64,000 nt of DNA, taken from a virus (taxonomy: Duplodnaviria; Caudoviricetes). Of this stretch, positions 1 to 64,000 are shown piece after piece (position 1 is the first letter of the stretch; the number at the start of each line of letters is the position of its first letter). A program made the position numbers and the translations under genes. The stretch is taken from positions 256,001 through 320,000 of the IMG/VR virus record IMGVR_UViG_3300025715_000009; one strand, 5' to 3'. The notes under the pieces are model-generated. The model did not search any database. It saw only the letters and a program-made list of their open reading frames with translations, and was not told the origin of the DNA.

Positions 1-1168
1 CTCTCTTTTTATCTATAAAATATTTATATGATAAACCATCATTATGAACTACACTTGAACTTAATGGTTCTATAAGAGCGGTTTGATCATTAAAAACATA
101 TTTTTCTTGTCCTGCTTTCCAAAATAATACTGGTCCTCTTGCAAAATTCTTTACTCCGGCTACCTCTTTAAGCCATTGTTCAAAAAAAGTTAAACTATCT
201 TTATTAAATATTTTAGAATCTGGGTCTGGATCTACATGCCAATCGTATTCTATTATTGTCCAAACTTCTCCATCATCATTTTTTTTATACCAAGCGTTTT
301 GTCTTCTATATGTTAGAATCATACCTTTATCTTTAAGAAGTTTTTCATCTTCTTCTGTAATTTGCACTTTAGCCAGCATCAAATTCATCCATGTTATCAA
401 TGGCATAGTAAATTCAATTGGTTCTATATCATGATCTCCTTGCAAAGGTCTTGCTTTATATCCAGTTGATTTACAGTTAATTATTATTTTTTTCTTGGCT
501 AATTGTTTTGCAAAAGAGAATGTCTGATGGTCTGGTATTATATTATCTGTTCTACTTGTTCTATTAAAAATAGCAGAACGTGCAACATAGTTAATTACAT
601 CAATAGCAGTTGGTGGTTGATTGTTGTTCTTTGTTAATAACACTTGCCAAAATTTTTCTGGGTCAGAATTTATTATATCATTCCAATCAAAACATAAAAC
701 ATCATCAAATACAAATTCTGAATATGGAACAAATGTTCCAGATATAGACACGGCACCATCTTCTTCTATATCAAATTTTACTGATGTTAATTTTGCAGTT
801 AGAGTATCTTTATGAATTGCACCTTGTTCTCTTATTGGTTTTAATCCAGTCCACCCAAATGATATTTTCATATCTGGTCCTGGTGAGTGTGCAATATCAT
901 TTCCAATTCTTCCTATATCTGCAAATCTATTTGGCCAAACACCAGATAAATCTTTAATTGAAAAAGAACCTTCACGACCTTGAGGAGCAACACCTTTTAT
1001 ATTCATTTGAGTAATTAATGCTGTGCCATCTGCAGTAAACTTTCCATCTTTTGCATAAAATCCAGTTTCAGATTGATTTGTGCTAATTTTATAATAAGTA
1101 AAACGAGGTGGTCCAAGACAAATTTCTACCCATGGTCGAGATGTATTTACTATAGCATTTTCTATCAT
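1..1168 (-). CDS. hypothetical protein running off the window start (possibly structural)
   Basis: ATG at 1168 overlaps the upstream TAA; frame MIENAIVNTSRPWVEICLGPPRF... read manually over its 5' part only. Confidence 0.7.
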   Translation of the reverse strand, partial: MIENAIVNTSRPWVEICLGPPRFTYYKISTNQSETGFYAKDGKFTADGTALITQMNIKGVAPQGREGSFSIKDLSGVWPNRFADIGRIGNDIAHSPGPDMKISFGWTGLKPIREQGAIHKDTLTAKLTSVKFDIEEDGAVSISGTFVPYSEFVFDDVLCFDWNDIINSDPEKFWQVLLTKNNNQPPTAIDVINYVARSAIFNRTSRTDNIIPDHQTFSFAKQLAKKKIIINCKSTGYKARPLQGDHDIEPIEFTMPLITWMNLMLAKVQITEEDEKLLKDKGMILTYRRQNAWYKKNDDGEVWTIIEYDWHVDPDPDSKIFNKDSLTFFEQWLKEVAGVKNFARGPVLFWKAGQEKYVFNDQTALIEPLSSSVVHNDGLSYKYFIDKKR

Positions 1169-1776
1169 TAAGGATTCTCCGGTGGTCTATATTGTATAGA
1201 TATACCTTTCTGATTTTGATAGGGTTTTTGCGAATTTTGTCTATATTGTATTTGTATCGTTTGTGCTCTTATTTTTTCTGCTGTTTCTTCATTATAAGGA
1301 ACTTTATTGAATGAAAAAATCTTTGGTCTTATAGCGGCATTAAGTTGTCTTACCCATTGTTCTCTTAATGCTGCCATAGTATTTACTGGTTCTTGAATTT
1401 GACTTAATCCTTCAGATACTTTTACACCTCTTAACATTGATGTAAAATATTTTCTATATGCTGTTTTTGGTATCATTGGATAGCGTGTTTTTAAAACTTG
1501 ATAAATTGTATTAGAAGTAAGGACAACGTTAGCATGTCTTGAATTACGTATAAAATTAATTAATTGTGATGCAAATCCACCTAAATAATGAACATTTATT
1601 CCAACAGTATAAAAGGCATCAGACCCAATTATAAACAACAATGGTCGTGGGTCATGATGCCAGTTTCTATATGTGCAAGCGTATACTCTGCCTATTCCAA
1701 ATGGAACTACATTAGAGTTTGGTCCATAGTTTTTTCGTAATACTTGAGCAAGTCTTGCAAATAATTCATTAGCCAT
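1168..1776 (-). CDS. T4 gp2-like DNA end protector protein
   Basis: D-P-x-P-L-L-F...GINVHYL...P...YRKY pattern resembles the gp2 family. Confidence 0.55.
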   Translation of the reverse strand: MANELFARLAQVLRKNYGPNSNVVPFGIGRVYACTYRNWHHDPRPLLFIIGSDAFYTVGINVHYLGGFASQLINFIRNSRHANVVLTSNTIYQVLKTRYPMIPKTAYRKYFTSMLRGVKVSEGLSQIQEPVNTMAALREQWVRQLNAAIRPKIFSFNKVPYNEETAEKIRAQTIQIQYRQNSQKPYQNQKGISIQYRPPENP

Positions 1777-1989
1777 TTATTTTTTAAGTTTGAATTTTGG
1801 ATTCTCACCTTTTTCTAATTCTGTTTTTAGTTTTTTATTAAGTTTTCCAAGTTCTGATTGGTCTAATTTTGCAATTGCATCATCGAATTCTTTGCCACCG
1901 TTTGGATTCTCTGTGTCTCCAGTATAATAATCTTTGGGATATTCTTGAACTGGAATTTTATTATAATCTGTTGTCTTTCCTTCTGCCAT
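1777..1989 (-). CDS. hypothetical protein
   Basis: ORF with SD (GGAG), abutting neighbours. Confidence 0.7.
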   Translation of the reverse strand: MAEGKTTDYNKIPVQEYPKDYYTGDTENPNGGKEFDDAIAKLDQSELGKLNKKLKTELEKGENPKFKLKK

Positions 1990-1991
1990 AG

Positions 1992-2252
1992 TTATTCTCC
2001 TGTTTGTGTAAAATTATATCTAAATATTTTTTCTATTAATAATCTTTCTGGATTATCGTATATAGTTGGCATAAATATATCCAAACTACTTGTTTGCATT
2101 TTATCCCAATATATTTGTTTTTTAATTTCTCTTGTTATTAAAAGACGAATATCATATATCTGTCCATTTTTGGATATTGTATCACACCACAAAATAGTAG
2201 CATCATGCATAGTATTATATTTTAATGTATAGATGCTTTTTTCTTTAATCAT
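1992..2252 (-). CDS. small hypothetical protein (terminal LIEKIF motif family)
   Basis: ORF coupled to upstream gene. Confidence 0.7.
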   Translation of the reverse strand: MIKEKSIYTLKYNTMHDATILWCDTISKNGQIYDIRLLITREIKKQIYWDKMQTSSLDIFMPTIYDNPERLLIEKIFRYNFTQTGE

Positions 2253-2973
2253 GTTTTTCTAAATAAATATCATTGACAAACATATCAGAGTAGAATTCAT
2301 CTCTCTTAGACCATTTTTTAAACAAGAAAATAATTATTCTTGCAAAAAAGTTTGCTTTAGCACCTTGTAATTCAGGAGAATAAATATTTCTTAATTCACG
2401 AGAATATAATTTACCTTTATAATATGTTCCAATATACTCTAATTTTTTAGACCTGGCTATATCAGCAGGAGCAATGATTGCTTCTTGGCCAATCTTTATA
2501 TTAATCAAATCTTTTCCAGCATCTTTATAAGATAAAGCCACCATCTCTGAACAGTTATGCATTCTATCTAATGACAATTTTTTTATTCTTTTTGAACTCA
2601 AGAATGGAAAAATGAATCCTTGTTCGTATGAATAAGCGTGTCCAATTTTATTTTTTGCTGCTTCAAGTATTTTGGATTGTGTCTCAGTATCAATTTTACT
2701 TAATCTGAAAATATCTAATGCTTCTGTTTGTGGAAAATTTTCATATGTTGTTCCAAATGCACCAGCACCAATTGTCCAACCATCTTTATCATAAATAGAT
2801 ACATGGTTATATGCTGATGATGTAAATAATTGTATACCAGCACATAATATTTTGCTTCTCTTTCCACGATATAAAACAACATCACCTGGTTGAGCATCAT
2901 TTGTAAAATCAGACTCGAATCTCTTCCCTATTGTTTTTTTTACTAAAAACGTAAATAATTTCATTATTGCCAT
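2245..2973 (-). CDS. permuted papain-like amidase (YiiX/YebB, permuted NlpC/P60)
   Basis: QPGDVVL, YNHVSIY (His), GHAYS, HNCSEMV (Cys) in permuted order. Confidence 0.8.
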   Translation of the reverse strand: MAIMKLFTFLVKKTIGKRFESDFTNDAQPGDVVLYRGKRSKILCAGIQLFTSSAYNHVSIYDKDGWTIGAGAFGTTYENFPQTEALDIFRLSKIDTETQSKILEAAKNKIGHAYSYEQGFIFPFLSSKRIKKLSLDRMHNCSEMVALSYKDAGKDLINIKIGQEAIIAPADIARSKKLEYIGTYYKGKLYSRELRNIYSPELQGAKANFFARIIIFLFKKWSKRDEFYSDMFVNDIYLEKHD

Positions 2974-3063
2974 AGCCCCTCCTAAGATTTTTTAATTCTT
3001 TCAGTTTCTATCTGAATTAAAGTATCAATACTCTCTGCCATAGTTTCTATTGTTGTACCTATA

Positions 3064-3546
3064 TCATCCAACTTTTTCAATAATTTCTCGTTTTGTTTCA
3101 TTAATTTCGCCAACGCTTGAATTATCAATTTTTCTGTCTCTTTCATTTTTACCTCGTTCTAAATATTTTTGCATTCTTTTTTTCTTGGCTTCCATAATTA
3201 TTACTAATTCTGCTCTTCTTACATCTGCTCTTGAACCACCTTCTTGCAATATTTTTAATCCAATAGATTCTAATTTTCTATGGCAAGAATCACAAACTGA
3301 TACTAAATTAGATAAAGAATTATCTTTGCTCACTTTTACTGGGATAAGATGATGTGCTGCTAATTTACCTCTTTTACCACATAATACACATCTGTATCCA
3401 TCACGTTGATATACTTTCCTACGTATATCATCCCAACATTCTGTATAATACTTCTTTTTTATTTTGCTATCTACTATTTGCTGTGCTTTTGTTTTCTTTA
3501 CATTTGGTCTGAAATGCTTTTTGTATTTGAATATATTTTTATCCAG
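3064..3546 (-). CDS. HNH endonuclease, probable CTG start
   Basis: Frame extends 71 codons upstream of the tracked start: RDGYRCVLCG...HHLIP...NLVSVCDSCH; GGAGGT 5 nt before CTG at 3546. Confidence 0.8.
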   Translation of the reverse strand: MDKNIFKYKKHFRPNVKKTKAQQIVDSKIKKKYYTECWDDIRRKVYQRDGYRCVLCGKRGKLAAHHLIPVKVSKDNSLSNLVSVCDSCHRKLESIGLKILQEGGSRADVRRAELVIIMEAKKKRMQKYLERGKNERDRKIDNSSVGEINETKREIIEKVG

Positions 3547-3607
3547 AAAACACCTCCAGTAAGTATATTATTATCTTATGAGTTTAATAAAGTTTAATGT
3601 TGTTTAA

Positions 3608-4396
3608 TTATAATCTTTTAAGGTATCTATCCAGATTCTTTACATCTTTCATATTAGATGCTTTTTTCTGAAGAGATTTTAATTGAGGTGGAGAAAATTC
3701 TTTTTTATATTTCCATAACATATAAGCAGCAAGTGATGCTAATATTACAGAGAACTTAAGTGTTGCTTTAAAAGAATAATCTTTAAATGAAAAAGAGAAA
3801 TCAAATAAATCAGTTGCAAATTTTTGTATAAAACCAAATTCAGAATGTTGTAGTTTATTTGGTTTTAGTGCCTCTTTAAATTTTTTGGCTAAAAAATTAC
3901 CTAAATCTATTTGTGATGAGTTAGCATATACGTTTAACGGGAGGAGTGCTCTTGTTTTATAAACAAGAGATATGGGCGGAGAGAACTTTTGTTTAACAGA
4001 AGAAAAATTATCTTTTATCCATTTTTCTGCATCAAATACATATTGCATTTTTTGTTTATCAATATGTTTTAATGTATAATATTTTTCTTCTCCTGGTCTT
4101 GAACGAGATGAAATAAATTCTTTATAAAAGTTTTCTAATTGTTGTTGGGTTGCTTCTCTTTTATTTGTTGGCATAGGAGGTCCAGGCCATTCTAATCTAT
4201 ACCACATCATCCACTCACCTTTATATTCATTAATCATAAATCTTGATGTTGTTAAAATTAATTTCTTTTGTGATTGTGGTATGATTTGAGTGTCTGGATA
4301 TGAACGATTTTGTTGTTGCGGTGGAAGAATTGCATCAACTGCTTTTGTTTGTGGAGTAATAGTAAGTTGTTGTGATAAAAGACTTGCTAAATCCAT
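3608..4396 (-). CDS. hypothetical protein
   Basis: 262 aa ORF, coupled. Confidence 0.75.
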   Translation of the reverse strand: MDLASLLSQQLTITPQTKAVDAILPPQQQNRSYPDTQIIPQSQKKLILTTSRFMINEYKGEWMMWYRLEWPGPPMPTNKREATQQQLENFYKEFISSRSRPGEEKYYTLKHIDKQKMQYVFDAEKWIKDNFSSVKQKFSPPISLVYKTRALLPLNVYANSSQIDLGNFLAKKFKEALKPNKLQHSEFGFIQKFATDLFDFSFSFKDYSFKATLKFSVILASLAAYMLWKYKKEFSPPQLKSLQKKASNMKDVKNLDRYLKRL

Positions 4397-4668
4397 TATT
4401 GTGTATCTACCTCAAACGCATTATTTTTATAATAATCACTTATTGATATTTGTTGACCAAATATAAATTTAATTACTAATTTATAAAATATTGGCTTAAT
4501 GTTTTTTAATTCTACACCTTCTACTTTGCTATATATTTTTCTAACTTGAAAATCAAATTTACCAATTAAATCATATGCCCAATACATTGACTCTGTTTTT
4601 ACTATTAAAATAGGTCTATATATATTTGATTCACCATAACCACTATGCCATATAGCAAGAATTTTCAT
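4396..4668 (-). CDS. small hypothetical protein (VIKFIF motif family)
   Basis: ORF with overlapping start/stop. Confidence 0.7.
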   Translation of the reverse strand: MKILAIWHSGYGESNIYRPILIVKTESMYWAYDLIGKFDFQVRKIYSKVEGVELKNIKPIFYKLVIKFIFGQQISISDYYKNNAFEVDTQ

Positions 4669-4928
4669 TCTTCTAAGTATCCTTGTATCTCTTCGCGAGT
4701 ATATTTACTAAGCCATTTTTTGAATGTTGCATATTCAAATTCTTCTTTTTCTTCTACTTTTATTTCTTGAATTCTTTTAATATCATCAACTATCTCAGAA
4801 ATTATCTCTTGTTTATTTTCTATTAACTCCTCTATTAAAGAATCAAAAAGCCTTTCGGCCTCACTTGAGATGTTATCTTTCCACAATTTTACGTTGATTA
4901 AATTAAAAAAATCTTCTGCATTTTTCAT
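4665..4928 (-). CDS. hypothetical acidic protein
   Basis: ORF with ATGA coupling. Confidence 0.7.
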   Translation of the reverse strand: MKNAEDFFNLINVKLWKDNISSEAERLFDSLIEELIENKQEIISEIVDDIKRIQEIKVEEKEEFEYATFKKWLSKYTREEIQGYLEE

Positions 4929-5344
4929 TCTTCTGTTTTTATACCTTGTTTAAATGATTCTCGCGACTGCACTCTTTCTCTATCCAAGTCATATAATCTC
5001 TTAAATTTATAATGACTAAATATACCGTCATTACTATAATCCTTCAAACACTCCAGAATAATTGGAAATTTACCAGTCAATGCATGAATTTCTGTAATTA
5101 AAAATGCACTGAATATTGGTAGTCCTGGTAAATTTATAATAAAGAAATCTTTTTGAAAAAAAATAGTTTTATTTTTTTCAATCAAATCATGCACTTGAAT
5201 ATATGTGCTATATTTTTTTAAATTCAAAGATGCTGGAACACTTATCTGTTCTATTTTAATATTGTGTTCTTTCTCAATTGCATCAATTACATTTTGATGT
5301 AGTTCTGCTCCAAAATTTATAAGATTAACTTGTTGCTCTGACAT
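4925..5344 (-). CDS. Csx15-like (CARF-related) protein
   Basis: LINF..EL....IE...VP...IINLPGL...AFLITEIHALTGKFPII matches my recollection of the Csx15 family pattern. Confidence 0.6.
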   Translation of the reverse strand: MSEQQVNLINFGAELHQNVIDAIEKEHNIKIEQISVPASLNLKKYSTYIQVHDLIEKNKTIFFQKDFFIINLPGLPIFSAFLITEIHALTGKFPIILECLKDYSNDGIFSHYKFKRLYDLDRERVQSRESFKQGIKTEE

Positions 5345-5424
5345 TTTTACCCCCAAAGAAAGATAAATATTCTTTGTATTATCTTATATAATTTTAGAGT
5401 AATGTTGATAATTTTAGATGAGAT

Positions 5425-6096
5425 TTAATCCATGAATTTTATGGCTATATGAAGGCGTTCTTTCTCAGAACAATATTTTAAAGCAAGCAAATTTAATTCT
5501 TCTTCAGAAATATTTTTTAATTTTTCTTTTTCTTCTATATTATGTTTTAATATGCAATCTATTAATGCTTTATTCTTAGCATCTATATTTTTATTCTCTG
5601 AATAATTTAAACTAAATGGTCCTGAAGAATTTTTAATAATAAAACTTGAATTGATTTTATCATCAACATTTAAATCATTATTATAAAAAATGGAAATAAT
5701 ATAATTAACTATTGATTCTACTTTTGTATAATCTTTTGTTTTATAAAAACAAGTATGAAGATTTCCATTTGCCTCTGGAAAAGATTTCGACACTTCTTCA
5801 TAAACATTTATTTTTATATTTTCTTTATTTACTTTATCATGTGGTGCTAATGCAACCACCCATTCGTTTTTATAAAGAGTGATTCTACAAGTCCATGAAC
5901 ATGGTTTTTTGCCATCGTTTATTAAAGTTGATAATTCACGTAATGAACCTTTTGTATTTGGTTGCATAACAATAATTGCTAATTCACCATATCTACAAAA
6001 TGATTTTATGTTAGTATCTAAATTTTCTTTTTTAACTTCTTTTTGAGAATAATGTTTTTCTGGTTCTTGTAGGTTTTTTATTTGTTCAAATTTCAT
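5425..6096 (-). CDS. hypothetical protein
   Basis: 223 aa ORF. Confidence 0.7.
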   Translation of the reverse strand: MKFEQIKNLQEPEKHYSQKEVKKENLDTNIKSFCRYGELAIIVMQPNTKGSLRELSTLINDGKKPCSWTCRITLYKNEWVVALAPHDKVNKENIKINVYEEVSKSFPEANGNLHTCFYKTKDYTKVESIVNYIISIFYNNDLNVDDKINSSFIIKNSSGPFSLNYSENKNIDAKNKALIDCILKHNIEEKEKLKNISEEELNLLALKYCSEKERLHIAIKFMD

Positions 6097-6368
6097 GAAT
6101 AAAACATCACTTTCTTTTCAAACATATTTTTAATTAAATGTCTTGGATTATCACTTTCATTAAGGGTTTTTAAGATTTCAATACCAATGGGCATTTCACC
6201 ATTAATGAGATTTGTGCGATTTAACATAAAACCTATTTTTTCTCCGTTTTCATTAAAACTAAAATAATGACCAGAAAAATTATTATTATCTTTAATAAAA
6301 AAATATTGGTATACACTACCTGTAATACGAGCATACAATGTATTTGATTTTATATCTTGTATTGTCAT
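6093..6368 (-). CDS. small hypothetical protein (HLIKNMF motif family)
   Basis: ORF; AAGATAA motif immediately upstream. Confidence 0.7.
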   Translation of the reverse strand: MTIQDIKSNTLYARITGSVYQYFFIKDNNNFSGHYFSFNENGEKIGFMLNRTNLINGEMPIGIEILKTLNESDNPRHLIKNMFEKKVMFYS

Positions 6369-6380
6369 ATTATTATCTTG

Positions 6381-7073
6381 TTAAATTTTTGTTATTTTAT
6401 ATTTATGCCCAGAAATATCTCTTACTATAACTGGCAAATCACTTTCTTCTATCATATTATTTTTCTCTAATCTATATAATTTTGGATATTTAATATCAAA
6501 CTTTTGTGCAAATTGAACAACTCTTTCTAAACTCTCTTCTTTAAATCTTTCATGGTCAAATAAACTTTCAAGATATAAACCTTTATTTTCACCACTTTCT
6601 ATCAATTTCAAAGTATAAGTATAACAATATTCCCCAGACATCACATTTTTTATAATCTTGGATACTATATCTTCATATGGTGATTTAATTTTTTTAGGTG
6701 AAGAAAAACGCCATTTGTCTATTGCGGGGTCCCAAAACATATAAATGGTTTGACCATCATCTAATGGTTCAATAAATATTGTTGTTTCATCAAATATAAA
6801 ATCCTTATCTTGCTTTAATTCTGTTAGAGATATGTCTTGTGTTTGCCATCCTGGAAAAGATACAAGATATGGTGGATGAAATATTATTCCATTACATACA
6901 TCAGTTAATTCTGATATATGACCTCTTGGGTCTGATTTTAAAAAATATGAACCATCTTCTTCAACTACAGTAATTCCCTTTTCATGGAACCATTTTAGTT
7001 TTTCTTCAAAAGAAAGATTAGACATTAATTTATTTCTTATTAATGTCATTAATGCTTTGGGATTTTTTATCAT
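6381..7073 (-). CDS. degenerate RNA ligase 1-like protein
   Basis: CNGIIF..SFP..EPLDDG..IYMFWD..WRFSS resembles the Rnl1 N-domain but lacks the motif I lysine. Confidence 0.45.
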   Translation of the reverse strand: MIKNPKALMTLIRNKLMSNLSFEEKLKWFHEKGITVVEEDGSYFLKSDPRGHISELTDVCNGIIFHPPYLVSFPGWQTQDISLTELKQDKDFIFDETTIFIEPLDDGQTIYMFWDPAIDKWRFSSPKKIKSPYEDIVSKIIKNVMSGEYCYTYTLKLIESGENKGLYLESLFDHERFKEESLERVVQFAQKFDIKYPKLYRLEKNNMIEESDLPVIVRDISGHKYKITKI

Positions 7074-7074
7074 T

Positions 7075-7314
7075 TTAATTCTCCGATATTTGTCTTATTT
7101 TATTATTTTCGTCATAAATTATTGTAATTCTATTTGGCACAAAATCTATTGCTACTACAGTTTGTGGTCCAATATATCTTACTGTTTTATATCCTAATTC
7201 TTGAATTACTTTTTGGACCATGTTTTTATCTGGCCATACTTGTAATATTTTGTAATATTTCTCTACCAATTCTGGATTTTCATTTCGTAATAATAATTTT
7301 GCTTTCTCAATCAT
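7075..7314 (-). CDS. peptidase inhibitor I78/I13-like protein
   Basis: VRYIGPQTVVAIDFVPNRITIIYDENNKI. Confidence 0.65.
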   Translation of the reverse strand: MIEKAKLLLRNENPELVEKYYKILQVWPDKNMVQKVIQELGYKTVRYIGPQTVVAIDFVPNRITIIYDENNKIRQISEN

Positions 7315-7316
7315 TT

Positions 7317-7574
7317 TTATCCCTCACGTATTGCAGAAATCATATTGTTTTCATTAAAAAAAATATTTATTCTATTATATCCATGATTTAACGGCGTAAT
7401 ATCTTCACAATGAATATATCGTATATCTTTATAACCGTATGTTTTTATTATGTTATTAATTTTCTTTTTGTTTGGCCAAGCAATTAAAATATTTGACCAT
7501 TTGTTTATTAATTCTGAGTCATAGCCAAGTAATAGTAATTTTGCTTTTATAACTGATTCTTCCATATTGGGCAA
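7317..7574 (-). CDS. peptidase inhibitor I78-like paralog
   Basis: IRYI...NRINIFFNENNMISAIREG; clear paralog of 7075-7314. Confidence 0.55.
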   Translation of the reverse strand: MPNMEESVIKAKLLLLGYDSELINKWSNILIAWPNKKKINNIIKTYGYKDIRYIHCEDITPLNHGYNRINIFFNENNMISAIREG

Positions 7575-8233
7575 TATCCTTTTTTATATTCACACCATTT
7601 ACACCCATAACTTTGTGTTGGTTCCCATTTTTTATTTGTCTCTATTTCAAAGATAATATCTTTTATTTCTTTTTCAAACAAATTAATTTGTACATCATTA
7701 AATAATATCTTATCTTCTTCATTTATTCTTGGATAGTAAATAATACACTTAATATCTTTGGGTTGACAATTCCATTTTTTACTTAATATTAAATTATATA
7801 ATTTCATTTGAAAAAGATGATTATCTCTAAAATTTGATTTAGATGTTTTATAATCTGCAAACATTTTATCCTTGATAAATAACTTATCTGCAAGACCATA
7901 AACCCAATAATCTTCTGTTTGCAATTCTAATTCTTGCTCATTAAGAGATTCATATTTAGAATATTTATTTAACCAAGAAAATAAATTTTCAATAGTTTGT
8001 GGAACAAGAGATTTAAACTCTTTATCTAAAGAAGATTTATATTTATTTACTATTTCTAATATTTGTTTATAATTCTTGCCAGTATAAAATTCTGCCACCT
8101 CATGAATCATTTGACCAAACATTGTATCAGAGGTGATTGGTTTTTCTAATTTAAGTTCTTTATTATAATATAAATCATATTTCAATTTACAAGATTTATA
8201 TGTCTTTATTCCAGATGCTGAATATCTTTTCAT
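7547..8233 (-). CDS. Cas4/AddB-like PD-(D/E)XK exonuclease
   Basis: YSAS..C, G..IHE, GLAD, DYKTS, Q..LY, CKWC..CP. Confidence 0.85.
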   Translation of the reverse strand: MKRYSASGIKTYKSCKLKYDLYYNKELKLEKPITSDTMFGQMIHEVAEFYTGKNYKQILEIVNKYKSSLDKEFKSLVPQTIENLFSWLNKYSKYESLNEQELELQTEDYWVYGLADKLFIKDKMFADYKTSKSNFRDNHLFQMKLYNLILSKKWNCQPKDIKCIIYYPRINEEDKILFNDVQINLFEKEIKDIIFEIETNKKWEPTQSYGCKWCEYKKGYCPIWKNQL

Positions 8234-8247
8234 TAGTATAAATATGC

Positions 8248-8505
8248 TTATGTGTATTGTGTATTAATTTGTTTAATGTCTATCTCAAATATAGTTTTAA
8301 TCATATCATGAAAATTATTAGATTTATAAATATGGGGCTGTTCTAACATTGCTCCTCCCCATATATCTTTGGTAAAAATTTTACCGCTTCTTAGAACAGT
8401 AAATCCTATATATCTATTGTCTTCTTTATTATAAATATATACATATCCTGCTATATGTGTTGATGAGCCTGCGTATATTATAAACAATTTATTTAAATAA
8501 TTCAT
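8248..8505 (-). CDS. small hypothetical protein (HDMIKTIF motif family)
   Basis: ORF. Confidence 0.7.
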   Translation of the reverse strand: MNYLNKLFIIYAGSSTHIAGYVYIYNKEDNRYIGFTVLRSGKIFTKDIWGGAMLEQPHIYKSNNFHDMIKTIFEIDIKQINTQYT

Positions 8506-8789
8506 CTTACTCCATAATTAAATATTATATCAAATATTGCTTCTTTTTGTTTTTTGGATAAAATTGATGGTGGAAAAATTGCATACCCAGTAGTTAAATC
8601 AAAATAAATATTTCCATACATCTTAGCACTATCAAAATCTATACATTGGGCACATAACCCAGCAACGTTTTTCGTTATTTTATAAACAAAACCATTAAAG
8701 GGATTTCCATTTTGAAAATAAAATGTAATGGCTTTATTCAATAGTGAGTAAAATTGTTCTTCTGTTTTTAATATTATATAATCACTCAA
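8502..8789 (-). CDS. small hypothetical protein (AIFDIIF motif family)
   Basis: ORF, coupled. Confidence 0.7.
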   Translation of the reverse strand: MSDYIILKTEEQFYSLLNKAITFYFQNGNPFNGFVYKITKNVAGLCAQCIDFDSAKMYGNIYFDLTTGYAIFPPSILSKKQKEAIFDIIFNYGVR

Positions 8790-9312
8790 AGCAATCCCTT
8801 ATAACTTCTCTTCTTGTTTCTCTATCTACATCTGCTACTTTACTTTCCATTTCATCTACTTCTTGCACTAATTTTCTTAATTTATATTTTAAATCATCCC
8901 AATCTCGCCAATCTTTAATCATTTCTAATTCATCTGAATAATTCTCATTAAAATCATTCCATGCTTGTTCGGAATAAAAGTCTATTTCATTTTGATAATC
9001 TTTACTGTCTTTATAATCTTCCCAGTTAGGATATTCATCTTGTACTCCATTCATGTTTTCTTCCCAAGACTCTTTAGCCATTAATTCCAAGTTTTCATAA
9101 TCATCTGCTGCCTCACCAGTCTTTAACATCTCATCAAGTTTTTCTGATACATTTTTTACAACTTGAGCAAGTTTGTTTTTATCTTTCCACTCCCAAAAAC
9201 TGAGTTCATTATCTAATAATTTAAATGCTGTATCACCAGATAATTCATAATCAATATTATGTTCAAACCTTTCATCATAATAATCAACGGCATCTTGTTT
9301 AGAATATATCAT
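8782..9312 (-). CDS. acidic hypothetical protein (VIRDCF terminus)
   Basis: ORF with SD GGAGG. Confidence 0.75.
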   Translation of the reverse strand: MIYSKQDAVDYYDERFEHNIDYELSGDTAFKLLDNELSFWEWKDKNKLAQVVKNVSEKLDEMLKTGEAADDYENLELMAKESWEENMNGVQDEYPNWEDYKDSKDYQNEIDFYSEQAWNDFNENYSDELEMIKDWRDWDDLKYKLRKLVQEVDEMESKVADVDRETRREVIRDCFE

Positions 9313-9324
9313 TTTTCCTCCATT

Positions 9325-9350
9325 ATTATCTTATAAAATATAAGATAAAT
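9325..9350. promoter_or_regulatory. back-to-back AAGATAA promoter-like motifs
   Basis: ttatctt and taagataa between divergent genes 9312(-) and 9371(+). Confidence 0.55.
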
Positions 9351-9370
9351 ATATATAAAAAGGAGTAAAT

Positions 9371-9952
9371 ATGAATATTTGTGGAATTGACCAATCTTTG
9401 ACAGATACAGGATTGACTTTTTGGTCTAATGGAGAATTTTCCTGGGCTACTATAAATACAGAAAAAACCAAAGATACAAAAAATCCATCGATTGATTATA
9501 CAAGAAGATTAATTCAAATTGCTGACAATGTTGAAAAAATGATTAGTGAAAAAAATATTGATTTAATAGCAATCGAAGGGATGAGTTTTTCAAGCACCGG
9601 AGCAGTGGTTTTTGATTTAGGTGGTCTTTCACATATTTTAAGAGCAAGATTTATTTCATTAGGTAAAAAATTTATTGTCATCCCACCAACTACTTTAAAA
9701 AAATATTGGTTTGGTAAAGGTAATGCAAATAAAGACGAGATGTTGCAAGCCACAATAGATAGAGGGTATAATATTCCAATGTTAAAAAATTATGGAACAA
9801 AAAAACAGCCAATTATGAAAATGAATGATAACGTTGTTGACTCGATGGCACTTTGTATATTCGCTAAAGATATGGTTGAAGGTAAATTAAGTGAAGATTT
9901 TTTAAAGAATATTGAGAAAAGTGAAGAGGTGTTTATTATAGAGGATTTATGA
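9371..9952 (+). CDS. RuvC-like Holliday junction resolvase
   Basis: GIDQSLTDTG, IAIEG, PTTLKK..GKGNANK, DNVVDS. Confidence 0.85.
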   Translation: MNICGIDQSLTDTGLTFWSNGEFSWATINTEKTKDTKNPSIDYTRRLIQIADNVEKMISEKNIDLIAIEGMSFSSTGAVVFDLGGLSHILRARFISLGKKFIVIPPTTLKKYWFGKGNANKDEMLQATIDRGYNIPMLKNYGTKKQPIMKMNDNVVDSMALCIFAKDMVEGKLSEDFLKNIEKSEEVFIIEDL

Positions 9953-10284
9953 AAGCATATAGATTATTAATAGTTCAAATATTTAATTTTAATATAAGAG
10001 AATGGTTTGATGATTTCAAAGAATTAATACCAGTATCTACAGAAGAAAATTTAGAAATTATTAAAGATTTAAAAAAAGCATTTTATAGACGCGTAGCAAT
10101 AGGTGAACCATTTGTTGTTGGTAAGTATATGCCAGATAGAAATTTATATTTAATATGTTCAAGTAGTTATTTAATGCTTAGTAATATATGTTATCTTGAA
10201 ATACTCCAAACTGAAACAGGGAGAGTGTTTAATTTACAAGATAAACTAAACGGTCAAATAATACAGGGTAGAATAGAATATTGA
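9949..10284 (+). CDS. hypothetical protein, paralog of 10398-10742
   Basis: MKAYR...AFYRR...YLICS...VFNL.DK. Confidence 0.75.
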   Translation: MKAYRLLIVQIFNFNIREWFDDFKELIPVSTEENLEIIKDLKKAFYRRVAIGEPFVVGKYMPDRNLYLICSSSYLMLSNICYLEILQTETGRVFNLQDKLNGQIIQGRIEY

Positions 10285-10308
10285 AAAAAGTGAAGAGGTG
10301 TTTACTAT

Positions 10309-10356
10309 ATGAACAGGGCTGTTCACTACATGAACTCTGGAGTTCACCATGTGAAC
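10309..10356. repeat. 21-bp-period (a/g)tgaac...gttcac repeats
   Basis: atgaacagggctgttcac, atgaactctggagttcac, gtgaac. Confidence 0.6.
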
Positions 10357-10397
10357 GTATAAATATAGAATAAATATATTACTACTATAGAGGATTT

Positions 10398-10742
10398 ATG
10401 AAAGCATATAGAAAATTAATAATTCAAGTATTTAATGAAAACAATTCCATAAAAAAATGGTTAACTGAATTTAAATATTTATATCCAGTTTCTGAACAAG
10501 ATAAATTAAAAATTGCTAAAGAACTTAAACAAGCATTTTATAAGCGTATAAATTTAGGAAGTATATATATACTCGGAAAATATTATGAAGACAGTGTAAT
10601 GTATTTAATTTGTTCTGATAGAAGAATATTGGGTAGCAATATTTGTTTTCTTGAAGTATTTAGAGAAGACGAATATAAGGTATTTAATTTAATAGATAAA
10701 ATAACTGGAGAAATAAGACAAGCAAGAATAATTGGAGAATAA
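10398..10742 (+). CDS. hypothetical protein, paralog of 9949-10284
   Basis: protein similarity plus duplicated upstream DNA. Confidence 0.75.
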   Translation: MKAYRKLIIQVFNENNSIKKWLTEFKYLYPVSEQDKLKIAKELKQAFYKRINLGSIYILGKYYEDSVMYLICSDRRILGSNICFLEVFREDEYKVFNLIDKITGEIRQARIIGE

Positions 10743-11148
10743 AATGTTAGAATATGATATTAAGTATAAATTCGTAGATGAATGGCATAATATATTACAA
10801 AAGACGTTAAATTTAAAAAATTTGAGATTATATGCAATAGAATTAGATGTGTTTACAGACGATGGGAGAAAAAAAGCAGATTTAGTTTATGAAATAGATG
10901 TTGATAAAATTCCAATGAATAATCCGATGTTTGTATTAGAATTAAAGAAAGATAAAATAGATGTTGGTGTTTGTGAACAAGTAAAAAGATATTCACATTT
11001 TATTGAGAGACAATTATATAGAAGAAAACCAGTTCAATGTATTATAGCAGGACCTAATTTTTCTAATTGGGAGTTAGATACTTGCAAAGAACAAAAAGTT
11101 CATGCCTTGCAATATGATCTGTCTGGTAATATGAGGTTAGTAATTTAA
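10732..11148 (+). CDS. NucS-like PD-(D/E)XK endonuclease domain
   Basis: KADLV...VLELKK...QVKRY...IIAGP. Confidence 0.65.
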   Translation: MENKMLEYDIKYKFVDEWHNILQKTLNLKNLRLYAIELDVFTDDGRKKADLVYEIDVDKIPMNNPMFVLELKKDKIDVGVCEQVKRYSHFIERQLYRRKPVQCIIAGPNFSNWELDTCKEQKVHALQYDLSGNMRLVI

Positions 11149-11456
11149 TGAAATATGCAATAGTTATACATGAAGGAGCAAATCACTCTACATATCATCA
11201 AGGTTTAGATGATAATACACATATTTCAAAAAGAATAAAAAAAATAATTAAAGAACTTCTTCCAGATATAAGTAAAACATATAGAATTGAAAACAATAGA
11301 GTGTGTAAAATAATTGATGAATTTAAACAAAATTATATACATTATATTTGTGTTGACTTATTAAATGGAAATTCAGGTATAATAGGTGATGGTGCTTTAT
11401 TATTTTATGATGAGAATAATAAAAAAAGATTTTTTGATAGGATATTTAATAAATGA
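11148..11456 (+). CDS. tandem paralog 1 (FFDRIF terminus)
   Basis: three similar coupled ORFs. Confidence 0.8.
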   Translation: MKYAIVIHEGANHSTYHQGLDDNTHISKRIKKIIKELLPDISKTYRIENNRVCKIIDEFKQNYIHYICVDLLNGNSGIIGDGALLFYDENNKKRFFDRIFNK

Positions 11457-11761
11457 AATATGCAATAGTTATAGATGAAGAGGAAAACCACCCAGCTTAT
11501 CATCATAAGATTGATAATAATATGCACGTGTCACAAGAAATGAAAAAACTTATAAAGCAACTTTTTCCAGATATAAGCAAAACATATAGAATTGAAAGCA
11601 ATAGAGTGTGTAAAATAATTAGTGAATTTAAACATAATTATATACATTATGTCTGTGTTGATTTATTGAATGATAATCCTGGAATACTAGATGCTCAAGG
11701 ATTATTATTTTATAATGAAGATAATAAAAAACTATTCTTTGATAAGGTGTTTAATAAATGA
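11453..11761 (+). CDS. tandem paralog 2
   Basis: high similarity to 11148-11456. Confidence 0.8.
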   Translation: MKYAIVIDEEENHPAYHHKIDNNMHVSQEMKKLIKQLFPDISKTYRIESNRVCKIISEFKHNYIHYVCVDLLNDNPGILDAQGLLFYNEDNKKLFFDKVFNK

Positions 11762-12084
11762 AATATGTAATAGTTATAGATGATGGACAATGCCATCCTG
11801 CTTATCATAAAATAGATAAAAGTCTACTTCCACAAGATATGGTAAAATTAATAGATAAATATTTAGATCAGAACAAACTATATGAAATACATTATAATAA
11901 TATATGTCAAGTTTTGGGAGAGGTCGATGTTGATTCACGCTTTATGGAATCGTCTATTAAAAAACTTTATTTTTGCAAGAGTATTATAAATGATGAAATT
12001 GGTTTTATTAATAATAATGGTGTGTTAATTTATGGTGAAAATAATAATAAAAAAAGATTTTTTGATAAGGTATTTAATAGATGA
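11758..12084 (+). CDS. tandem paralog 3
   Basis: MKYVIVID..HPAYH...NKKRFFDKVF. Confidence 0.8.
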   Translation: MKYVIVIDDGQCHPAYHKIDKSLLPQDMVKLIDKYLDQNKLYEIHYNNICQVLGEVDVDSRFMESSIKKLYFCKSIINDEIGFINNNGVLIYGENNNKKRFFDKVFNR

Positions 12085-12704
12085 AAAAAGCAAATGTAAT
12101 TACGATAGGAGATTTTACATCTTATACTGTTGAAGATTATAAAGAAATGTGGTCATATCAAGATGAGATTGATTATTATTCATTGTTTTTTTCTATATTT
12201 AATAGACATGATTTTATAAAAAGATTAGATAGATTTTTACAACAGATAGACCATAATGACTATGATCAATATAAAGAATTTATTTTGTATTATATAGATT
12301 ATAAACCAGATATGGTGCATGAATATTCAAATATAGAAGAATGTATTAAAGCAATAGAAACACAAATATCAGATATTGAATATGAAATAAAAAATTTAGA
12401 AGAAGAAAAAAAACAAGCAGAAAATGAATATGAAAAAATAGCCGATGATGTTCGTGAACAAACAGGCAATTATATTAATATACAAAATACTCAATCAACA
12501 TCTAAGATTAGAGTAGCAATTCCTACACCAAAAGATGATTATGATCTTGATGATCAAATAGATGATCTGGAGAGGTGGTCAAGAGAATATTGGGAGAAAG
12601 ATGAAGAAATTGGAAGACAGGAAGAATATTTACAAATGGCTAAAGATAATTTAAATACAGCAACAAATCAACTAAATACATTAGGAGATATGATGTATGA
12701 CTAA
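12081..12704 (+). CDS. acidic coiled-coil hypothetical protein
   Basis: ORF, coupled. Confidence 0.75.
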   Translation: MKKANVITIGDFTSYTVEDYKEMWSYQDEIDYYSLFFSIFNRHDFIKRLDRFLQQIDHNDYDQYKEFILYYIDYKPDMVHEYSNIEECIKAIETQISDIEYEIKNLEEEKKQAENEYEKIADDVREQTGNYINIQNTQSTSKIRVAIPTPKDDYDLDDQIDDLERWSREYWEKDEEIGRQEEYLQMAKDNLNTATNQLNTLGDMMYD

Positions 12705-13116
12705 TTTTAGAAGAATAGAAGAAAAATCTTATCAACATGATGCTATAAAAAATGCTTTTATTCCAGGATATGGTAGAAAACTTTTAATGAATATTGCCGA
12801 TAGATATCAGCAACTATATGATCATCATTTATTGTTGCGTGATGTTAAAATTAAAGATTATCCACAATGGACAACATTGGGCCCATCACATGAATTAAAT
12901 CTTGGCATACTACCAAAATACTCTCTTAATATTAAGATGGCTCGTGGTGGGTGGTATATGAATTTGAATAAAAGTAATGGCGATTATATAAGCATTGAAG
13001 ATAGAAAAAAAATATTTGATAATCCAAATAATGATAGTATGTTTACAACTGAGACCAGATATGTTGCTGATATGATTGGTGAATTAAGACAGTGGATTAT
13101 CGATCTTTCTCTTTAA
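12697..13116 (+). CDS. hypothetical protein
   Basis: ORF, coupled. Confidence 0.7.
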   Translation: MTNFRRIEEKSYQHDAIKNAFIPGYGRKLLMNIADRYQQLYDHHLLLRDVKIKDYPQWTTLGPSHELNLGILPKYSLNIKMARGGWYMNLNKSNGDYISIEDRKKIFDNPNNDSMFTTETRYVADMIGELRQWIIDLSL

Positions 13117-13519
13117 AATCAATGCAGGACTTCTTGACTCTTTTTAACATTATCTTGTAATATTTACAAAACATTCCTGATTTATGTTTTCCAAAATAAG
13201 CACAATACTCACAACCATCATATTTAGGCGAATTAGAAGTTATATGGATTTGTTTTGGTGATAAATCTATATCAATATCATTAATAATATCATATTTTAT
13301 ATTAATTTGATTTCTAAAAATATGTTTCTCTTTGAATTTGATATTTACGCCATCTCCATAATAAATATGACCAAGAAAGTCATCTATTGTTCTACCAATT
13401 AAATATTTATCATATATGAAATATCTCAAGTTAGATGGTTTATTTGGGATTATGCGTATAGTTTGATAGAGAAGATTGCCTTCTCTTTTGCCTTCATATT
13501 TAATATCTGCACTGACCAT
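13097..13519 (-). CDS. hypothetical protein with C-terminal Cys cluster
   Basis: CEYC..C..C. Confidence 0.7.
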   Translation of the reverse strand: MVSADIKYEGKREGNLLYQTIRIIPNKPSNLRYFIYDKYLIGRTIDDFLGHIYYGDGVNIKFKEKHIFRNQINIKYDIINDIDIDLSPKQIHITSNSPKYDGCEYCAYFGKHKSGMFCKYYKIMLKRVKKSCIDFKEKDR

Positions 13520-13569
13520 ATACTAATATATGTCAAAAATCTTATCAAATATCTCTTTTTTCTGAAAAT

Positions 13570-13800
13570 TTAATTAAAATGACCTTTCATTCTCTTATGT
13601 AAAACGGCCCACTTATATGCTTCTGCTCTTTTGCCTTTTAATCCTTTCTTTTTGGCTTGTTTTTCTAATTGGTTTGTAAATCCTTGTCTATCAAGTTTGG
13701 TTAGATATGTATCAACTTTTTTTTCAGTAGCATCACCGCCTGCTGCTGATGCTAATCTTTCATGGCCTAATTTTTCATTTAAAGCATCATCAAATGTCAT
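13570..13800 (-). CDS. small basic protein with CTS-like N-terminus
   Basis: MTFDDALNE; SD GGAGGG. Confidence 0.7.
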   Translation of the reverse strand: MTFDDALNEKLGHERLASAAGGDATEKKVDTYLTKLDRQGFTNQLEKQAKKKGLKGKRAEAYKWAVLHKRMKGHFN

Positions 13801-14081
13801 ATCCCCTCCTTTAAGATATACTTCATTGCTTCACGTCTTTTATATTCTGAAATTAAATTTAAATCTCCAAGTTCTATTATTTCATTATTAAAAATATTAT
13901 CTCGATAAGAGTATCCACTTATCATATCTTTTATTGTGTTGTCTAATTTTATTCTTGCCGCATGAAAATATAAAGTATCAGCAATTTTCAAATAAATATG
14001 ACCAATCAAACCCATTTTTTGTGGATCTCTATATTTAGATATAATAACTTGACCAATCTTAACCTTGTCTAATTTCATCAT
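13797..14081 (-). CDS. small hypothetical protein
   Basis: ORF, coupled. Confidence 0.65.
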   Translation of the reverse strand: MMKLDKVKIGQVIISKYRDPQKMGLIGHIYLKIADTLYFHAARIKLDNTIKDMISGYSYRDNIFNNEIIELGDLNLISEYKRREAMKYILKEGI

Positions 14082-14200
14082 CTTCTAATAATAATTCTTG
14101 ATCATATTTAGAGAATAGTTGAACTATTGTTTCTAAACATAATTGTTGGTTTTTTAATATCTCTTTTAACTCTCTTATCTCATCTATAATCTCTTCACAT

Positions 14201-14770
14201 TTATCCATTTTTTATCTCCTCTATTCCACTTAATACTCTTAAATTATATTTTTCTTGTTCTGTCAAAGATGAAATGTCTGCTTCTTTGTTTCCTCTTTCA
14301 TCTACTTTAATTCCAATATTTAATTTATTATCAATTCCACCCATTGGATATTGTGTTTCTATTACTTGACCAGTATAATCTTGTAATGGCATTTCTACTG
14401 GAGTTGAAAAAGATGTGGTTTGTTTTGGTTGTGGACTATTATAACGAGGTTGTTCATCTAAATATAGATTAATAGCAGATCTAATTGATTCAAATACTTT
14501 TCTTCTTTCATTAGAAGATTCAAAATTAGATTTTACTGTCTTAATTATTACACTGGCAAAATCCAATGCTGTCTCAACAAAATCTTCATCTAATGGTTCT
14601 ACTTCTTGTTTAGGTTCAATTTTTTGTTGTCTTGGTTGAGGCATCTCAATCTTCTTTTCTTCTTTTACTTGTTTTACTCCAGGGATTTCTCTTGCCTTGC
14701 TTTCTCTATTTAATCTTGAGACAGTATCTCTGCCTAGCTCCGCAAGGAAATCGTTGAGACCGAGTTCCAT
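14201..14770 (-). CDS. hypothetical protein
   Basis: ORF with SD. Confidence 0.75.
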   Translation of the reverse strand: MELGLNDFLAELGRDTVSRLNRESKAREIPGVKQVKEEKKIEMPQPRQQKIEPKQEVEPLDEDFVETALDFASVIIKTVKSNFESSNERRKVFESIRSAINLYLDEQPRYNSPQPKQTTSFSTPVEMPLQDYTGQVIETQYPMGGIDNKLNIGIKVDERGNKEADISSLTEQEKYNLRVLSGIEEIKNG

Positions 14771-14774
14771 ATAT

Positions 14775-15347
14775 TTACTCCTTTAACCATTTTTCTAATA
14801 TGGTCTTTTCTACTATTTTTGTTCCAGTTATACCCTCAAGAACAATCTTTTCTCCATTAATTTGTTTTATTTTATATGATTCTTGTTGTGGTGTAATAAC
14901 TTCTTGACCAATTACTACTGTTGTTTTTTCTTGTTCTGGTTCTTGTGGCTTTTGTTCTCCAAACCAAATTGAATGTAATTTATTAACAATTGCTTTAACC
15001 GTTGGTTCCAAATTTGATATCATAAGTGCCTTAATATCAGCATCTACATCTTCACCAGGTCTTACTGCTTGAGAATCACAAATCTTATATAAGTGATCTT
15101 GTAATACTCTAACCAATTGTTGTGATTTTTTTACCTTAGGATCAACATTTTTATATGGGTCTTCTGGCATTGGTGGCTGTGCTGCAATTGCCATATCAAA
15201 CTCTCTTAATACACTTTCTACTAATTTTTTTGCTTTATATTCCATATAATAATTCTCCTCAATATTGGGTTGGTTTGTTTCATCCATTTCAGAAATCAAT
15301 TCATCTTGGATTTGGCCTTCAATAATATATTTTTTTAATTCATCCAT
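14775..15347 (-). CDS. hypothetical protein
   Basis: start placed at MDELKK after GAGG. Confidence 0.7.
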   Translation of the reverse strand: MDELKKYIIEGQIQDELISEMDETNQPNIEENYYMEYKAKKLVESVLREFDMAIAAQPPMPEDPYKNVDPKVKKSQQLVRVLQDHLYKICDSQAVRPGEDVDADIKALMISNLEPTVKAIVNKLHSIWFGEQKPQEPEQEKTTVVIGQEVITPQQESYKIKQINGEKIVLEGITGTKIVEKTILEKWLKE

Positions 15348-15383
15348 AATATACCTCTTTTTTATCTTAATCAATTTTAAGAA

Positions 15384-15761
15384 TTAATGATTGAAAATTG
15401 ATTCAAAAACTAAAATATAAAAATTTTTATTATCAATAATAAATTTGTTATTAACAAGAAAATTTATAAATATAGTTGGAATTATTGTTTTAGACAAAGT
15501 TTTTACAATGTCTAAATTTGATAAAACATATGATTCTAATTTATTACAAATAGAAAGAACATTATATCTATTAAAATCTTTTATTATTCCTTTATCTTTT
15601 ATTAAAAAAGATTCTGCTTTGTCTGAACCAAAAATTTTTAAATATAATTTATTATCAAATGTGGCTAATGACATTTCACCAGAATAGCCACCCATATATG
15701 GACCAACCATTATATGCATGTATGATCTTGTTCCATCTCTATATTCAAATAAATTTCTCAT
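15384..15761 (-). CDS. hypothetical protein (VFESIF terminus)
   Basis: ORF; AAGATAA immediately upstream. Confidence 0.7.
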   Translation of the reverse strand: MRNLFEYRDGTRSYMHIMVGPYMGGYSGEMSLATFDNKLYLKIFGSDKAESFLIKDKGIIKDFNRYNVLSICNKLESYVLSNLDIVKTLSKTIIPTIFINFLVNNKFIIDNKNFYILVFESIFNH

Positions 15762-15838
15762 AAGGTTATCTTAATAAAAAAAAGGCTCACAATACAACGT
15801 ATTGTGAGCAAATGCGAATGGAGGATATACTTTAAGAA

Positions 15839-16123
15839 TTACTCGTTCAACTTTGTAGGAGGAGTAAAAGTAATTCTCGCGGCGATCTTGTCTGCAATCA
15901 ACACATCTTCTTCAGACCAATCACCTTTTTCTTTGGCCTCTACGAATTTAAAAATCTTATTTAAATCTCTGACTTTGATGCCAGTTTTTTTACTAATTTC
16001 CTTTTTTTCTTCTCCAACATCTTCTGCAATTGATCTGGCCTCCTCTTTTAGATTCTTGATTCTGTCCCACCCTTTGCGAATGTCATCAATTGCTTCTTCA
16101 TTAATCATATCAAAGTTTGCCAT
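15839..16123 (-). CDS. T4 DsbA/GapR-like dsDNA-binding protein
   Basis: RIKNLKEE...IAED....K...G...LNK pattern; 94 aa. Confidence 0.55.
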   Translation of the reverse strand: MANFDMINEEAIDDIRKGWDRIKNLKEEARSIAEDVGEEKKEISKKTGIKVRDLNKIFKFVEAKEKGDWSEEDVLIADKIAARITFTPPTKLNE

Positions 16124-16142
16124 ATTTACTCCTTATATATAA

Positions 16143-16517
16143 TTATGCTTCTATTTTTTCTTTTTCTAACAATCTCTTGGCAATTGTGGCTATAATATTA
16201 ATAGTCACTTTTTCATCACCATCTCCCATTTCTCCTAAAATAATATCTTCACCTTCTGGGGTTCTACATTTTATTTTACCCTCCTCAACATAAATAACTC
16301 CAAGGGCATTTGGTAGTTTTGGATAAAAATCACCACTTGCTTCAGGCCAAGTGGAATCTATTTTCCACGTTGTAGTAGATGGTGAATTATATATTTGTGA
16401 TTTATCAATCCAAATGTTATCACCTGTTGTGATTGTATATATTGCTTGTGGACCTGCAGATGTATTGCTATAATCACCTACAACATTAGATGATATATTT
16501 GTTATGGAATATTTCAT
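16143..16517 (-). CDS. hypothetical protein
   Basis: ORF with SD GGAGG. Confidence 0.7.
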   Translation of the reverse strand: MKYSITNISSNVVGDYSNTSAGPQAIYTITTGDNIWIDKSQIYNSPSTTTWKIDSTWPEASGDFYPKLPNALGVIYVEEGKIKCRTPEGEDIILGEMGDGDEKVTINIIATIAKRLLEKEKIEA

Positions 16518-16529
16518 TTTTACCTCCTA

Positions 16530-16742
16530 TCATTGAGATAATGCTTTTTTTGCAATATCTGCAATAATTTCTGTTTTTATATCAATAGATTTTCTATGTT
16601 TACAAAATAAACACTCTACATTACAGTTTATATATTCTGTTTGTATTATTACTTTATGTAAATTGTCCCATGTAGAATAATTTTCTTGTATACTATTTTG
16701 TTTATACAAAGGACAATCTGTTTCATTACATATATTAATCAT
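16530..16742 (-). CDS. small Cys protein, paralog of 16735-17016
   Basis: MINxCNExDCPL...CxxCK. Confidence 0.7.
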   Translation of the reverse strand: MINICNETDCPLYKQNSIQENYSTWDNLHKVIIQTEYINCNVECLFCKHRKSIDIKTEIIADIAKKALSQ

Positions 16743-17016
16743 CTTGATTTAATAGTGCATTTTTTGCTAATGATACTATTATCTCACTTTTCATGTCTAA
16801 TTTTTGAAAATATTTACATGATAAACAATATTTTGGTGTTGAAGCTGTTAATTCATTTTTGATAATTAAAAGATTTGTTATTTTATTCAAAGATTGTATA
16901 TTAGCAACATTATTTTCTAATAGTTTTAATTTAGCATCTATGGACTGTAAAGCTTTTTTCTTATTTTCATTGTCTTTATGAAGAGGACAGTCTATTTCAT
17001 TACAACAGTTTATCAT
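16735..17016 (-). CDS. small Cys protein, paralog of 16530-16742
   Basis: same motifs. Confidence 0.7.
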   Translation of the reverse strand: MINCCNEIDCPLHKDNENKKKALQSIDAKLKLLENNVANIQSLNKITNLLIIKNELTASTPKYCLSCKYFQKLDMKSEIIVSLAKNALLNQDD

Positions 17017-17645
17017 TTTACTAATGCAAGAATATTGTGAAGTGTTATTTCTGGATTTGGATCAACATTAACAACTTGCAATTCTCCTTGTTGAATTAAG
17101 AAATCATAACCAGCCTTTACTCTTTCTTTAAATAGAAAAGTTTCTGTCTCAAATAGATCTTGAGCATTGTCTTGAGTTGAATTAATTAATTCTTGTGGTC
17201 TTTGAAGAAAGAAAGCATAGTGTGGTTTTACATTATGTGAAGCAACTTTATTCATCCAAAAAGCAAAATCAACTGACAAATCATATTTTTTTAATAGTTC
17301 TTTACCATAAAATTGATATGCAATTGTGCTATACCAATATCTATCGCAAATCACCGCCTTACCTTCTTGTAAAGCAGGTATAATTACTTTAGAAGTATGT
17401 TCTGATCTATCCAATAAAAAGGCAAAAAGATTAGATAACGGATCAAGATCATATTTTTTTGTTTTACACATATCACTTAGCATTGAATTAAATGGAGCAT
17501 CATTATCACCTGGTTGAAATGTATATATTGCCGGGATATTTACTTCATTTAATTTTTTTACTAATAGTTTAGCAACCGTGCTTTTACCAGAATGATCTTG
17601 ACTATCTAAGACAAGTAATTTATTCCTACATTTCTCTAAATCCAT
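17013..17645 (-). CDS. tmk: thymidylate kinase
   Basis: P-loop DHSGKST, LFAFLLDRSEH, VICDRYWYSTIAYQ. Confidence 0.9.
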   Translation of the reverse strand: MDLEKCRNKLLVLDSQDHSGKSTVAKLLVKKLNEVNIPAIYTFQPGDNDAPFNSMLSDMCKTKKYDLDPLSNLFAFLLDRSEHTSKVIIPALQEGKAVICDRYWYSTIAYQFYGKELLKKYDLSVDFAFWMNKVASHNVKPHYAFFLQRPQELINSTQDNAQDLFETETFLFKERVKAGYDFLIQQGELQVVNVDPNPEITLHNILALVK

Positions 17646-17648
17646 TAT

Positions 17649-18134
17649 TTACTCCGATTTATTTGGGTTGTCCAAGAAATCTTGCAATTTTTTAGGGTCT
17701 TTCAACATCTCTATATATGCTTCTTCGCCTACCAACGGAATGATATAAACACCCCAAGTAGTGCAATATTTTTCATTTGTTCGAATTACTTTTATTCCTG
17801 CCTGCTCATACCAATTATTTATGACAGGACACCAAGAATCTGAATATAATAATCCAGAGTTAGGTTCTGCTTTTAATGACATTGAACCAGTGCAAGCAGG
17901 GCAACTTTTTGTAGGGAATTTACCTTCATCATCTTGAGATAATTTTACATCACATTCTTTGATCCACTTATCCTTTAAATAACCTTGATAATCAAATAAT
18001 GATCCGCATATAAATGTAGAACCACAAACTTTTCTAAATAGGGCTTGTGAGCATGCAAAAAATGGGCAACCTTTTTCTTTGAACCAATTTTCTTTCCAAG
18101 AGTTGAATTCATCTTCTGTAAAATTTTTTCTCAT
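17649..18134 (-). CDS. Cys-rich hypothetical protein
   Basis: ORF. Confidence 0.65.
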   Translation of the reverse strand: MRKNFTEDEFNSWKENWFKEKGCPFFACSQALFRKVCGSTFICGSLFDYQGYLKDKWIKECDVKLSQDDEGKFPTKSCPACTGSMSLKAEPNSGLLYSDSWCPVINNWYEQAGIKVIRTNEKYCTTWGVYIIPLVGEEAYIEMLKDPKKLQDFLDNPNKSE

Positions 18135-18817
18135 AATTTCCTTTTTAAGAAATCATTAAATGCTTTATTTAATTTGTCCTCATATTCCAATATTTCAGTA
18201 ATATGATTATTAGTAGATTGTGGAATAGATCCAGTTTTTATACGATATATTCCAGCATTATATGATGCAAGACCTAAATATGCATTTTCTGTCTTAGAAA
18301 TACACTCAGCAAGATGTTTTATTCCTGTAGCGGTGTTTTTGTTTATATTAAAAAAATCTGCTTTACTCCATTTATATATTTTGTCATTTAATTGAAATAA
18401 TCCCCAATCTCTTGATCCATTTGTGTTTAATCCACTTTTGGCTGTAGGATTAAACTTGCTTTCTCCCCAAGCAAGAGCAAATGCAAGCATAATAGGGACG
18501 TCCTGTTTCAATGCTTCTGATAAAATAATGGTTGTTATTTGTGTATCATTTGTATATTCATCAAAAAAAGAAATAAATTTCTTTATACCTTTGTTTTGAA
18601 TTATTTCATTTATCTCTAATCTGGTATAATATGTTGATTGAGAAGTAAAAATTGGTTTATATAATTCGAGCAAGATATTATAGGTAGATGTAGTGGGTGA
18701 TTCAGGAACGAATAAGGAAGATGAAAGAAGAGAAAAAACAACAGCTATAAGAAAAAATAAATTATTTCTTCTTTTTTCCACTTTTATCACCAAGCAAAGC
18801 AAGTTGTTCAGCTTCAT
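18131..18817 (-). CDS. membrane-anchored SLT lytic transglycosylase
   Basis: N-terminal TM; ESKFNP, DWGLFQLN, SYNAG. Confidence 0.9.
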   Translation of the reverse strand: MKLNNLLCLVIKVEKRRNNLFFLIAVVFSLLSSSLFVPESPTTSTYNILLELYKPIFTSQSTYYTRLEINEIIQNKGIKKFISFFDEYTNDTQITTIILSEALKQDVPIMLAFALAWGESKFNPTAKSGLNTNGSRDWGLFQLNDKIYKWSKADFFNINKNTATGIKHLAECISKTENAYLGLASYNAGIYRIKTGSIPQSTNNHITEILEYEDKLNKAFNDFLKRKL

Positions 18818-19016
18818 CCATGTTTACAAAATCAATATCACCTTTTTTATTTATAACCATAAATTCTTTATATTCTGAGTTGATTATCTGCACACTATCA
18901 ATTTCACCAGTATCTAAATTTCTATATACTATTGCTTTAGTATATATATATTCGTCATTTTCTTCTGTATTAGAAAATAATACATTTAAGTTATCAAAAA
19001 AATCTTCTCTTTTCAT
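18762..19016 (-). CDS. hypothetical protein
   Basis: ORF coupled to STAS gene. Confidence 0.6.
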   Translation of the reverse strand: MKREDFFDNLNVLFSNTEENDEYIYTKAIVYRNLDTGEIDSVQIINSEYKEFMVINKKGDIDFVNMDEAEQLALLGDKSGKKKK

Positions 19017-19483
19017 TTTATTTCACCTTTTTTATTTATTGATATTACTGTTTTACAAGATGGACATTTAAATCTGCCTGCTTTACGAACTTGGAATTTT
19101 TGTTGACAGGATGAACATTCTATTGTCAAAGGAAACAAATAATTCTTATCGTGGATTTCTTTTATATCAGAAATAAATATGCAAGATTCTTTTAAGCCCA
19201 ATAGATTAAACATTTCTATTATTTTATTATTGGCATTTAAAAAATAGATTTTTTTAAGATTTTGAAATGTAGAATTGACGCTTACTAAAGATGCTATACC
19301 TTGTGATGATATAAATTCTAATTCTTTTAAATCATATATTATTATATCTTCTTTTGTTGCACTTAAAATAAGAGTTATATAAGAAGCAACATCTTGTGCA
19401 TTATATACATCTAATGATCCACGTAATTCAATAAATTTAATACCATCAACAGATTTCTCAGATGAGTTGTGAGTTTTAATCAT
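19013..19483 (-). CDS. STAS anti-sigma-factor antagonist with C-terminal Zn ribbon
   Basis: LRGSLD, DLKELEFISSQGI, CxxC...GRFKCPSC. Confidence 0.85.
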   Translation of the reverse strand: MIKTHNSSEKSVDGIKFIELRGSLDVYNAQDVASYITLILSATKEDIIIYDLKELEFISSQGIASLVSVNSTFQNLKKIYFLNANNKIIEMFNLLGLKESCIFISDIKEIHDKNYLFPLTIECSSCQQKFQVRKAGRFKCPSCKTVISINKKGEIK

Positions 19484-19515
19484 AAAAAACCTCCGTAATT
19501 ATCTTACGGAGGTTT
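19484..19515 (-). terminator. intrinsic terminator
   Basis: AAACCTCCGTAA/TTACGGAGGTTT hairpin plus T run after the VWA gene. Confidence 0.7.
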
Positions 19516-19525
19516 ATCATAAAAG

Positions 19526-21136
19526 TTATTTATGATATTCTTTAATGTCTACATAGATATTCTTACCATGAGGGACAGTGGTATTTTCTGTGGTAACACA
19601 CCAAATAGTCTTAATACCATGATTATCAAAACTATGTTCAAAATATCCATCAGTAAACATTACAATTGGGTAGGACTTTAGCTTTTCATTTAACATCCAA
19701 TCAAATGTTGCCTGAACGTCAGTGCCTCCTCTTCCCTTGATGGTAATTTTTTTGTAATCACCTCTCTTATATTCTTTCCAGACATCCTTAACTTCAGTAT
19801 CCCATTGCACAACAACAAGCTGACTTACATCTTTAACAATGTTTTCAATTTCTGAGAAAAAGACTTGAACTTCATGATCACCAATTGATCCTGAAGTATC
19901 AATTCCAACAACAATTTTGTTGCTGAATTTTTTAATTCCAGGGAGAGGAAGCCCACGGCGATTTCTCTTGCTCCAGTTATTCTCATAAATATTGCCAGGA
20001 GAGTTTACTGTTGCTGAAAGATATTTTCTTAAAAGCACCTTCCAGTTTATTTTTGCTCCTTTGCACAATTCTTCAAGTTTTTGAATTCCTGCACCAGTAG
20101 CATTTCCCCAACTACGAATCTTGGCAGTATCAATTACTTCTTTGATTGCTTGTTCAGCAAGAGCATCTGACTCTTCAAGAACAGAGTGATCATCAATTTT
20201 AGAACCATAAATAGCATCAAAAAGACCATCTCCATTTCCAGGTTGTTTGCCAGTTCCAGCACAATGTGGACATGGCTTGCCAGTTGGATTTCCTTGGTCA
20301 TCTTTTTCTTGGCCATCACCACCACAGTGTTGGCAAGATCCTGAACCACCACCTTGATTCATAAGATCTTGCATTTGATTACGATACTGCTCTCGCTTAT
20401 CAAGAAGCCAGAAGTAAAGAGCTTCAGTAATTGCCTCTCCTTTATATCCTTCAGCGGTTGCTTGATTAAGATATAGAGCACCTTCTGGAAGGACAAGCTG
20501 TCTGTTACCAATGGAGATGGTTGAAATATCTTCATTGATAAGCATATCTGCTGCAATGTTCCAGATGTAGTGATCTTCAAGAGCTCGTTCACCATGAACA
20601 CGAATCAAGTGTTCAATTTCGTGAACAAGAACACCTTCAATCTCTTGTTCTGTAAGAGGTGATGATTCATATTCTTCAATAAGTGGAGCTCCAAATGGAT
20701 CAAGTTTAATATTTCCTTGGTCATCCTTTTGGAAGATTGGAAGCTGACGAATCTTGTCTTTGTCTTGTTTAGATACTATAGGCTTCCCATTGTTATCAAC
20801 TGCAATAGGATTATTGTTTGCATCAACCCATTGCATTTTAGGACGCATTTGTCCACCACGAAGAAATTTAGGATTGAGATATAGGTTGATACGACCACCA
20901 CGAGAGTTCACTCCCATGGTAGGAATCTGTTCTGTCATATAATAATTAAAACGCAGAAGGAATTCAGAAAAGAATGGGGCGTGTTTTACCCATCGTAGAG
21001 AAATATCCTCAACTTCAGGGGGAATTCTTACCTTTTCTACCTTCATTCTTTCATTGAAAACATCTACTTGTTTGTGAAGATATTCTTTTTGCTCTTCAGT
21101 AAGTTCAACTTTATTGGTATTGATTTCGTTAGACAT
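19526..21136 (-). CDS. fused HExxH metallopeptidase-VWA protein (DUF2201-like)
   Basis: PTMGV, HEIEH, WNIAADMLIN, CxxCxGxG Zn motifs, DTSGS MIDAS, GRGGT, FTDG. Confidence 0.9.
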   Translation of the reverse strand: MSNEINTNKVELTEEQKEYLHKQVDVFNERMKVEKVRIPPEVEDISLRWVKHAPFFSEFLLRFNYYMTEQIPTMGVNSRGGRINLYLNPKFLRGGQMRPKMQWVDANNNPIAVDNNGKPIVSKQDKDKIRQLPIFQKDDQGNIKLDPFGAPLIEEYESSPLTEQEIEGVLVHEIEHLIRVHGERALEDHYIWNIAADMLINEDISTISIGNRQLVLPEGALYLNQATAEGYKGEAITEALYFWLLDKREQYRNQMQDLMNQGGGSGSCQHCGGDGQEKDDQGNPTGKPCPHCAGTGKQPGNGDGLFDAIYGSKIDDHSVLEESDALAEQAIKEVIDTAKIRSWGNATGAGIQKLEELCKGAKINWKVLLRKYLSATVNSPGNIYENNWSKRNRRGLPLPGIKKFSNKIVVGIDTSGSIGDHEVQVFFSEIENIVKDVSQLVVVQWDTEVKDVWKEYKRGDYKKITIKGRGGTDVQATFDWMLNEKLKSYPIVMFTDGYFEHSFDNHGIKTIWCVTTENTTVPHGKNIYVDIKEYHK

Positions 21137-21177
21137 ATAATCTCCTGCAGCTATTATATCATAATATATGCTGCTCT

Positions 21178-21208
21178 AAAAAAAGTGTGGGGGCCAAAGG
21201 CCCCCACG
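21178..21208 (-). terminator. intrinsic terminator between the AAA and VWA genes
   Basis: GTGGGGGCC-TTT-GGCCCCCAC plus T run. Confidence 0.75.
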
Positions 21209-21224
21209 AATGTAGGAGGATCAC

Positions 21225-22445
21225 TTACTTTTTAGTAAGAGCTGCAACAATTTCCTTTGATTCGGCAATATACTTTTTAAGATAAGCATCAATAAAGTCA
21301 TTTCCTTCTTTGGAACACTTACGGGTGAGAGTTTGCATGAAAGCAATGTAAATGTCCTTTTCAAGGCAGTCTGCACTATAGTCATGGATGTTTGCTAACC
21401 AAGAATCAAGAAGTTTTTCAGAAGAAGCAGCTGCTTCCTTCTTGGCATCTTCTTTGTTCTTGCCGTTATTGACTGCAAGCTTGAATGCTTTCTCAAATTC
21501 TCGATCTTTTGTTACTGTCCAGTTCTTGGCAACATAGTTAGAAAGTTCTTCATTGAGACCATAAACTTGATCTCGTTGCATAGACTTGATTCTCTTCTTG
21601 ACAATCTTATACTTACTAAGAACATCGAGAGGTGTGACAATTGTCTTTTGTTCAAGCCAAGTAATGAACTGAGCAGCTGCTCCATTGATAATGGATGGGC
21701 CAATTAGTTCTGTTACGTCCTTAGTATCCATATTCTCGTTTTGTTTAAGAACATCAGAGAATTTCTTCCATGAACGAGGAGTAAGAATTACATCGTCTTT
21801 TTCATTGAGCTTTTTCTCAAGATAACCAGGTTTAGCCTGAATGAATCCAATCACATCAGGATGAACGCCAGCAGCTTCTGCCCAATCAAGCCAGCATTTG
21901 TCATTGACAGTTGTGGTAAAGTGAGCAAATCGGTTGTTAAGAGCTGAGTCCATCTCATTGACATCTGTCCCATCATCCTGTCCAAGGTTTCCTGCGGCTA
22001 CGATGAACCAGTTATCAAGGAGTTTATGAAGACCAACGGCTCGGTCAAGAACAAGCTGGAAAGCAGCTTGCTGAACATCAAATCTTGCTCGGTTGAATTC
22101 ATCAAGGAAGAGAATTCCACCATCTTTGAATTTTTTTCCTTTATTGATAGGATAGGTTTCTGGAATATTAAGATCAGCAAAAGCTCTGAAAGGAATAGTT
22201 TCTGGTGGAAGCCATCGAGATGAACCAAGAGTAAGATCTGGGGTTGGGATACCTCGAAGGTCAGCACTTTCAAGCTGAGAAAGACGAAGATCAATAAATC
22301 CAATATCCAGTTCTTCAGCAATCTGGTAGGTGGCTTCTGATTTACCAACACCAGGTGCTCCATGGATAAATGGAGTTACAGATTGAGTATATCCCTTTTT
22401 AAGAAGAAGGCGAAGTCTAATCTTTAGTTCAGCAATGTTCATCAA
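21225..22445 (-). CDS. MoxR-type AAA+ ATPase
   Basis: GAPGVGKS, LFLDEFNRA, AAGN, ALNNRF, TPRSW. Confidence 0.92.
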   Translation of the reverse strand: MMNIAELKIRLRLLLKKGYTQSVTPFIHGAPGVGKSEATYQIAEELDIGFIDLRLSQLESADLRGIPTPDLTLGSSRWLPPETIPFRAFADLNIPETYPINKGKKFKDGGILFLDEFNRARFDVQQAAFQLVLDRAVGLHKLLDNWFIVAAGNLGQDDGTDVNEMDSALNNRFAHFTTTVNDKCWLDWAEAAGVHPDVIGFIQAKPGYLEKKLNEKDDVILTPRSWKKFSDVLKQNENMDTKDVTELIGPSIINGAAAQFITWLEQKTIVTPLDVLSKYKIVKKRIKSMQRDQVYGLNEELSNYVAKNWTVTKDREFEKAFKLAVNNGKNKEDAKKEAAASSEKLLDSWLANIHDYSADCLEKDIYIAFMQTLTRKCSKEGNDFIDAYLKKYIAESKEIVAALTKK

Positions 22446-22494
22446 TTACTCCTTTAAATGTCTTTGATGTAATTATATCTTGAAAATTCTATCT

Positions 22495-22830
22495 CTAAAT
22501 AGGAATAAATCCAGAATGTGGTGTCCATTCCCAATTATGATATTCAAGTTTACTAATTGGACTTTCCCAGAAATTATCTTCTATTTTATCTGGATAAAAC
22601 ATTTTAATTGCTTTATATAAACCATTTGGCCCCTCACCACCATATCCGATAGAGAATCCAGATGCTCTATAGGCGTCATCACCATCAAACACGAAATATG
22701 TTTTACAATTGACAGCATTTTCTGCTTCAATAATAACTTTTACAAGTTTTCTTTTATTGTAAAATTCAAGAGTTTGTAGGCTTTTTTGAGTGACTCCATC
22801 ATTGTCATAACCAATAATATTCATATTCAC
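22495..22830 (-). CDS. hypothetical phage protein (GYGGEGP motif)
   Basis: ORF with SD GAGG. Confidence 0.7.
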   Translation of the reverse strand: MNMNIIGYDNDGVTQKSLQTLEFYNKRKLVKVIIEAENAVNCKTYFVFDGDDAYRASGFSIGYGGEGPNGLYKAIKMFYPDKIEDNFWESPISKLEYHNWEWTPHSGFIPI

Positions 22831-22847
22831 CTCTCAAGAATATATGC

Positions 22848-23555
22848 CTATTTTTCTAACAAAAATCTTGCTTTCATATTTATTGAGCAATTATTTCTTG
22901 ATATGATGTGTTCCATTAAGGAATAAAAAAAAACATCATCTAAATGTGTTCTCATATAAGAAATTATTTCATCAGAAAAGTATACTATATTTGAAAAAAC
23001 TGATAAAAATTCAAATGATACCGCAGATGGCATTGAACAAATAAATTTTACTGCAGGTTCAAATTTAGAATTGTCAGCACGAATAATAGAGATCAAAGCT
23101 CCTTTTCTCTCATTTAAAAAAGTATAAAAATCATTATTCATGCCACAAACAGATTGAAGAAAAAAATCAAAATCAATATATTTAGACATAGTTTTAGGAA
23201 TTATTTCCCATGCTAAAAATACAAGACCAAGATCTAATTTCATGATATATTGTTCTATTAAGTCTTGAGTTATTTCTTGTTTAATAAGAGTTTCAGTATA
23301 TATTGCTTTTGTTATATCTCTTGATTTAAGACCAACTTTTGAAATAACATCTATAATTATAGATTCTGGTAATTTTTGAAGACTGACAAGATCATATCTT
23401 ATCTCTCTTATTTTCCATAATTCTAATAATAAATCATCTGACAGTTGATTTGTTTTAAAAAATCTTTTTAATCGAGATCTATTTCCACCACTACTAAACC
23501 ATTTATAGTCTTTATTAAGTATTTTTTCTTTTATTAAGGCTTCATCTATAAGCAT
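22848..23555 (-). CDS. hypothetical protein
   Basis: 235 aa ORF. Confidence 0.7.
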   Translation of the reverse strand: MLIDEALIKEKILNKDYKWFSSGGNRSRLKRFFKTNQLSDDLLLELWKIREIRYDLVSLQKLPESIIIDVISKVGLKSRDITKAIYTETLIKQEITQDLIEQYIMKLDLGLVFLAWEIIPKTMSKYIDFDFFLQSVCGMNNDFYTFLNERKGALISIIRADNSKFEPAVKFICSMPSAVSFEFLSVFSNIVYFSDEIISYMRTHLDDVFFYSLMEHIISRNNCSINMKARFLLEK

Positions 23556-23914
23556 GATTCAATATATTTTTGAACATCATTTAACATATCTTTATCATTA
23601 TTAAAAAATTTTTCAACAAATTCTTCTGCCATTTCTAAAACAGTATCGATTACAAGATCATTCTCTAATTCTTCATAATCATCATAATCAATATCATTTC
23701 TTGAATATCCATCAGCTAAAAATTCATGGGCCATTTCACTCCAATTAGAGCGAATGGCCCACTTGTCATAATCCTCTTTAGCCTCTTCTACCTTATCATA
23801 TAAGATATTTGCTAATTCTTCAGGAATAATATCATTTTCCTCAAAAACTCTTTGCACATGTGATGAAAAAGAACCAGACGATAAAAGAATTTTAGCCTTC
23901 TCGTTATCTTCCAT
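23546..23914 (-). CDS. acidic hypothetical protein
   Basis: start placed at MEDNE just after the upstream stop. Confidence 0.7.
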   Translation of the reverse strand: MEDNEKAKILLSSGSFSSHVQRVFEENDIIPEELANILYDKVEEAKEDYDKWAIRSNWSEMAHEFLADGYSRNDIDYDDYEELENDLVIDTVLEMAEEFVEKFFNNDKDMLNDVQKYIESCL

Positions 23915-23915
23915 T

Positions 23916-24266
23916 CTATCTGCCTGAAAATAAATTGATAAAAGGGATGATTTTTGCCTCAGGAAGAACATCTTTCATGTTTTTAGCACCAGCTGGATTT
24001 AGAGTATGAAGAATAATTTCATCAAATTTTAGATCTTGAGAGGCAACCCATTTAGCAAATTGATAGCCTGTATTAGGTTCATTTGAGTCAACATAAACAC
24101 GATCATCAAGATCATGATCAAGAAAAAGGACATCAAAAGGACCAAGCAGTTGAACTGCCTCTATGGCATCTTTAACATTATCAAAAAAATAAAGATCATG
24201 CTTAAAAAGATGCTTTTTGAAAAGCTTAATCCTCTCAGGAGAATCTTCAAGTATGAGAGCTTTCAT
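23916..24266 (-). CDS. cyclic-phosphate-processing receiver (cREC) domain protein
   Basis: ILED..R, LFLDHDL, TGY..AKW, HTLNPAGAKNM. Confidence 0.75.
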   Translation of the reverse strand: MKALILEDSPERIKLFKKHLFKHDLYFFDNVKDAIEAVQLLGPFDVLFLDHDLDDRVYVDSNEPNTGYQFAKWVASQDLKFDEIILHTLNPAGAKNMKDVLPEAKIIPFINLFSGR

Positions 24267-24624
24267 ACATCCCTCTCTTTACAGCCTTAAAGATATACCC
24301 TGCATCACTTAATACAAGGGTTTTGATAACAAGACTCTTTTTCCATGTTTCATCAACTTGTCTAAATCGTCTATTATATTGTACTGTAAATTGGTATCCA
24401 CCTAAAGCCTTTAATTGCTTTACAGTGTAATGTTTTAAAAGATTACGATAAATCTTTAAGGCACGTGAAAATATAACCTTTATGTTATGATAACCTGGAT
24501 TTGGATTATTTTTAAGAGTTGAAATGGCTTCTTCTACAGCCATCTGTGAAAGTGTTCTTGAATTTAAACGTTTACCTTGGAGAGCAGCTTTAGCCAAAAG
24601 AGCGTTTCTTAAACCAATATCCAC
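24247..24624 (-). CDS. hypothetical basic protein
   Basis: ORF with SD, GTG start. Confidence 0.7.
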   Translation of the reverse strand: MDIGLRNALLAKAALQGKRLNSRTLSQMAVEEAISTLKNNPNPGYHNIKVIFSRALKIYRNLLKHYTVKQLKALGGYQFTVQYNRRFRQVDETWKKSLVIKTLVLSDAGYIFKAVKRGMYESSHT

Positions 24625-24664
24625 GTTTTACTCCTTGAGGATTAGTTGGTATTAAATATGCTTA

Positions 24665-26164
24665 TTATCCGCGTCCTTGTCCAGAATCTACAATATTTCC
24701 ATCTGTATCAAAAGCATCAGCAAATGATTCTACATGGACATCACAATATATAAAGTTTCTTGGACGCATATTTCCGAGCCATGCTTTGCTGGTTATAATA
24801 TATAAAATATTGCCCAAATTATTTCTATATAATGGTCCAAAAGCATTTGGCACCTCATCATAACCATCAGTAAAGAATAACAAGAATGGAACATTGGCAT
24901 AATCAAAAGATTCTTTTAACATGTCTCCATATTTGAATTGTTTTGTCTTTAATTTTTTAATTTGTTCTTGGCGATCATTATCTTTTACATAAGTTGTTTC
25001 TATTTCATGTTCAATTTTATATAAATCTTTTTTCTTGTCAATTTCAAATAGTCCAGGTTTTGCTTCATCAAACACAAATTTATTAGATACCAAATTACCG
25101 CGTTTTTCTTCTTTCAAGAAGTGTTGATTTAAGAATTTATATACACAATTTACAGCATTACCGCCACCACCTCTAGGAGCTTTTGGTTTTTTATCGTTTT
25201 TCCATTCACGAATTGGAGTATAAACTCGTGTATCATATTCCAAAAGGAAAACTCTTCCTGGGATACCACCAGATCCTGCTGAATCTGATTTAAAGAAATC
25301 AGCTATTTCTTTAGCCCACCCATATACTAATTCAAATTCTTCATCACCCATTGATCCAGATGTATCTACACATAAAAATAAAATTGCAGATTGTTTATTT
25401 CTATCATCATCTTTTACTTCAACAGGTCTATTGATATCTGATTTACCGCCTTGTGATGCACCAGATAAAATAGAAAGTTGATATGTTTCATCATCCATCA
25501 TTTTTTTAGAAATTTCTTCTTTAAAGGCAGCAAGCTCATGTTTAATTTTATCCATTGGAAGACGTCTTCTTACAATTTTCTTTACATCATCTCTAAACAT
25601 ATTACCTGCAGCACCTTGCCAATTATCTGGATTCTTTTTACCAGATCTTCTTACCATTTTATCATATATTTCACTTAATGCATCATCTAATTTTGAATTA
25701 TCAGATTTATTAGCCATTATTGAGTGATCATCTATTGAATTGATATCGTCTTTTAATCTTTCACCAGTTCCTTTACCCCACTCACCTTTTTTATTTTTAT
25801 CTTCACCTTCTTTACCACCACTTTCTTCACCAGTTTGATCTTCTTCTTTTGGATTACTTGCCTGTTGATCTTGTGATTTTTGGCCTTTTTTATTTTTATT
25901 AGATTGTTTGTCTTGGCTTTGTTGTCCCTGTTGACCTTGCTGACCTTCTTGTCCTTCTTGACCTTCTTGATCTTCTTGACCTTCTTGTCCAACAACTTCA
26001 ATATTTGATGATCCACCTTCACCATCGCCTTGTTGTACATCTTTAGGGCTTTTCAATATAGTTATTTGTTCTGGTTTCCAATGAACATTTAAAAGACCAG
26101 CTTCATTGAGATTGATATATTCTACATTATCTAATTCTTCGGCTAATTTTTTCCAAATACTCAT
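24665..26164 (-). CDS. stand-alone VWA (MIDAS) protein with Q/E/G repeats
   Basis: VDTSGSM, GGGGN, FFTDGY; QEGQ linker. Confidence 0.85.
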   Translation of the reverse strand: MSIWKKLAEELDNVEYINLNEAGLLNVHWKPEQITILKSPKDVQQGDGEGGSSNIEVVGQEGQEDQEGQEGQEGQQGQQGQQSQDKQSNKNKKGQKSQDQQASNPKEEDQTGEESGGKEGEDKNKKGEWGKGTGERLKDDINSIDDHSIMANKSDNSKLDDALSEIYDKMVRRSGKKNPDNWQGAAGNMFRDDVKKIVRRRLPMDKIKHELAAFKEEISKKMMDDETYQLSILSGASQGGKSDINRPVEVKDDDRNKQSAILFLCVDTSGSMGDEEFELVYGWAKEIADFFKSDSAGSGGIPGRVFLLEYDTRVYTPIREWKNDKKPKAPRGGGGNAVNCVYKFLNQHFLKEEKRGNLVSNKFVFDEAKPGLFEIDKKKDLYKIEHEIETTYVKDNDRQEQIKKLKTKQFKYGDMLKESFDYANVPFLLFFTDGYDEVPNAFGPLYRNNLGNILYIITSKAWLGNMRPRNFIYCDVHVESFADAFDTDGNIVDSGQGRG

Positions 26165-26173
26165 ATTTCCACC

Positions 26174-27085
26174 TTATGCTATATCTATTGTGTTTTTAAT
26201 AGTAAAATCATTTATTTCTGCTTTTTTGGCTAAAAATGATTTTTTACCTAAAACAATATCTTCTGCTTCTTGTTTTGTTAATGGCTCAATTTGTTTAACA
26301 TTACCACCAACTGTTTTTACAACCCTTCCATATTGTCCATCTGGTCCACGAATAATATCACCTTTTTTAGGTTTTATAATTTCTGATTGTTGATTTCCAC
26401 TCTGACCTTCTTGTCCTTGTTGACCTTCTTGACCTTCTTGTCCTTGTTGACCTTCTTGATCTTGATTTGGATCTCCATCTTGTTTAGCCTTATTTATAAG
26501 ATATTTATAAAGATCAGCAGAATTACCAATTGGAAGATATTCTTTGGGATTAATTTTATCTCTTGGAATGCTCAATGTTTTTTCCATAACTTTGTCTATG
26601 CCATTCATCTGAGCACCTCTATACTCTTTACTCTCCTTCATTAATCCACCATCAACAAATTTTATAGGGATGCCTGCAAATTCACCATCACGATTAGCAT
26701 CTTCATTAATATAAATATCTTCTACTATGTTATTTAAATTATGGTTAGATTTACCAAGATTAAAATTTCTATTACAATGTCCTCTTTTATAATGAGCAAG
26801 TTCATGATATAAAAGGAAAGCAAGTTGAGATATAGTTAGTTGACTATAAAAACCTTTACCAATATAAAATTGTAATCTTCCCTGATACATAGCAACGCCC
26901 ATAGTTGGTTCAGGATGATCTTGGGTTGGTTCCATCCAATAATAATCAGTATAATTTTTTAATAATTCATATGTAACAGGTTCTGAAGCTCTTATATAAA
27001 GAAGAAAATTTGAAAACTTTTCAGGAAGTTGACTTATTCTTTGATCTTCATTTAAGAGCTCTCTTTTTAACTTATCTAAAAACAC
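26174..27085 (-). CDS. stand-alone HExxH metallopeptidase (DUF2201 N-terminal-like)
   Basis: PTMGV, HELAH, NNIVEDIYIN; QEGQQGQEG repeats. Confidence 0.85.
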   Translation of the reverse strand: MFLDKLKRELLNEDQRISQLPEKFSNFLLYIRASEPVTYELLKNYTDYYWMEPTQDHPEPTMGVAMYQGRLQFYIGKGFYSQLTISQLAFLLYHELAHYKRGHCNRNFNLGKSNHNLNNIVEDIYINEDANRDGEFAGIPIKFVDGGLMKESKEYRGAQMNGIDKVMEKTLSIPRDKINPKEYLPIGNSADLYKYLINKAKQDGDPNQDQEGQQGQEGQEGQQGQEGQSGNQQSEIIKPKKGDIIRGPDGQYGRVVKTVGGNVKQIEPLTKQEAEDIVLGKKSFLAKKAEINDFTIKNTIDIA

Positions 27086-27086
27086 A

Positions 27087-29894
27087 TTAACCTCTCATGT
27101 TTTCAAACAATGATTTTAATCCCTTTTCAAGAACTATGCTTTCTTTTTGCATATCATTCTCTCTTGGTTGTTCAATTTCCACTGGGACAAACCAATCTTG
27201 TTGAACAGCATGCCATATGCCTTTGAGATAATTTTCTATTTTATTTCCCTTTAAACCAGAAATAAATTCATTGAATTCATCAAGGAATCCAAGCTTCTTA
27301 ATTTTTGATAATTGAACATTAACAAATTTCTTAATACCGTCTTTAAAGTTTTGAGTAAAATTACTTGATCCTCTTTCTTCTTGTAATGATTCACCAAATA
27401 AATCATCTACATCATCTTTACTACCAGCATCATCAAAATTAAAATCCTTAAGATCAATATCATCAAGCTTACTAAGAGCAGCTTTATATTGATCATCATC
27501 TGCAAGAACAGAAGCAAGTGTTCCCAAAAACTCCATTGTTTTTTCATCTTTTGTATCAGCAAGAGCTTGACCAATAGAAATTGCTAATCCAGCAATCTCA
27601 TCACCAGAACACATAGCATCATCAGTGAATCTCCATATATTAGTTGCAAGATACCAATATTCATTTTTGAATCCTAATTTTTTAATATCTATTCCAGTAA
27701 TTTTCTTTTTATAATTCTCAATTGAACCAATTTGAACTAATTTTCTTGGAATTTCATCAAGAATAATATCTTTGGCTGATCTTGCTACTTGTTCTAATTC
27801 TGCTAATTTATCTTCATCTTTATTATATTTTAAGGCAGTTTCAACATGTTTTAAGAGAACTTGTTCTGTGTCTCCTAAAACCATTTCTTTTTGTGTTTTA
27901 CCATGAGCTGCTTCAATATCTGCAAGTATATTCTTGCCACCTTTCATTAATGATGCTTCAATGATCTTTAAATATCTTTGATGACCTTGATTCATCATTA
28001 AATAATATGCTTGTGGAGATGGAAGAGGTCTCTTTGTCCATTTTTTCTCTTCTGCATTATATATTGGAACTTCTTCTTTTTTATAATTTTTTTCATACCA
28101 TTCTTTTGGTAGTGTTTTGGATGTTCCAACAGGAGTTACGAGATTATCATTTTCCCAGTCCTGAAGAGCAGCCATAGATACGTTTTTAGAAATACGATCA
28201 ATAAGACGTGGGTTAATTTTAACAGGAGTTCCAGTTTGATATGATTCAAGAGAAGTTCTTTGATATTGACCTTCTTCCATACCATTACGAATAACATAGT
28301 TAAGCCATAATGCAGGTGGAATCATTTGCTTCCACTTCTTGGCCAACTCTGGAGTTAATTCAAAATTCTTATGTTTTACTTCCCATTCAGTTGAATCAGA
28401 TGGATTGAAATCTGGTTCTTCTCCTTCTGAAGGAAGAGATGTCATACTACCCATAATGTGAGAAACAGAATCATTAATCTTGCCTTGAACTTTTACAATA
28501 AAACTGAAACGAGTAAGAATAGCACCAGTAATTTTGGATACTTCTTCACCATCTGAATCATCTGAACCACCTTTGCCACCAAGGTTTGATGTAGCTGAAA
28601 CAATTGTTTTTAATGGAAGGAAGTAAATTGTTCCAATTGCTCCAGTTAGTAATAAGTTCATAACTGCAGACATTTTTTTATCTGTTCTTGAGAATTCATC
28701 TAATGCTAATAGCCATGGGTCTTTATTTCCTGGATCAGGTAATACACCCTTTACAGGAACAAGTTCGACAATTGTTTTTTCTGTACGAGATACTTTTTCT
28801 CCATCTGCTTCAACAATTATTTCTTTTTCTTGAACACCATTATACTCTTCATTCTTTGATCCTTCAAATCTATATCCCATAGATTGAAGTTTTTGTTTTA
28901 CTGGAGAATATGATTTATCCCATACTCCAGTTAAAGATCTTTTAAGATATATTGCTTGTAATGTTGTAAGCGCTGCTTGCTCTGGTGAATCTTCAATTTC
29001 ATCAGCTACACTTGCATCGCCTGTAAGTATTTTTTGAACATAATTATATTTTTTGTTGGCTTTTTCAAGATCTTCTTCTTTACCCTCGAATAGCATGTTT
29101 CCAATTTGTACAACTTTAGAATCATTGACAGATTTACCTCTTCCTGTTTCAGTATTATATACTGTTTGAGAAACAGGCATACCACCAAAGATTTCTGTAT
29201 AAATAGAAGCTACTTCAATTGCTTTATATCTTGCGCCAATCATTTTTGCTACTTGAGTTCCGATTGCTGTTTTTGCTTCACCAGGAGAACCGAATACGAG
29301 AATTGAAGGGATGAATTGGGTTTGACGAGTTCTAAATTTTACTTGGAAAGCAAGGCGTCCAAACAATTGCTTCATTTGTTCGACTGTAATTGTGCCTTCT
29401 GGTTTGCCTTCATATGATTGCTTGTATTTTTTATCAATTTTTGTATCTTTTAATTGACCACCAAGACCAAACATATGTTTCATAGCACCAGATTTATCTG
29501 CTTTTACTTCTTCTTCTTCACCAGTATCAAAAGCATCTGGATTTATACCATCATCTGCTTCTGTTAATTTGGTTTTTAATTCATCAAATATAGATTCATT
29601 AGCAACACCTAATTTTGTTCCATTAGTAAAACCAAATCCATAAAATCTAAGCCCACCACTATTTTGTTCAGTAATGTGAAATCTTTCAACACCAGCAGAG
29701 TCAGTAATACCCATCTCACTATCACTTTTTTTGAATATACCAAATACTTTATTTCCAAGTTTTACAATTGATGTTTTAACTGCACCATAAACAGATTTAA
29801 TTTTTTGGATAAGACCACCAGCTATCTCTTTTAACCCTTCATCGAGATTCTGCTGATCTTCCAAGTTTTCATTTAAAAACTTTCCAAGATCCAT
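27087..29894 (-). CDS. large MoxR-like AAA+ ATPase (935 aa)
   Basis: GSPGEAKT, LALDEFSR, ATSN, ILTRF, NPR. Confidence 0.85.
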   Translation of the reverse strand: MDLGKFLNENLEDQQNLDEGLKEIAGGLIQKIKSVYGAVKTSIVKLGNKVFGIFKKSDSEMGITDSAGVERFHITEQNSGGLRFYGFGFTNGTKLGVANESIFDELKTKLTEADDGINPDAFDTGEEEEVKADKSGAMKHMFGLGGQLKDTKIDKKYKQSYEGKPEGTITVEQMKQLFGRLAFQVKFRTRQTQFIPSILVFGSPGEAKTAIGTQVAKMIGARYKAIEVASIYTEIFGGMPVSQTVYNTETGRGKSVNDSKVVQIGNMLFEGKEEDLEKANKKYNYVQKILTGDASVADEIEDSPEQAALTTLQAIYLKRSLTGVWDKSYSPVKQKLQSMGYRFEGSKNEEYNGVQEKEIIVEADGEKVSRTEKTIVELVPVKGVLPDPGNKDPWLLALDEFSRTDKKMSAVMNLLLTGAIGTIYFLPLKTIVSATSNLGGKGGSDDSDGEEVSKITGAILTRFSFIVKVQGKINDSVSHIMGSMTSLPSEGEEPDFNPSDSTEWEVKHKNFELTPELAKKWKQMIPPALWLNYVIRNGMEEGQYQRTSLESYQTGTPVKINPRLIDRISKNVSMAALQDWENDNLVTPVGTSKTLPKEWYEKNYKKEEVPIYNAEEKKWTKRPLPSPQAYYLMMNQGHQRYLKIIEASLMKGGKNILADIEAAHGKTQKEMVLGDTEQVLLKHVETALKYNKDEDKLAELEQVARSAKDIILDEIPRKLVQIGSIENYKKKITGIDIKKLGFKNEYWYLATNIWRFTDDAMCSGDEIAGLAISIGQALADTKDEKTMEFLGTLASVLADDDQYKAALSKLDDIDLKDFNFDDAGSKDDVDDLFGESLQEERGSSNFTQNFKDGIKKFVNVQLSKIKKLGFLDEFNEFISGLKGNKIENYLKGIWHAVQQDWFVPVEIEQPRENDMQKESIVLEKGLKSLFENMRG

Positions 29895-29912
29895 TTTTGT
29901 TTCTCCTGTATG

Positions 29913-29943
29913 AAAATTCCTCCCTCTTCAAGAGGGAGGAATT
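29913..29943 (-). terminator. hairpin/terminator
   Basis: AATTCCTCCCTCTT/AAGAGGGAGGAATT plus T run. Confidence 0.6.
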
Positions 29944-29956
29944 ATTGTGAATTGTT

Positions 29957-30538
29957 TTATTTAAGGAAGGAAGCTGCTCCACCTTCTGCTTTTGGTGCAA
30001 CAACTGCTACGCACTTTTCTAATAGATCGGCAAATTTAAGACCAGTAAGTTTTTTGCTAACTTTCCAGTTTGCGTCTTTGAGTAATTCAGTCCAACCTTC
30101 TACATTGCCTAATGCTTCTTCTTCAAGAACCTTACCACTAAGAATTTCTTCTGCAAGATTCATATATTTTTCAATTTCTCTTGCTTCACTTGTTTGTGCT
30201 TTTGGTTCTTCTTTTCCTGCTCTCTTTCTAAGAGCAGCAGCAGCTGCCTTATCTTCTGCTGAACCAAGTGATTGACCCTTTCCAAACTTCATGACATAGA
30301 TGTCCCAAGAATCTGGGTTATTTTCTCTAATAACAAGAAGTGAGTTCTTGGCACTACCAAAACCACCCGCACCACTCTTTACATCAGCAGCACTTGAACC
30401 TTTTGGTTGTGGGATATATGCCCATTTTGCACCTTGTACGGCTTGAGCAAATGTTTCTCCACCACTTGAACCAGCATCTTCTGCTTCGTTGATAATCATA
30501 TCAGCGTTCTCTTCAAGACCTTCTAAGAAATCTCTCAT
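29957..30538 (-). CDS. hypothetical protein with CTS-like N-terminus (likely virion internal protein)
   Basis: MRDFLEGLEE...INEA; SD GGAGGT. Confidence 0.75.
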   Translation of the reverse strand: MRDFLEGLEENADMIINEAEDAGSSGGETFAQAVQGAKWAYIPQPKGSSAADVKSGAGGFGSAKNSLLVIRENNPDSWDIYVMKFGKGQSLGSAEDKAAAAALRKRAGKEEPKAQTSEAREIEKYMNLAEEILSGKVLEEEALGNVEGWTELLKDANWKVSKKLTGLKFADLLEKCVAVVAPKAEGGAASFLK

Positions 30539-30813
30539 TTAATACCTCCTAAAGTATATATTTATATAAGATTATCTTGTGTAATTTCATAGAAATGTTT
30601 TAAACAATTTCTTTTTCTTCTAAATAAGCAATCTCTTCAGGTGTTAATTCATAATACAACTCTTCTAATTTAGCAAGAGCTTCATCTTGTAAATTAGGAT
30701 CAAGACCATCTTCTTCACTAATTTCATAAAATTTGAGGTACAGTTTTAGATTGCGTGTTAGTTGCATAATATGTCTCCTATACCAATATCTTGTATAAAA
30801 AAGTTAAAAAAAT

Positions 30814-30842
30814 AAAAAAAAGACGCTATTTAATAGCGTCTT
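30814..30842 (-). terminator. terminator after tmRNA
   Basis: AAGACGCTATT/AATAGCGTCTT plus T run. Confidence 0.75.
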
Positions 30843-30843
30843 A

Positions 30844-31114
30844 TGGAGCTGCAGGCAATGACGCCTGGTCCAGAATATAAACACATAATATGCAAATAGT
30901 TTTTACAAGAACTTATTAATCTTGTGCAATTTATTGTTTTTCATGACAAATCAGCTAAAAGTCATTATCTATTTATTAAAGCTGCATTCAGGAAAATAGA
31001 AAACCTATAAATGCAGGTAAAGCAGCAATTAAGCTGCGAGTGCAAAATTGTCGTTTATTTAAACAAAACTTTTATTATGTGTTTTATCTACTCTGTCGAA
31101 ATCTTTTCAGCCCC
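30844..31114 (-). ncRNA. ssrA: tmRNA (compact), tag (A)DNFALAA
   Basis: GGGGCTG/CAGCTCC-A acceptor with G3.U70; TTCGAC; P2 helix; AATAAAC-GAC...GCA GCT TAA tag at 31052-31029. Confidence 0.9.
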
Positions 31115-31229
31115 CTGTAATAATTTTTTTGCTTGATAATATAAAATAAAATCTTCTTTTTTCATTTTATACAACTTTACTAAATCAGTTAAATGTGATT
31201 TTTGTTTTATTTTATTTTTATTTTTCCAT

Positions 31230-31484
31230 TTATTCATAACTTTCCCACTCAGAACAAAAATACTCAGAACATATAATTGGTCTATATTTATAAATAGTGC
31301 ATCTAAATGTTTTTGGGTCAGTAAATATACAAAATCTTACTGGTCCAATCGTTTGAGTTCGCTGTGGATATTTTTCAGTCAACTCTTTTGAACTGATGTT
31401 CATATTGTTTGCTATTTCTATCCAATCATTATCATCTAATATATAAATAGCACAACATTTAGCAGCACATGTTGAACATTTCAT
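31230..31484 (-). CDS. YkgJ-family cysteine cluster protein
   Basis: CxxCxxxCC...CIF...CTIY..RPIIC..Y.C. Confidence 0.85.
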   Translation of the reverse strand: MKCSTCAAKCCAIYILDDNDWIEIANNMNISSKELTEKYPQRTQTIGPVRFCIFTDPKTFRCTIYKYRPIICSEYFCSEWESYE

Positions 31485-31678
31485 AACATAGAACCTGTTG
31501 GCGAAAAATTAACAGGCAATGATTTACCTCCGGTATTAAATTTATTACAGCAATATATATGCCTTTTACATTTCTTATATTGTCCATTACAAAATTTTAT
31601 ATACCAAGGAGATTTTTCATCTTTAACATATTTTTGAACAAATAAACAATTATCAAACCTATCACAACTTGCTTGCAT
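31481..31678 (-). CDS. small Cys-rich protein
   Basis: ORF, coupled. Confidence 0.65.
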   Translation of the reverse strand: MQASCDRFDNCLFVQKYVKDEKSPWYIKFCNGQYKKCKRHIYCCNKFNTGGKSLPVNFSPTGSML

Positions 31679-31970
31679 AAATATAGCCTTTTACAAAAGA
31701 AATTTCAAACCCATCAGGGTTATTAAAAACTGTGGTTATCATCTTATGATAAGCTTCATTTTGTATTTTTTTAGTATTTAACCATTTATAACCTATTTCT
31801 ATTTTTGAACGACTTATTCTTGTTGTATATATTTTATTAACCTCAGGATCATAAAAGATTAATTCAGTACCATATCGACTATCTGGCATTACTTCTCTTA
31901 TTGAAAGACAAAAAAGTAATTTTCCTTTCATGGTTAAAAAATCTTGATTGATATATTTTTTATAATCCAT
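31662..31970 (-). CDS. small hypothetical protein (HKMITTVF motif family)
   Basis: ORF. Confidence 0.65.
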   Translation of the reverse strand: MDYKKYINQDFLTMKGKLLFCLSIREVMPDSRYGTELIFYDPEVNKIYTTRISRSKIEIGYKWLNTKKIQNEAYHKMITTVFNNPDGFEISFVKGYIYASKL

Positions 31971-32253
31971 TAAATAATGCCTCAATTATTTTGTGTAAAT
32001 GTATTTTACCCAATATTTCAGATAAATCATCTAAAATAGAAAAATTTTTATTATAATTTCTGCCATCTGTTCTACTATTAAATCTAATATACATTTTATT
32101 ATTATAAAACATAATTTCCATTTTATATTCTATATCATATGATATAACTTCAGGTGTTAATTGTTGTGTTTTTATCTTATTACACAATATAAGATGATAA
32201 TTATCACCTTTATAGTCTTTATAAGGTGATTTTTGTAAAACCCATTTGTTCAT
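31960..32253 (-). CDS. small hypothetical protein (HKIIEALF motif family)
   Basis: ORF, coupled. Confidence 0.7.
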   Translation of the reverse strand: MNKWVLQKSPYKDYKGDNYHLILCNKIKTQQLTPEVISYDIEYKMEIMFYNNKMYIRFNSRTDGRNYNKNFSILDDLSEILGKIHLHKIIEALFNGL

Positions 32254-32660
32254 GATATATTATCTTTGTTATGATAATCACTTATGATTAAACCTTGGTT
32301 CCATTTTTCTTTATTTTCTAATAAATAAATTTTGGCATATAATGGATAATCTTCTTCTTTTATTTCAGAAATCAAGTTATTTATTTTCTTGACATTTTCT
32401 ATACTGAAATATAAGATATTAGCAATTTTTCCAATTGGACTTAATTGCTCCACTCCATCTACAGTTTTTTTATCATAATAATAACACTTTGATACTAAGC
32501 CATTCCATCTTGCTCTTTGAATACTTTTTTGAGCTTGATTCGGCGTTATATTTGGCTCATGTTTTTTTAATATTTCATAAGCAGTGTCTGTTTGAAAATA
32601 ATGATTTTGTACAACATCTAAAATGTTTTTTATTCTAATAACATAAAGAAAATTTTTCAT
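32250..32660 (-). CDS. hypothetical protein
   Basis: ORF. Confidence 0.7.
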   Translation of the reverse strand: MKNFLYVIRIKNILDVVQNHYFQTDTAYEILKKHEPNITPNQAQKSIQRARWNGLVSKCYYYDKKTVDGVEQLSPIGKIANILYFSIENVKKINNLISEIKEEDYPLYAKIYLLENKEKWNQGLIISDYHNKDNIS

Positions 32661-32702
32661 ATATCAAAATATGCAAAAAAAGAGGCCGTAAGGCCTCTTT
32701 TA

Positions 32703-33332
32703 TTATTCAACTAATTCAGTGTTCCAGTATGCATCTGAAATAAAATGAGTCCAGCTTCGATACTTAGCATTGCCAATATGCACAGTAATGTGAGGACTTT
32801 GCTTTGGCTTTTGAGGTTGACGAATCAACTTCATATGTGCTTCGTTTGGGTCTCTGTCCCTCTTCTTTTGATTGCACTTGATACAAGAACAAACAAGATT
32901 CTCCCAGCTATTCTCTCCACCCTTGGAGCGTGGAATAACGTGGTCAATGTTAAGCTGTTCAGTTGAATATGCTTTGCCACAATATTGACAGGTGTTATTA
33001 TCTCGTGTGTAGATATTTTTTCTTGTCAATTTGATAGCATATCTTGGAACATCTTGGAATCCAAGTATACGAATGACTCTTGGAATTTGAAGAGTTAATG
33101 AAGGCGTGTGAATCCATTCATCATACTCAGCCCAATCTCCCATCTCCTCTTTTAATTCAGATATTTCTGCCCAAGAGGAGAATGTGTAGTTGGCATAAGA
33201 GCCATTTTCGACTGTAACGACTTCTGCGCAATTCTTCCAAAGAAGAATAAAAGCTTCCTTGGCTGTTACGATTTCAATAGGTTGATAGTTTCGGTTAAGC
33301 TTTAAAACTCTGTTCTGAAGAATTGCTTCCAT
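32703..33332 (-). CDS. HNH endonuclease (McrA/HNH_5-like)
   Basis: VLKLNRNYQP...RDNNTCQYCG...DHVIPRSKGG..WENLVCSCIKCN. Confidence 0.9.
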   Translation of the reverse strand: MEAILQNRVLKLNRNYQPIEIVTAKEAFILLWKNCAEVVTVENGSYANYTFSSWAEISELKEEMGDWAEYDEWIHTPSLTLQIPRVIRILGFQDVPRYAIKLTRKNIYTRDNNTCQYCGKAYSTEQLNIDHVIPRSKGGENSWENLVCSCIKCNQKKRDRDPNEAHMKLIRQPQKPKQSPHITVHIGNAKYRSWTHFISDAYWNTELVE

Positions 33333-33381
33333 GAATAACCTCCTTTTTTCATGGCTAAGTAAGATTATAATATATAATTAT

Positions 33382-34059
33382 TTACTCTAAATTAGAATAA
33401 TGATTCATACAAGTAGGACACACACCATCTGATATTTGAATATTGTGAATTGTTAGATATTCTCTTAAATCATGCCATGCTCCATTTTCATCTCTCATTT
33501 TTTTACAATTTGAACATACAGATATAATTGCAGGCAACTCCTTTTTGTCTTTTTTGGTCCTTATATAAAAAGCCCAAGCAAGATTTGCCAAATTATCTAC
33601 AATAGTTAAATCATCTTCATCATATTCAATATCTTTATTTCCTACTCCCATCACAGCAACTACTGAACCAAGATGTTTAATTGGGACAACTAACTCTCTC
33701 AATAAAGCAACATGCCCACCAGGTAAACCTTTTTTTAATTCAGGTGGCATTTGTAAATAGTTATTATGAATAACAGGTTTACCATCTCTTACTGGGTCTG
33801 CCCATATACCTGCAGCTGCTACTGGATAATGTGATGCTTCAACTGCATGACATTCTTGTGCAGTAGAGTTAGTCCATGTAAATAAAGATATTGTTTCTTT
33901 ATCTGGATTTACAAAATGGAAAAAACCAATTTTAGATAAGGTGATTTTTTGACATTCCTCGAGACAAAATTTAAAAATATCGATTGGGTGTTTATCATCC
34001 GAGTAATCGAGGAATGTATGAATTGTTTGACAAGCCTGATAGTATAAATCCCTTATCAT
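33382..34059 (-). CDS. GAF domain protein with C-terminal Zn motif
   Basis: AGIWAD...IHN.Y...P.GH..L.R.L.VP...GVGNK..Y; CSNCKK..RD..W...CPTC. Confidence 0.85.
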   Translation of the reverse strand: MIRDLYYQACQTIHTFLDYSDDKHPIDIFKFCLEECQKITLSKIGFFHFVNPDKETISLFTWTNSTAQECHAVEASHYPVAAAGIWADPVRDGKPVIHNNYLQMPPELKKGLPGGHVALLRELVVPIKHLGSVVAVMGVGNKDIEYDEDDLTIVDNLANLAWAFYIRTKKDKKELPAIISVCSNCKKMRDENGAWHDLREYLTIHNIQISDGVCPTCMNHYSNLE

Positions 34060-34076
34060 AATATTATCTTTTCTTA

Positions 34077-34340
34077 TTAAGAATGATTATTAACTTTTTT
34101 TCTCCGTTTATCAGTTGCTTTTTTATGTTTGTGTCTTCTATCTATTTCATCATCCATGCTTAATTTTTTTGTTTTTACTTTGCTGACACTAATAACTGTT
34201 TTTTGTTCATTTTCATAAATTCGTCTTCCACATTTTGGACAAAGTGGTTTGTTTTTTGTTATATATTCTTTAACATCTGTTTCAATAATATATTCTATTT
34301 CACATCCTTTTTTACATTCTAAATAATATTTGTAAATCAA
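34077..34340 (-). CDS. Zn-ribbon protein
   Basis: CKKGC...CPKCG. Confidence 0.65.
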   Translation of the reverse strand: MIYKYYLECKKGCEIEYIIETDVKEYITKNKPLCPKCGRRIYENEQKTVISVSKVKTKKLSMDDEIDRRHKHKKATDKRRKKVNNHS

Positions 34341-34368
34341 TTATGTACTCCTCTGGTTATAATTATGC

Positions 34369-35058
34369 TTAAATAGTTAAATCTTTTAAATAAGCGCCAG
34401 AGGGATTATATAAATGGTCTTTTATTGATAAACCTAATTTCCTTTCAGGACCTATATGTATTTCTTTATTTACATGTTTATGTCCAAATATTCCAGGTGG
34501 TAATCCAGGTACAACATCATTACCATAAACATATCTAAATGTTTGTGGAACACGTTTATTATATGATTCTACAAAATATTTATTTCCAACTTTTGGAGAC
34601 CCAGTAGTAAGACATTCTAATTCTTTATTAAAATTATATTGTATATCCAATGCAGCAAATGTAGCAATTGCCCCACCTAAAGATTGACCCATACAAATTA
34701 CTTTTGGTGCATTTTGTGCTCTCAAATGAACTGCTTGTCTTAGCAATAAATAGGATTTATAAAATCCTACATGGGCCTTTATTTTTTTATTTGTCCCGGT
34801 TTCACTATATGGTGTTTTAGAGAATCTAAACCAAAAGTTGTATAACCAATCTATAAATTGATTTGAACCTAAAAACATAAATATTCTCCACCCATCTTTT
34901 TCTAAAATAGCGAGTTGCATATGTTTAAATTGAACAAAATCAATAACATCTTGTATTATAACCTTTGGTTGTTCATAATTATCGAAAAAGAGTTTTCTAT
35001 CTTGTTTTCTTATTTCATGATATTTATTTACAAGATAACTTGTCATCTCTGGTGTCAT
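34369..35058 (-). CDS. lipase class 3 family protein
   Basis: HVGF, GQSLGGAIA, GSPKVG, DVVP, DH. Confidence 0.88.
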   Translation of the reverse strand: MTPEMTSYLVNKYHEIRKQDRKLFFDNYEQPKVIIQDVIDFVQFKHMQLAILEKDGWRIFMFLGSNQFIDWLYNFWFRFSKTPYSETGTNKKIKAHVGFYKSYLLLRQAVHLRAQNAPKVICMGQSLGGAIATFAALDIQYNFNKELECLTTGSPKVGNKYFVESYNKRVPQTFRYVYGNDVVPGLPPGIFGHKHVNKEIHIGPERKLGLSIKDHLYNPSGAYLKDLTI

Positions 35059-35285
35059 AATCCCCTCCTAATTACTTCTTTCTTTATTGCTTGCTTGGCT
35101 TCAATTAATGGATAAAAACAATCTTCTAAAAAATGTATGTGAACGTCTTTACCCAAAATATTTTCTTCAATAGTAAAATTAATTTTAAATTCTTGTTTAG
35201 GAGTAATAATAAGGGCATCATATTCTCTTATGTAATGAACATGTCTTTTATTATCTGTTAATAGTTTTATTTCTGATATTTCCAT
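35055..35285 (-). CDS. hypothetical protein
   Basis: ORF, coupled. Confidence 0.65.
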   Translation of the reverse strand: MEISEIKLLTDNKRHVHYIREYDALIITPKQEFKINFTIEENILGKDVHIHFLEDCFYPLIEAKQAIKKEVIRRGL

Positions 35286-35575
35286 ATTGCCTTAATAATA
35301 GTTCTTTGATGTTTATTTTTACTTCCATCATATATGAAAGTAAATGGTGAATCCAAAGTAATTCTTACATCAGAATATGATGGGAATAAAAGTCCTGGAG
35401 AAAGTTCTGCTTTTATTTTTGGCTCTGGTCCAAGAATAAATCTTTTATTTGTTTTAACAATTTCAAACATATGCGCGTCTGACCAATCTTTTTTATTAGA
35501 TATTTTTACTTCTAAAAAAGCAACATCAAGATATAATTTAGGACCTAATAGTTGACGAATATAAATTATTTCCAT
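35267..35575 (-). CDS. small hypothetical protein (TIIKAIW motif family)
   Basis: ORF; AAGATAA just upstream. Confidence 0.7.
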   Translation of the reverse strand: MEIIYIRQLLGPKLYLDVAFLEVKISNKKDWSDAHMFEIVKTNKRFILGPEPKIKAELSPGLLFPSYSDVRITLDSPFTFIYDGSKNKHQRTIIKAIWKYQK

Positions 35576-35578
35576 ACT

Positions 35579-35929
35579 TTATCTTGTATATTTTAATGCT
35601 TTATGTAATAATAAATCATGGTCATATTTATCTTTTATATAAACATGACCATTTTTATATGAGAGAGTATAAAGTTTTTTAAAATATTTGGAAGTAATAC
35701 GAAGAATTATTGTTTCAAGTTTTATTTTTTCAATATTACAAAGTTTCTGTATTTTAACCTTTGTTTTTAACTTATATTTAAAACTTGATTGAATTTCTTT
35801 TTTACTTAATAATATAACACTGCCATCTAAAGTAAAAACATTTCCATTATGGGTATATAATCTATTATTAGCATCTCTTGCAACAATTGCATAAACATAC
35901 CCATTACAAATTGACCTAATCTACTTCAT
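35579..35929 (-). CDS. 116-codon gene with in-frame TAG at codon 3 (readthrough candidate or pseudogene)
   Basis: AAGGAGAGTAGT-ATG AAG TAG ATT AGG... then 113 sense codons to TAA; fills the gap between neighbours exactly. Confidence 0.6.
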
Positions 35930-35930
35930 A

Positions 35931-36155
35931 CTACTCTCCTTTAATTACTGTTAATGATTTATATCCGTCAGTTATAATATAATGATTCACTTGAGCCCAT
36001 TCTTTTAATAGCCACCCACTTATATCATCAAAAGTTCCCCATACATTACCTGTTCTATCTAATTCATTTTTAAATCTATTAAAGTATTCTTGTTTCACTA
36101 TATTGTCTATTTTTTGATAATCTTCAAAAACATAAAAATCATCATAGTGTCCCAC
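35931..36155 (-). CDS. hypothetical protein
   Basis: GGAGGT plus GTG start at 36155. Confidence 0.6.
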   Translation of the reverse strand: MGHYDDFYVFEDYQKIDNIVKQEYFNRFKNELDRTGNVWGTFDDISGWLLKEWAQVNHYIITDGYKSLTVIKGE

Positions 36156-36573
36156 AATTATACCTCCATAATGTTGGTCTAACTCTATTATACCAAGAAC
36201 TATCTTCTCTTTCATCATTATCAACATAGGATAAAGCTTGTTTATATCCCCAAGAAATAGATTGGTCAGAAAATATAATACCATCTTTTTTAGCTAGATT
36301 AATTCCTATATGCCAACATTCTAATTCAATTATTAATGTATTATAATTCCATTCTTTAATAAATTCTTGAGTTATACGACAATGACCTAATTCATGAAAA
36401 AATGAAATTAACATTTTTTCTTCATCATCATAATCTCCAAGCCAAATTTCATCATTACCTATAACCCAAGAATGATTTTTTTTGTCCCAATCATCATGAT
36501 TTTTATCAATAAAAGTGATAATAATATTATATTTTTCTGCTAATTCTAAAATCTTTTCTTTTGCCCTATTCAT
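36142..36573 (-). CDS. HExxH-containing protein (possible metallopeptidase)
   Basis: FFHELGH...ELECW. Confidence 0.55.
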   Translation of the reverse strand: MNRAKEKILELAEKYNIIITFIDKNHDDWDKKNHSWVIGNDEIWLGDYDDEEKMLISFFHELGHCRITQEFIKEWNYNTLIIELECWHIGINLAKKDGIIFSDQSISWGYKQALSYVDNDEREDSSWYNRVRPTLWRYNCGTL

Positions 36574-37024
36574 AATCTTCAGGGTTAAAAACTGTAGAAA
36601 CTTCAACGTTTGGCAATTCGCCTGATTCTGTTTTCTTTATTAAATCATCAATTATTTTAAGTGTTCTTTTTGTTTGATATAATTCGCTTATTGGACGTTT
36701 AATATCAACCAACTCCATAGCAATAATATCCCCTAAAATACCAAGCCAAATTTCTTTTGTAAATGGTCCATCAAGACAATCGTTTCCTCGATGCCAATCT
36801 TCTCCAGCTCGTGGTTTTCTACTTGTCATTGTGCACCCTAAATAACCTTCATAACCATCGTGAGGTGGTTTAGCAGTAATTGAATAATGATTTATGTCTG
36901 TAAATAATGACATTTTAACACAATCATCATCAACATAAATACAATCATTAAATTCGTATTTATGTCTCCTCACTGTCTCTAAAAACCATTGATATAATTT
37001 GTCCGCGCATTCTTGTAGGTTCAT
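36566..37024 (-). CDS. hypothetical protein
   Basis: SD GGAGG before MNLQE. Confidence 0.7.
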   Translation of the reverse strand: MNLQECADKLYQWFLETVRRHKYEFNDCIYVDDDCVKMSLFTDINHYSITAKPPHDGYEGYLGCTMTSRKPRAGEDWHRGNDCLDGPFTKEIWLGILGDIIAMELVDIKRPISELYQTKRTLKIIDDLIKKTESGELPNVEVSTVFNPEDYE

Positions 37025-37077
37025 AACAAACCCTCCTTGAGGATAAAATAACAAGCCATAACAACTTGTTTTAATAA

Positions 37078-37259
37078 TCGGGAGGCGAGGATTTGAACCT
37101 CGCTCTTTCTACATTCACACTTTAATCATGATTTACTGCAGTAATCATGCTGTCTGAAACTTGCTGTCCACCTCCGCGTTGGCTTTCAGTATTGTCAGAC
37201 TCGAAATGTAGTTGTGCTATTCAGCTCTAAGGCTGGCCTTTTTCCCTACACTACCCCCG
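37078..37259 (-). ncRNA. expanded tRNA-like RNA
   Basis: CGGGGG/CTCCCG-A acceptor, GCGAGG-TTCAAAT-CCTCGC T arm, 89-nt insert in place of the anticodon loop, enlarged D loop. Confidence 0.6.
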
Positions 37260-37264
37260 TAGTG

Positions 37265-37335
37265 TGCCCCATTTGGGAATCGAACCCAAGTAAATAGTTT
37301 TAGAGACTACCGCTTTACCATTAAGCAAATGGAGC
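37265..37335 (-). tRNA. tRNA-Sup (CTA), amber suppressor
   Basis: full cloverleaf; GTAGT-CT CTA AA-ACTAT. Confidence 0.85.
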
Positions 37336-37371
37336 AAGTTTGCCAGTTAAACTGGCAAAACTATATATGCT

Positions 37372-38049
37372 TTAGACCTTGAAAGTTTGCCTCATTTCAT
37401 AATTATCCCAACGTTTACCAGCATAATGTTTAATATCTGTCATACTATGTGGAAGAAAACCAGATTCTGAATTATTTTCTTCAAATTGATATTCAGACAT
37501 TAATGGAATTAAAATCCTACCATTATATAATGACATCCATGCAACGCAATCGTCTAAAAGTTCATTGCTTCCTAATTCACAATATCCAAATAAGTCTTGG
37601 ACTTCCAATTTTCCCTCAGATATTTTAGATAAATCAATTGCTTCTAATTTCCATCCTCCACTATCATCTCCCCAAACACATCCAGCAACAATAGCCAAGT
37701 TTGCTATTTTAGAATTTGGGTCTAATTTAGACTCATCCCAATAATCATAATCATTAGGAACACTAAAATCTACTGGACAGAAACCAGAGTTATGTTCAGC
37801 TATTAACTGACAATCTGGCAAAGACATTAAACTCACTGTTTCATAATCATGAGAATATAAAGCATATTCTTTCTCTTTCCATTTAAATGGATAAAATGTA
37901 TTATACATTGAATGATAATTTCTTGTATATTCGCCTATTTTAATTCCATCTTTTAGTATTTCAACTAATAAAGAATTACAATATCCATGACCATTACTTA
38001 TATCTGATGTTTTGGTTGTATAGTTTTTTAGTCTTTTCATTCTAGCCAC
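37372..38049 (-). CDS. hypothetical phage protein
   Basis: GFCPVDF, GCVWGDD motifs. Confidence 0.75.
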   Translation of the reverse strand: MARMKRLKNYTTKTSDISNGHGYCNSLLVEILKDGIKIGEYTRNYHSMYNTFYPFKWKEKEYALYSHDYETVSLMSLPDCQLIAEHNSGFCPVDFSVPNDYDYWDESKLDPNSKIANLAIVAGCVWGDDSGGWKLEAIDLSKISEGKLEVQDLFGYCELGSNELLDDCVAWMSLYNGRILIPLMSEYQFEENNSESGFLPHSMTDIKHYAGKRWDNYEMRQTFKV

Positions 38050-38405
38050 TCCTTTCCATTCTCTTTTAACATGTATTTTACTGAAATATACGCATGTTTT
38101 CTTTCTTCAGTTTTTACTTCATCATCGCTGACTTTTGGTTCAATTTGAGAAATTGTTTTGCCTCTTAGCATTGAATTATAAATATGCTGAATTCTGAAAG
38201 AAGATTTCAAGGATTGGATTGTATTTCTAGTAGAATTGATTCTTTGTAAGATGGGGGAAATTGTAAAATGATATTTTTCTGGTTGTGCATAACACGTATT
38301 TCGTGTATATACTTCATCTAAAACTAATTTGGATAATTCTCTTTGTGCTTCTTTATGTTGTTGTTTTGTAGATTTGATAAGATTTGCAATTTCATTATTT
38401 TCCAT
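38037..38405 (-). CDS. hypothetical phage protein (HIYxSMLRGK..QIE)
   Basis: ORF with SD GGAG. Confidence 0.75.
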   Translation of the reverse strand: MENNEIANLIKSTKQQHKEAQRELSKLVLDEVYTRNTCYAQPEKYHFTISPILQRINSTRNTIQSLKSSFRIQHIYNSMLRGKTISQIEPKVSDDEVKTEERKHAYISVKYMLKENGKEWLE

Positions 38406-38455
38406 AATTTATCTCCTATAAGTTTAATAATAAGGTGGGAATTAAACTTTAAGAG

Positions 38456-38482
38456 TTATGGTGGTTTTAAAATCTATGACAT
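38456..38482 (-). promoter_or_regulatory. leader minigene MS(TAG)ILKPP-stop
   Basis: AAGGAGAGAGT-ATG TCA TAG ATT TTA AAA CCA CCA TAA. Confidence 0.5.
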
Positions 38483-38526
38483 ACTCTCTCCTTTTATATA
38501 TAAATATGCTTTTAATTTTGAAAAAT

Positions 38527-38709
38527 TTACTTTAAAGGAAAATATTGTTCACATTGAAAAGAACCTTTTACTTTTTTATGGTATATTAAACAAATTGCTT
38601 CACTATTAGCATCTGTTTTTATACCATTTTTATCAACAGTTCTTTCACCAGTCCACTGTATACAGGTACAACATCTTTTTTTACCAATTGCATGATACTC
38701 TTTAGACAT
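38527..38709 (-). CDS. small Cys protein
   Basis: CxxCxxWxGxR..C..C; SD. Confidence 0.7.
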   Translation of the reverse strand: MSKEYHAIGKKRCCTCIQWTGERTVDKNGIKTDANSEAICLIYHKKVKGSFQCEQYFPLK

Positions 38710-38718
38710 AATTTCTCC

Positions 38719-38925
38719 TTATAATATATTTTCAACCATCTCATCTATTTCAGCAATAGCCAATGAGATTTTTGTAATTGCTCTAATCATTTCATCAGCA
38801 TCTTCACATTCAATAATTGATTTAGACATATGTTCTTTTGTTTCAATTAAATCATGTTTTATCATCTTTAATTTTTTCCTTCTTTCTTCCATACGATTAA
38901 TAATTTCATAAAGACCCATTTTCAC
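38719..38925 (-). CDS. hypothetical protein
   Basis: ORF. Confidence 0.6.
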   Translation of the reverse strand: MKMGLYEIINRMEERRKKLKMIKHDLIETKEHMSKSIIECEDADEMIRAITKISLAIAEIDEMVENIL

Positions 38926-39208
38926 TCCATGTTGTAAATATCCATTGTATTGTATTTTGGCAAATAAATTCTTTTAGTTGTTGGTTTTTTATATTATTTA
39001 ATTTTCTTAATGTATTCAGAGAAACACCACTAGGCCAAGAATGTGTATAAAACATGGCTCGATATGTTATATTATTATATTTTTCAAGCATTTTCATATT
39101 AACAATATACTGACTATGGAAAGCTCGAACATCAAACATTTTTATCAGTTTATCTTTTACAAAATAACATTCAATGTTTCTTGTCTGGGTATTAATTCCG
39201 ATATACAT
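38906..39208 (-). CDS. small hypothetical protein (TIQWIF motif family)
   Basis: ORF; AAGATAA upstream. Confidence 0.65.
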   Translation of the reverse strand: MYIGINTQTRNIECYFVKDKLIKMFDVRAFHSQYIVNMKMLEKYNNITYRAMFYTHSWPSGVSLNTLRKLNNIKNQQLKEFICQNTIQWIFTTWSENGSL

Positions 39209-39248
39209 AATAGTTATCTTACATAAAAAAAGGAAGCTTGCGCTTCCT

Positions 39249-39956
39249 TTATATTTTTTTTATATACCCATATAAAAATTCTGTTTTACCAAATTCTGCA
39301 TTTATATGGAAATGTCCACAATACCATTTTTTATAATTTACACTATTCTCAATTATGTCAAAATAATCTCTAAGAGGTTGTTCTTCATCTGCCTCTTTAT
39401 GAATCATATCAAATTCTTGACTCATCTCTTTGAATTTATTGTATGAGCAAGAGTGAGTAATAATGTAATCAACAGTATTGTTATGCTGAGCAAGATTTTT
39501 CATGCCAAGAGCATATTCAGCATAATTTGGCATTTCTTGTGGCCACCAGTGAATTTGTGGAGTGCGCCTTGCTTTATCTATTGAATAGCCACCACCAAAT
39601 GTAAAAAATTTCACTCCATCAATAATATATACTCTTCCTCTTTTAAGATGGAAAATAGAATCTCTTACTATACCTACTTCATCACCAAACATTGATTTAG
39701 TAGGGAGAACTTCAAGACGATTAAAATTCTCATGATTTCCATCTACGAAAAGAGTAGTCCATGGTTTTGAGTTGAGCCAATCAAGCTTATATTTTTCAGG
39801 TGCTTTGGATTCATTTACATCCCACACACCACCAAAATCACCAGCAATAATAATATAATCTTGTTTGGTTAATTCTTTACCATCAGAGAAATGTTTAGAG
39901 GAAAATCTTTGAAAATCTCCATGTGTATCACCAGTTAAAAAAACCACTAACACCAC
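39249..39956 (-). CDS. calcineurin-like metallophosphoesterase
   Basis: GDTHG, GDFG, GNHE, THS, GHFH. Confidence 0.92.
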   Translation of the reverse strand: MVLVVFLTGDTHGDFQRFSSKHFSDGKELTKQDYIIIAGDFGGVWDVNESKAPEKYKLDWLNSKPWTTLFVDGNHENFNRLEVLPTKSMFGDEVGIVRDSIFHLKRGRVYIIDGVKFFTFGGGYSIDKARRTPQIHWWPQEMPNYAEYALGMKNLAQHNNTVDYIITHSCSYNKFKEMSQEFDMIHKEADEEQPLRDYFDIIENSVNYKKWYCGHFHINAEFGKTEFLYGYIKKI

Positions 39957-40128
39957 CTCTATAGTCTACTGTCATTCCAGGCCCATATAAAACATTGAGT
40001 TTTTCCAAGGCTATTTTTTCTGCCTCTTGTCGATTATTAACACCATTAAACAATAAATCATATAGTGCTTCAGTAGAAGCAAGTCTTACTACTTCTTCGT
40101 TGTGAGAACCACGGACAAGTATAGTCAT
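39928..40128 (-). CDS. hypothetical protein
   Basis: ORF with SD. Confidence 0.6.
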   Translation of the reverse strand: MTILVRGSHNEEVVRLASTEALYDLLFNGVNNRQEAEKIALEKLNVLYGPGMTVDYRGGVSGFFNW

Positions 40129-40166
40129 TGCTCCTCCTGATTTATAGTATCATAAAATTAAGATAT

Positions 40167-40542
40167 CTAAACTGATAAATATTGCTTAACCAAAAGCATT
40201 AAAACATTTTGGTCAAACGGTTTACTTAACCAACCATCTATTTTGTTCTTGCTTGATAAATTTTGTAATTCTAATATATTATAATTTCCAGTTATAACTA
40301 ATACTGGGAGATTTTTAAATTTTTCATTTTGTTTAATAGTTTCAATTAATTGAAAACCATCCATTTTAGGAAGTGTAATATCAGAAATTAAAAGATTACA
40401 ATCTAACTTGCTTAAAAAATCCAAGGCCTCTTCAGCAGTTGCGTAATCATATACTTCATAACCACCATGAAGAGTTAAAATCATTTTTGTTGTTTTTCTA
40501 ATTGAGTCAGAATCTTCAATTAAAAGTATTTTTTTTCTTCAT
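40167..40542 (-). pseudogene. response-regulator receiver domain with a one-base frameshift in an A8 run
   Basis: ATG AAG + A8 at 40542; removing one A gives MKKKILLIEDS... in frame with SDITLPKMDG...ITG...KPF. Confidence 0.7.
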
Positions 40543-40551
40543 AAGATTATC

Positions 40552-40932
40552 TTATGTTTTTTCAAAGATATGACGCATAAGACTATAAAAAACTAATTTA
40601 GAATCTCGACTATATGCAGCTTCTTTAGGAATATATGCTAATGGCTTTACACTGTCTATCAGCTCTTGTGCTTCACCTGGTTCTGCAAAAGAATGATAAA
40701 TTATAGGGATAGAATAATTTTCTTTTATGAACTTTCCAATCTCTTCACCATCTATGGGGAGATTAAATCTATAATCTAAAATCACGACATCTGGCTTAAA
40801 CTCTTCAATTGCTTCTCGTGTTTTATATGGATCAAAAATTTGCATATACTTAGCTTTTATTTCAGGAATAACATGCTTCTCCAAGTTCATTGAAACAAGA
40901 GGTGAGTCGTCAATAACTAGTATTTTTTTCAT
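40552..40932 (-). CDS. response-regulator receiver domain protein
   Basis: ILVIDDS, PDVVILD, DG, PII..S, YIPK. Confidence 0.88.
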   Translation of the reverse strand: MKKILVIDDSPLVSMNLEKHVIPEIKAKYMQIFDPYKTREAIEEFKPDVVILDYRFNLPIDGEEIGKFIKENYSIPIIYHSFAEPGEAQELIDSVKPLAYIPKEAAYSRDSKLVFYSLMRHIFEKT

Positions 40933-40957
40933 ATATTATCTTATATATATTACTTAA

Positions 40958-41170
40958 TTAGTTATTAATTTTACTTACAATAGTTGTCTCAATTGCTTGC
41001 TTATTCATGTATGTCATAATTTGTTTTAGGTCATCTTCATATCCTTTAAAAACAAGCACCTTGCCATCAAATTCAAAATGATTTGTAATTTTTGCTCTTA
41101 CAAAATTATAAAATTGATTTTTAAATTGATTTGTAAAATTCTTGCCCTTAAAAGAAAGTGTGTAAACCAT
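40958..41170 (-). CDS. hypothetical protein
   Basis: ORF with SD GGAGG. Confidence 0.7.
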   Translation of the reverse strand: MVYTLSFKGKNFTNQFKNQFYNFVRAKITNHFEFDGKVLVFKGYEDDLKQIMTYMNKQAIETTIVSKINN

Positions 41171-41262
41171 TGTATCCTCCTAAAAGAAATATGCATAAAA
41201 AAAAGGAAGCATTGCGTTTATAGCGATGCTTCCTCTATTTTATTAAACAATATATTACCATA

Positions 41263-41814
41263 TTATATCTTGCTGTCTTTTTTCATTTTTGTTTCATCTA
41301 ATAATAAAATTTTTGCTTCTATTGCTAATAAACCATATTGTTCAATTTCTTTTTGAGAGCATGGCATACTAGAATTTAAACTTAATCCACCCCAATAGGT
41401 TTTAATAGGTATCATATAGTCATTTTCAAAATTAAAAATACTATAATAGGATTTAGGATTAATATCATAAACATAAAAATTTATATTAAAATCATCAATT
41501 GGAATAATATATAAAAATTCTTTTCTTCTTCTCTTTATCCACTTGTTTGAAAAATAATTTTGTAAACGTTTATTATCTGCAATTTTATGTGTTATATCAA
41601 AATTAGAAAACAAAACTACTGTAATCATACAAATAGAACCGAACATATAAGACAAAACCACTATAAATGCCAAAGGTGTTTTAATTGCAAGAGACATTAA
41701 TATTGAACTTAGAATAAATGGAATTACTGAAATACAAATAACAAGTATTTTGTGCCCTTCTATAAAGTTTGATATTGATAGTTTTGCTGTTAGTCTTTTT
41801 TCAAATTTAGTCAA
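41263..41814 (-). CDS. membrane protein (2 TM)
   Basis: hydrophobic segments. Confidence 0.65.
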   Translation of the reverse strand: MTKFEKRLTAKLSISNFIEGHKILVICISVIPFILSSILMSLAIKTPLAFIVVLSYMFGSICMITVVLFSNFDITHKIADNKRLQNYFSNKWIKRRRKEFLYIIPIDDFNINFYVYDINPKSYYSIFNFENDYMIPIKTYWGGLSLNSSMPCSQKEIEQYGLLAIEAKILLLDETKMKKDSKI

Positions 41815-41922
41815 AATAAAATGTCCATATTAACCAACATATGCCAAGATGATTTTCATTTTCTGACCCATAATGAAAATGCCATGGGATAATCCACTCA
41901 TACCACTTCTGGCCTTCTAATT

Positions 41923-42297
41923 CTACTCGCATTTGTTTCTCCTTTTTTTGCCTGCAGCTAATCTATATTTTTCTTGGCGAATTTCTTTTTTAGATTGATG
42001 TTTATTTTCTATATTACGTCGTCTGAACTCTGATGCAATTCTATTATATACTATTTGAGCTGTTTCTATGTTATATTCTAGGTCATATTTTTGAAATGCT
42101 GAAATCATTATTTTACTCAAAGCACGTTCAGATAATCTAAAAATTAATAATAATTCTTTTTTAGGAGTTGAAGAAAAGTCGTGTGAGCGATATTTTTTTA
42201 ATTGTCTTGATAGAGAAATAAGTGAGAGATACTCATTATAGATAAATTCAAATCTTTTATCTAACATTAAAGCTTTTGCTATTTCCCACTCTTGCAT
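41923..42297 (-). CDS. hypothetical basic protein
   Basis: ORF with SD GAGG. Confidence 0.7.
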   Translation of the reverse strand: MQEWEIAKALMLDKRFEFIYNEYLSLISLSRQLKKYRSHDFSSTPKKELLLIFRLSERALSKIMISAFQKYDLEYNIETAQIVYNRIASEFRRRNIENKHQSKKEIRQEKYRLAAGKKRRNKCE

Positions 42298-42309
42298 AAT
42301 TACCTCTTT

Positions 42310-42339
42310 AAAAAAAATCCTCTCCTGAGGAGAGGATTT
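42310..42339 (-). terminator. terminator after giant RNA
   Basis: AAATCCTCTCCT/AGGAGAGGATTT plus T run. Confidence 0.8.
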
Positions 42340-42348
42340 AAAAACAAA

Positions 42349-43174
42349 GGGCTGAGACTATACCCTTCTCGCTATCACTTTCAAGCCCGTACCTTTGAGG
42401 TGCTACCCTCTCCGTTAAGCTCTTATCCACATCCTCATGGATGTCTGATAGCATGGCTGCCTTTTTTAGAGAGTGGCTTTTCTCTCGTCACAACAAGTTA
42501 ATCAACCTTCCGGTTACCGTCTACCTTGCGAGCAGTAAAGGACCGCTAAGTCCACCGTGCACCTTCCCATCAAACCCTTCCGCCTTGCGAGCTTCCAGGC
42601 TCCAGATTCTCTTTCGAGTCTGGACTTAAGCCATTTTCGCTTGTTGTCGGTCAAGACTTTTGCGTTTTCAATTGTTGGACTCGAACCAACGACCGATTGT
42701 ATTACAAGACAATTGCTCTACCATTGAGCAAAACTGAACGGGTTTCCCCTTGACCACGAGGTGCTTGACCAGTTGCTCCATATCCTTTTGAGATACGGAA
42801 TACAACACCTCGCATACATTTTACCTGCCGGCTACTTTGTGGTTTTTCAAGACCAGGTATTCCCCTGAATCTATCAAACTGCTATTAAGCACTTGTCTGC
42901 AAAGACTCGCACCTAATAACTACTGTTCTCTCTCATAGATAATCAGTTTTGCATGAAGATAATCCCTTGCGAGGAAAAGTTACTCTCACCCGGTTGGCCC
43001 TGAATAACTCTGTCTCTTCCTGATGTCTCTACAAATTCCGCTGGTAGCGAAATCATAGGAGAGTCAGCTTGCTTACATGAACTGTATTACTACAGCGGGA
43101 GGCGTCACCCTTTACCCCTTTATGATTATTGCTAATCACTATTCTTCGCCTTTCGGCAGGACCATAAGCAGCCC
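42349..43174 (-). ncRNA. GOLLD-like giant structured RNA (~826 nt)
   Basis: GC-richer region without credible ORF; 5' GGGCTG pairs with 3' CAGCCC; many GNRA hairpins; embedded tRNA; size and tRNA-cluster context fit GOLLD. Confidence 0.75.
42666..42738 (-). tRNA. tRNA embedded in GOLLD-like RNA, 8-nt anticodon loop (CU UGUA AU)
   Basis: TTCAGTT/AATTGAA acceptor; ATTGT-CTTGTAAT-ACAAT; GTTGG-TTCGAGT-CCAAC. Confidence 0.7.
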
Positions 43175-43235
43175 TTAATTAAATTTTCAAAGATCTATTA
43201 GCTTTCGCTCTTTTTTATTATACTATTATATATGC

Positions 43236-43838
43236 TTACTCTAAACATATTTTTTGTAATTCTTCAAAATATTTTCCTTGGGGATGTAATTTTTGATCAA
43301 ATAAAGGAAAAATTTTATTTGAACCAAAAACTATATCTTTCCCATGATGAACAAAGCCCATCCAAACAGTTGGCAATTTTGGAACAAGATCTTTTTTATT
43401 TACATATCTAATGGTTTTAATGGTTGAAAAACAACGCGATACAAACCATTCAAATCTAGGAGAACCGAATGCAATACTTTCTATATCAGAAAAATATTTT
43501 CCATATATTAAATGAAAAAGTTGTGCCCTTCCACCGCCCAAAGAATGTCCTATTACATAAGTTTTTTTATTAAAATCAATTTTTTTACTAATATAATTTT
43601 TCCATGCTTTTCTCATTCCTAATTGAATACCAAGATGAATGAATTTAAAATGATATGGCCATGGTATAAAAGTTAAACTTAAAATATAATCTAATGGTGT
43701 GCTAGATCCATGAAAAGTAATAACTTGATAAGAATCATATTGTTTGACATTACATTCAAAACTTAATTTTTTATTTTCATATTCCCATACAGGATGTAGG
43801 ATGTTTTGTTCAAATAAATCAAGAATAGTTTTATTCAT
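43236..43838 (-). CDS. lipase class 3 family protein
   Basis: FHGS, HLG, GHSLGG, FGSPR, DLVPKLP. Confidence 0.88.
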   Translation of the reverse strand: MNKTILDLFEQNILHPVWEYENKKLSFECNVKQYDSYQVITFHGSSTPLDYILSLTFIPWPYHFKFIHLGIQLGMRKAWKNYISKKIDFNKKTYVIGHSLGGGRAQLFHLIYGKYFSDIESIAFGSPRFEWFVSRCFSTIKTIRYVNKKDLVPKLPTVWMGFVHHGKDIVFGSNKIFPLFDQKLHPQGKYFEELQKICLE

Positions 43839-44034
43839 CTTTCTCCTTTAAATACTTTTTTACACATTTTAAAGCATTTTCTGTAGCACATCTTGCGGCA
43901 AGACTGTTTGGTGAATGAACATATTGCTCAACTAAGCCAGTAAAAGAATTTAAGATAATAAATTCTACAGGCTTATTTTCTTCTTGAGCTGTTGCCTTTG
44001 TTCTTTCAAGCCAATCTTCATAATTTCTTATCAT
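43831..44034 (-). CDS. hypothetical protein
   Basis: ORF. Confidence 0.65.
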   Translation of the reverse strand: MIRNYEDWLERTKATAQEENKPVEFIILNSFTGLVEQYVHSPNSLAARCATENALKCVKKYLKEKDE

Positions 44035-44043
44035 GGTGTATCC

Positions 44044-44328
44044 TTATGTATCATCTGGCGTAAATATTTCTATTTTAAAGGCACTTGGTGGAATAGAAAT
44101 TCCTAATTTATCTGCTTGATCTAAAAAACAATCAACACATAAAGACCCACCACCATTATCATTTCGTTGCATTACACTATACCAATATTTATCTTCAATA
44201 AGCCAACATATTCTAAATGATTTGCCACAATTTTCACATGATTCATATGGCCATTTATTAAGAGATAATGAGTTCCATTGTTTGATAAATAACCACTTAA
44301 TACGTCGTAATAATCTAAGAAATAACAT
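44044..44328 (-). CDS. small Zn-binding phage protein
   Basis: CENC...W...LCVDCF. Confidence 0.7.
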   Translation of the reverse strand: MLFLRLLRRIKWLFIKQWNSLSLNKWPYESCENCGKSFRICWLIEDKYWYSVMQRNDNGGGSLCVDCFLDQADKLGISIPPSAFKIEIFTPDDT

Positions 44329-44342
44329 TTTTACCTCTTAAA

Positions 44343-44414
44343 TAGCTGGGGCCGGATTCGAACCGACAATCTCAACCTTATGAGGGTTGCAAGATACCAT
44401 TTCTCTACCCAGCG
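44343..44414 (-). tRNA. tRNA-Met (CAT), initiator-like C1 mismatch
   Basis: cloverleaf; CTCATAA loop. Confidence 0.85.
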
Positions 44415-44435
44415 TCGTATGCGTATTGAATTTAC

Positions 44436-44507
44436 TAGACCCACACCGAATTGAACGGTGATCTAAACTTTATCAGAGTTTCATACTTACCTTTATACTA
44501 TGGGTCT
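44436..44507 (-). tRNA. tRNA-Ile (GAT)
   Basis: cloverleaf; CTGATAA loop. Confidence 0.88.
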
Positions 44508-45302
44508 ATGTTCTTCATAAAGAGAAATAAAATCACTACCATATTTCTCTATTACATAATCTAAATATATTTTCATATCATCTTTCTCTAAAACCTTAAG
44601 TCTTTGTTTAAATTGACTTATTTTTGTTATACATTTTTTGTCTTTATATCCTTTTATTTCAAAATATTCTCCATCAATAATAAAATCTGGATAATATTTA
44701 TATTCTTTTCCTTCATATATATAAGTAAATCCAGTAAAATTTCTATTAAATAAAATTCCATGCTCTATATTATAAATAACAAATGCTAATTCCCAACTAC
44801 TTTGACAATAATATCCTTTATACCATCCTCTATGTCCTTTTCCAGACATTTTTCTTAAACCACCACCCCTTGAACAATTTTTAAGCCATTCTTCTTTATG
44901 GTTTTTTTGATATATTGCAAAACCTCCTCTTATTTCTTTGGGTAATTTTTGTAAACGTTTACTTACTTTTTCAGCACTTTTTCTAACTGACTCTGAAGTT
45001 TCTTTAGTTAAACTTTTATTCCACGAAGGTTTGCCAATTTGAAGTTTATGTCTTTTTTCTAAAGATTTAAAATGTCTTTTTCTCCCCTCTTCAGTATGAT
45101 TAATAATAATGTGAGAACATATTCCTTTTTTACATACTAATTTCTGACATTCTGGACATTTATATAATCCTGAAATTTCGTCGTACCATTCTTCATCAAT
45201 TTTTAGTTGATGTTTTTTTTCTTTGAAATGAGATTGAAAATGTCGCTCATAAACAGATAAACTAACCAATCTATTACATACTTCACAATTTTTATATTTC
45301 AT
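44493..45302 (-). CDS. putative homing endonuclease (Zn fingers + PD-(D/E)XK domain)
   Basis: C2H2-like repeats, WNK.LTKE, SSWE...YYPDF...EIKGY; stop inside tRNA-Ile. Confidence 0.8.
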   Translation of the reverse strand: MKYKNCEVCNRLVSLSVYERHFQSHFKEKKHQLKIDEEWYDEISGLYKCPECQKLVCKKGICSHIIINHTEEGRKRHFKSLEKRHKLQIGKPSWNKSLTKETSESVRKSAEKVSKRLQKLPKEIRGGFAIYQKNHKEEWLKNCSRGGGLRKMSGKGHRGWYKGYYCQSSWELAFVIYNIEHGILFNRNFTGFTYIYEGKEYKYYPDFIIDGEYFEIKGYKDKKCITKISQFKQRLKVLEKDDMKIYLDYVIEKYGSDFISLYEEHRPIV

Positions 45303-45373
45303 ACAATTATCTTATATGGTTAGAGCAATTATGTATGAAATATATAAAAAAATTTACGAATTCCAAAAGGCTG

Positions 45374-45387
45374 TGAGCTAATCCCGC
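45374..45387 (-). pseudogene. tRNA 5' stub
   Basis: GCGGGAT-TA-GCTCA upstream of the endonuclease gene. Confidence 0.45.
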
Positions 45388-45608
45388 ATGTTTTCTAAAT
45401 ATCCTTTGCATCCAAGATCAGTGATCTCTATTTCTAAATACCACCCATGATCCTCTTTTTCAAACTGAATACCACCTTCAAACGGAACAATTGCAAAATT
45501 CAAATTTTCTAAATATGTAGCCAAGTGTTTTGCCATATTATATACATAATCTGATATTACAAAATCTTTAGTCTCTTTAAAAAAATCTATTCTTTCTTGC
45601 AAGTTCAT
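45378..45608 (-). CDS. hypothetical protein
   Basis: IVPFEGGIQFE...LEIEI. Confidence 0.7.
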   Translation of the reverse strand: MNLQERIDFFKETKDFVISDYVYNMAKHLATYLENLNFAIVPFEGGIQFEKEDHGWYLEIEITDLGCKGYLENMRD

Positions 45609-45787
45609 TCTATTTTTTTCTTTATATAAACTGTTTTCGCTAATTTTTGTATTTCTTTTAAATCAACTTCATTTTTGGCTTCAAGTAATAAAGCAACAAT
45701 CATAGCATCAACATCTTTTTTAAGAATGATTTTTTTTGATTGTTCTGTCTGTTCTACTATTTCACCTTTTTCAAAATCATAAATCAT
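45605..45787 (-). CDS. hypothetical protein
   Basis: start placed downstream of tRNA-Gly. Confidence 0.6.
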   Translation of the reverse strand: MIYDFEKGEIVEQTEQSKKIILKKDVDAMIVALLLEAKNEVDLKEIQKLAKTVYIKKKIE

Positions 45788-45800
45788 ACTCATTCCTCTA

Positions 45801-45872
45801 AGCGCCGAGAGGGAGTCGAACCCTCGTCTCCAGCTTGGAAGGCTGGGGTAATAGCCGTTATACGACCGGCGC
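45801..45872 (-). tRNA. tRNA-Gly (TCC)
   Basis: cloverleaf; CTTCCAA. Confidence 0.92.
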
Positions 45873-45972
45873 AAATTAAGGGGATTTTTTTAACTACGGT
45901 TCCCCTCAAAACCACGTTTAAGATTTGGGCGCATAATGCGCGGCTCACCTTATCAGACACAACGGTCTGATT

Positions 45973-46046
45973 TGTCGGCGATGGGATTTGAACCCATAGG
46001 TCTTGGACTCTGAAACCAAGAAGTCTGCCAATTCCTTCACGCCGAC
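45973..46046 (-). tRNA. tRNA-Leu (CAG), short variable loop
   Basis: cloverleaf; TTCAGAG loop. Confidence 0.75.
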
Positions 46047-46130
46047 TAGTTCCCAACCTGCTAAACCGTAGGAAATGGTTGGTGTTGGTATGTCATAAAC
46101 ATATTATATCTTGTTTATTTCTCTTCTAAA

Positions 46131-46439
46131 TTATTCGTAGATGAAAAGATTTTTTGTTCTAAGGTTCCATTTGTTTCCATCTTTGAACATTACATTTCTA
46201 TACCCAGGAAGATCTTCATTTCTACTCTCTGCAAAAGCACGAACAAGAGTAGTAGACTTGTTTTCATCTTTGACTCGTAGAATATCATTTGTTTTATCAT
46301 AACAAATCTTACCAATATTCTGCTTGATAAACGCCCGGCTATCATTATCAACAAGCACTTCAAAATTCCTACCCCACCCCCTGCCAACATGTTCAAGAAC
46401 CATCTTTCCACCAGCCATAGACTTAATCTTCATATTCAC
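46131..46439 (-). CDS. HNH_3-like protein lacking the catalytic His
   Basis: VMFKDGNKWNLRTKNL. Confidence 0.55.
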   Translation of the reverse strand: MNMKIKSMAGGKMVLEHVGRGWGRNFEVLVDNDSRAFIKQNIGKICYDKTNDILRVKDENKSTTLVRAFAESRNEDLPGYRNVMFKDGNKWNLRTKNLFIYE

Positions 46440-46476
46440 TCCTTGATATATATTAGAACTTCTATGAAGTTCGTTT

Positions 46477-46548
46477 TACGCCTACCAGGAATCGAACCTG
46501 GATAATCTGCTTAGAAGGCAGAGACTTTGTCCATTAAGTTATAGGCGC
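46477..46548 (-). tRNA. tRNA-Arg (TCT)
   Basis: cloverleaf. Confidence 0.92.
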
Positions 46549-46574
46549 TCGTTTATTAACGTTTTTAAATATGC

Positions 46575-47510
46575 TCATGGATAATGATTTTCATATAGAT
46601 CAGGATGTTTATTTCTAAATTTTAGATTTTCTTCAGATACATCAAGACAAAAAATTTTTATATGGCTTTTAAAACAAGCGCCAAAATGATAAGCACTAAC
46701 TTTATGAAAATTCATATCATATGGTGGAACTATTTGAGTATAAAAAGAATCATTTTCATATTTACAAAAACTTGAAGATAAGTCAAATACTCTTGAATTA
46801 TCAATAACATCAAAATTAAAATCAAACAAATAATTAAATAAAAATTGATCTACTCCCCATACAATAGGTGCTAACCCTACTTGTATACATTCCTGATATT
46901 GATTTATTTTTTTAATAAAATTATCTCTATTCGCACCAAAATAACAACCCATTATTCCTTTTGTATATATTTTTTTAAACATTAAATTTACTTTATTATA
47001 AAAGGATTCAATTTCATTTTCATCAATAGGGTGTCCTAACCACATGGGTGGATTTAACGTTCCACTAAAAATACAACCATTATCTGGAGTTTTATGATTA
47101 AATAAATCATCAAACCATACGTCTAAATCATATGCAAATATATTATCATATTTTATATTAGATTGAATATAATTTAATGCATCAACATGTCTCCAATACA
47201 TTAACTCTTTATAATCTTGAAAAGCAAAAGTTCTTTCAATATATTTTATTTGTATATCTAATTTTTTTGCTAAATTTCTAATTTTTGAAGGGATAGGTCC
47301 ACCATAAAAAAATATAATTACATCATCATTATATTTTGCAACATGTCTTAAAGAAATCATAAAATCAATCATATGTCCGAGTGAATGATCCATAACATCA
47401 TATCTAAATATAGATTCATTGCTTTGATTTAAAAGTTTAGAATCCAAATATGTTGTTGGTTTTCCATGATTAGATGTTGTGAGTAAAAGACTAGCATAAA
47501 CTAAATTCAT
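46575..47510 (-). CDS. GT-A fold glycosyltransferase-like protein
   Basis: YDLDVWF (DxD), GVDQFLFNYL; ATG coupled to upstream TGA. Confidence 0.55.
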   Translation of the reverse strand: MNLVYASLLLTTSNHGKPTTYLDSKLLNQSNESIFRYDVMDHSLGHMIDFMISLRHVAKYNDDVIIFFYGGPIPSKIRNLAKKLDIQIKYIERTFAFQDYKELMYWRHVDALNYIQSNIKYDNIFAYDLDVWFDDLFNHKTPDNGCIFSGTLNPPMWLGHPIDENEIESFYNKVNLMFKKIYTKGIMGCYFGANRDNFIKKINQYQECIQVGLAPIVWGVDQFLFNYLFDFNFDVIDNSRVFDLSSSFCKYENDSFYTQIVPPYDMNFHKVSAYHFGACFKSHIKIFCLDVSEENLKFRNKHPDLYENHYP

Positions 47511-47659
47511 TTTGGAAATGTCAATTCCAAGCATCCATCTTCTAATTCTTTAATCAAGACATCATCTCCAGGATGGATATCAAATGTCTTAATTATTTCT
47601 TCTGGAAGAGGAAGCACATATTCGCCTGTTTTTGGATCTATTTCAAGTTTTACTATCAT
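47507..47659 (-). CDS. AbrB/MazE-type small DNA-binding protein (50 aa, below track cut-off)
   Basis: MIVKLEIDPKTGEYVLPLPEEIIKTFDIHPGDDVLI... Confidence 0.7.
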   Translation of the reverse strand: MIVKLEIDPKTGEYVLPLPEEIIKTFDIHPGDDVLIKELEDGCLELTFPK

Positions 47660-47667
47660 GTATATAA

Positions 47668-48288
47668 CTATGCTGAAAAAATAGTTAAAATACTCTCTCC
47701 ATACTTATTTAAAAAAGAACGCAATATAATTTTAATAGATGAAATATCAAACCCATTTTTCCAATATTTTGGATTAGAAGATATTTTTTTTCTCCACAAT
47801 AAAAATGCTGATTTAATTTCTTCATCTGAAAATTTGGACATATCTAAAATTAGCTTGTGTTTTGCTTCATATATGTTTGGAGTGTCAAATGCAACTAAAA
47901 CTGGACCTACTACATTCAATTTATCTATTGCTATAATGATGGGGAATGCAAAGCCATAATCATAATATTCAACAAGAGAAAAAGCATCATAATTTAATAA
48001 TCTTTGATTTAAAGGCCAATTTGTAACCATTAATAATGCAGGATCAGTTTTTGAGTAAGATGATATATTTGGCAAAGTATCTAAAAATGCTTGAGCTGCT
48101 ATTTCTCCTCTTTTATGACTATGTAAAGTAAAAAGAACATAACCATAACATCCATAGCCTGGTTCTTGTTGGCCTCTAATAATATAACTACCTACTGGTA
48201 TTCTATATTCTGGGCTTTGGACTGTAAATTCTGAATTTAAAACACAAGATGCTAATAATAAATAAATAAGACTAATCAATATTCTCAT
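47668..48288 (-). CDS. putative lipoprotein/secreted protein
   Basis: LLLASC lipobox-like signal. Confidence 0.65.
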   Translation of the reverse strand: MRILISLIYLLLASCVLNSEFTVQSPEYRIPVGSYIIRGQQEPGYGCYGYVLFTLHSHKRGEIAAQAFLDTLPNISSYSKTDPALLMVTNWPLNQRLLNYDAFSLVEYYDYGFAFPIIIAIDKLNVVGPVLVAFDTPNIYEAKHKLILDMSKFSDEEIKSAFLLWRKKISSNPKYWKNGFDISSIKIILRSFLNKYGESILTIFSA

Positions 48289-48485
48289 TTTTTCTTCCTG
48301 CACAAAATAGATGATATAATTGTAATTATACTAACATAAAAAAGAGCTATAAGACCAATAGCTCCTGCATTTAGAGGATTAAGAGAATCGCTTAATAAAA
48401 ACACTGTAATTGAAGTTAAAATAAGAGATAAGAATATATTAAAAGGAAGTGATTTCATAAGATTATCTTATGAAAAAAGAATAAA

Positions 48486-48761
48486 TTATGATTTTTTTCT
48501 TTCGTACCCTAATTCTGTTATAGCATTACGATATTTATTTAATCTATTTTCCATAGCTATACCACGTTCTTTCATATCATCTAAAAGAGAAAATGCTCGA
48601 TCTGTTATTTCTATTAATTGTTCTTGTAGTTTTGGTATTTCACTAATAGTAGCGTCAGTGAAATTTAATTCTCGTATAGCTTCTATTTCATATCTAAGAT
48701 GATCATTTAAATGACAAATATATTGTTTTTGCTTTATAGGTTCAACTTTCTTTCTAGGCAT
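48486..48761 (-). CDS. hypothetical coiled-coil protein
   Basis: ORF. Confidence 0.7.
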   Translation of the reverse strand: MPRKKVEPIKQKQYICHLNDHLRYEIEAIRELNFTDATISEIPKLQEQLIEITDRAFSLLDDMKERGIAMENRLNKYRNAITELGYERKKS

Positions 48762-48778
48762 ACAAAACTCCTATAAAT

Positions 48779-49456
48779 TTAAATTCCAAAAATTTGCTGG
48801 AATTTTTTAAAGACATCATTATCAACAAAATAATCTATATAATCATAAAATTTTGATTCAAACATTAGCTGATCTTTTAAATTACTATTTTTATAAATAG
48901 AAAAACAATTATCTAATAAAAAAATTTTAATGTATTTATTATCTAGTTTAATTTTATCAATATAAATTCGTTCTTCGCCTTCTTTGTTTATTAAATTATA
49001 TAAATAATTATATATTTTATTGTGTAATTTTTTATAATCAAAATTTGAAAAATTTTCTTTATATTTTTTAACGTTATTAATAATATCTTTTTTATTATCT
49101 AATAGTTTATATTTGTTTAAAATTTCTTCTATTTCTTTTTCAAAATTTAAAACCGGTTCATTTATTGGTTTTGCTTTTATATTATGGATTTTATCATTTA
49201 CAATATCAAATTGTATTTCAAATCTAGCAACAAGATTTTTTGAATTAGGGCCAGTTATTGATTCAATATCTTTAGATCCAGATGGTCTTATAACAGATAT
49301 TTGATCTAAATTTTGATTTAAGTTAGAATAAGTACTTCCAGATTTAATATAACCAGATTTTAAGATATTTAAAAAACCTATCATATTTGTGTAATGATAA
49401 AATAGTTTTTCTGAGCCAGATTCTAATAATGTGCCCAATAGCTCATCAAAATTCAT
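48779..49456 (-). CDS. possible ADP-ribosyltransferase-fold protein with CTS-like N-terminus
   Basis: MNFDELLGTLLES; YHYT, ISVIR, EGEERI. Confidence 0.45.
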   Translation of the reverse strand: MNFDELLGTLLESGSEKLFYHYTNMIGFLNILKSGYIKSGSTYSNLNQNLDQISVIRPSGSKDIESITGPNSKNLVARFEIQFDIVNDKIHNIKAKPINEPVLNFEKEIEEILNKYKLLDNKKDIINNVKKYKENFSNFDYKKLHNKIYNYLYNLINKEGEERIYIDKIKLDNKYIKIFLLDNCFSIYKNSNLKDQLMFESKFYDYIDYFVDNDVFKKFQQIFGI

Positions 49457-49469
49457 GTTGCCTCTTTTA

Positions 49470-49558
49470 CGGAGAGAGAGGGATTTGAACCCCCGAACGG
49501 ATTGCTCCGTTGCCTGATTTCAAGTCAGGTGCAATCAGCCAGACTCTGCCATCTCTCC
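49470..49558 (-). tRNA. tRNA-Ser (TGA)
   Basis: cloverleaf with long variable arm. Confidence 0.93.
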
Positions 49559-49564
49559 ATTTAA

Positions 49565-49635
49565 TTCGCCCAAATGGATTCGAACCACTACTAAAAGCTC
49601 CAAAGGCTCTTGTGCTACCGTTACACCATGGGCGA
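49565..49635 (-). tRNA. tRNA-Gln (TTG)
   Basis: cloverleaf. Confidence 0.9.
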
Positions 49636-49639
49636 ATGT

Positions 49640-49810
49640 TTAATCGTTAAAATCTGAAGGCCTTCTTTCTTGTCTTTTGCATTTTTCACATTCTGCAAAA
49701 TCTTTTTTTCTTCCTTCTATAAAAGAAGTATGCATTTTGATTTCTCCACCACACTTGCAATAAAATCTTTGAGTTGTCGATGAAGTACGCGAGTTTTTAG
49801 ATACAGCCAT
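49640..49810 (-). CDS. small Zn-ribbon protein (56 aa)
   Basis: MAVSKN...YCKCGGEI...ECEKC. Confidence 0.6.
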   Translation of the reverse strand: MAVSKNSRTSSTTQRFYCKCGGEIKMHTSFIEGRKKDFAECEKCKRQERRPSDFND

Positions 49811-49997
49811 TTATTAATTCCTCTCTTAATTTTTGTTTCCATCTTCTGGATAAACGATGTAAAAATTTTTGTCTTGTTGAATGATTGTGTAAATTCTTTT
49901 TAGGATTAGAATGATTGTGTCCACCACAACAACAATATTTATCACTATGATCACAACCATGATTTGAATCAGATGGAAAGAAAGAATCAGATTTCAC
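49797..49997 (-). CDS. small His/Cys-rich basic protein
   Basis: GGAGG plus GTG at 49997. Confidence 0.55.
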   Translation of the reverse strand: MKSDSFFPSDSNHGCDHSDKYCCCGGHNHSNPKKNLHNHSTRQKFLHRLSRRWKQKLREELINGCI

Positions 49998-50012
49998 ATA
50001 TCCTCCAAATAA

Positions 50013-50050
50013 AGCCCCCGCGGTGAATCGAACACCGGACAAGCAGTTTA
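50013..50050 (-). pseudogene. tRNA 3' half stub (Thr-like)
   Basis: TAA-ACTGC-TTGTC-CGGTG TTCGATT CACCG-CGGGGGC-T immediately after the HNH stop. Confidence 0.75.
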
Positions 50051-50052
50051 AT

Positions 50053-50586
50053 TTAATAACTTTTTCCTTCTTTATATCTTTGACGTCTATAGTGCCTTCC
50101 TTTTCCTCTATTTCTACTTTTATATGTACCAAGTTGTGAATCACAGTTTGAACAAATCATTCTTAAATTTTCTCTAGAATTATTTGAACTGTTGCCATCT
50201 ATATGGTCTAATATAAATGGCATTGGTTTTCCATTCCATATTGGCTCTATACCACAAATAGCACATTTACTATTTTGTTCTTCAAGAATAAATGGTCTTA
50301 ATGATTTTGTCCATTTTCCATTTTCTTTCCATTTTTGAATGGCTTTTTCTTGTTCTTGTTTTCCATTTTTTTTACCGCCTTTACTTCTTTCATCAAATGA
50401 AAAACAATGATGTTTTCTGTTTTCTTTAGGAACCCAACATTCTCTACCTTTTAATGACAAAGAAACTTTTTTATTTATTTCTTCTCTTCTTTCTTTTGTA
50501 GCAAAACTTTTAGCACATTTAATTGAACAAAATCTTCCAGAACCGTAAGATCCGCCATGCTCATTACCACAGTTTTCACATTTCAT
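50053..50586 (-). CDS. HNH homing endonuclease
   Basis: CENC..GRFCS..C; LDHIDGNSSNN..NLRMICSNCD. Confidence 0.9.
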   Translation of the reverse strand: MKCENCGNEHGGSYGSGRFCSIKCAKSFATKERREEINKKVSLSLKGRECWVPKENRKHHCFSFDERSKGGKKNGKQEQEKAIQKWKENGKWTKSLRPFILEEQNSKCAICGIEPIWNGKPMPFILDHIDGNSSNNSRENLRMICSNCDSQLGTYKSRNRGKGRHYRRQRYKEGKSY

Positions 50587-50656
50587 TTTGAACTCCTCTG
50601 TTGAATATAATTTATCTTATACTCAAGAGTTCAAATAATCAAATATATTTTAAAAA

Positions 50657-50729
50657 AGCCCTGACCAGGAATTGAACCCGGATCTGAAGATTACAAGTCT
50701 ACTGTACTAGCCATTTGTACTATCAAGGC
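50657..50729 (-). tRNA. tRNA-Thr (TGT)
   Basis: cloverleaf. Confidence 0.9.
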
Positions 50730-50784
50730 AAATTAATGTATCTAATGTATCCACAAATGGTTTCTCCAATAAAAACCATATGAT

Positions 50785-50856
50785 TCGGGGATGTAGGATT
50801 CGAACCTCTTCTTCTGGTCCCAAACCAGACGTGTCTCCCGTAGCACTGCATCCCCG
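50785..50856 (-). tRNA. tRNA-Pro (TGG), imperfect T stem
   Basis: TCTGG-TTTGGGA-CCAGA. Confidence 0.7.
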
Positions 50857-50917
50857 GATTAAACTATAGCATATAATAATATATGCATTTATCTTGTAAA
50901 ATAAGAAAGATAAATGT

Positions 50918-51250
50918 ATGAAACTAAAACAAATTTTATCTGAATTAGCCCAGTTAGAATATTCTTCTACTAAAGGCTCACAAAAACAATTATCTCAATC
51001 AGGAATTGAAAATAAATTTTTAGAAACAGTTGAAGCTGCTATAGCTGCAAGTCCTGAATTACAAAAAATGTTTGATGTAGAACAAGAACCTTATGATGTC
51101 CAATTAGAAAGACAAGGTGGAAATATTAAAATTATTCTCAATCCAGAACATGGTCAAAAACAAAGTATAGCAACATTTCCAATGTCATATTTAAGTAAGT
51201 ATTTTAACAATCCAAAAGGTTTAATTTCTTTATTGCTAAAACGTGGTTAA
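50918..51250 (+). CDS. hypothetical protein with CTS-like N-terminus
   Basis: MKLKQILSE; AAGATAA 4 nt before ATG. Confidence 0.75.
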   Translation: MKLKQILSELAQLEYSSTKGSQKQLSQSGIENKFLETVEAAIAASPELQKMFDVEQEPYDVQLERQGGNIKIILNPEHGQKQSIATFPMSYLSKYFNNPKGLISLLLKRG

Positions 51251-51507
51251 AAAACTGTTTCCTCTACTTTAACTGGGATATGTTCATCTTGGCAACATTG
51301 TTCTATTTCTTGAATTGTTTGCTTGGCATTTACATCAATAAAGTGATCTACATACTCACAAAAATAATCATTTAACTCTGAATCATAATAAAATGCAATA
51401 CAATCATATCCAATTTGTATATCATCTTTAAAAAGATTTCTTATGGTGAGATTTTTTATAGAAACAGAATCATCATTACAATAAAAATTTAATTTATCTT
51501 TTAACAT
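51247..51507 (-). CDS. hypothetical protein
   Basis: ORF. Confidence 0.65.
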   Translation of the reverse strand: MLKDKLNFYCNDDSVSIKNLTIRNLFKDDIQIGYDCIAFYYDSELNDYFCEYVDHFIDVNAKQTIQEIEQCCQDEHIPVKVEETVF

Positions 51508-51870
51508 TTACCACCACTCTTTATTATATGAAGTTAGAATAACATCCCAAATTTTATATTTTCTTGAATCAGGATTTGCATAAACTCTATCAAGCACAAT
51601 AATCATATCTTGAACAGTTCCAGAATATGTAGCCCATTCAAATAAAAGAGATCTAAGTGATTCAGCACTCCCAGTTAGTTTATCAGACCCTTGCATTTGT
51701 CCTAATAGCTGTCTTAAACTATCTAAGCCACTAAACCAACCTAAAACATATTTGGTTTTTTCCATACTTGTCCAGCTTACCCAAGTATAACCATCATTAT
51801 CTAATACTGATTGAGCAAAAACAAGATTTACAAGCAAACAAAACAATACAACAAGAAAGGCTTTTCTCAT
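51508..51870 (-). CDS. secreted protein, paralog of 53988-54425
   Basis: signal peptide; DG..W....K..YV.G...LD.VY..P..RKY...NKEWW. Confidence 0.75.
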   Translation of the reverse strand: MRKAFLVVLFCLLVNLVFAQSVLDNDGYTWVSWTSMEKTKYVLGWFSGLDSLRQLLGQMQGSDKLTGSAESLRSLLFEWATYSGTVQDMIIVLDRVYANPDSRKYKIWDVILTSYNKEWW

Positions 51871-51895
51871 GTTTTCTCCTTGTTTATAAATATGC

Positions 51896-52144
51896 TTAAT
51901 TGATATTAATATTTGTTTCTGTATAATCAAATTTTTTCTTTATACTTAGCTTTATATCTTCACTTTTTTCAGAATGGGGGATATATATTGAATGTGTTTT
52001 AGTTTTAAAATTAATTGTAAACCCACATCCAACATAACCATATTTTGTTTCACAGCATGATTTAATATTATTTTTTTTATATAAATTATGAATTATAATG
52101 TTATCGATCTCATTGTTTTTTATTTCACCAAAAACGTTTTTCAT
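51896..52144 (-). CDS. hypothetical protein
   Basis: ORF with SD. Confidence 0.6.
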   Translation of the reverse strand: MKNVFGEIKNNEIDNIIIHNLYKKNNIKSCCETKYGYVGCGFTINFKTKTHSIYIPHSEKSEDIKLSIKKKFDYTETNININ

Positions 52145-52146
52145 GT

Positions 52147-52887
52147 TTACTCCTTTAGTTTTTTCATTGCTTTGATTCTGTTTCTTATTATTTTTTTAGA
52201 AAACCTAATATTCTTCATAGAAACAAAATATTCATATAAATAAATAATACTAAATGGCAATAATAAGCTAAATAAAACAAGTGTTAATGAAAGAGAGAAG
52301 ATTAAAACTTTTTGTTTATTTAATATTGAATAATAACTTTCAGCACTTGAATCTACTCCAATAGATGCTATATGATTTTTTGATTTAGAATATAGTGGAC
52401 CATAAGCACTTATACTATAAGTATCAAATTCTTCATCATAAGATGTTTCTTGTTCAATTAAAATTTCTGATGTAAATAAAGACTCAAGCATTAGTTCAAA
52501 ATTTGAAGTATCATATTTTTTACCTAAAAATTCAATCTCTTCATCAGCATCTATAATAAACGATACAATATTTACATCATTAAAAATATAAATATAAATA
52601 TATGTCACATATTCTGGATATAAATTTTTTATAAACTGCAAATTATTTTTAATTTTTGTATATCTAACTAAAACTTCTTCATTTGATAGATTCAATTTAC
52701 CTTGAGAATAAAGTATCAATTGCTCTAAACTATCAGGGCAAACTACTAAAGAAGTAAGTTTAATAATTCTTGCTAATTCTGATTTATAAGCCTGTTCAAC
52801 CATATTTGCTTTTGTATTATAGATAAAAAAGTATACAATTGTTGTAATTATGATTGTATAGAGAATAAAAAATATTGTTTTACGCAC
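52147..52887 (-). CDS. two-TM periplasmic sensor (Cache-like) domain without output domain
   Basis: TM-YIYI..FIIDAD..G..Y..DE....SAYGPL..IGVD-TM. Confidence 0.7.
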   Translation of the reverse strand: MRKTIFFILYTIIITTIVYFFIYNTKANMVEQAYKSELARIIKLTSLVVCPDSLEQLILYSQGKLNLSNEEVLVRYTKIKNNLQFIKNLYPEYVTYIYIYIFNDVNIVSFIIDADEEIEFLGKKYDTSNFELMLESLFTSEILIEQETSYDEEFDTYSISAYGPLYSKSKNHIASIGVDSSAESYYSILNKQKVLIFSLSLTLVLFSLLLPFSIIYLYEYFVSMKNIRFSKKIIRNRIKAMKKLKE

Positions 52888-52921
52888 ATTATCTCCTAAG
52901 ATTATCTTTTAAAAAAATAGT

Positions 52922-52992
52922 TTGCCTTATTTGGATTTGAACCAAAACACTGAGCTTCAGAGACTCGTATGCTACCATTACATCATAAGGCA
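52922..52992 (-). tRNA. tRNA-Gln (CTG)
   Basis: cloverleaf; CTCTGAA. Confidence 0.88.
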
Positions 52993-53321
52993 TCGTTTTC
53001 ATATAATTCAGATAAATCTATTGCATATTGATTATCTTGTAAGTCATTACATTCACATGGAGAAATATTTAACCATGTCATAGCATCTAAGCATGAATAT
53101 AATTTCATTGCGTTTTTTCTGTTCATATATATGCAACATGCATTAAGCTTTTTATTATCTTGACTTATTGATGATAATTCTTTTATAGCCCAATTAGCAT
53201 AATTTTCAAAATTACTTCGGAGAGTAGAGTATCTACAATTTTTTCTTATTTGTTTTAATTTAATTGATTTGAAATCAAATTCTTTAAGAATTAAAATCTT
53301 ATCTTTATATTTAGTTAACAT
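52983..53321 (-). CDS. hypothetical protein
   Basis: ORF between tRNAs; stop inside tRNA-Gln. Confidence 0.65.
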   Translation of the reverse strand: MLTKYKDKILILKEFDFKSIKLKQIRKNCRYSTLRSNFENYANWAIKELSSISQDNKKLNACCIYMNRKNAMKLYSCLDAMTWLNISPCECNDLQDNQYAIDLSELYENDAL

Positions 53322-53322
53322 T

Positions 53323-53394
53323 TACTCTCACCAGGAATCGAACCTGGACTTTGAACTTAGGAGGTTCATGTTCTATCCATTAAACTATGAGAAT
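53323..53394 (-). tRNA. tRNA-Arg (CCT)
   Basis: cloverleaf. Confidence 0.9.
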
Positions 53395-53412
53395 TTTATA
53401 AAAACTATTTTC

Positions 53413-53826
53413 TTAAATTCTTTTTGCTTCTATAATTCTCTTTACATTTTGATAAATTTTTGGAGATTCTTTAGTAGCCTCAGCTTCATTAGATCTAAAG
53501 AATTCACACATTTCAAATTCTGTCTCTTCATCTTCACCAAAATAAGATCCCCAACCGGATATAGAACCAACTCTTAAATGTTGGCTTGAATCAAAATAAA
53601 CCTTACCAGTGTCTGAATCAACTTCTTGGGTGTTATCGCTTGGTAATTCCACAATCCTTGTAATCTTCATTCTCATTCCACCTGGTTTAGTGTTGAGAAC
53701 CTTACCATAGATGTTAAACATTTCACCTTCAATGTGAACATAGTCATCTTTTTGCATTTCACTGAATGAAGAATATTGTTTAGATTCCTTTGCTTCTAAT
53801 AATTTATTAAAATCAGAAAAATTCAT
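53413..53826 (-). CDS. hypothetical protein with CTS-like N-terminus
   Basis: MNFSDFNKLLEA; SD GGAGGT. Confidence 0.75.
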   Translation of the reverse strand: MNFSDFNKLLEAKESKQYSSFSEMQKDDYVHIEGEMFNIYGKVLNTKPGGMRMKITRIVELPSDNTQEVDSDTGKVYFDSSQHLRVGSISGWGSYFGEDEETEFEMCEFFRSNEAEATKESPKIYQNVKRIIEAKRI

Positions 53827-53907
53827 TACAACCTCCTAATGGTATAATATAATATATCTTTCTTCATTTAATAAAATAATTCAAAAATAATAAAATAATT
53901 CAAAAAA

Positions 53908-53980
53908 AGCCGCTTCTGAGAATCGAACTCAGATTACTTGTTTACGAAACAAGCGTAATAATCCATTATACGAAAGCGGC
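53908..53980 (-). tRNA. tRNA-Thr (CGT)
   Basis: cloverleaf. Confidence 0.9.
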
Positions 53981-53987
53981 TTATTCT

Positions 53988-54425
53988 CTACTCTATATTC
54001 CACCAATTCTTATCATATTCTACTAGCAGGACTTCAATAATGCCATATTTTCTATTTTCTGGTTTCTCATATACTTTATCTAGAGAAACAATAACTGTCT
54101 GAACATTTACACTAAAATATGCCCAATTGCTAAACATCTCAAGCAAATCATATGCTACTTTTGTATCGCCTGTGTAATTATTAACCAGTAATTCTTTAAA
54201 TTTTGGACTTTCTTGTAGTGCCCAAACATATTCTAGCATGGTGTTAAGACCAAAGAAAATGCCTCTAACAAATGTTTCTTTTGTAGATGTAGTGAATGTT
54301 ACCCAGTTTTCCCCATTAAGAGTTAAAATTCCTCTATCTGGTCTAGGTGGAGAATCACTAATTTGAGCAAATGCAGAAAAAACTAGACTAAGAAAAACCA
54401 GGACAAACATAATCTTCTTGAACAT
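53988..54425 (-). CDS. secreted protein, paralog of 51508-51870
   Basis: signal peptide AFA; shared motifs. Confidence 0.75.
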   Translation of the reverse strand: MFKKIMFVLVFLSLVFSAFAQISDSPPRPDRGILTLNGENWVTFTTSTKETFVRGIFFGLNTMLEYVWALQESPKFKELLVNNYTGDTKVAYDLLEMFSNWAYFSVNVQTVIVSLDKVYEKPENRKYGIIEVLLVEYDKNWWNIE

Positions 54426-54449
54426 CTTAACTCCTTTAAAAAAAGATTA

Positions 54450-54536
54450 CGGAAAGTGAGGGATTTGAACCCTCGGTGCCCTTACGAACACGCAATCTTA
54501 GCAGGATTGTGCCTTAGACCACTCGGCCAACTTTCC
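54450..54536 (-). tRNA. tRNA-Ser (GCT)
   Basis: cloverleaf with long variable arm. Confidence 0.93.
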
Positions 54537-54537
54537 A

Positions 54538-54963
54538 TTAAATATGCAATATATCTATGTTATTTGATTCAAAAATTATATTATTAGGACTTACTGCCCA
54601 AGTATATCTCATCTTATCCAAAATAGCAGATACAATAACTTGAACATTTTTACGATTAAATCCATTTCCTCGAATTGAAGCTATCTCTAAATATAATGTC
54701 TTGTTTGCAGGTACATACCCCCAATAAAAAGTAAAATCTGTTTCTCCTTCTAATTTCTGCTTAATTTGAGCATGCTTCATGCCTTGCATGGAGATAAATG
54801 CTTCGCCTTTAGATGAATATACTCCTCGACCCCAATTAGATCCAAATGGTTGCATGGGTTGAGTTGAATCAATCCATCCTTTAGGAAGATATTGTTTAAT
54901 TGAAGAAAAAGAAGTAATAAGTTTGCTGACTGTTGCTTCTGTTAAAACTTTGTCAAACTTCAT
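54538..54963 (-). CDS. hypothetical protein with CTS-like N-terminus
   Basis: MKFDKVLTEA. Confidence 0.75.
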   Translation of the reverse strand: MKFDKVLTEATVSKLITSFSSIKQYLPKGWIDSTQPMQPFGSNWGRGVYSSKGEAFISMQGMKHAQIKQKLEGETDFTFYWGYVPANKTLYLEIASIRGNGFNRKNVQVIVSAILDKMRYTWAVSPNNIIFESNNIDILHI

Positions 54964-55084
54964 GTTCTAATTCCTCTAGATATTTTTCAATATCTTTTTC
55001 TAAATCTTTGTCTTTAATTCTCATAAAAGTGAGAGCTTTGAGCATCCACTTTAATAAGAAAATTACAAGACTTGTTTTCATCTA

Positions 55085-55110
55085 GGTGATCGGTGGGAGT
55101 TGAACCCACC
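55085..55110 (-). pseudogene. tRNA-His-like 3' stub
   Basis: GTGGG TTCAACT CCCAC CGATCAC C. Confidence 0.7.
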
Positions 55111-55159
55111 TTATATTATACTGAAATAATATCCTTTCTAAAATAATTTACAACTATTA

Positions 55160-55231
55160 GGGGTTTAGAGGGAATTGAACCCTCGACAGTGGTTCCACAG
55201 ACCACGGTTTTACCACTAAACTATAAACCCC
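55160..55231 (-). tRNA. tRNA-His (GTG) with G-1:C73
   Basis: cloverleaf. Confidence 0.9.
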
Positions 55232-55234
55232 ATG

Positions 55235-56050
55235 CTATTTTAATCCTAAACGAATTTCTTCTCTAATGATATCTTCATTGAACCATTTTATTAAAACCTT
55301 ATTTTGTTCTTCTGCTGCTTTCCATTTTAACAAATCTTTTTTTGTTGTATATCCTTTTGTTTCAATATAATAAGAATTATTAACTTTAAAATCAAACAAA
55401 TACATATGTTCTTTATTATCTTCATCTATATACACTATTCTATCTTTAGTATATTCCCAACATAAAATTTCTTTATTTTCTAACATTTTATCTAAAACAA
55501 AACATGTTCTTAATTCATATGTTCCTTGAACTTTTATGTTTTTATAGTAAAACCATTTTGTGGTTCCTCCATAAACTTTTTTACCATTCTTGTATTGTTT
55601 TTTTAATATATTAGATTGTTTATCTCTATGTTCTTGAGATTTTATTTTACATTGAAAACATAATCCAGATTTGGATTTTTTATTAATTTGTTTACCACAC
55701 TTGCAATATAAGCGTTTATATTTAGTTTTTCCCTTATTATGTGGTATTTTGCCTTTTATTTTAATTGATATTTTTAATTTTGTTTTTTCTGTATGTTTTC
55801 GGCTATTACCACAGGAATGAGAACAATATTTCCTTTCTTTTTTGTCTATATGCTGCGTTCCATCTTTTTTTATTTTTCTTTCTATTTCAAATTCTTTTCC
55901 ACATTTAAGGCATTTTTTTATTATTTTAACTCTTTGAAGAGTTAAAGAATTACTAGATTTTATATAAAGTTCTGGGTTATGTGATGCTTTATGACCACCA
56001 TATGCTGATGAGTTTTTAAATTCTTTTCCACATATTTCACATTTATACAT
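55235..56050 (-). CDS. putative homing endonuclease (Zn fingers, NUMOD3-like, PD-(D/E)XK)
   Basis: C2H2, HTEKTKLKIS, QGTYE...YLFDF...IETKGY; start at MYKCE. Confidence 0.8.
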   Translation of the reverse strand: MYKCEICGKEFKNSSAYGGHKASHNPELYIKSSNSLTLQRVKIIKKCLKCGKEFEIERKIKKDGTQHIDKKERKYCSHSCGNSRKHTEKTKLKISIKIKGKIPHNKGKTKYKRLYCKCGKQINKKSKSGLCFQCKIKSQEHRDKQSNILKKQYKNGKKVYGGTTKWFYYKNIKVQGTYELRTCFVLDKMLENKEILCWEYTKDRIVYIDEDNKEHMYLFDFKVNNSYYIETKGYTTKKDLLKWKAAEEQNKVLIKWFNEDIIREEIRLGLK

Positions 56051-56077
56051 TATATTTGTTTTATATAAAAAAATAAA

Positions 56078-56155
56078 GGTGGTCGACGGGATTCGAACCC
56101 GCATTCTTTTCAGCCTGATCCACAGTCAGGTGCATAACCGTTCTGCCACGACCAC
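56078..56155 (-). tRNA. tRNA-His (GTG) with long variable region
   Basis: cloverleaf; variable region CTGAAAAGAAT; no encoded G-1. Confidence 0.8.
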
Positions 56156-56157
56156 AG

Positions 56158-56230
56158 TGGAGAATGCCGGACTTGAACCGGCCACATCCAGCTTGCAAAG
56201 CTGACGCTCTACCAGATGAGCTAATTCCCC
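56158..56230 (-). tRNA. tRNA-Ala (TGC)
   Basis: cloverleaf, G3.U70. Confidence 0.93.
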
Positions 56231-56394
56231 ATGATGAGTGAAGTATTATTTACATTTACATTTACTTCACTTACTTCTTTGCCACACAAACACTCTTTCT
56301 TTATCTTTACTAGTTTACCATCCTTGTAGATATAAATTTTTATTATACCTTGATTTATTGAGCAAAATTTACATGTATCACAATTCCATTCCAT
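56221..56394 (-). CDS. small Cys protein
   Basis: MEWNCDTCKFC...CLC; stop inside tRNA-Ala. Confidence 0.5.
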   Translation of the reverse strand: MEWNCDTCKFCSINQGIIKIYIYKDGKLVKIKKECLCGKEVSEVNVNVNNTSLIMGN

Positions 56395-56396
56395 AG

Positions 56397-56469
56397 AGAC
56401 CCCGACAGGATTTGAACCTGCATAAAATGGATTTGCAATCCACTCCCTAGCCATTCGGGTCACGGAGCC
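56397..56469 (-). tRNA. tRNA-Cys (GCA)
   Basis: cloverleaf, U73. Confidence 0.92.
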
Positions 56470-56587
56470 ACAGAAAACATAAAAGCAAGTAAGATGAAAA
56501 TAAAACCAGAAAAGAAAATAAAACTACCAATAAAACGAAATATAATCTTCATGCTTTTATTATATATTATATTTTAATCCTCTAAAA

Positions 56588-56670
56588 CGGAAACGGTGAG
56601 ATTCGAACTCACAAGCCCTCTCGGACCACTGGTTTTCGAAACCAGCGCCTTACCATTAGACTACGTTTCC
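56588..56670 (-). tRNA. tRNA-Ser (CGA)
   Basis: cloverleaf with long variable arm. Confidence 0.92.
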
Positions 56671-56676
56671 ATAAAT

Positions 56677-56940
56677 CTATAAATTAAATTGACAATATTC
56701 CTCTCCTTTTTGCATAAAATATTTTCCATCTTTTTCAAAAATAGGTGATAACACCCCATTTTCTTCTTTTTTACCAATAATAAAAGAAAATTTTTTGTCT
56801 TCATGCTGCAATATTATTTTTTTATTTGGATAATTAAGTTCTACAAGTTTATAGAGTAAATCATCAGTATTGTCATCTATAACTTCATAATTTAGTGGTG
56901 AGTTTTTATTTTCCATTTTTATTAAAAATTTTTGTATCAT
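56677..56940 (-). CDS. hypothetical protein
   Basis: ORF between tRNAs. Confidence 0.65.
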   Translation of the reverse strand: MIQKFLIKMENKNSPLNYEVIDDNTDDLLYKLVELNYPNKKIILQHEDKKFSFIIGKKEENGVLSPIFEKDGKYFMQKGEEYCQFNL

Positions 56941-56943
56941 ATA

Positions 56944-57016
56944 AGCCGCTTCCAGGAATTGAACCCGGGTCTTCAGTTTACAAGACTGTTGTAATAGCCA
57001 ACTATACTAAAGCGGC
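56944..57016 (-). tRNA. tRNA-Thr (TGT)
   Basis: cloverleaf. Confidence 0.9.
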
Positions 57017-57021
57017 ATAAG

Positions 57022-57094
57022 CGGGCATATCTGGTTACGATCCGGAACTACAAGATTGACAGTCTTGCGTGCAGAGCCACTACACTATACACCC
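57022..57094 (-). tRNA. tRNA-Asp (GTC), atypical T loop ATCGTAA
   Basis: cloverleaf. Confidence 0.8.
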
Positions 57095-57097
57095 ATA

Positions 57098-57182
57098 CGG
57101 AGAGAGGGAGACTCGAACTCCCAAGTCATATTTCAGACCACCTCGTTTCCAACGAGGCCAAATACCATTATCACATCTCTCC
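57098..57182 (-). tRNA. tRNA-Ser (GGA)
   Basis: cloverleaf with long variable arm. Confidence 0.88.
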
Positions 57183-57400
57183 ATTGGTCCTCTTATAGAG
57201 GACCATTAATTTACTTCTTCTTTTCTTTTCTTATTGGCTCTTCATATCTAAGAGCACAATTCCAACAAAGACGACCATTTGGATCGTTCTTTTTTGTGCA
57301 ATCACTGCACCAAATCCAAACTCTCTCATAATCTTTTTTTGTGTCCATAAACACCTCCGATTAATATAGAGGTGTTTTTAACTTCCTTTCATTTGTGCTC

Positions 57401-57793
57401 CTATTTAAACTCTAAATTTTCATTTTTAGAAATAGCATTTAACATTCCATTACACAATTCTAACCCCATAGTTATATCATAATCATCAAATTGTGTTAAT
57501 AACAAACCCTTTGCTAATTCATTTACTGGCTTGTTAAATAATTCTAATGTTTTTTCTCTCAAAATAGGTTCAATTTTCTTTAATTGCTCTGGTGTTAATT
57601 CCCCGTCACAATCTGAATGATCAAAGAAATCATATAATGGGTGGTCTACAGAGATTTGTTCTAACCACACATCTTCTTTATATAAAAAATATAAGTCATC
57701 AGAAAATCCACATTGATTCCATATACGACGTCTATATTGTCCAAAACCAGAATATGACCAATGCGCATTACAATGTGAAAAATCTATTCCCAT
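57401..57793 (-). CDS. phage protein (HSDCDG motif)
   Basis: WSYSGF..RR...HSDCDGE. Confidence 0.75.
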   Translation of the reverse strand: MGIDFSHCNAHWSYSGFGQYRRRIWNQCGFSDDLYFLYKEDVWLEQISVDHPLYDFFDHSDCDGELTPEQLKKIEPILREKTLELFNKPVNELAKGLLLTQFDDYDITMGLELCNGMLNAISKNENLEFK

Positions 57794-57804
57794 AATCTCT
57801 CCAT

Positions 57805-58065
57805 TTATTTATTAAATATAGAAATTATAATTTTTTCTAGTGCTTCAAGAACTATATTTAAATTATCTTGTATATCTAGAGGTGTTAAGTATTCTTCTAC
57901 ATTTTCTTTTGGTACCTCACCTCTTACATAAAACCAGGGACCATTTTCTTTTGTTGCATTTTTATCAATTGGTATTGGTTCAAAAAAATAAACAACAGCT
58001 TTTTCACTTTTTTTTGTGCTAAAAACAAGACTATAATATCCAGCTTTTGTTTTACCAAATATCAT
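57805..58065 (-). CDS. small hypothetical protein (IIISIF motif family)
   Basis: ORF with SD. Confidence 0.7.
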   Translation of the reverse strand: MIFGKTKAGYYSLVFSTKKSEKAVVYFFEPIPIDKNATKENGPWFYVRGEVPKENVEEYLTPLDIQDNLNIVLEALEKIIISIFNK

Positions 58066-58083
58066 AATATCCTCCTTACTTTA

Positions 58084-58154
58084 ATCCCTGACTAGGAGTC
58101 GAACCTAGACCGTAAGATTCAAAATCTTTTATGCTACCGCTACACCATCAGGGA
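58084..58154 (-). tRNA. tRNA-Gln (TTG)
   Basis: cloverleaf. Confidence 0.88.
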
Positions 58155-58385
58155 AAGTAATGAGGGCCTAGGACCCTCATTGTTGAGATTTGTAGTGCTC
58201 TCACACATTACAATTGTGCGCAAAGGGGCTCTCAAACCCTTTTAACCCACTGAGATTCATCAGCTCCCCATGTGGACCAGCAATATAGCACATCGAATTT
58301 AACGCCGAGATTGTGCAAAGGGCGTGCCAGGTCAGGTCATAAGGCCAACCACCTTTATTCACTCCAAAAGGTAAGGAGGAGTAAG

Positions 58386-58457
58386 TGGACACGGGGGGAT
58401 TCGAACCCCTTAGACCTGAATGCAAATCAGGCGCATTACCAGTTATGCTACCGGCCC
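58386..58457 (-). tRNA. tRNA-Ala (TGC), imperfect acceptor
   Basis: cloverleaf, G3.U70. Confidence 0.8.
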
Positions 58458-58461
58458 ATGG

Positions 58462-58543
58462 TAGGTCAGGTTGGACTTTAACTAACATCTTCCGTAGTTG
58501 TTCATGACCAGAGCTACGGCGTTTTAATTATTACTACTGACCT
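58462..58543 (-). ncRNA. tRNA-like RNA with expanded anticodon arm
   Basis: AGGTCAG/CTGACCT acceptor; CCGTAG/CTACGG stem around 16 nt; degenerate T arm. Confidence 0.5.
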
Positions 58544-58693
58544 GTTTGTGCAATTTTATGATTAATTGCTGTAATCCTATTTATGCAAATTTTTCTCATA
58601 AAAGGCAACTTATATCTAAACAATCGAGAAAGAAAACAAAAGAATAGATTATCAGAACCATGAACAAGCTTGTAATAAAAGTTGATTTTACTT

Positions 58694-59050
58694 CTAAGGC
58701 TTTTCATATTTCTCCTTTAGCTTCTTTAGTAAGGCTAATTCCTCTTCCTCTTTTTGCTTTTTCATCAACTTTGCTTCAGCTCTTTTTCGCTTTCTTGCTT
58801 CAGCCTCCTTATTGCATCGAATAGCAAACTCTTCATTAGTCTCATCTCTTATTCCAAAAATGGTATAAGAGCCAGGAGCATGTTCATTATATGCATAATC
58901 ATAATCAATTAAAAATGACTTATATTTTGTTCTATCAACATCACCAATTAAAAGATTCCAGAGGTCTTCAGGAGTAGATATAGTATGTGAATCTAATCTC
59001 GAAACTGAATAGTTGTCTATTTCATCTCTTACTTCCATCTTTTCCATCAT
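58694..59050 (-). CDS. hypothetical protein
   Basis: ORF with SD. Confidence 0.7.
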   Translation of the reverse strand: MMEKMEVRDEIDNYSVSRLDSHTISTPEDLWNLLIGDVDRTKYKSFLIDYDYAYNEHAPGSYTIFGIRDETNEEFAIRCNKEAEARKRKRAEAKLMKKQKEEEELALLKKLKEKYEKP

Positions 59051-59060
59051 CTACTCCTTT

Positions 59061-59085
59061 TGCAAGATACAGGACTCGAACCTGT
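59061..59085 (-). pseudogene. 3' stub of a split tRNA (Val-like)
   Basis: ACAGG TTCGAGT CCTGT ATCTTGC A. Confidence 0.75.
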
Positions 59086-59094
59086 GGTAATACT

Positions 59095-59167
59095 TAGGGG
59101 CTGAAGGGTACGATCCTCCGACATCTACGGTGTAAACGTAGCGCTCTCCCAACTGAGCTAAGCCCCC
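59095..59167 (-). tRNA. tRNA-Val (TAC), T loop ATCGTAC
   Basis: cloverleaf. Confidence 0.88.
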
Positions 59168-59907
59168 AAATTTAAAATCAATTCTACAAATTCTTCATAT
59201 TTCTTAACTACATAAAAATTCAATTTATTCTCTTTATATAGTTCTATTTTATCCAACCATTTTTCATATGACTTTTTAAAACTTTCGTAATTCTTAACTC
59301 TATCTCTATCAATTCCATCTAATTCAATCCAAATATCTTTATCAACTAAATATATATCACTTAGTCTTGATGAATTTGGCAAATATTTATGAGGATCAAA
59401 TCTTATATTTTTATCTTCTAAGAAATTAAAACATTTTTCTTCTAAAGAAGATTGAAAATATGTTCCAACCTTAGTATATCCTTTTTTTCCAAATCCACCT
59501 TTTCTCCCAATTTCTCCAAGTCTTTTTCTTTCTTTTAACGAAGAAGCATTTTTTTTATTTACTATAGACATTGTTAATTTAAAATCTGATGAACTTCTAT
59601 AACAATCCACACAATATCCAGTTTTATTACCATATTTTAGTAATTTATTACAAGTTTTACAATATCCATATATTTTCTTTTTTTTAATATTTTTAGGTTT
59701 TTTAAGTGATAATTTGACTCCTAATGAAATTTTTCTTTTCCATTCTTCTGAGTGGACATGCCCATTTGCACAAGATCTACTACAGAATTCTCTTTCATAT
59801 TTTGGAACATTTTGAAATCCATTTTCTGATATAGTTCTAAAAACTTCAAATTCTTTTCCACACTTTTTACATATTTTATTAATTGCAATTTTATTTAATT
59901 TTTTCAT
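59158..59907 (-). CDS. putative homing endonuclease (Zn fingers, NUMOD3-like, Vsr/DUF559-like nuclease)
   Basis: CKKC..FCSRSC, HSEEWKRKIS, SSLE...SDIYL...WIELDG; stop inside tRNA-Val. Confidence 0.8.
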   Translation of the reverse strand: MKKLNKIAINKICKKCGKEFEVFRTISENGFQNVPKYEREFCSRSCANGHVHSEEWKRKISLGVKLSLKKPKNIKKKKIYGYCKTCNKLLKYGNKTGYCVDCYRSSSDFKLTMSIVNKKNASSLKERKRLGEIGRKGGFGKKGYTKVGTYFQSSLEEKCFNFLEDKNIRFDPHKYLPNSSRLSDIYLVDKDIWIELDGIDRDRVKNYESFKKSYEKWLDKIELYKENKLNFYVVKKYEEFVELILNLGA

Positions 59908-59964
59908 ATAATTATCTTATATAAACAAATCGAACCATGTGTTTTCTATATGTTATTTTTTCTT

Positions 59965-59982
59965 CAGCTGGGCTAATCTTGC
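59965..59982 (-). pseudogene. 5' stub of the split tRNA (Val-like)
   Basis: GCAAGAT-TA-GCCCAGCTG; acceptor strand complementary to the stub at 59061. Confidence 0.7.
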
Positions 59983-59988
59983 ATAATA

Positions 59989-60061
59989 CGAGCCGTGCAG
60001 GAGTCGAACCTGCCTCCACGGATTAACAGTTCGTACCCTCACCACGACGGGCCTACGACTC
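59989..60061 (-). tRNA. tRNA-Asn (GTT), divergent
   Basis: CTGTTAA loop; canonical T arm. Confidence 0.75.
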
Positions 60062-60069
60062 AAATAATA

Positions 60070-60142
60070 CTCCTGGTGTAGGGTTCGAACCTACGACCCA
60101 ATGGTTAACAGCCATTTGCTCTGCCAACTGAGCTAACCAGGA
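60070..60142 (-). tRNA. tRNA-Asn (GTT)
   Basis: cloverleaf. Confidence 0.93.
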
Positions 60143-60146
60143 ATGA

Positions 60147-60220
60147 TGCATGCACCTGGTGTTGGACCAGGACCTTCAGTTTATCAGACTGACGTGCAGA
60201 ACCGCTACAGCCATGCATGC
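60147..60220 (-). tRNA. tRNA-Ile (GAT), atypical T loop TCCAACA
   Basis: GCATGCA/TGCATGC acceptor; CTGATAA loop. Confidence 0.7.
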
Positions 60221-60225
60221 GTTTA

Positions 60226-60296
60226 CAGGTCGTGAAGGAATCGAACCCTCAACTTAGGTTTTGGAGACTCATATGATACCGTTTCACCAACGACCT
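60226..60296 (-). tRNA. tRNA-Trp (CCA)
   Basis: cloverleaf, G73. Confidence 0.88.
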
Positions 60297-60304
60297 ATAA
60301 ATTT

Positions 60305-60444
60305 TTCTGTTTTCTTCTGAGAGTGTGAGTTCCACTCTGTTAATCCTCTTTCGAGGCACGACATATACCGCTTCTTTCGAAGAACTACCTTTCGGCATTT
60401 CGGTATACCGCTTGCATCCCTCTCAGCTACAGAATAAAACAGAA
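60305..60444 (-). ncRNA. unknown structured RNA (~140 nt)
   Basis: nested stems and three GAAA tetraloop hairpins between tRNAs. Confidence 0.6.
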
Positions 60445-60446
60445 TA

Positions 60447-60526
60447 CTGGGGCGACAGGACTCGAACCTGCATAAGATTTCTCCACTGGTTAACAGCCAG
60501 TTGCTCAGCCTTTGAGCCACACCCCA
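60447..60526 (-). tRNA. tRNA-Asn (GTT) with long variable arm
   Basis: cloverleaf. Confidence 0.82.
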
Positions 60527-60577
60527 ATGTGCAACCCTAGAGTCGCTAGGCGTCTCTTTATTGGGTCGCAAGCGTCT

Positions 60578-60650
60578 TGGCTCCCATGGGATTCGAACCC
60601 ATACTGTACACATTTTAAGTGTGCCGCCTCTGCCATTGGGCTACGGAGCC
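60578..60650 (-). tRNA. tRNA-Leu (TAA), short variable loop
   Basis: cloverleaf; CTTAAAA. Confidence 0.85.
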
Positions 60651-60847
60651 ATAAAATTGGGCTCCAGACTAAGGTTGCCCTACCTAGATATATCTAATAT
60701 AGTATCAAGCAGGAGTTTCCTATACCAAGTCTGGTTGATATAGGACGCGCTCTTTAATCTTTATAGAGGGAAAGAGCACCGCTTATGCCTGCAGCTCTTC
60801 AGCATCGACCCTCTTACTCAAATAATTTCACAAATATAAAGTTCTAA

Positions 60848-60951
60848 TTAGCGAGGTGGTGTCATCCTAACCTCCATATTAATCTACAAATAACACTTAA
60901 TTAAACTTGCTAAATTCTTACTTACCAGGTGGCGTCATCCTAACCTCCATA
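60848..60951 (-). repeat. 25-bp direct repeat carrying SD + MTPP minigenes
   Basis: TATGGAGGTTAGGATGAC(G/A)CCACCT at 60927-60951 and 60854-60878. Confidence 0.75.
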
Positions 60952-61038
60952 CTAGGCTAATTAGTTAACTTTTGCCATGTTGAGTTGGCGCTCTTTATCT
61001 GATACTCTTATTCTACCATACTTATATATGCTCTAAAT

Positions 61039-61110
61039 TGCAAAATATTGGATTTGAACCAATGACTTCCACCATGTCAAGGTGGCACTCTCCCACTGAG
61101 TTAATTTTGC
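61039..61110 (-). tRNA. tRNA-Val (GAC)
   Basis: cloverleaf. Confidence 0.9.
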
Positions 61111-61175
61111 GTAGGCCATCCATCTAAATCGTCGTAATAATCTCCTTCAGGAATCATTTTGTCCTCCATAAATAG

Positions 61176-61250
61176 TCTAGGTGGAAGTACTCGAAACTTC
61201 ATTGTGTCCTGGTCCCGGGCCAGGCGGGTTGCCTCTTACCCAACACCTAG
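61176..61250 (-). tRNA. tRNA-Pro (CGG), C33
   Basis: CCTGG-CCCGGGA-CCAGG. Confidence 0.75.
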
Positions 61251-61256
61251 ATGAAA

Positions 61257-61331
61257 CAGCTCGTAGGGGGTTCGAACCCCTCTATCTCCTGCGTGACAGG
61301 CAGGCGTCCACACCTAGCAGACTCACGAGCT
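61257..61331 (-). tRNA. tRNA-Asp (GTC)
   Basis: cloverleaf. Confidence 0.88.
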
Positions 61332-61370
61332 ATAAGTGGGGATAATAAGCTATCCCCGAAACTATCAACC

Positions 61371-62015
61371 TTAAAAATCCCTTGTCTTCAGTTTAGTAAT
61401 AATCCTCTCCCCTTTCCTAGAAAAGAGGCTCACACTTGGGACTAGAACCAAACCTTCTGCTTTCGCATTTCCTATTGTAGACTTAAAACCTCCTTTTACC
61501 ATTTCAATTGCTTGACCTAATGTTCCTTTAAATAGAACAGGAACAGATTTGATACCTAATTTAGCGGCAATACCATCGACATCTTCTCGCTTTAACCACC
61601 AACCATCAATCCAGACATCAAACAAGATAAAGTCAACTCCATTAGGGATGTAATCCCCTCCACCTTTTTGAATCTTAGCTCCATAGCCTTCGCCATAGAG
61701 AGTTACATTTGTCATTCTATTTCCATCAAAATCACGTTCAATACCAGGAAAAGCTTCTTCCCAATTAATTTTGGAAACAATCTCTTCTAGTTTAGTCTGA
61801 AGGAAAGAAGGGATACTTGCATTATCTGACTTGCCTTTGATTTCTACTTTCTTGCCATCCCAAATGATGCGAATGTTTGTTCCATCAATTTTTTCTGTTC
61901 CAATCCATTCATTGTTGAATAGATAGGCAAATTCAGGTTGAGCAAAATCTCCAATGATGAAATCACCATTATCATCTCGTTTATACAGTCCATTAATTTT
62001 ATGATACTGTTTCAT
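61371..62015 (-). CDS. RNA ligase (Rnl2-like adenylation domain)
   Basis: EKIDGTNIR, YGEGYG, FDV, EGLVL, KLK. Confidence 0.9.
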   Translation of the reverse strand: MKQYHKINGLYKRDDNGDFIIGDFAQPEFAYLFNNEWIGTEKIDGTNIRIIWDGKKVEIKGKSDNASIPSFLQTKLEEIVSKINWEEAFPGIERDFDGNRMTNVTLYGEGYGAKIQKGGGDYIPNGVDFILFDVWIDGWWLKREDVDGIAAKLGIKSVPVLFKGTLGQAIEMVKGGFKSTIGNAKAEGLVLVPSVSLFSRKGERIITKLKTRDF

Positions 62016-62030
62016 TTACACCTCCAATTA

Positions 62031-62104
62031 TACCACCAACAGGATTTGAACCCGTATCACCTTGCTTCGAAGGCAAGTGTCTTAATCCATTAGACTATGG
62101 TGGC
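62031..62104 (-). tRNA. tRNA-Arg (TCG)
   Basis: cloverleaf. Confidence 0.9.
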
Positions 62105-62108
62105 AAGA

Positions 62109-62180
62109 TACCTCTACCAGGAATCGAACCCGGATACTCTGTTTAGAAGACAGAGGTCTTATCCATTAGACGATAGAGGC
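62109..62180 (-). tRNA. tRNA-Arg (TCT)
   Basis: cloverleaf. Confidence 0.92.
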
Positions 62181-62186
62181 ATGATA

Positions 62187-62258
62187 TGCTTCTGCCGGGA
62201 CTTGAACCCAGATTATAGGTTTCGTAGACCTATGTCCTATCCATTAGACGACAGAAAC
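62187..62258 (-). tRNA. tRNA-Arg (ACG)
   Basis: cloverleaf. Confidence 0.92.
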
Positions 62259-62260
62259 TC

Positions 62261-62333
62261 AGCTGCCACAAAGAATTGAACTTTGATTTAATCCTTACCA
62301 AGGATTTGTAATTATCCATTATACGATGGCAGC
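62261..62333 (-). tRNA. tRNA-Thr (GGT)
   Basis: cloverleaf. Confidence 0.9.
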
Positions 62334-62431
62334 ATTATCCTTCTCTAATGCCAATTAACCCTAAGAGCATTGGCTTTCTTTTTCAAAGTTCTTGTTGTCT
62401 TGGTCATTATATACTCAAGACTTTTATCTCT

Positions 62432-62467
62432 AAAACAAAAAAGGCATTCAGCCTAAGCCGAATGCCT
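62432..62467 (-). terminator. intrinsic terminator (candidate attenuator) upstream of the tRNA array
   Basis: AGGCATTCGGC-TTAG-GCTGAATGCCT-TTTTTGTTTT. Confidence 0.85.
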
Positions 62468-62491
62468 GATTAAAATCAAACCTTGAACGGC

Positions 62492-62584
62492 TTACAACAC
62501 TGGTATCCCTGTATCGACAGTTCTCCAATTATGATTGGCTACTGGGGATGAGGTACTAATTTGTTGTAAGCATAATTCTTTCAT
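62492..62584 (-). CDS. putative leader peptide MKELCLQQISTSSPVANHNWRTVDTGIPVL
   Basis: 30-codon ORF after an AAGATAA motif, ending 24 nt before the terminator; overlaps alternative hairpins. Confidence 0.6.
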   Translation of the reverse strand: MKELCLQQISTSSPVANHNWRTVDTGIPVL

Positions 62585-62680
62585 ATATTTTATCTTGCGT
62601 CCTTTTCTATAAATATGCATTTTTTTGTAAAAATTTTTATTTTTTTGTTATTTTTATATGATTATATTCTTCTGTTTTAC

Positions 62681-62971
62681 CTAATAAAACTTTTTTGCCT
62701 GCTTGACTATCAAATCTTCATCATATATTTCATACATCTCTTGAATACTAGAGGTTAATTTTTTATCATTATTCGGATGACCTGAAAAATTAAAAATAGA
62801 AATAAAATCCCAAGATAAAGACCCAGGACCGTGTATATTAACACGACTTGCCGCCCATCTTCCAGACATCCATTTATCATTATACTTTACAAGATAAGTC
62901 TTACTCTCATCTATATTAGATATAAATTTATCAAAATCATAATTACATAAATCAACTGGTAGAAGTTTCAT
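62681..62971 (-). CDS. hypothetical protein
   Basis: SD GAGG before MKLL. Confidence 0.65.
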   Translation of the reverse strand: MKLLPVDLCNYDFDKFISNIDESKTYLVKYNDKWMSGRWAASRVNIHGPGSLSWDFISIFNFSGHPNNDKKLTSSIQEMYEIYDEDLIVKQAKKFY

Positions 62972-63707
62972 TAACAAACCTCTCAAGATAAGATTTAAAT
63001 CCTTTCATATCTTTATCTATGCATTGCAAAATCAAATAATTAATTTCAGTCATCTCCTTAAAGATTTCAACACTCCATTTTAAATCTGACATTTCTTCAA
63101 GTATTGTCATAATGGCTTGGGCATAAACGCGAATTTCATATTGAGCATGTTCATGTAGGCGTAATTCAAGAAAATGGAATAAATTTCTTAAATCTACAGT
63201 AAAGTAAAATTCCGTATAATTGCTTACTGGGGTGGCCATTCGAGCCATTTCTTTGGCAACACCTTTAGATAATAAATCTTCATATAATATATGAGATGCT
63301 GAATATAAAGAACCGATACGAGATTTTAATTCTTTATTTAATTCTGAGTCTATTGCTTCTCCTGACCCTTGATGGTTTTTTACTCCTTGGATACGTAATT
63401 CATTTGGCATATACAAATCATCAATCATTGGGGAGTAGCGACCACTATATTCATTAAATGAAAATGTACGATGTCTAAACCATTGTCTTGCTACAAAAAT
63501 AGGACATTTAATCCTAAAAGTTAATTGAACTTGCTCAAATGGAGAAAGATGTTGATTTTTGTATAAATAACGAATTAATCCTCTATCTTCTTTGTCTCCT
63601 TTTTTAGCAATTCCACCTGTTGAAACTCTAGCTGATTGCAAAATACGATAATCATCTCCCATTTTGTCTATAAATTCTACTTCACCGTGGTCAAGAACTT
63701 GAATCAT
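62952..63707 (-). CDS. thyX: FAD-dependent thymidylate synthase
   Basis: ARVS, HLSPFE, RHRTFSFNEYSGRY, HAQYEIR. Confidence 0.95.
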   Translation of the reverse strand: MIQVLDHGEVEFIDKMGDDYRILQSARVSTGGIAKKGDKEDRGLIRYLYKNQHLSPFEQVQLTFRIKCPIFVARQWFRHRTFSFNEYSGRYSPMIDDLYMPNELRIQGVKNHQGSGEAIDSELNKELKSRIGSLYSASHILYEDLLSKGVAKEMARMATPVSNYTEFYFTVDLRNLFHFLELRLHEHAQYEIRVYAQAIMTILEEMSDLKWSVEIFKEMTEINYLILQCIDKDMKGFKSYLERFVNETSTS

Positions 63708-64000
63708 TTTTTACCTCTTTTACTTGGATGCGTGTTGTATATATATTATTATTGATTAAATCATGACGAACTTGCTCTGGTGTCATGTTATCTGGATAAT
63801 CTACTTTTTCTATTAATTCATTCCCAATATAAATTTCAAACTTCATTTAATAATCCTTTAGCATGTTTAGCAATTAATATGGCTCTCACATCTGGTTTAT
63901 TGAAATGAATACAAGAAGAACATAATTGCATATATCTATTTTCTGCTTGTAGCATTGTAACAGTCCATGCAGTAATACTTTCTATATTCTCGCTTTTTCT

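What the first reader, a model, noticed from the sequence alone, without database searches (positions are those of the whole stretch)
35579..37335. Amber suppressor tRNA and a nearby gene with TAG at codon 3
A canonical tRNA with a CUA anticodon (37265-37335) occurs although TAG is otherwise a normal stop here (many genes end in TAG and long genes are intact in code 11). About 1.3 kb downstream on the same strand an apparent gap is filled exactly by SD-ATG AAG TAG followed by 113 sense codons (35929-35579). Inference: a gene whose expression is conditional on the phage suppressor, i.e. gene-specific rather than genome-wide recoding.
Basis: partly seen in the sequence, partly recalled or inferred. 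Interest (0 to 1): 0.8.

Follow-up and report, generated by a model that had tools for sequence, protein, structure and literature searches.

The report
Stop-reading tRNA unlocks phage gene
A 388-kb phage that otherwise uses the normal genetic code carries its own UAG-reading tRNA, and close by sits a gene that has a UAG stop as its third codon and no other usable start, so the gene is probably made only when that tRNA overrides the stop; I found no published description of such a natural gene switch.

Summary
tRNA(CUA) at 37265-37335(-) is a canonical tRNA by ARAGORN and by Rfam (65 bits). The genome (388,268 bp, 59 tRNAs) uses the standard code, and 73 of 559 called genes end in TAG. At 35929-35579(-) a strong ribosome-binding site is followed by ATG AAG TAG ATT and 113 open codons that look coding and contain no in-frame ATG, GTG or TTG. 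It is the only such case in the genome.

Only one other site has the same strong SD-ATG-NNN-TAG-ATT: a 9-codon leader, MS*ILKPP*, 1.1 kb upstream of the tRNA on the same strand.

In IMG/VR loci with a tRNA(CUA), SD-ATG-NNN-TAG-ATT is enriched on the tRNA strand (14, against 0-1 in controls). One unrelated 188-aa family keeps an early TAG in 80 of 80 loci, and 63 of these have the tRNA upstream.

Best reading (0.6): a gene-specific gate opened by the suppressor tRNA, not genome-wide recoding.

Not shown: charging of the tRNA, the residue inserted, and whether homologues keep the TAG. Their DNA was unobtainable, and the 'Q' they show at residue 3 is uninformative, because the database prints TAG as Q. 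The gated protein has no recognisable function.

Earlier notes of this scan report the same design on other DNA. I found no published description.

The parts
37265..37335 (-). tRNA with anticodon CUA (amber suppressor). G1-C72, C2-G71, U3-G70, discriminator A73, 7-nt anticodon loop CUCUAAA. No CCA is encoded.
   Evidence: ARAGORN; Rfam tRNA model at 65.1 bits; cloverleaf fold; anticodon at 37303-37301 read.
35934..35940 (-). Shine-Dalgarno AGGAGAG, spaced 4-6 nt from the ATG at 35929 and 13 nt from the ATT at 35920.
   Evidence: Sequence. The leader at 38482 has the same AAAGGAGAG box.
35579..35929 (-). Gated gene: ATG AAG TAG(35923-35921) ATT plus 112 more sense codons and TAA. The product is 116 aa if UAG is decoded. 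It is a small alpha/beta protein of unknown function.
   Evidence: Homologues. AF2 pLDDT 78. No Pfam or PHROG hit and no fold match.
35931..35933 (-). TAG stop of the preceding gene, 1 nt before the ATG of the gated gene. If suppressed, that frame runs on for 4 more sense codons to a second TAG, then 3 more to a TAA.
   Evidence: Sequence; ORF list.
38456..38482 (-). Second amber-at-codon-3 site: leader ATG TCA TAG ATT TTA AAA CCA CCA TAA (MS*ILKPP*), with the same SD box. It lies 1,147 nt upstream of the tRNA and 50 nt before the 122-aa gene 38037-38405.
   Evidence: Equivalent M-x-*-[IVM]-(x)-K-(x)-P-P-stop leaders lie beside tRNA(CUA) in L010, L045, L061/L093 and L068.
37078..37259 (-). 182-nt tRNA-like RNA immediately 3' of the suppressor tRNA. 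It has an acceptor-like stem and a T arm, with large inserts. Its role is unknown and a link to the system is possible but not tested.
   Evidence: Sequence. ARAGORN does not call it and it has no Rfam match. Several other loci carry two tRNA(CUA) genes in tandem at this position.

Best explanation
This is a suppressor-gated gene.

Shown from sequence: ribosomes are directed by a well-placed Shine-Dalgarno box to ATG 35929. They make fMet-Lys and then meet UAG at codon 3.

Inferred: without the phage tRNA(CUA), release factor 1 or peptidyl-tRNA drop-off ends translation after two residues, and the 113-codon body, which has no canonical start of its own, is not made. When the phage tRNA(CUA), encoded 1.3 kb upstream on the same strand, has accumulated and been charged by a host synthetase, it decodes UAG. 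It is helped by the favourable +4 A context (UAG-AUU), and the 116-aa protein is produced. The nearby leader MS*ILKPP* uses the same lock. So the phage has a small set of genes (one protein gene plus one leader-controlled gene) tied to suppressor activity, while the rest of the genome keeps TAG as a stop.

The residue inserted is unknown. Gln is the guess, by analogy with code-15 phages, but this tRNA does not have the Gln-like acceptor stem.

The purpose is also inferred. It could be timing, or a check that the phage's own translation apparatus is working. It could also be a private key that keeps these genes silent in any cell that lacks the tRNA.
For: (1) The tRNA is canonical.

(2) The frame after the TAG is coding-like, 113 codons long in a 30% GC genome, and has no ATG, GTG or TTG.

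(3) Homologues conserve residues 9-19 (NGYVYAIVARD). The AF2 model places a confident strand at residues 13-18. So translation must begin at or near the TAG.

(4) The SD is spaced for the ATG, not for the ATT.

(5) The only two strong SD-ATG-NNN-TAG-ATT sites in 388 kb flank the tRNA on its strand. No equivalent exists for TGA, and for TAA only one weak hit that I did not examine.

(6) Independent loci: among 95 IMG/VR loci with a tRNA(CUA), same-strand SD-ATG-NNN-TAG occurs 29 times against 15 each for TAA and TGA. With ATT following, the counts are 14 against 0 and 1. The opposite strand gives 7, 9 and 3.

(7) An unrelated 188-aa family has TAG directly before its conserved I-E-F in 80 of 80 loci, at codon 3, 4 or 5. 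ATT follows in 73 of 80. A tRNA(CUA) lies upstream on the same strand within 3 kb in 63 of 80. A PTH2-like gene has the same lock in L061.

(8) Our tRNA is closest (78%) to the tRNA(CUA) of the L061/L093 loci, which carry the lock. It shares G1-C72, C2-G71 and A73 with the tRNAs beside the 188-aa family. The tRNA(CUA) genes of truly recoded loci instead start U1-A72, like tRNA-Gln.

(9) A purine at +4 raises amber suppression; a C-to-A change gave about 10-fold for supE (PMC6266110).
Against: There is no expression, charging or proteomic evidence.

A working suppressor would also read through the 73 phage genes that end in TAG. Their +4 bases and distances to the next in-frame stop do not differ clearly from TAA and TGA genes, so no protective adaptation is visible.

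No phage synthetase of four Pfam aaRS families (Glu/Gln, Trp/Tyr, Asp/Asn/Lys, Ile/Leu/Val types) and no release factor was found.

Conservation of the TAG within this gene's own family could not be checked on DNA. If relatives have CAG at codon 3, this copy could be a recent nonsense change.

This phage's own PTH2 gene is not gated, so the cargo differs from the commonest form of the design.
Confidence: 0.6

Rival explanations
1. Expression is independent of the suppressor and uses the ATT. ATG-AAG-TAG would be a two-codon upstream mini-ORF. After termination the ribosome re-initiates at the adjacent AUU, a weak non-canonical start, so the protein is made at a low level without any suppressor.
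For: ATT directly follows the TAG here and in most other cases. AUU is a known, rare bacterial start codon (established knowledge, e.g. infC). No other start exists in the frame.
Against: This does not explain why the stop is always TAG (80 of 80) rather than TAA or TGA. It does not explain why a tRNA(CUA) lies upstream on the same strand in 63 of 80 loci. The codon after the TAG is also ATC, ATA, ATG, GTT or GTA in other loci, which suits a purine at +4 or an aliphatic residue better than an AUU start. The SD is 13 nt from the ATT.
Confidence: 0.15
2. A recent nonsense mutation or strain polymorphism. A sense codon 3 (for example CAG) mutated to TAG in this strain. The gene would then be a pseudogene, or be rescued only incidentally by a tRNA that the phage keeps for another reason.
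For: Homologues in the protein database print Q at residue 3, and CAG to TAG is a single transition. The DNA of relatives was not seen.
Against: The database prints Q where the DNA has TAG. In the 188-aa family, 65 of 65 full-length entries show Q, while 80 of 80 DNA loci show TAG. All 14 JGI-sourced entries are N-terminally truncated.

The family of this gene shows the same pattern. M-x-Q forms occur only on Logan or ENA contigs of 589-1,263 bp. Both JGI entries (on 2,095-bp and 27,222-bp contigs) start further downstream.

A random amber at codon 3, followed by ATT, within 1.4 kb of the tRNA, and repeating the leader's motif, is very unlikely.
Confidence: 0.1
3. A bar-like minigene. The strong SD plus a two-codon ORF would exist to shed dipeptidyl-tRNA and load the host's peptidyl-tRNA hydrolase, as lambda bar minigenes do. 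The downstream ORF would be secondary.
For: The format (strong SD, two sense codons, then a stop) is that of toxic minigenes. Drop-off of short peptidyl-tRNAs and rescue by Pth are established (PMC2490762). In other phages the lock sits on PTH2-like genes.
Against: Any stop codon would serve a minigene, yet TAG is invariant and is linked to a tRNA(CUA). The body after the stop is a conserved, foldable protein.
Confidence: 0.07
4. An early stage of genome-wide TAG recoding (code 15). The phage would be on the path to reassigning TAG, and this would be the first in-frame TAG to accumulate by drift.
For: The genome has low GC (29.7%) and TAG is its rarest stop (13%), which are the preconditions proposed in 10.1101/2021.08.26.457843.
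Against: Drift predicts TAGs at random positions in random genes. Here both TAGs are at codon 3, in one sequence motif, next to the tRNA. In other phages the early TAG is held invariant across 57-100% protein identity. The tRNA is not the Gln-like type seen in recoded loci.
Confidence: 0.05

Closest known systems
Stop-codon-recoded phages with their own suppressor tRNAs (TAG read as Gln, 'code 15': crAss-like, Lak and other phages; 10.1101/2021.08.26.457843, PMC9523058)
   Same: A phage-encoded tRNA(CUA) is used to read UAG in phage genes while the host uses the standard code. The proposed role is regulation of a subset of genes.
   Different: In recoded phages, tens of genes carry many in-frame TAGs at scattered positions, and TAG is abandoned as a terminator. 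Here there is one gene plus one leader, each with a single TAG at codon 3 in a fixed SD-ATG-NNN-TAG-ATT motif. 73 genes still end in TAG. The tRNA has G1-C72/A73 rather than the Gln-like U1-A72.
prfB (RF2) autoregulation by an in-frame UGA
   Same: An early in-frame stop makes synthesis of a protein depend on the competition between termination and an alternative decoding event.
   Different: prfB escapes by a +1 frameshift and senses release-factor level. Here the frame continues straight through the stop, and the competitor is a dedicated tRNA.
Laboratory amber suppression (supE/supF hosts with phage amber mutants; orthogonal tRNA(CUA) expression switches)
   Same: The logic is the same: a UAG early in a gene makes the gene conditional on a suppressor tRNA, and a purine at +4 favours suppression (PMC6266110).
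   Different: Those systems are man-made or were selected in the laboratory. This one is natural, encoded entirely by the phage, and recurs in many uncultured phages.
Lambda bar-type toxic minigenes (PMC2490762)
   Same: A strong SD followed by a two-codon ORF and a stop.
   Different: Here the stop is always TAG, it is paired with a tRNA(CUA), and a conserved protein continues in frame.

Membership tests
Amber suppressor tRNA (tRNA with anticodon CUA) | Canonical cloverleaf that scores as a tRNA | tested here: met
   Rfam RF00005 at 65.1 bits (gathering score 29), model positions 1-71 of 71; ARAGORN; MFE cloverleaf.
Amber suppressor tRNA (tRNA with anticodon CUA) | CUA at positions 34-36 of a 7-nt loop, with U33 and a purine at 37 | tested here: met
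   The loop is C-U-CUA-A-A, read.
Amber suppressor tRNA (tRNA with anticodon CUA) | The tRNA is aminoacylated and inserts a residue at UAG | not testable with these tools
   No phage synthetase of Pfam families PF00749, PF00579, PF00152 or PF00133, so a host enzyme would have to charge it.
Pyrrolysine tRNA (ARAGORN's label 'tRNA-Pyl') | Atypical tRNA-Pyl architecture: shortened D-loop without G18G19, 3-nt variable loop, 6-bp anticodon stem | tested here: not met
   The tRNA has a D-loop AAUGGUA containing GG, a 4-5-nt variable region, a 5-bp anticodon stem and a standard UUCGAUU T-loop. The label follows from the anticodon alone. The pyl genes were not searched for.
Code-15 (TAG-recoded) phage | Many in-frame TAGs, so that reading TAG as sense clearly raises coding density | tested here: not met
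   ORF coverage is 81% under code 11, 85% with TAG as sense and 85% with TGA as sense. Only one gap is filled.
Code-15 (TAG-recoded) phage | TAG no longer used as a gene terminator | tested here: not met
   73 of 559 called genes end in TAG.
Early-amber lock beside a tRNA(CUA) (SD-ATG-N(3-9)-TAG-ATT; noted earlier in this scan; no publication found) | TAG at codons 3-5 after a strong SD-ATG, followed by a purine at +4 (usually ATT), then a long ORF or a KPP-stop leader | tested here: met
   Window positions 35929 and 38482. The same format is seen.
Early-amber lock beside a tRNA(CUA) (SD-ATG-N(3-9)-TAG-ATT; noted earlier in this scan; no publication found) | tRNA(CUA) on the same strand within a few kb | tested here: met
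   The two sites are 1,147 nt and 1,335 nt from the tRNA. 63 of 80 loci of the 188-aa family show the same arrangement.
Early-amber lock beside a tRNA(CUA) (SD-ATG-N(3-9)-TAG-ATT; noted earlier in this scan; no publication found) | The TAG is conserved among homologues of the gated gene | tested here: inconclusive
   Four lineages begin M-x-Q. The database prints TAG as Q.
Early-amber lock beside a tRNA(CUA) (SD-ATG-N(3-9)-TAG-ATT; noted earlier in this scan; no publication found) | Cargo is a PTH2-like gene or the 188-aa family | tested here: not met
   tblastn of those families against this genome finds nothing near the tRNA. The phage's PTH2 gene at genome 67842-68222 starts normally. The cargo here is a different 116-aa family.
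Lambda bar-type minigene | Strong SD, a two-codon ORF, then a stop | tested here: met
   Sequence.
Lambda bar-type minigene | Toxicity through peptidyl-tRNA accumulation in Pth-limited cells | not testable with these tools
   This needs expression in a pth(rap) host (PMC2490762).

The most novel reading that the evidence does not exclude
Large standard-code phages would run a private translational lock. A few genes carry UAG at codon 3-5 in a fixed high-suppression context, and they are translated only when the phage's own non-Gln-type tRNA(CUA) is active. This phage would extend the lock to a new 116-aa cargo family, and the lock would be conserved across that family.
Probability: 0.5. Interest if true: 0.8.

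Novelty: new variant of a known kind. Interest (0 to 1): 0.7.

Why it matters
If the reading is right, it has four consequences.

- **Role of phage suppressor tRNAs.** In standard-code phages they would not be mere precursors of genome recoding. They would be working parts of a gene-specific switch.
- **Annotation.** Standard gene callers miss or truncate these genes. The protein databases meanwhile hold them translated with Q, which hides the stop.
- **Uses.** It would offer natural tRNA(CUA) and sequence-context pairs that appear selected for efficient decoding at codon 3. These are of interest for genetic-code expansion.
- **Testability.** It points to a testable question: what large phages need to keep silent until their own tRNA set is running.

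Tried and rejected
(1) I first read the 97%-identical homologue P0002 (which begins MKQIRS) as proof of a sense Gln codon in a sister strain. I rejected this. For the 188-aa family, the database shows Q in 65 of 65 full-length entries exactly where 80 of 80 DNA loci have TAG.

(2) Frameshift from the upstream gene. The target frame has a TAA eight codons before the TAG, and any shift would still meet the TAG (sequence).

(3) A T4 gene-60-type hop from AAG. No in-frame AAG landing site gives an open continuation (sequence).

(4) RNA structure around the start. None was found beyond what shuffled sequences give (z = +1.3).

(5) Function of the protein:
- Pfam gave nothing above threshold and PHROGs no hit.
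- AF2 on the single sequence was useless (pLDDT 38).
- With 17 sequences the model reached pLDDT 78.
- Foldseek against PDB found nothing at E <= 0.001. The VIA wide search gave a best Z of 3.7.

Four IMG/VR scans, two metagenome scans and one genome scan found no true relative. L199 and L200 are false positives inside a larger gene. The 113-codon ORF in L112 is not homologous.

(7) Protective adaptation of TAG-terminated genes (the +4 base, backup stops). No clear signal.

(8) blastn of the region against cultured phages found no match. The tRNA alone is closest to tRNA-Trp and tRNA-Cys genes of other phages at about 80% over 70% of its length, which is not decisive for its identity.
Full report
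**What is there**

The window is part of a single 388,268-bp virus record with 29.7% GC that carries 59 tRNA genes. One of them, at window 37265-37335 on the minus strand, has the anticodon CUA. ARAGORN calls it. It matches the Rfam tRNA model end to end at 65.1 bits and folds as a cloverleaf. It has G1-C72, C2-G71, U3-G70 and discriminator A73. The anticodon loop is a normal CUCUAAA. No CCA is encoded. ARAGORN's label 'Pyl' only reflects the anticodon; the architecture is that of an ordinary elongator tRNA.

**The genome is not recoded**

- ORFs of 100 aa or more cover 81% of the genome under code 11.
- Reading TAG as sense adds 3 points, the same as reading TGA as sense.
- A simple gene map has 559 genes, of which 73 end in TAG.
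- No release factor was found. Nor was a synthetase of the Pfam families for the Glu/Gln, Trp/Tyr, Asp/Asn/Lys or Ile/Leu/Val types.

**The gene**

1,335 nt downstream of the tRNA on the same strand, the sequence reads AAAGGAGAG-TAGT-ATG AAG TAG ATT, followed by an open frame to the TAA at 35581-35579.

- The 113 codons after the TAG contain no ATG, GTG or TTG.
- The frame scores +27 bits on a codon model trained on the phage's long genes, while the other five frames are negative.
- Among 54 gaps of at least 200 nt in the gene map, this is the only one filled by a coding-like frame that lacks a start.
- A scan for any SD-start followed within eight codons by a stop and then at least 50 coding-like codons finds only this case for TAG. 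The other three TAG hits are ordinary genes whose own SD and start follow the stop. There are none for TGA and one weak hit for TAA that I did not examine further.
- The SD sits 4-6 nt from the ATG but 13 nt from the ATT.

**A second lock**

Only two sites in the genome have a strong SD plus ATG NNN TAG ATT. One is the gene start. The other is a nine-codon leader at 38482-38456, ATG TCA TAG ATT TTA AAA CCA CCA TAA (MS*ILKPP*). It has the same AAAGGAGAG box, lies 1,147 nt upstream of the tRNA, and sits 50 nt before a 122-aa gene. Both sites are on the tRNA's strand and within 1.4 kb of it.

**Is the design general?**

I treated that as a lead and tested it independently.

- A pattern scan of IMG/VR for tRNA(CUA)-like sequences gave 117 loci, 95 of them confirmed by ARAGORN.
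- On the tRNA strand of these loci, SD-ATG-NNN-TAG occurs 29 times, against 15 for TAA and 15 for TGA. With ATT next, the counts are 14 against 0 and 1. The opposite strand gives 7, 9 and 3.
- The hits include KPP-stop leaders like ours (L010, L045, L061/L093, L068).
- They include a PTH2-like gene (L061; PF01981 at 25.5 bits against a cut-off of 23).
- They include a conserved 188-aa family without any Pfam match.

For that 188-aa family I fetched 80 loci at 57-100% identity.

- All 80 have TAG immediately before the conserved I-E-F. It is codon 3 in 47 of them and codon 4 or 5 in nearly all the rest.
- The next codon is ATT in 73.
- 63 have a tRNA(CUA) upstream on the same strand within 3 kb.

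Such invariance across that much divergence shows selection for the stop itself.

**tRNA type**

Our tRNA is most similar (78%) to the tRNA(CUA) of L061/L093, loci that carry the lock. Like the 47 distinct tRNAs beside the 188-aa family, it has G1-C72, C2-G71 and A73. Loci that are truly TAG-recoded (L021, L054, L078, L089, L095, L097) instead carry a Gln-like tRNA(CUA) starting U1-A72. So the gate tRNAs form a different class, and the residue they insert cannot be assumed to be Gln.

**Homologues of the gated gene**

The protein has 3 close and 14 representative relatives, all of them unannotated metagenomic proteins.

- Four lineages begin M-x-Q: MKQIR, MSQIKR, MLQIKR and MSQTQ. The others start 6-20 residues further in.
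- I first took the Q as a sense codon, but a calibration shows it is not informative. For the 188-aa family, 65 of 65 full-length database entries print Q where the DNA has TAG, and all of them come from short contigs.
- In that same family, 54 entries are truncated at the first ATG, GTG or TTG after the stop. These include all 14 JGI-sourced entries and every contig above 6 kb.
- The family of our gene shows the same split. The M-x-Q forms sit on contigs of 589-1,263 bp from Logan or ENA. The two JGI entries, one of them on a 27-kb contig, are truncated.
- This fits a conserved TAG, but it is indirect.
- Residues 9-19 are conserved. An AF2 model (pLDDT 78) places a confident strand at residues 13-18. 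The truncated forms therefore cut into the fold, and translation must begin at or beside the TAG.

**Function of the protein**

Unknown. It has no Pfam or PHROG hit, no usable Atlas hit and no fold match (best Z 3.7).

**Mechanism**

Shown: the anatomy described above and its recurrence in other phages.

Inferred:
- Initiation occurs at ATG 35929.
- At UAG there is competition between RF1 or drop-off and the phage tRNA.
- The protein is produced only when the tRNA wins.
- A purine at +4 is known to favour amber suppression (PMC6266110).
- Short peptidyl-tRNAs are known to drop off and to need Pth (PMC2490762). This may explain why the stop sits so early and why PTH2-like genes are frequent cargo elsewhere. 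This phage's own PTH2 gene (genome 67842-68222) starts normally.

**Weak points**

- A working suppressor should also extend the 73 TAG-terminated phage proteins, and I saw no compensating context bias.
- Nothing shows that the tRNA is charged.

**Literature**

The closest description is stop-codon recoding in phages. There, standard-code relatives that carry suppressor tRNAs are discussed as a step towards recoding (10.1101/2021.08.26.457843). Four full-text searches returned no description of an early-UAG lock. That is not proof that none exists.

**Verdict**

It is a new variant of phage stop-codon reassignment: gene-specific and motif-defined, with a non-Gln-type tRNA. Here it carries a previously unseen cargo family. 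Earlier notes of this scan report the same design on other DNA.

Noticed in passing
window 37078-37259 (-): A 182-nt RNA directly 3' of the suppressor tRNA. It has an acceptor-like stem and a good T arm but large inserts. ARAGORN does not call it and it has no Rfam match. Several other phage loci have a second tRNA(CUA) at this position.
   Followed up: partly
window 42349-42813 (-), with a tRNA at 42666-42738: A GOLLD RNA (Rfam RF02032, 183 bits) with an embedded tRNA whose anticodon loop has 8 nt (ARAGORN reads the anticodon as 'tgta').
   Followed up: no
window 38456-38482 (-): Leader MS*ILKPP* with an amber at codon 3 and a Pro-Pro-stop end. Matching leaders (M-x-*-[IVM]-(x)-K-(x)-P-P-stop) lie beside tRNA(CUA) in L010, L045, L061/L093 and L068.
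   Followed up: partly
L119-L198 (IMG/VR loci): A conserved family of about 188 aa (starting IEFACKD..VFHFNKKHLED..) with no Pfam match. It has TAG before its first conserved residue in 80 of 80 loci. It is absent from this phage.
   Followed up: yes
protein database entries P0007-P0126: The large protein collection holds genes with an early TAG in two forms. One form is read through with Q, on short Logan/ENA/NCBI contigs. The other is truncated at the next start, in all JGI entries and on long contigs. A database 'Q' can therefore hide a stop codon.
   Followed up: yes
window 45973-46046; genome 336811-336886, 357012-357087, 358496-358572, 360244-360405: All tRNAs with Leu anticodons in this phage are only 74-81 nt long, so they lack the long variable arm expected of bacterial tRNA-Leu.
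   Followed up: no
window 60577-60651 (-): ARAGORN calls a tRNA-Phe with the unusual anticodon AAA. The loop can be read one base earlier, as CUUAAAA, which gives UAA (Leu, codon UUA). I did not resolve the register.
   Followed up: no
genome 67842-68222 (-) = L118: The phage encodes a PTH2-family peptidyl-tRNA hydrolase (PF01981, 111 bits). It has an ordinary SD-ATG-GTA-AAA start and no early stop.
   Followed up: yes
window 36142-36606 (-): A small protein with an HExxH motif, similar to the PHROG 87 metallo-protease family (E = 3.7e-7). It lies between the tRNA and the gated gene.
   Followed up: no

What the first reader, a model, noticed from the sequence alone, without database searches (positions are those of the whole stretch)
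38406..38510. Leader minigene MS-amber-ILKPP-stop upstream of the genes leading to the suppressor tRNA
After a GCATAT motif comes AAGGAGAGAGT-ATG TCA TAG ATT TTA AAA CCA CCA TAA, then a hairpin (AAGTTTAAT/ATTAAACTT) just before the SD of the gene at 38405. The context AAGGAGAG..GT-ATG-NNN-TAG-ATT nearly matches the amber gene at 35929. Pro-Pro-stop is an established termination-stalling context. Inference: a sensor of UAG readthrough or RF1 activity, where readthrough moves the ribosome onto PP-stop beside the hairpin and alters downstream expression.
Basis: partly seen in the sequence, partly recalled or inferred. Interest (0 to 1): 0.72.

Follow-up and report, generated by a model that had tools for sequence, protein, structure and literature searches.

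The report
Stop-readthrough sensor beside phage suppressor tRNA
A giant sludge phage that uses the normal genetic code has a nine-codon leader gene with a UAG stop at codon 3; the next gene's ribosome-binding site probably opens only when the phage's own UAG-reading tRNA reads through that stop, and about 25 distant phages keep the same design next to the same kind of tRNA.

Summary
On the minus strand there is a phage promoter motif, a strong SD, ATG TCA TAG ATT TTA AAA CCA CCA TAA, a hairpin, then the SD and ATG of a 122-aa gene.

It is not chance:
- All 10 homologues of the 122-aa gene that I fetched (31-53% identity) carry the same leader: SD, ATG-NNN-TAG-A, 4-6 open codons, Pro-Pro or Gly-Pro, stop.
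- Nine of those 10 have a tRNA(CUA) gene nearby. The tenth contig is too short to tell.
- A blind pattern scan found about 15 more leaders in phage contigs. 13 of 20 metagenome loci had a tRNA(CUA) within 2 kb. 0 of 18 coding chance hits did, and neither did 7 hits in 596 Gb of prokaryote genomes.

The last Pro codon plus the stop pair with the gene's AUG, and the next six bases pair with its SD. A ribosome stopping at UAG sits short of this arm; one that reads through ends on it.

Best reading: an amber-suppression-gated translational attenuator. I found no published description. This scan's own notes report the same design on at least seven other phage genomes. No experiment exists, and the function of the regulated protein is unknown.

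The parts
38502..38509 (-). Phage promoter-like motif GCATATTT (class GCATAT[AT]T). The inferred transcript start is about 38495.
   Evidence: The motif has 47 intergenic copies. The following ATG lies either exactly 14 nt from the motif's G with no SD (8 cases, leaderless) or 23-29 nt away with an SD (17 cases). The leader ATG is 27 nt away. The motif also sits upstream of the leader in L006, L011, L012 and L017.
38483..38495 (-). 5' UTR with the strong Shine-Dalgarno AAAAGGAGAGAGT of the leader ORF.
   Evidence: An equivalent AAAGGAGG sits 5-8 nt before the leader ATG in all relatives.
38456..38482 (-). Leader ORF ATG TCA TAG ATT TTA AAA CCA CCA TAA (M-S-amber-I-L-K-P-P-stop). The gate UAG is at 38474-38476, Pro-Pro at 38459-38464 and the terminal UAA at 38456-38458.
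   Evidence: The form M-(L/S)-UAG-(I/T)-x(1-5)-(P/G)-P-stop is conserved in 11 homology-found and about 15 pattern-found leaders. All length differences are multiples of 3, and the Pro codons vary at the third position.
38402..38461 (-). RBS-sequestering stem-loop made of three helices. P1: CCAUAA (38461-38456) pairs with UUAUGG (38407-38402). P2: anti-SD CUCUUA (38455-38450) pairs with SD UAGGAG (38418-38413). P3: AAGUUUAAU (38449-38441) pairs with AUUAAACUU (38428-38420). The loop is UCCCACCUUAUU.
   Evidence: The MFE is -15.4 kcal/mol. The predicted pairing probability is 1.0 for the SD and 0.99 for the AUG. P1 shows a compensatory change in L011 (CCAUGA/UCAUGG). The window most complementary to the RBS lies at the terminal stop in 12 of 13 leaders. 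No terminator-like site lies on this strand.
38037..38405 (-). Regulated gene 1: a 122-aa protein of an uncharacterised phage family genetically linked to tRNA(CUA).
   Evidence: 99 homologues were found, with invariant S25, R71, H74, I75, I88 and E89. There is no Pfam, PHROG or PDB-sequence match. The AlphaFold model has pLDDT 93: a long helical hairpin plus a small C-terminal helical part. Only generic coiled-coil structural matches came back.
37372..38040 (-). Regulated gene 2: a 222-aa protein whose ATG overlaps the TGA of gene 1 (ATGA), so it is probably translationally coupled.
   Evidence: There are 310 homologues and no Pfam match. The model is all-beta and propeller-like, pLDDT 88. 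A homologue sits in the same position in L019.
37336..37371 (-). The tRNA's own GCATATAT promoter motif, placed right after the stop of gene 2, followed by a small hairpin (GCCAGTTTAACTGGC) that abuts the tRNA.
   Evidence: The same layout (stop codon, GCATAYWT, covarying hairpin, tRNA) occurs in most of the nine relatives examined; three spacers (L017, L019, L027) keep the hairpin but lack a clear motif.
37264..37335 (-). tRNA with anticodon CUA (amber suppressor), the presumed input of the sensor.
   Evidence: ARAGORN. Homologous tRNA(CUA) genes lie next to the leader/gene module in L006-L008, L010-L015, L017-L021, L025 and L027, and in 13 metagenome loci.
35579..35929 (-). Second predicted target of the suppressor: a 116-codon gene that starts SD-ATG AAG TAG ATT, the same start context as the leader.
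   Evidence: The frame has no alternative start in its first 86 codons.

Best explanation
This is an amber-suppression-gated translational attenuator.

A phage promoter makes an mRNA that starts about 13 nt before a well-placed SD and ATG. Ribosomes start on the leader and meet UAG at codon 3.

OFF state: release factor 1 wins and the ribosome leaves after two codons. Its front edge (about +12 nt from the A-site codon) stays short of the helix, which begins 15 nt after the U of UAG. That helix locks up the SD and AUG of the 122-aa gene, so the gene stays silent.

ON state: the phage's own tRNA(CUA) decodes the UAG. The ribosome runs five more codons and arrives at Pro-Pro-UAA, a context known to slow peptide-bond formation and termination. 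In that position it covers or unwinds the last Pro codon, the stop and the anti-SD just behind it, which together form the 5' arm of the helix. The SD and AUG are freed. A second ribosome can then start the 122-aa gene, and through the ATGA overlap the 222-aa gene as well.

The module therefore reports how well UAG is being read as sense, and it ties a conserved tRNA(CUA)-linked protein to that signal.

Shown: the sequence anatomy, its conservation, the predicted pairing, the geometry, and the linkage to tRNA(CUA).
Inferred: initiation at the leader ATG, decoding of its UAG by this tRNA, the pause at Pro-Pro-stop, the direction of regulation (ON on readthrough), and any feedback of the protein on suppression.
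For: 1. Conservation found through protein homology, with no bias toward the leader.
   - All 10 fetched contexts of homologues at 31-53% identity carry SD-ATG-NNN-TAG-A, then 4-6 open codons, then (P/G)-P-stop, a helix, an SD and an ATG.
   - The leader peptides are MS*ILKPP, MS*IRKPP, ML*IFINGP, ML*TLPP, ML*IAKPP, ML*ITNRPP, ML*INTRPP, ML*ISRAPP and ML*ITKPP.
   - All length differences are multiples of 3. Pro codons vary at the third position (CCA, CCC, CCG). The stop is TAA or TGA.
2. Linkage to the suppressor tRNA.
   - A tRNA(CUA) lies within 33-50 nt of the gene, or of the short operon, in 9 of those 10 contexts. The tenth contig ends too early to tell.
3. Blind pattern scans.
   - IMG/VR gave 3 distinct hits. 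Two are real leaders with a tRNA(CUA) nearby.
   - Metagenomes gave 20 intergenic hits, 13 with a tRNA(CUA), against 18 coding chance hits with none.
   - 596 Gb of prokaryote genomes gave 7 hits, all inside ORFs and none with a tRNA(CUA).
4. Structure.
   - In the window the SD and AUG are predicted paired with probability 1.0 and 0.99. Only 6% of 237 SD-bearing genes of this phage reach 0.9 and 0.8.
   - P1 has a compensatory change in L011.
   - The stretch most complementary to the gene's RBS lies within -5 to +7 nt of the terminal stop in 12 of 13 leaders, and within -12 to +7 nt in 13 of 14 further leaders.
5. Constrained folding.
   - In the window, accessibility of SD plus AUG is 0.00 for naked RNA, 0.00 with a ribosome at UAG, and 0.52 with a ribosome at the terminal stop.
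   - All 27 leaders show ON at least equal to OFF (mean 0.34 rising to 0.58).
6. Promoter geometry.
   - The leader ATG sits 27 nt from the promoter motif. That is the normal first-gene position for this promoter class.
7. TAG is otherwise an ordinary stop in this phage.
   - 78 genes end in TAG, and coding density is 90% in code 11.
8. Published support for the parts.
   - C-terminal Pro-Pro interferes with termination in every context tested, and the mRNA boundary of the paused ribosome is at +12 (PMC3834316).
   - Engineered leader peptides with an inserted UAG already work as suppression-dependent switches (PMC6412442).
Against: - There is no experimental or expression evidence for initiation at the leader ATG, for readthrough or for stalling.
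- The fold's z-score against shuffles is weak (-1.2 to -1.5).
- 6% of ordinary genes in this phage show equally strong predicted RBS pairing.
- In the distant, pattern-found leaders the predicted ON/OFF contrast is modest. Only 9 of 27 exceed 0.3.
- RNAalifold recovers only P1 and P3, because the anti-SD helix slides in register between lineages.
- Pro-Pro conservation could be an RNA effect. CCNCC resembles an anti-SD, and in several leaders the Pro codons themselves pair with the SD.
- The window's own motif is L-K-P-P, not the strong R-A/G-P-P.
- The later set of leaders was found with a pattern that demanded CCNCCNTAA, so it cannot count as evidence for Pro-Pro.
- The amino acid carried by the tRNA and the function of the regulated proteins are unknown.
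Confidence: 0.68

Rival explanations
1. The device is the same but the sensed variable differs. The leader reports release-factor-1 activity, or the host's general termination state (for example RF1 depletion or inhibition during infection), rather than the phage tRNA itself. The tRNA is then only one contributor.
For: Readthrough at a UAG depends on the ratio of tRNA to RF1, so the anatomy cannot separate the two inputs. The phage encodes no RF-1-domain protein, so RF1 is supplied by the host and could vary.
Against: The tight, order-independent linkage of the leader to a tRNA(CUA) gene across about 25 loci points to the tRNA as the partner. Nothing in the locus is known to act on RF1.
Confidence: 0.12
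2. UAG is simply the stop of a two-codon minigene. The conserved sequence after it is RNA structure (an anti-SD made of CCNCC plus flanking bases), controlled by something else such as a protein, temperature or a standby ribosome. The open frame and Pro-Pro are by-products.
For: CCNCC resembles an anti-SD and pairs with the SD in several leaders. The loops often carry UCCCACC, a possible binding site. Two-codon ORFs do occur.
Against: The frame between UAG and the terminal stop stays open, and its length changes only in steps of 3 across at least three length classes. The spacers are otherwise highly divergent. The third positions of both Pro codons vary freely, including the position that would have to be U to pair with GGAGG. 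The UAG and the base after it (A) are invariant, and the module always travels with a tRNA(CUA), which this reading does not explain.
Confidence: 0.08
3. Transcriptional control of the tna type. A ribosome paused at Pro-stop after readthrough blocks Rho loading on the G-poor RNA behind the leader, so readthrough prevents premature Rho-dependent termination rather than, or in addition to, opening the RBS.
For: Like TnaC, the leader ends in Pro-stop. The 50 nt after the stop are almost free of G and contain C-runs (UCCCACC). An engineered tna leader with an inserted UAG works this way (PMC6412442). A silent, untranslated gene would invite Rho polarity in any case.
Against: The stretch is short (about 50 nt) and predicted to be base-paired. 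The conserved feature across lineages is complementarity to the SD and AUG, not C-richness. No intrinsic terminator is present.
Confidence: 0.08
4. A bar-like toxic minigene. SD-AUG-NNN-stop causes peptidyl-tRNA drop-off and ties up a host tRNA, as the lambda bar minigenes do.
For: The form SD-ATG-NNN-stop matches. Pth2-type peptidyl-tRNA hydrolase genes are associated with the module in relatives (L017/L018 neighbour; L070 fusion), and the phage has a Pth2 gene elsewhere.
Against: It explains none of the following: the conserved in-frame extension, the Pro-Pro-stop, the RBS-sequestering helix, or the tRNA(CUA) linkage. Codon 2 varies (UCA, UUG, CUG).
Confidence: 0.03

Closest known systems
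Leader-peptide translational attenuation (ErmCL/ermC; SecM/secA)
   Same: A short ORF with its own SD sits upstream. The regulated gene's SD and AUG are locked in a hairpin whose 5' arm lies at the end of the leader. A ribosome held at that spot opens the hairpin, so a second ribosome can initiate. SecM also stalls at a Pro codon near its end.
   Different: The trigger is neither a drug nor a secretion defect. It is whether an in-frame UAG at codon 3 is decoded at all. Without decoding, the ribosome never reaches the stall site. The leader is only 8 sense positions long.
RAPP/RGPP arrest peptides (ApdA, ApdP, ApcA) and C-terminal Pro-Pro-stop stalling (YbeL-PP)
   Same: The leader ends in x-x-Pro-Pro directly before the stop. 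One relative (L017) has exactly R-A-P-P and several have R-P-P or R-S-P-P. Pro-Pro before a stop impairs termination (PMC3834316). RAP-P blocks peptide-bond formation (PMC10951233, PMC12992588).
   Different: The window's own motif is L-K-P-P. The nascent chain is far shorter than in known arrest peptides. The regulated genes are not protein-localisation genes. Stalling is untested.
Engineered UAG-containing leader peptides (unnatural-amino-acid 'transcriptional switch' built on the tna/trp leaders)
   Same: A UAG placed inside a regulatory leader peptide makes downstream expression depend on an amber suppressor tRNA (PMC6412442, section 6 and its Fig. 8 legend).
   Different: That device is man-made and acts on Rho-dependent transcription termination. 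This one is natural, is conserved in many phages, sits beside the suppressor gene itself and appears to act on RBS access.
prfB (RF2) autoregulatory in-frame UGA
   Same: An early in-frame stop codon serves as a gauge of termination efficiency and sets the expression of a translation-related gene.
   Different: prfB escapes by a +1 frameshift inside the gene itself. Here escape is same-frame decoding by a dedicated tRNA in a separate leader, with output through an RNA helix (no frameshift site).
Stop-codon-recoded (code 15) phages with suppressor tRNAs
   Same: A phage-encoded tRNA(CUA) is proposed to time gene expression (bioRxiv 10.1101/2021.08.26.457843).
   Different: This phage keeps TAG as a stop: 78 genes end in it. 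Only the leader and one gene use an in-frame TAG at codon 3. That preprint's text contains none of the words leader, hairpin, sensor or feedback.

Membership tests
Leader-peptide translational attenuators (ermC / secM-secA type) | A short upstream ORF with its own SD and start codon, in the same transcript as the regulated gene | tested here: met
   SD GGAG sits 5 nt before ATG 38482. The promoter motif is 27 nt upstream, the normal first-gene geometry for this promoter class. The arrangement is conserved in all relatives.
Leader-peptide translational attenuators (ermC / secM-secA type) | The regulated gene's SD and/or AUG is sequestered by pairing with sequence in or next to the leader ORF | tested here: met
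   CCAUAA pairs with UUAUGG and CUCUUA with UAGGAG. Pairing probabilities are 1.0 and 0.99. The anti-RBS arm lies at the terminal stop in 12 of 13 leaders, and within -12 to +7 nt in 13 of 14 more.
Leader-peptide translational attenuators (ermC / secM-secA type) | A signal-dependent ribosome stall in the leader that opens the hairpin | not testable with these tools
   Inferred only, from Pro-Pro-stop and from the constrained-folding model (accessibility 0.00 rising to 0.52). It needs toeprinting or reporters.
RAPP/RGPP arrest peptides | A C-terminal core of Arg-(Ala/Gly)-Pro-Pro | tested here: not met
   The window has Leu-Lys-Pro-Pro. Relatives: RAPP in L017; RPP in L014, L016, L053 and L065; RSPP in L020 and L060; KAPP in L027 and L051; NGP in L006 and L007.
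RAPP/RGPP arrest peptides | Encoded upstream of protein-localisation (Sec/YidC) genes and monitoring secretion | tested here: not met
   The downstream genes belong to an uncharacterised tRNA(CUA)-linked family and a beta-propeller-like protein. The leader has no signal peptide.
C-terminal Pro-Pro-stop termination stalling (YbeL-PP type) | Pro-Pro immediately before the stop codon | tested here: met
   CCA CCA TAA at 38464-38456. Among the 11 homology-found leaders, 9 have Pro-Pro-stop and 2 have Gly-Pro-stop. The stalling itself is untested.
prfB-type autoregulatory recoding | A +1 frameshift site with an internal SD at the in-frame stop | tested here: not met
   The continuation is in the zero frame in all 27 leaders. 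The only SD nearby is the initiation SD; there is no separate frameshift-stimulating SD.
Lambda bar-type minigenes | A two-codon ORF (SD-AUG-NNN-stop) that acts through peptidyl-tRNA drop-off | tested here: inconclusive
   The form is present. The conserved in-frame extension, the helix and the tRNA linkage are not features of bar. The drop-off phenotype cannot be tested here.
Genetic code 15 (TAG = sense) phage | In-frame TAG in many genes; poor gene calls under code 11 | tested here: not met
   Code 11 gives 630 ORF-genes at 90% coding density, 78 of them ending in TAG. Only two start-context TAGs exist in the genome.
tna-type Rho antitermination leader | A rut site next to the leader stop that is masked by the stalled ribosome | tested here: inconclusive
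   The region after the stop is G-poor with C-runs, but it is short and predicted to be paired. Rho dependence cannot be tested here.

The most novel reading that the evidence does not exclude
Standard-code phages that carry an 'orphan' amber suppressor tRNA also carry a dedicated riboregulator that measures that tRNA's decoding activity in real time. An early UAG in a Pro-Pro-ended leader does the measuring, and its output drives a conserved, still unknown protein family that sits beside the tRNA gene. Together they would form a feedback or commitment circuit for partial stop-codon reassignment. This would be a natural genetic-code-state sensor, made of ribosome, leader and RNA helix, with no published precedent.
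Probability: 0.6. Interest if true: 0.85.

Novelty: new variant of a known kind. Interest (0 to 1): 0.8.

Why it matters
Many phages with the standard code carry suppressor tRNAs whose targets are unknown. One genome announcement states this explicitly (PMC9022506, abstract listed).

- This module gives such a tRNA a concrete, conserved target and a plausible control logic.
- It links two fields that have been studied apart: stop-codon recoding in phages and ribosome-arrest leader peptides.
- It names a new protein family (about 120 aa, invariant R71/H74/E89) that is likely to act on suppression, termination or peptidyl-tRNA turnover.
- It makes a long-standing idea directly testable with simple reporters, namely that phages use stop-codon readthrough as a timing signal.
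- It also offers a compact natural part for amber-dependent gene switches.

Tried and rejected
- **Known phage records:** BLASTN of 4 kb around the site against 50,697 phage records found nothing.
- **Loci searches by protein:** The search for related loci found nothing with the single protein in IMG/VR or with a six-sequence alignment in JGI metagenomes.
- **RNA families:** Rfam gave only sub-threshold noise in the leader.
- **RNAalifold:** On a MAFFT alignment of the whole leader it predicted no pairs. On the trimmed region it recovered P1 and P3 but not the sliding anti-SD helix. I therefore used per-sequence folds and a sliding-window duplex test instead.
- **Intrinsic terminator/attenuator:** No terminator-like site lies on this strand.
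- **Fossil 3' end of a lost gene:** In sister contig L003 an upstream ORF runs into the leader's ATG TCA TAG. I rejected this as the general explanation, because the leader is kept behind unrelated upstream genes and behind promoters.
- **Function of the 122-aa protein:** Pfam, PHROGs, PDB sequence search, Foldseek, VIA-align and the ESM Atlas gave only generic helical-hairpin matches.
- **Function of the 222-aa protein:** Only weak beta-propeller matches; it is not Pth2.
- **Opal (TGA) version of the leader:** No convincing case among the IMG/VR hits.
- **Back-up stops after TAG-ending genes:** No enrichment.
- **Homologues of the 116-aa amber gene:** None in the fetched loci.
Full report
**Setting**

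Genes in this region run on the minus strand, and the window holds 39 tRNA genes, including one with anticodon CUA at 37264-37335.

In the standard code the genome gives 630 ORF-genes at 90% coding density. Of these, 348 end in TAA, 204 in TGA and 78 in TAG. TAG is therefore a normal stop in this phage, and the phage is not recoded.

**The observation**

On the minus strand:
- GCATATTT at 38509-38502, followed by ATATAT.
- AAAAGGAGAGAGT.
- ATG (38482) TCA TAG (38476-38474) ATT TTA AAA CCA CCA TAA (38458-38456).
- CTCTTA, then the hairpin AAGTTTAAT / 12-nt loop / ATTAAACTT.
- A, then TAGGAG, ATAAATT and ATG (38405), which starts a 122-aa ORF.

The start of the gene at 35929 (GGAGAGTAGT ATG AAG TAG ATT, followed by 113 open codons) is indeed very similar. 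The strict pattern GGAG-N4-10-ATG-NNN-TAG occurs four times in the genome. These two are the only copies in a start-site context.

**Promoter context**

GCATAT[AT]T is a promoter-like motif of this phage. It is among the most enriched 8-mers in intergenic DNA and has 47 intergenic copies.

The next ATG lies at one of two distances from the motif's G:
- exactly 14 nt, with no SD (8 cases, which implies leaderless mRNAs and a start site about 14 nt from the G);
- 23-29 nt, with an SD (17 cases).

The leader's ATG is 27 nt from the motif, so it sits where the first gene of such a transcript normally starts. The tRNA(CUA) has its own copy of the motif at 37370. This promoter role is inferred from position only.

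**Structure**

Folding shows that the hairpin is the tip of a longer helix:
- CCAUAA (the last Pro codon plus UAA) pairs with UUAUGG (the gene's start codon).
- CUCUUA, directly after the stop, pairs with UAGGAG (the gene's SD).

The MFE is -15.4 kcal/mol. The predicted pairing probability is 1.0 for the SD and 0.99 for the AUG. Only 6% of 237 SD-bearing genes of this phage reach 0.9 and 0.8. On its own this is suggestive at best, since the z-score against shuffles is only -1.2. There is no terminator-like site on this strand and no Rfam match.

**Conservation found through the protein**

The 122-aa protein has no Pfam or PHROG match. A profile search of 1.8 billion representative proteins found 99 relatives.

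I fetched DNA around ten of them, at 31-53% identity: L006, L007, L008, L011, L012, L014, L016, L017 and L019, plus the sister-strain contig L003. Every one has the same leader: a strong SD, ATG, one codon (TTG, TCA or CTG), TAG, A, 4-6 open codons, then Pro-Pro or Gly-Pro, a stop (TAA or TGA), a helix, an SD and an ATG.

The leader peptides are MS*ILKPP, MS*IRKPP, ML*IFINGP (twice, with different codons), ML*TLPP, ML*IAKPP, ML*ITNRPP, ML*INTRPP, ML*ISRAPP and ML*ITKPP.

Three points argue that this frame is read:
- The spacers are highly diverged but contain no stops.
- Their lengths (12, 15 and 18 nt) differ only by whole codons.
- The Pro codons vary at the third position (CCA, CCC, CCG).

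In L011 the stop is TGA and the base before the gene's ATG is C instead of U. Pairing is kept (CCAUGA/UCAUGG), which is a compensatory change.

**Linkage to the suppressor tRNA**

Nine of the ten contexts have a tRNA(CUA) gene 33-50 nt after the gene, or after one or two extra genes. The tenth contig (L016) ends too soon to tell. The tRNAs are homologous to one another and to the window's tRNA.

**Blind test**

I scanned public collections for GGAG-N3-11-ATGTTGTAGAT-N6-18-CCNCCNTAA.
- **IMG/VR:** three distinct hits. Two are intergenic leaders with a tRNA(CUA) nearby, about 125 nt upstream in one case and just after the downstream gene in the other. One is a GC-rich coding chance match with no such tRNA.
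- **JGI/ENA metagenomes:** 38 loci. 18 are coding chance matches, mostly one Ruminococcaceae gene, and none has a tRNA(CUA). 20 are intergenic, AT-rich and leader-like, and 13 of those have a tRNA(CUA) on the same strand within 0.1-1.9 kb. Most of the other seven sit on short contigs or near a contig end.
- **596 Gb of prokaryote genomes:** 7 hits, all inside long ORFs, none with a tRNA(CUA).

The leader and the suppressor gene therefore travel together whatever their order, and the module looks phage-specific in the collections I searched.

The genes behind these new leaders mostly belong to the same family. Some are detected by HMM and others only at motif level, around the (I/V)-E-P segment. 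One of them (L070) is fused to a Pth2-like peptidyl-tRNA hydrolase domain, with PF01981 E = 6e-4, below Pfam's own cut-off. L017/L018 have a Pth2 gene two genes beyond the tRNA. The window's phage has a Pth2 gene elsewhere and no RF-1-domain protein.

**Geometry**

I slid a 9-nt window along each leader and scored its duplex with the gene's RBS.
- In 12 of 13 leaders the best window lies within -5 to +7 nt of the terminal stop of the readthrough frame.
- In 13 of 14 further leaders it lies within -12 to +7 nt. The one exception disappears if its likely true start codon is used.

That stretch is what a ribosome with the terminal stop in its A site covers. The published 3' boundary of a ribosome paused at Pro-Pro-stop is +12 (PMC3834316). 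The same stretch starts 15 nt (window) to about 24 nt after the U of the gate UAG in the homology-found set, and at about +12 or +13 in the tightest pattern-found leaders. It is therefore beyond, or just at, the front edge of a ribosome sitting at UAG.

I also folded each leader with a 28-nt footprint forced single-stranded.
- In the window, accessibility of SD plus AUG is 0.00 for naked RNA, 0.00 with the footprint at UAG and 0.52 with it at the terminal stop.
- All 27 leaders show ON at least equal to OFF (mean 0.34 rising to 0.58).
- Only 9 of 27 show a contrast above 0.3. The prediction is strong for the window's clade and modest for distant ones.

**Mechanism proposed**

The reading is an amber-suppression-gated translational attenuator.
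- **Without decoding of UAG:** the ribosome is released after two codons and the gene's RBS stays locked.
- **With decoding by the phage tRNA(CUA):** the ribosome reaches Pro-Pro-stop and probably dwells there. It melts or covers the 5' arm of the helix and exposes the SD and AUG.

Pro-Pro before a stop impairs termination in all contexts tested (PMC3834316). [quoted passage not shown]

The 122-aa gene would then be translated. The 222-aa gene would follow through the ATGA overlap at 38037-38040.

The invariant A after UAG fits what I know of context effects that favour suppression over release. That point rests on my own knowledge, plus the general statement in PMC6412442 that the base after UAG affects RF1 recognition.

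**Status of each step**
- **Shown:** anatomy, conservation, linkage, predicted pairing and geometry.
- **Inferred:** initiation at the leader ATG, decoding of the UAG, pausing at Pro-Pro-stop, and the ON direction of regulation.
- **Unknown:** what the proteins do, and therefore whether the loop is negative (homeostasis of suppression) or positive (commitment).

The AlphaFold model of the 122-aa protein is confident (pLDDT 93). It shows a long helical hairpin plus a small helical C-terminal part, and it matches only generic coiled coils. The 222-aa protein is all-beta and propeller-like.

**Rivals**

- **Sensing RF1 rather than the tRNA** is a variant of the same device. The anatomy cannot exclude it, but the tRNA linkage favours the tRNA.
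- **An RNA-only element with an incidental two-codon ORF** is disfavoured by the codon-wise indels, the stop-free diverged spacers, the third-position variation in the Pro codons and the tRNA linkage. One caveat stands: CCNCC is itself anti-SD-like, and in several leaders it pairs with the SD.
- **A tna-like Rho mechanism** is possible as an added layer.
- **A bar-like toxic minigene** explains little of what is conserved.
- **A fossil of an upstream gene's 3' end.** In sister contig L003 the leader's TAG is also the stop of an upstream ORF. The leader is kept behind promoters and behind unrelated genes, so this is not the general explanation.

**Comparison with what is known**

It works like ermC or secM-secA attenuation, with a Pro-Pro or RAPP-like end. 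The gate, a stop codon that must be decoded by a dedicated tRNA, is new for a natural system as far as I could find. Four full-text searches and a reading of the main phage-recoding preprint found no description. The nearest thing is an engineered UAG-bearing tna/trp leader (PMC6412442).

It is not a member of the RAPP family in the strict sense, because the window's motif is LKPP and the downstream genes are unrelated to secretion. It is not a prfB-type frameshift, and the phage is not code 15.

**Earlier notes of this scan**

After I had reached this reading, a word search of the scan's own notes showed that the same design had been reported on at least seven other phage genomes (e1-5743051, e1-5319523, e1-5651225, e1-5525146, e1-5748114, e1-5666339, e1-5728789). 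Those are unchecked AI notes and not independent evidence. They did give me the RAPP and Pth2 leads, which I then tested in part here.

**Verdict**

It is a new variant of a known regulatory principle, with no experimental support yet.

Noticed in passing
window 37336-37371 (-); L006:1343-1389, L007:2882-2929, L008:2882-2918, L011:1187-1228, L012:1937-1973, L014:2716-2754, L017:1921-1953, L019:2613-2646: Every tRNA(CUA) is preceded by a small perfect hairpin that abuts the tRNA. Its sequence differs in every lineage, so it covaries. In most lineages a GCATAYWT promoter motif placed right after the upstream stop codon precedes the hairpin. This could be a 5' leader hairpin of the pre-tRNA or an operator at the start site. 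Its function is unknown.
   Followed up: partly
whole genome; e.g. window 32674, 64844, 51895 (-): GCATAT[AT]T looks like a phage promoter class with two fixed geometries. In one the ATG lies exactly 14 nt from the G with no SD (leaderless mRNAs, 8 cases). In the other the ATG lies 23-29 nt away with an SD (17 cases). The motif also precedes tRNAs and other RNA genes. A second enriched intergenic motif is TAAGATAAT.
   Followed up: partly
window 38429-38440 (-); loops in L014, L017, L060; upstream hairpin in L008: The motif UCCCACC recurs in the apical loop of the leader helix in several lineages: UUCCCACCUUA, UUCCCACCUAA, AUCCCACCAAU and AUCCCACCAAA. Degenerate forms occur in L006, L007 and L016. 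In L008 the motif sits in a separate hairpin upstream of the leader. It resembles the 3' end of 16S rRNA with a deletion. Its role is unexplained.
   Followed up: no
L070:6362-7177 (-); L017:2595-2999; genome 67842-68222 (-): In one relative the tRNA(CUA)-linked protein family is fused to a Pth2-like peptidyl-tRNA hydrolase domain (E = 6e-4). In another, a Pth2 gene lies two genes beyond the tRNA(CUA). The window's phage has a clear Pth2 gene far from this locus. This hints that the family deals with peptidyl-tRNA or termination.
   Followed up: partly
L003:1-68: In one sister-strain contig the promoter and the 60-aa upstream gene are replaced by a different ORF (...ECSEHGSEKWEVLKKQGESMS) that runs through the leader's SD and ATG and ends at the leader's TAG. 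L019 has a homologue of that ORF upstream of its leader, ending just before the SD. The leader there differs by TTA changed to AGA (ILKPP becomes IRKPP).
   Followed up: partly
L076:4623-4700: A look-alike leader with TGA at codon 3 (ATG ACT TGA ATA...) lies upstream of a gene that begins MSTELKIKLK, like the genes behind the L020-type amber leaders. It has no in-frame Pro-Pro-stop, and no suppressor tRNA lies in the 14.9-kb locus. It may be an opal variant or a decayed copy.
   Followed up: no
window 37372-38040 (-): The 222-aa second gene belongs to a large uncharacterised family (310 hits) with invariant C80, C91, C124 and W126-G-D-D129. Its predicted fold is all-beta and propeller-like. 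Only weak DDB1/WD40-type structural matches came back.
   Followed up: partly
L038, upstream of 9610: One metagenome locus carries two tRNA(CUA) genes in tandem, 447 and 365 nt upstream of its leader. The gene behind that leader is a 103-aa protein outside the usual family.
   Followed up: no
whole genome: Only 78 genes end in TAG against 204 that end in TGA (ratio 0.38). The trinucleotides occur 9828 and 16037 times (ratio 0.61). TAG stops are thus mildly under-used. There is no excess of nearby back-up stops after TAG.
   Followed up: yes

Follow-up and report, generated by a model that had tools for sequence, protein, structure and literature searches.

To our knowledge, SegB is the one family of homing endonucleases so far described from phage tRNA clusters. 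SegB of phages T4 and T6, a free-standing GIY-YIG nuclease of a phage tRNA cluster, is also the closest described counterpart of the locus analyzed here (PMC2330249, PMC13096335). In the portions of these reports on which we draw, SegB recognizes a motif of tRNA genes, T-psi-C, at which it cuts, and it spreads along with the tRNA genes next to it (PMC2330249), and the SegB of T6 cuts within tRNA genes and drives recombination (PMC13096335). The same portions name a T-psi-C stem-loop motif as the SegB target, and the tRNA stubs that we describe below begin at the boundary of the variable loop and T arm. Flanking tRNAs of one isotype together with displaced 3' stubs occur at the present locus, and we did not find them described for SegB in those portions of the two reports (PMC2330249, PMC13096335). 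The present nuclease shares with SegB its free-standing position in a phage tRNA array, and its family is strongly tied to tRNA genes statistically. It is unlike SegB in being a putative PD-(D/E)XK enzyme with Zn fingers rather than a GIY-YIG protein, known here from its sequence and predicted structure, and in its tight layout, in which the stop codon falls at or inside the next tRNA.

I-Ssp6803I, a PD-(D/E)XK-fold homing endonuclease of a cyanobacterial tRNA-fMet intron, is, like the present nuclease, tied to a tRNA gene. A further likeness is to the catalytic domain of the mobile nuclease I-Bth0305I (PDB 3r3p), which has the same restriction-endonuclease-like core (Z 6.7). Both of these enzymes are intron-encoded, so that splicing restores the host gene, whereas here no intron model matches and additional tRNA sequence would keep the function. 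Integrative elements that target tRNA genes, as presented in the part of the literature consulted (attL/attR; PMC9897764), reach a similar outcome, with an intact tRNA on one side and a partial 3' copy on the other. Unlike them, the present locus has no integrase match among nine neighboring ORFs, its two 3' ends are 76% identical rather than an exact att repeat, its host is a phage, and its junctions vary among relatives.

The window, the whole 64,000-nucleotide stretch of DNA that was analyzed, is part of the record of a 388-kb phage of 30% G+C whose 59 tRNA genes all lie on the minus strand. On that strand, the locus runs in the order tRNA-Ala, tRNA-His1, nuclease, tRNA-His2, spacer, stub, 42-aa ORF and 141-aa gene. 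The left neighbor, tRNA-Ala(TGC) (56157..56230), lies 1 nt before tRNA-His1(GTG), a 78-nt gene at 56078..56155 that is called by ARAGORN and the Rfam tRNA model (57.1 bits). An A+T-rich spacer of 27 nt (56051..56077) leads to the nuclease gene (55235..56050; 271 aa plus stop), and the canonical tRNA-His2(GTG) begins 3 nt past the nuclease stop (approximately 55160..55231; ARAGORN and Rfam tRNA, 68.8 bits). It is followed by a 49-nt spacer with a promoter match (55111..55159), the orphan 26-nt 3' stub of a tRNA-His (55085..55110), and a conserved right flank comprising the 42-aa ORF and the 141-aa gene (54538..55081); all of these features are on the minus strand. The first-pass annotation had placed a nuclease between two dissimilar tRNA-His(GTG) genes, and the ARAGORN and Rfam calls agree with its positions and with the minus strand. 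His1 and His2 are the only tRNA-His genes among the 59 tRNAs of the 388-kb genome. We assign a probability of roughly 60% to the reading, drawn from sequence comparison, that what is seen here is the footprint of an endonuclease of the homing type, free-standing and with Zn fingers and a PD-(D/E)XK domain, whose family belongs to the tRNA arrays of large phages.

The start of the nuclease ORF (56050-55235) was placed by alignment to its homologues, 97 of which were found; an alternative reading of 289 aa starts inside His1. The protein carries a C2H2 finger at its N terminus and a PD-(D/E)XK domain at its C terminus (approximately residues 162-271), together with additional Cys pairs and a NUMOD3-like stretch. 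Pfam returned only sub-threshold matches (C2H2 fingers, NUMOD3 and Phage_endo_I), with Phage_endo_I at 18.9 bits against a curated cut-off of 29.1, a score that does not argue against a PD-(D/E)XK fold. PHROG 945, 'endonuclease', was matched with an E-value of 3.8e-6, while a profile search against PDB sequences yielded Zn fingers only and neither Pfam nor PHROGs gave a GIY-YIG domain. In an alignment of 39 homologues, E179, D220, E230 and K232 are invariant, with E230-x-K232 completing the PD-(D/E)XK signature. The AlphaFold model has a mean pLDDT of 82, with block means of approximately 76-97 across residues 162-271. In comparisons of predicted structure with VIA-align, these residues matched TnsA (Z 8.7, 107 aligned residues, rmsd 3.3), I-Bth0305I (Z 6.7) and Vsr (Z 6.3), and also VRR-NUC and Bax1, the Z values being moderate throughout. 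Foldseek with the whole model gave no match at E below 0.001, and the fold assignment is based on VIA-align and the motif. The earlier call of a PD-(D/E)XK endonuclease thus stands as a prediction, carried by the four invariant residues and the modeled fold.

Homologues of this nuclease are housed in same-strand tRNA arrays at 7 of 8 viral loci and at most of 80 metagenome loci. The typical layout consists of a tRNA, a gap of ~50-80 nt, the nuclease, and a next tRNA whose start lies -16 to +8 nt from the last base of the stop codon; the adjoining tRNAs are most often His and Asp. The cultured Citrobacter phage CkP1 has a remote homologue, annotated as hypothetical, among its clustered tRNA genes.

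Two unrelated loci, L073 and L088, carry a stub of the same isotype as the upstream tRNA that starts at the variable loop, with no spare tRNA. At L073, an intact tRNA-His is followed after 60 nt by the nuclease, its TAG and then ggaggtc GGCAG TTCGATT CTGCT TGGTCAC-C; at L088, an intact tRNA-Asp is followed after 70 nt by the nuclease and then c gaaggtc GTGGG TTCGAGT CCCAT CCGGATC-G. Both stubs pair at 7/7 positions with the 5' strand of the upstream tRNA, compared to 2-5/7 for unrelated orphan T arms. In the ARAGORN structure of the upstream tRNA-Asp at L088, by comparison, the 5' strand pairs with its own 3' strand at only 5/7 positions, with mismatches A2.C71 and T3.T70. These mismatches mark this tRNA as a chimera whose 5' part is resident and whose 3' part comes from a donor, the stub being the true partner of the resident. 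There is thus direct sequence evidence that a tract entering with a nuclease of this family can provide a tRNA with a new 3' end and displace the former one to a position behind the nuclease. Across the family, the break always falls at approximately tRNA positions 43-48.

The stub in the window (55110-55085) reads g GTGGG TTCAACT CCCAC CGATCAC C, with its T arm at 55109-55093, CGATCAC at 55092-55086 and the discriminator C at 55085. It is cut off at the boundary of the variable loop and T stem and ends just before the conserved flank. A strict T-arm pattern matched the whole genome 63 times; 49 of the matches fell within called tRNAs and 14 outside, 12 of these 14 being on the tRNA strand, compared to 0.3 orphan T arms expected by chance per genome in shuffled sequence. 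The stub is a genuine tRNA remnant, beyond chance. Among viral contigs, T arms followed by CGATCACC were called tRNA-His at 64 of 75 loci, and most of the others were His-like. The orphan T arm with CGATCAC-C and a His discriminator that had been reported from the sequence was therefore confirmed, its 3' strand being diagnostic for tRNA-His. The reported pairing of its acceptor strand with GTGGTCG of His1 was borne out as well (7/7, with one G.U), and, among 62 unique sequences, GTGGTCG is the natural 5' partner that CGATCAC has most often (30, followed by GTGATCG with 14). The stub is 88% identical to the His1 3' part of contig L032, 76% to that of the His1 in the window and 65% to His2. By sequence, the stub is an allele of the His1 lineage and not of His2, that is, the 3' end of a further His1-type gene.

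Could such a remnant lie beside the nuclease by coincidence, as decay or deletion debris of a fast-changing tRNA array? Orphan T arms number 12 on the tRNA strand of the genome and 97 across the 80 metagenome loci that carry nuclease homologues, and contig L031 has one without an adjoining nuclease, all of which speaks for this. However, many of these 'orphans' are whole but odd tRNAs that ARAGORN missed, stubs of the same isotype with 7/7 pairing recur directly after the nuclease stop at independent loci, and in contigs L052 and L054 a His-type stub lies directly against a nuclease from a different clade. We consider an origin unrelated to the nuclease unlikely. In L052/L054, which share just a 30-nt stretch of the window flank, the order is tRNA-Ala, the other-clade nuclease (55% identity in the catalytic half), 9 nt, and then GAAGG TTCAAAT CCTTC a tcga(t/c)cacc.

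Under the homing reading, by analogy with SegB, the nuclease would cut nuclease-free alleles of tRNA-His near the boundary of the variable loop and T arm, and the break would be repaired from a nuclease-carrying donor with tRNA sequences serving as homology. On the right side, the tract comprising the nuclease, His2 and the promoter spacer would be joined to the broken resident gene without homology, an event that would leave the T arm and acceptor strand of the resident as the stub. The supply of tRNA-His would be maintained by His2, and possibly by the 3' part of His1, because the tract brings an intact tRNA-His. The 5' part of the resident may be the front of the present His1, or it may have been lost, His1 then having arrived whole or being a separate tandem gene.

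The first-pass annotation predicted an empty site in relatives, with a single tRNA-His joining the 5' half that begins at 56155 to the stub at 55110; in that version, the resident allele would join ...GATCAGG and a short variable loop to GTGGGTTCAACTCCCACCGATCACC. Such a site was sought in relatives and none was found. Sixteen other contigs (L012-L027), recovered from a number of sludge and digester metagenomes, match the window with 100% identity over the part of 54400-56700 that they cover; 14 of them span this whole interval, and none yields an empty site. Searches of viral contigs with the exact stub and with the exact 5' half of His1 gave 0 matches, as did a search for the Ala/His1 junction; a degenerate His1 5' pattern found only contig L145 among viral contigs and nothing among genome contigs. 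A 14-mer scan for the empty site had too low a specificity. None of these searches revealed a relative in which one intact tRNA-His stands alone at this position. The nuclease is present in all other contigs analyzed at the locus; L029 has a decayed copy, and L031 is without it but is rearranged.

A search with the 141-aa flank gene, our anchor for relatives, identified four diverged contigs, of which L029 was informative, L030 starts at the gene, and L028 and L031 are rearranged. Contig L029, only 1.7 kb long and with a 141-aa gene that is 93% identical, has tRNA-Ala followed directly by the nuclease, then His2, cgatcacc only, and the same flank. Its nuclease has lost the first Cys codon and carries an extra A in an A run that shifts the frame. 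The last 8 nt of the stub are retained there without the T arm, the downstream genes are kept, and His2 is the sole tRNA-His left at the locus. The most plausible reading of L029 is that it arose from a window-like state by decay and deletion, because a T arm with acceptor strand must precede a bare acceptor remnant.

More distant relatives vary in what surrounds the nuclease. L032, in which the nuclease is 80% identical, has tRNA-Ala, a His1 with a 17-nt hairpin variable arm, the nuclease and His2, with no stub, and its downstream region differs from that of the window. In L309/L310 (nuclease 49% identical) and L311 (48%), the nuclease is preceded by a His1-type tRNA with a long hairpin variable arm; the L309 copy shows signs of decay (an ATG anticodon and a mismatch in the T stem), and in L309/L310 both His2 and the stub are absent from the ~100-140 nt of contig that follow the nuclease. 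A His1-type tRNA accompanies the nuclease in four lineages, and the order in which a His1-type tRNA lies upstream of the nuclease and a His2-type tRNA directly downstream is kept in close relatives. The junction of tRNA-Ala and His1 is as in the window in L032 and L309. The tRNA-Ala of the window is 93% identical to that of L309 and 67% to that of L032, whereas its nuclease DNA is 65% identical to L309 and 83% to L032, an incongruence which argues that the region has been exchanged between lineages. The locus and its relatives thus show two marks of homing-type elements, mosaic flanks (the Ala/nuclease incongruence) and a cycle of invasion and decay (the L029 nuclease and the 5'-truncated nuclease of L306).

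The two intact tRNA-His genes differ in structure. His2 has an encoded G-1 paired with C73 and a 4-nt variable loop, and it displays all three features of a bacterial-type tRNA-His (GTG anticodon, C73 and encoded G-1). His1 has the GTG anticodon and C73 only: its acceptor stem is GTGGTCG/CGACCAC with C73, its T arm lies at 56102-56086, and its position -1 is T and not G, hence without an encoded G-1. A T at -1 also occurs in the tRNA-His of L032, L309 and several other phages. The 11-nt variable region noted in the upstream tRNA-His is present (ctgaaaagaat, 56113-56103) and can fold as a small hairpin capped by GAAA. Its proposed role as the mark of a junction did not hold up: it is a lineage trait, shared with the nuclease-free L145 as well as with L032, L309 and L311, whose His1-type tRNAs have long hairpin variable arms that are often capped by GNRA-like tetraloops. 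A length of 80-95 nt is shared by many other tRNAs of these phages outside class II. The idea that long variable arms generally mark nuclease-linked tRNAs found no support: counted by eye, approximately 3 of 27 neighbors upstream and 3 of 19 downstream were at least 80 nt long, and long arms occur elsewhere too.

How His1 came to stand upstream of the nuclease bears on the original proposal, in which an insertion into tRNA-His displaced its 3' end and supplied a new 3' end plus a spare tRNA. The relatives, together with L073 and L088, favor the part of it that has a resident tRNA-His truncated in connection with the nuclease and a spare supplied; the part that casts His1 as the rebuilt resident fares less well, as His1 bears no sign of chimerism. 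The strands of its acceptor stem pair perfectly, and a matching T arm is found in a His1-type tRNA of the nuclease-free L145, a complete 488-kb phage with two tandem His1-type genes and no homologue of the nuclease. As a sub-case of the homing reading, a single resident tRNA-His may nevertheless have been split at the variable loop, the front of the present His1 (56155 to ~56114) being resident and its T arm and acceptor strand coming from the insert. The L088 chimera and the L073 layout demonstrate the process in the family, the stub is a His1-type allele whose GTGGTCG/CGATCAC pairing is the commonest in nature, and the Ala-His1 spacing is conserved. We regard this sub-case as possible but doubtful given the perfect acceptor stem of His1, the joint occurrence of its 5' part and T arm in L145, and a long variable arm that is a lineage trait and no scar. 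Both halves of His1 also track the nuclease and not tRNA-Ala in identity, a comparison that is blurred by the decaying L309 copy.

The two His1-type genes of L145, which lie 171 nt apart and one of which ends in cgatcacc, suggest another course of events. Two ancestral His1-type genes could have stood in tandem, and the nuclease, His2 and promoter spacer would have replaced the gap between them along with the first two-thirds of the second gene, leaving His1 untouched. The usual home of the family is indeed a gap after a tRNA, and L309 and L311 carry a His1-type tRNA and the nuclease without a stub. Against this, L145 is not a close relative, no relative has the tandem state at this locus, and the L088 chimera shows that another route exists; we entertain the tandem origin only tentatively.

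In the consulted portion of a report on SegB, this nuclease drives the tandem amplification of a tRNA-Tyr plus segB unit through microhomology (PMC13096335), and the present locus might likewise be the decayed remains of a tRNA-His plus nuclease unit that was amplified under a tRNA-targeting defense. However, His1, His2 and the stub are 65-76% identical with compensated differences in their stems, a divergence which indicates that they are not recent copies of one unit, and there is a single nuclease copy with no repeat junction. We therefore deem a collapsed amplification very improbable. The compensated changes between the T stem of the stub and that of the patch, the supplied 3' part, indicate that both derive from working alleles. 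A recent tandem duplication was likewise rejected. The spacer after His2 was not recognizable as a copy of the flank that follows the stub (p 0.79; 0.045-0.99 for the other pairs tried). An att site of an integrase was rejected as well: there is no integrase, the His1 3' part and the stub form no exact repeat at 76% identity, and nine neighboring ORFs gave no Pfam match above threshold, to an integrase or otherwise. Lastly, a giant intron or split tRNA joining the 5' half of His1 to the stub was set aside, as His1 is complete and no intron model matched; an Rfam E-value scan of 52000-59000 returned only tRNAs and chance matches.

The spacer between His2 and the stub contains a match to the phage promoter consensus TTTAGA-N15-17-TATAAT (TTTAGA at 55142-55137 and TATAAT at 55120-55115). 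This consensus occurs 33 times in the genome, 32 times on the gene strand, compared to 2.9 expected. With a promoter match before the stub, the inserted tract need not silence the downstream genes. Conversely, the 27-nt spacer before the nuclease has no consensus promoter and no clear Shine-Dalgarno sequence; because the gene is without a promoter or clear ribosome-binding site and the tRNAs abut it, its mRNA is probably derived from the transcript of the tRNA operon, from which tRNA processing would release it. The promoter-like site stops 5 nt short of the stub, whose T stem is intact, and this raises the prospect that the stub has been retained for some role of its own, such as the 5' leader hairpin of a transcript starting past 55142-55115. 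We hold this to be highly unlikely, as L029 is without the promoter spacer and the T arm yet retains the downstream genes, and as such a function would leave the origin of the stub unexplained.

If the family behaves as proposed, it would represent a second, unrelated fold in the tRNA-array niche of SegB, one that occurs commonly among uncultured huge phages and whose remote relatives in cultured T4-like phages are unannotated. We offer as a tentative generalization, perhaps not the likeliest, that a widespread family of Zn-finger PD-(D/E)XK homing nucleases specializes in the tRNA genes of large phages, avoids destroying its target gene by carrying a replacement 3' part or a spare tRNA rather than through an intron or intein, and leaves a working tRNA and a stub at each invasion. 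If true, bringing a patch or a spare would be a third way for a selfish nuclease to occupy a useful gene, and would partly explain the rapid turnover, duplication and fragment litter of phage tRNA arrays. For annotation, orphan tRNA 3' ends beside these nucleases would be footprints and not att sites. Hairpin insertions in the variable arm of the linked tRNA might split the recognition site of the nuclease and so act as an immunity mark.

A second such site, which we refer to as the Val cassette, lies nearby in the same genome. It contains a related Zn-finger nuclease (59548-59931; 37% identity over residues 27-152) and an orphan T arm at 59069-59085.

The stop codon of the nuclease homologue lies within the downstream tRNA, 10-16 nt from its start, at loci L035, L041, L042, L048, L050, L053, L055, L057, L059, L067 and L109, and as far as 65 nt inside it at L306 (3673-3746); the mRNA would therefore be left non-stop once the 5' end of such a tRNA is processed. 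The nuclease of the window's His cassette stops 3 nt before His#2, the downstream tRNA-His. The tRNA cluster of Citrobacter phage CkP1, a cultured T4-like phage, includes a gene (MW239124.1, 70850-71485) whose product, annotated as a hypothetical protein, is remotely homologous to the catalytic half of the nuclease (30% identity, E 4e-4).

Bacterial HisRS needs G at position -1 of tRNA-His. Genes of the type of His#1, the upstream tRNA-His, carry T at this position (window 56156; 2413 in L032, the contig with the 80% identical nuclease; L309:119), as do, at several loci, quite a few other tRNA-His genes of phages that end in CGATCACC; in all of these, therefore, G-1 is not encoded.

Short variable loops are normal for His, Ala, Asn, Asp, Met, Lys, Trp and Cys tRNAs. 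Many tRNAs of these specificities in these huge phages are 80-95 nt long, the extra bases being accounted for by variable-arm hairpins that are frequently capped by GAAA or GCAA tetraloops. Examples of such arms or tRNAs are found at window 56103-56113, L032:2457-2473, L063:3335-3427, L037:1948-2029 and, in the nuclease-free phage L145, 1473-1555. Septu reportedly cleaves tRNA-Tyr in its variable loop (PMC13096335).

In tRNA-like sequences missed by ARAGORN (L036, L041, L042, L049, L067, L069, L104 and L112), a 'gagttacttcg'-like insert recurs upstream of the anticodon arm; these sequences resemble tRNAs whose D region is enlarged. Within the window, the ARAGORN calls include a CTA-anticodon tRNA that is labelled Pyl and is possibly an amber suppressor (37264-37335), and one with the 4-nt anticodon tgta (42666-42738). 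An Rfam tRNA match scoring 29.3 bits, equal to the gathering score, was not called by ARAGORN (58462-58543) and adjoins tRNA-Ala 58385-58457.

Further orphan T arms, on the tRNA strand and outside ARAGORN calls, occur at window 37086-37102, 50021-50037 and 59069-59085, and at genome positions 350672, 351906, 352067, 352441, 354202, 363446, 364351 and 364735. Some are stubs adjoining other nucleases (Thr, Val); others may be whole odd tRNAs. At L031:513-575, between tRNA-Cys and the homologue of the 141-aa gene, there is no nuclease; an orphan T arm (ATGGG TTCAAGT CCCAT), with ctccgtg-a and then a long hairpin after it, is identical at 16/17 positions to the T arm of the L032 His#1.

The motif TTTAGA-N15-17-TATAAT is likely a promoter consensus of the phage or its host: it has 33 matches genome-wide versus 2.9 expected, 32 of them on the gene strand, with sites in the window including 55115-55142, 56559-56586 and 62406-62434.
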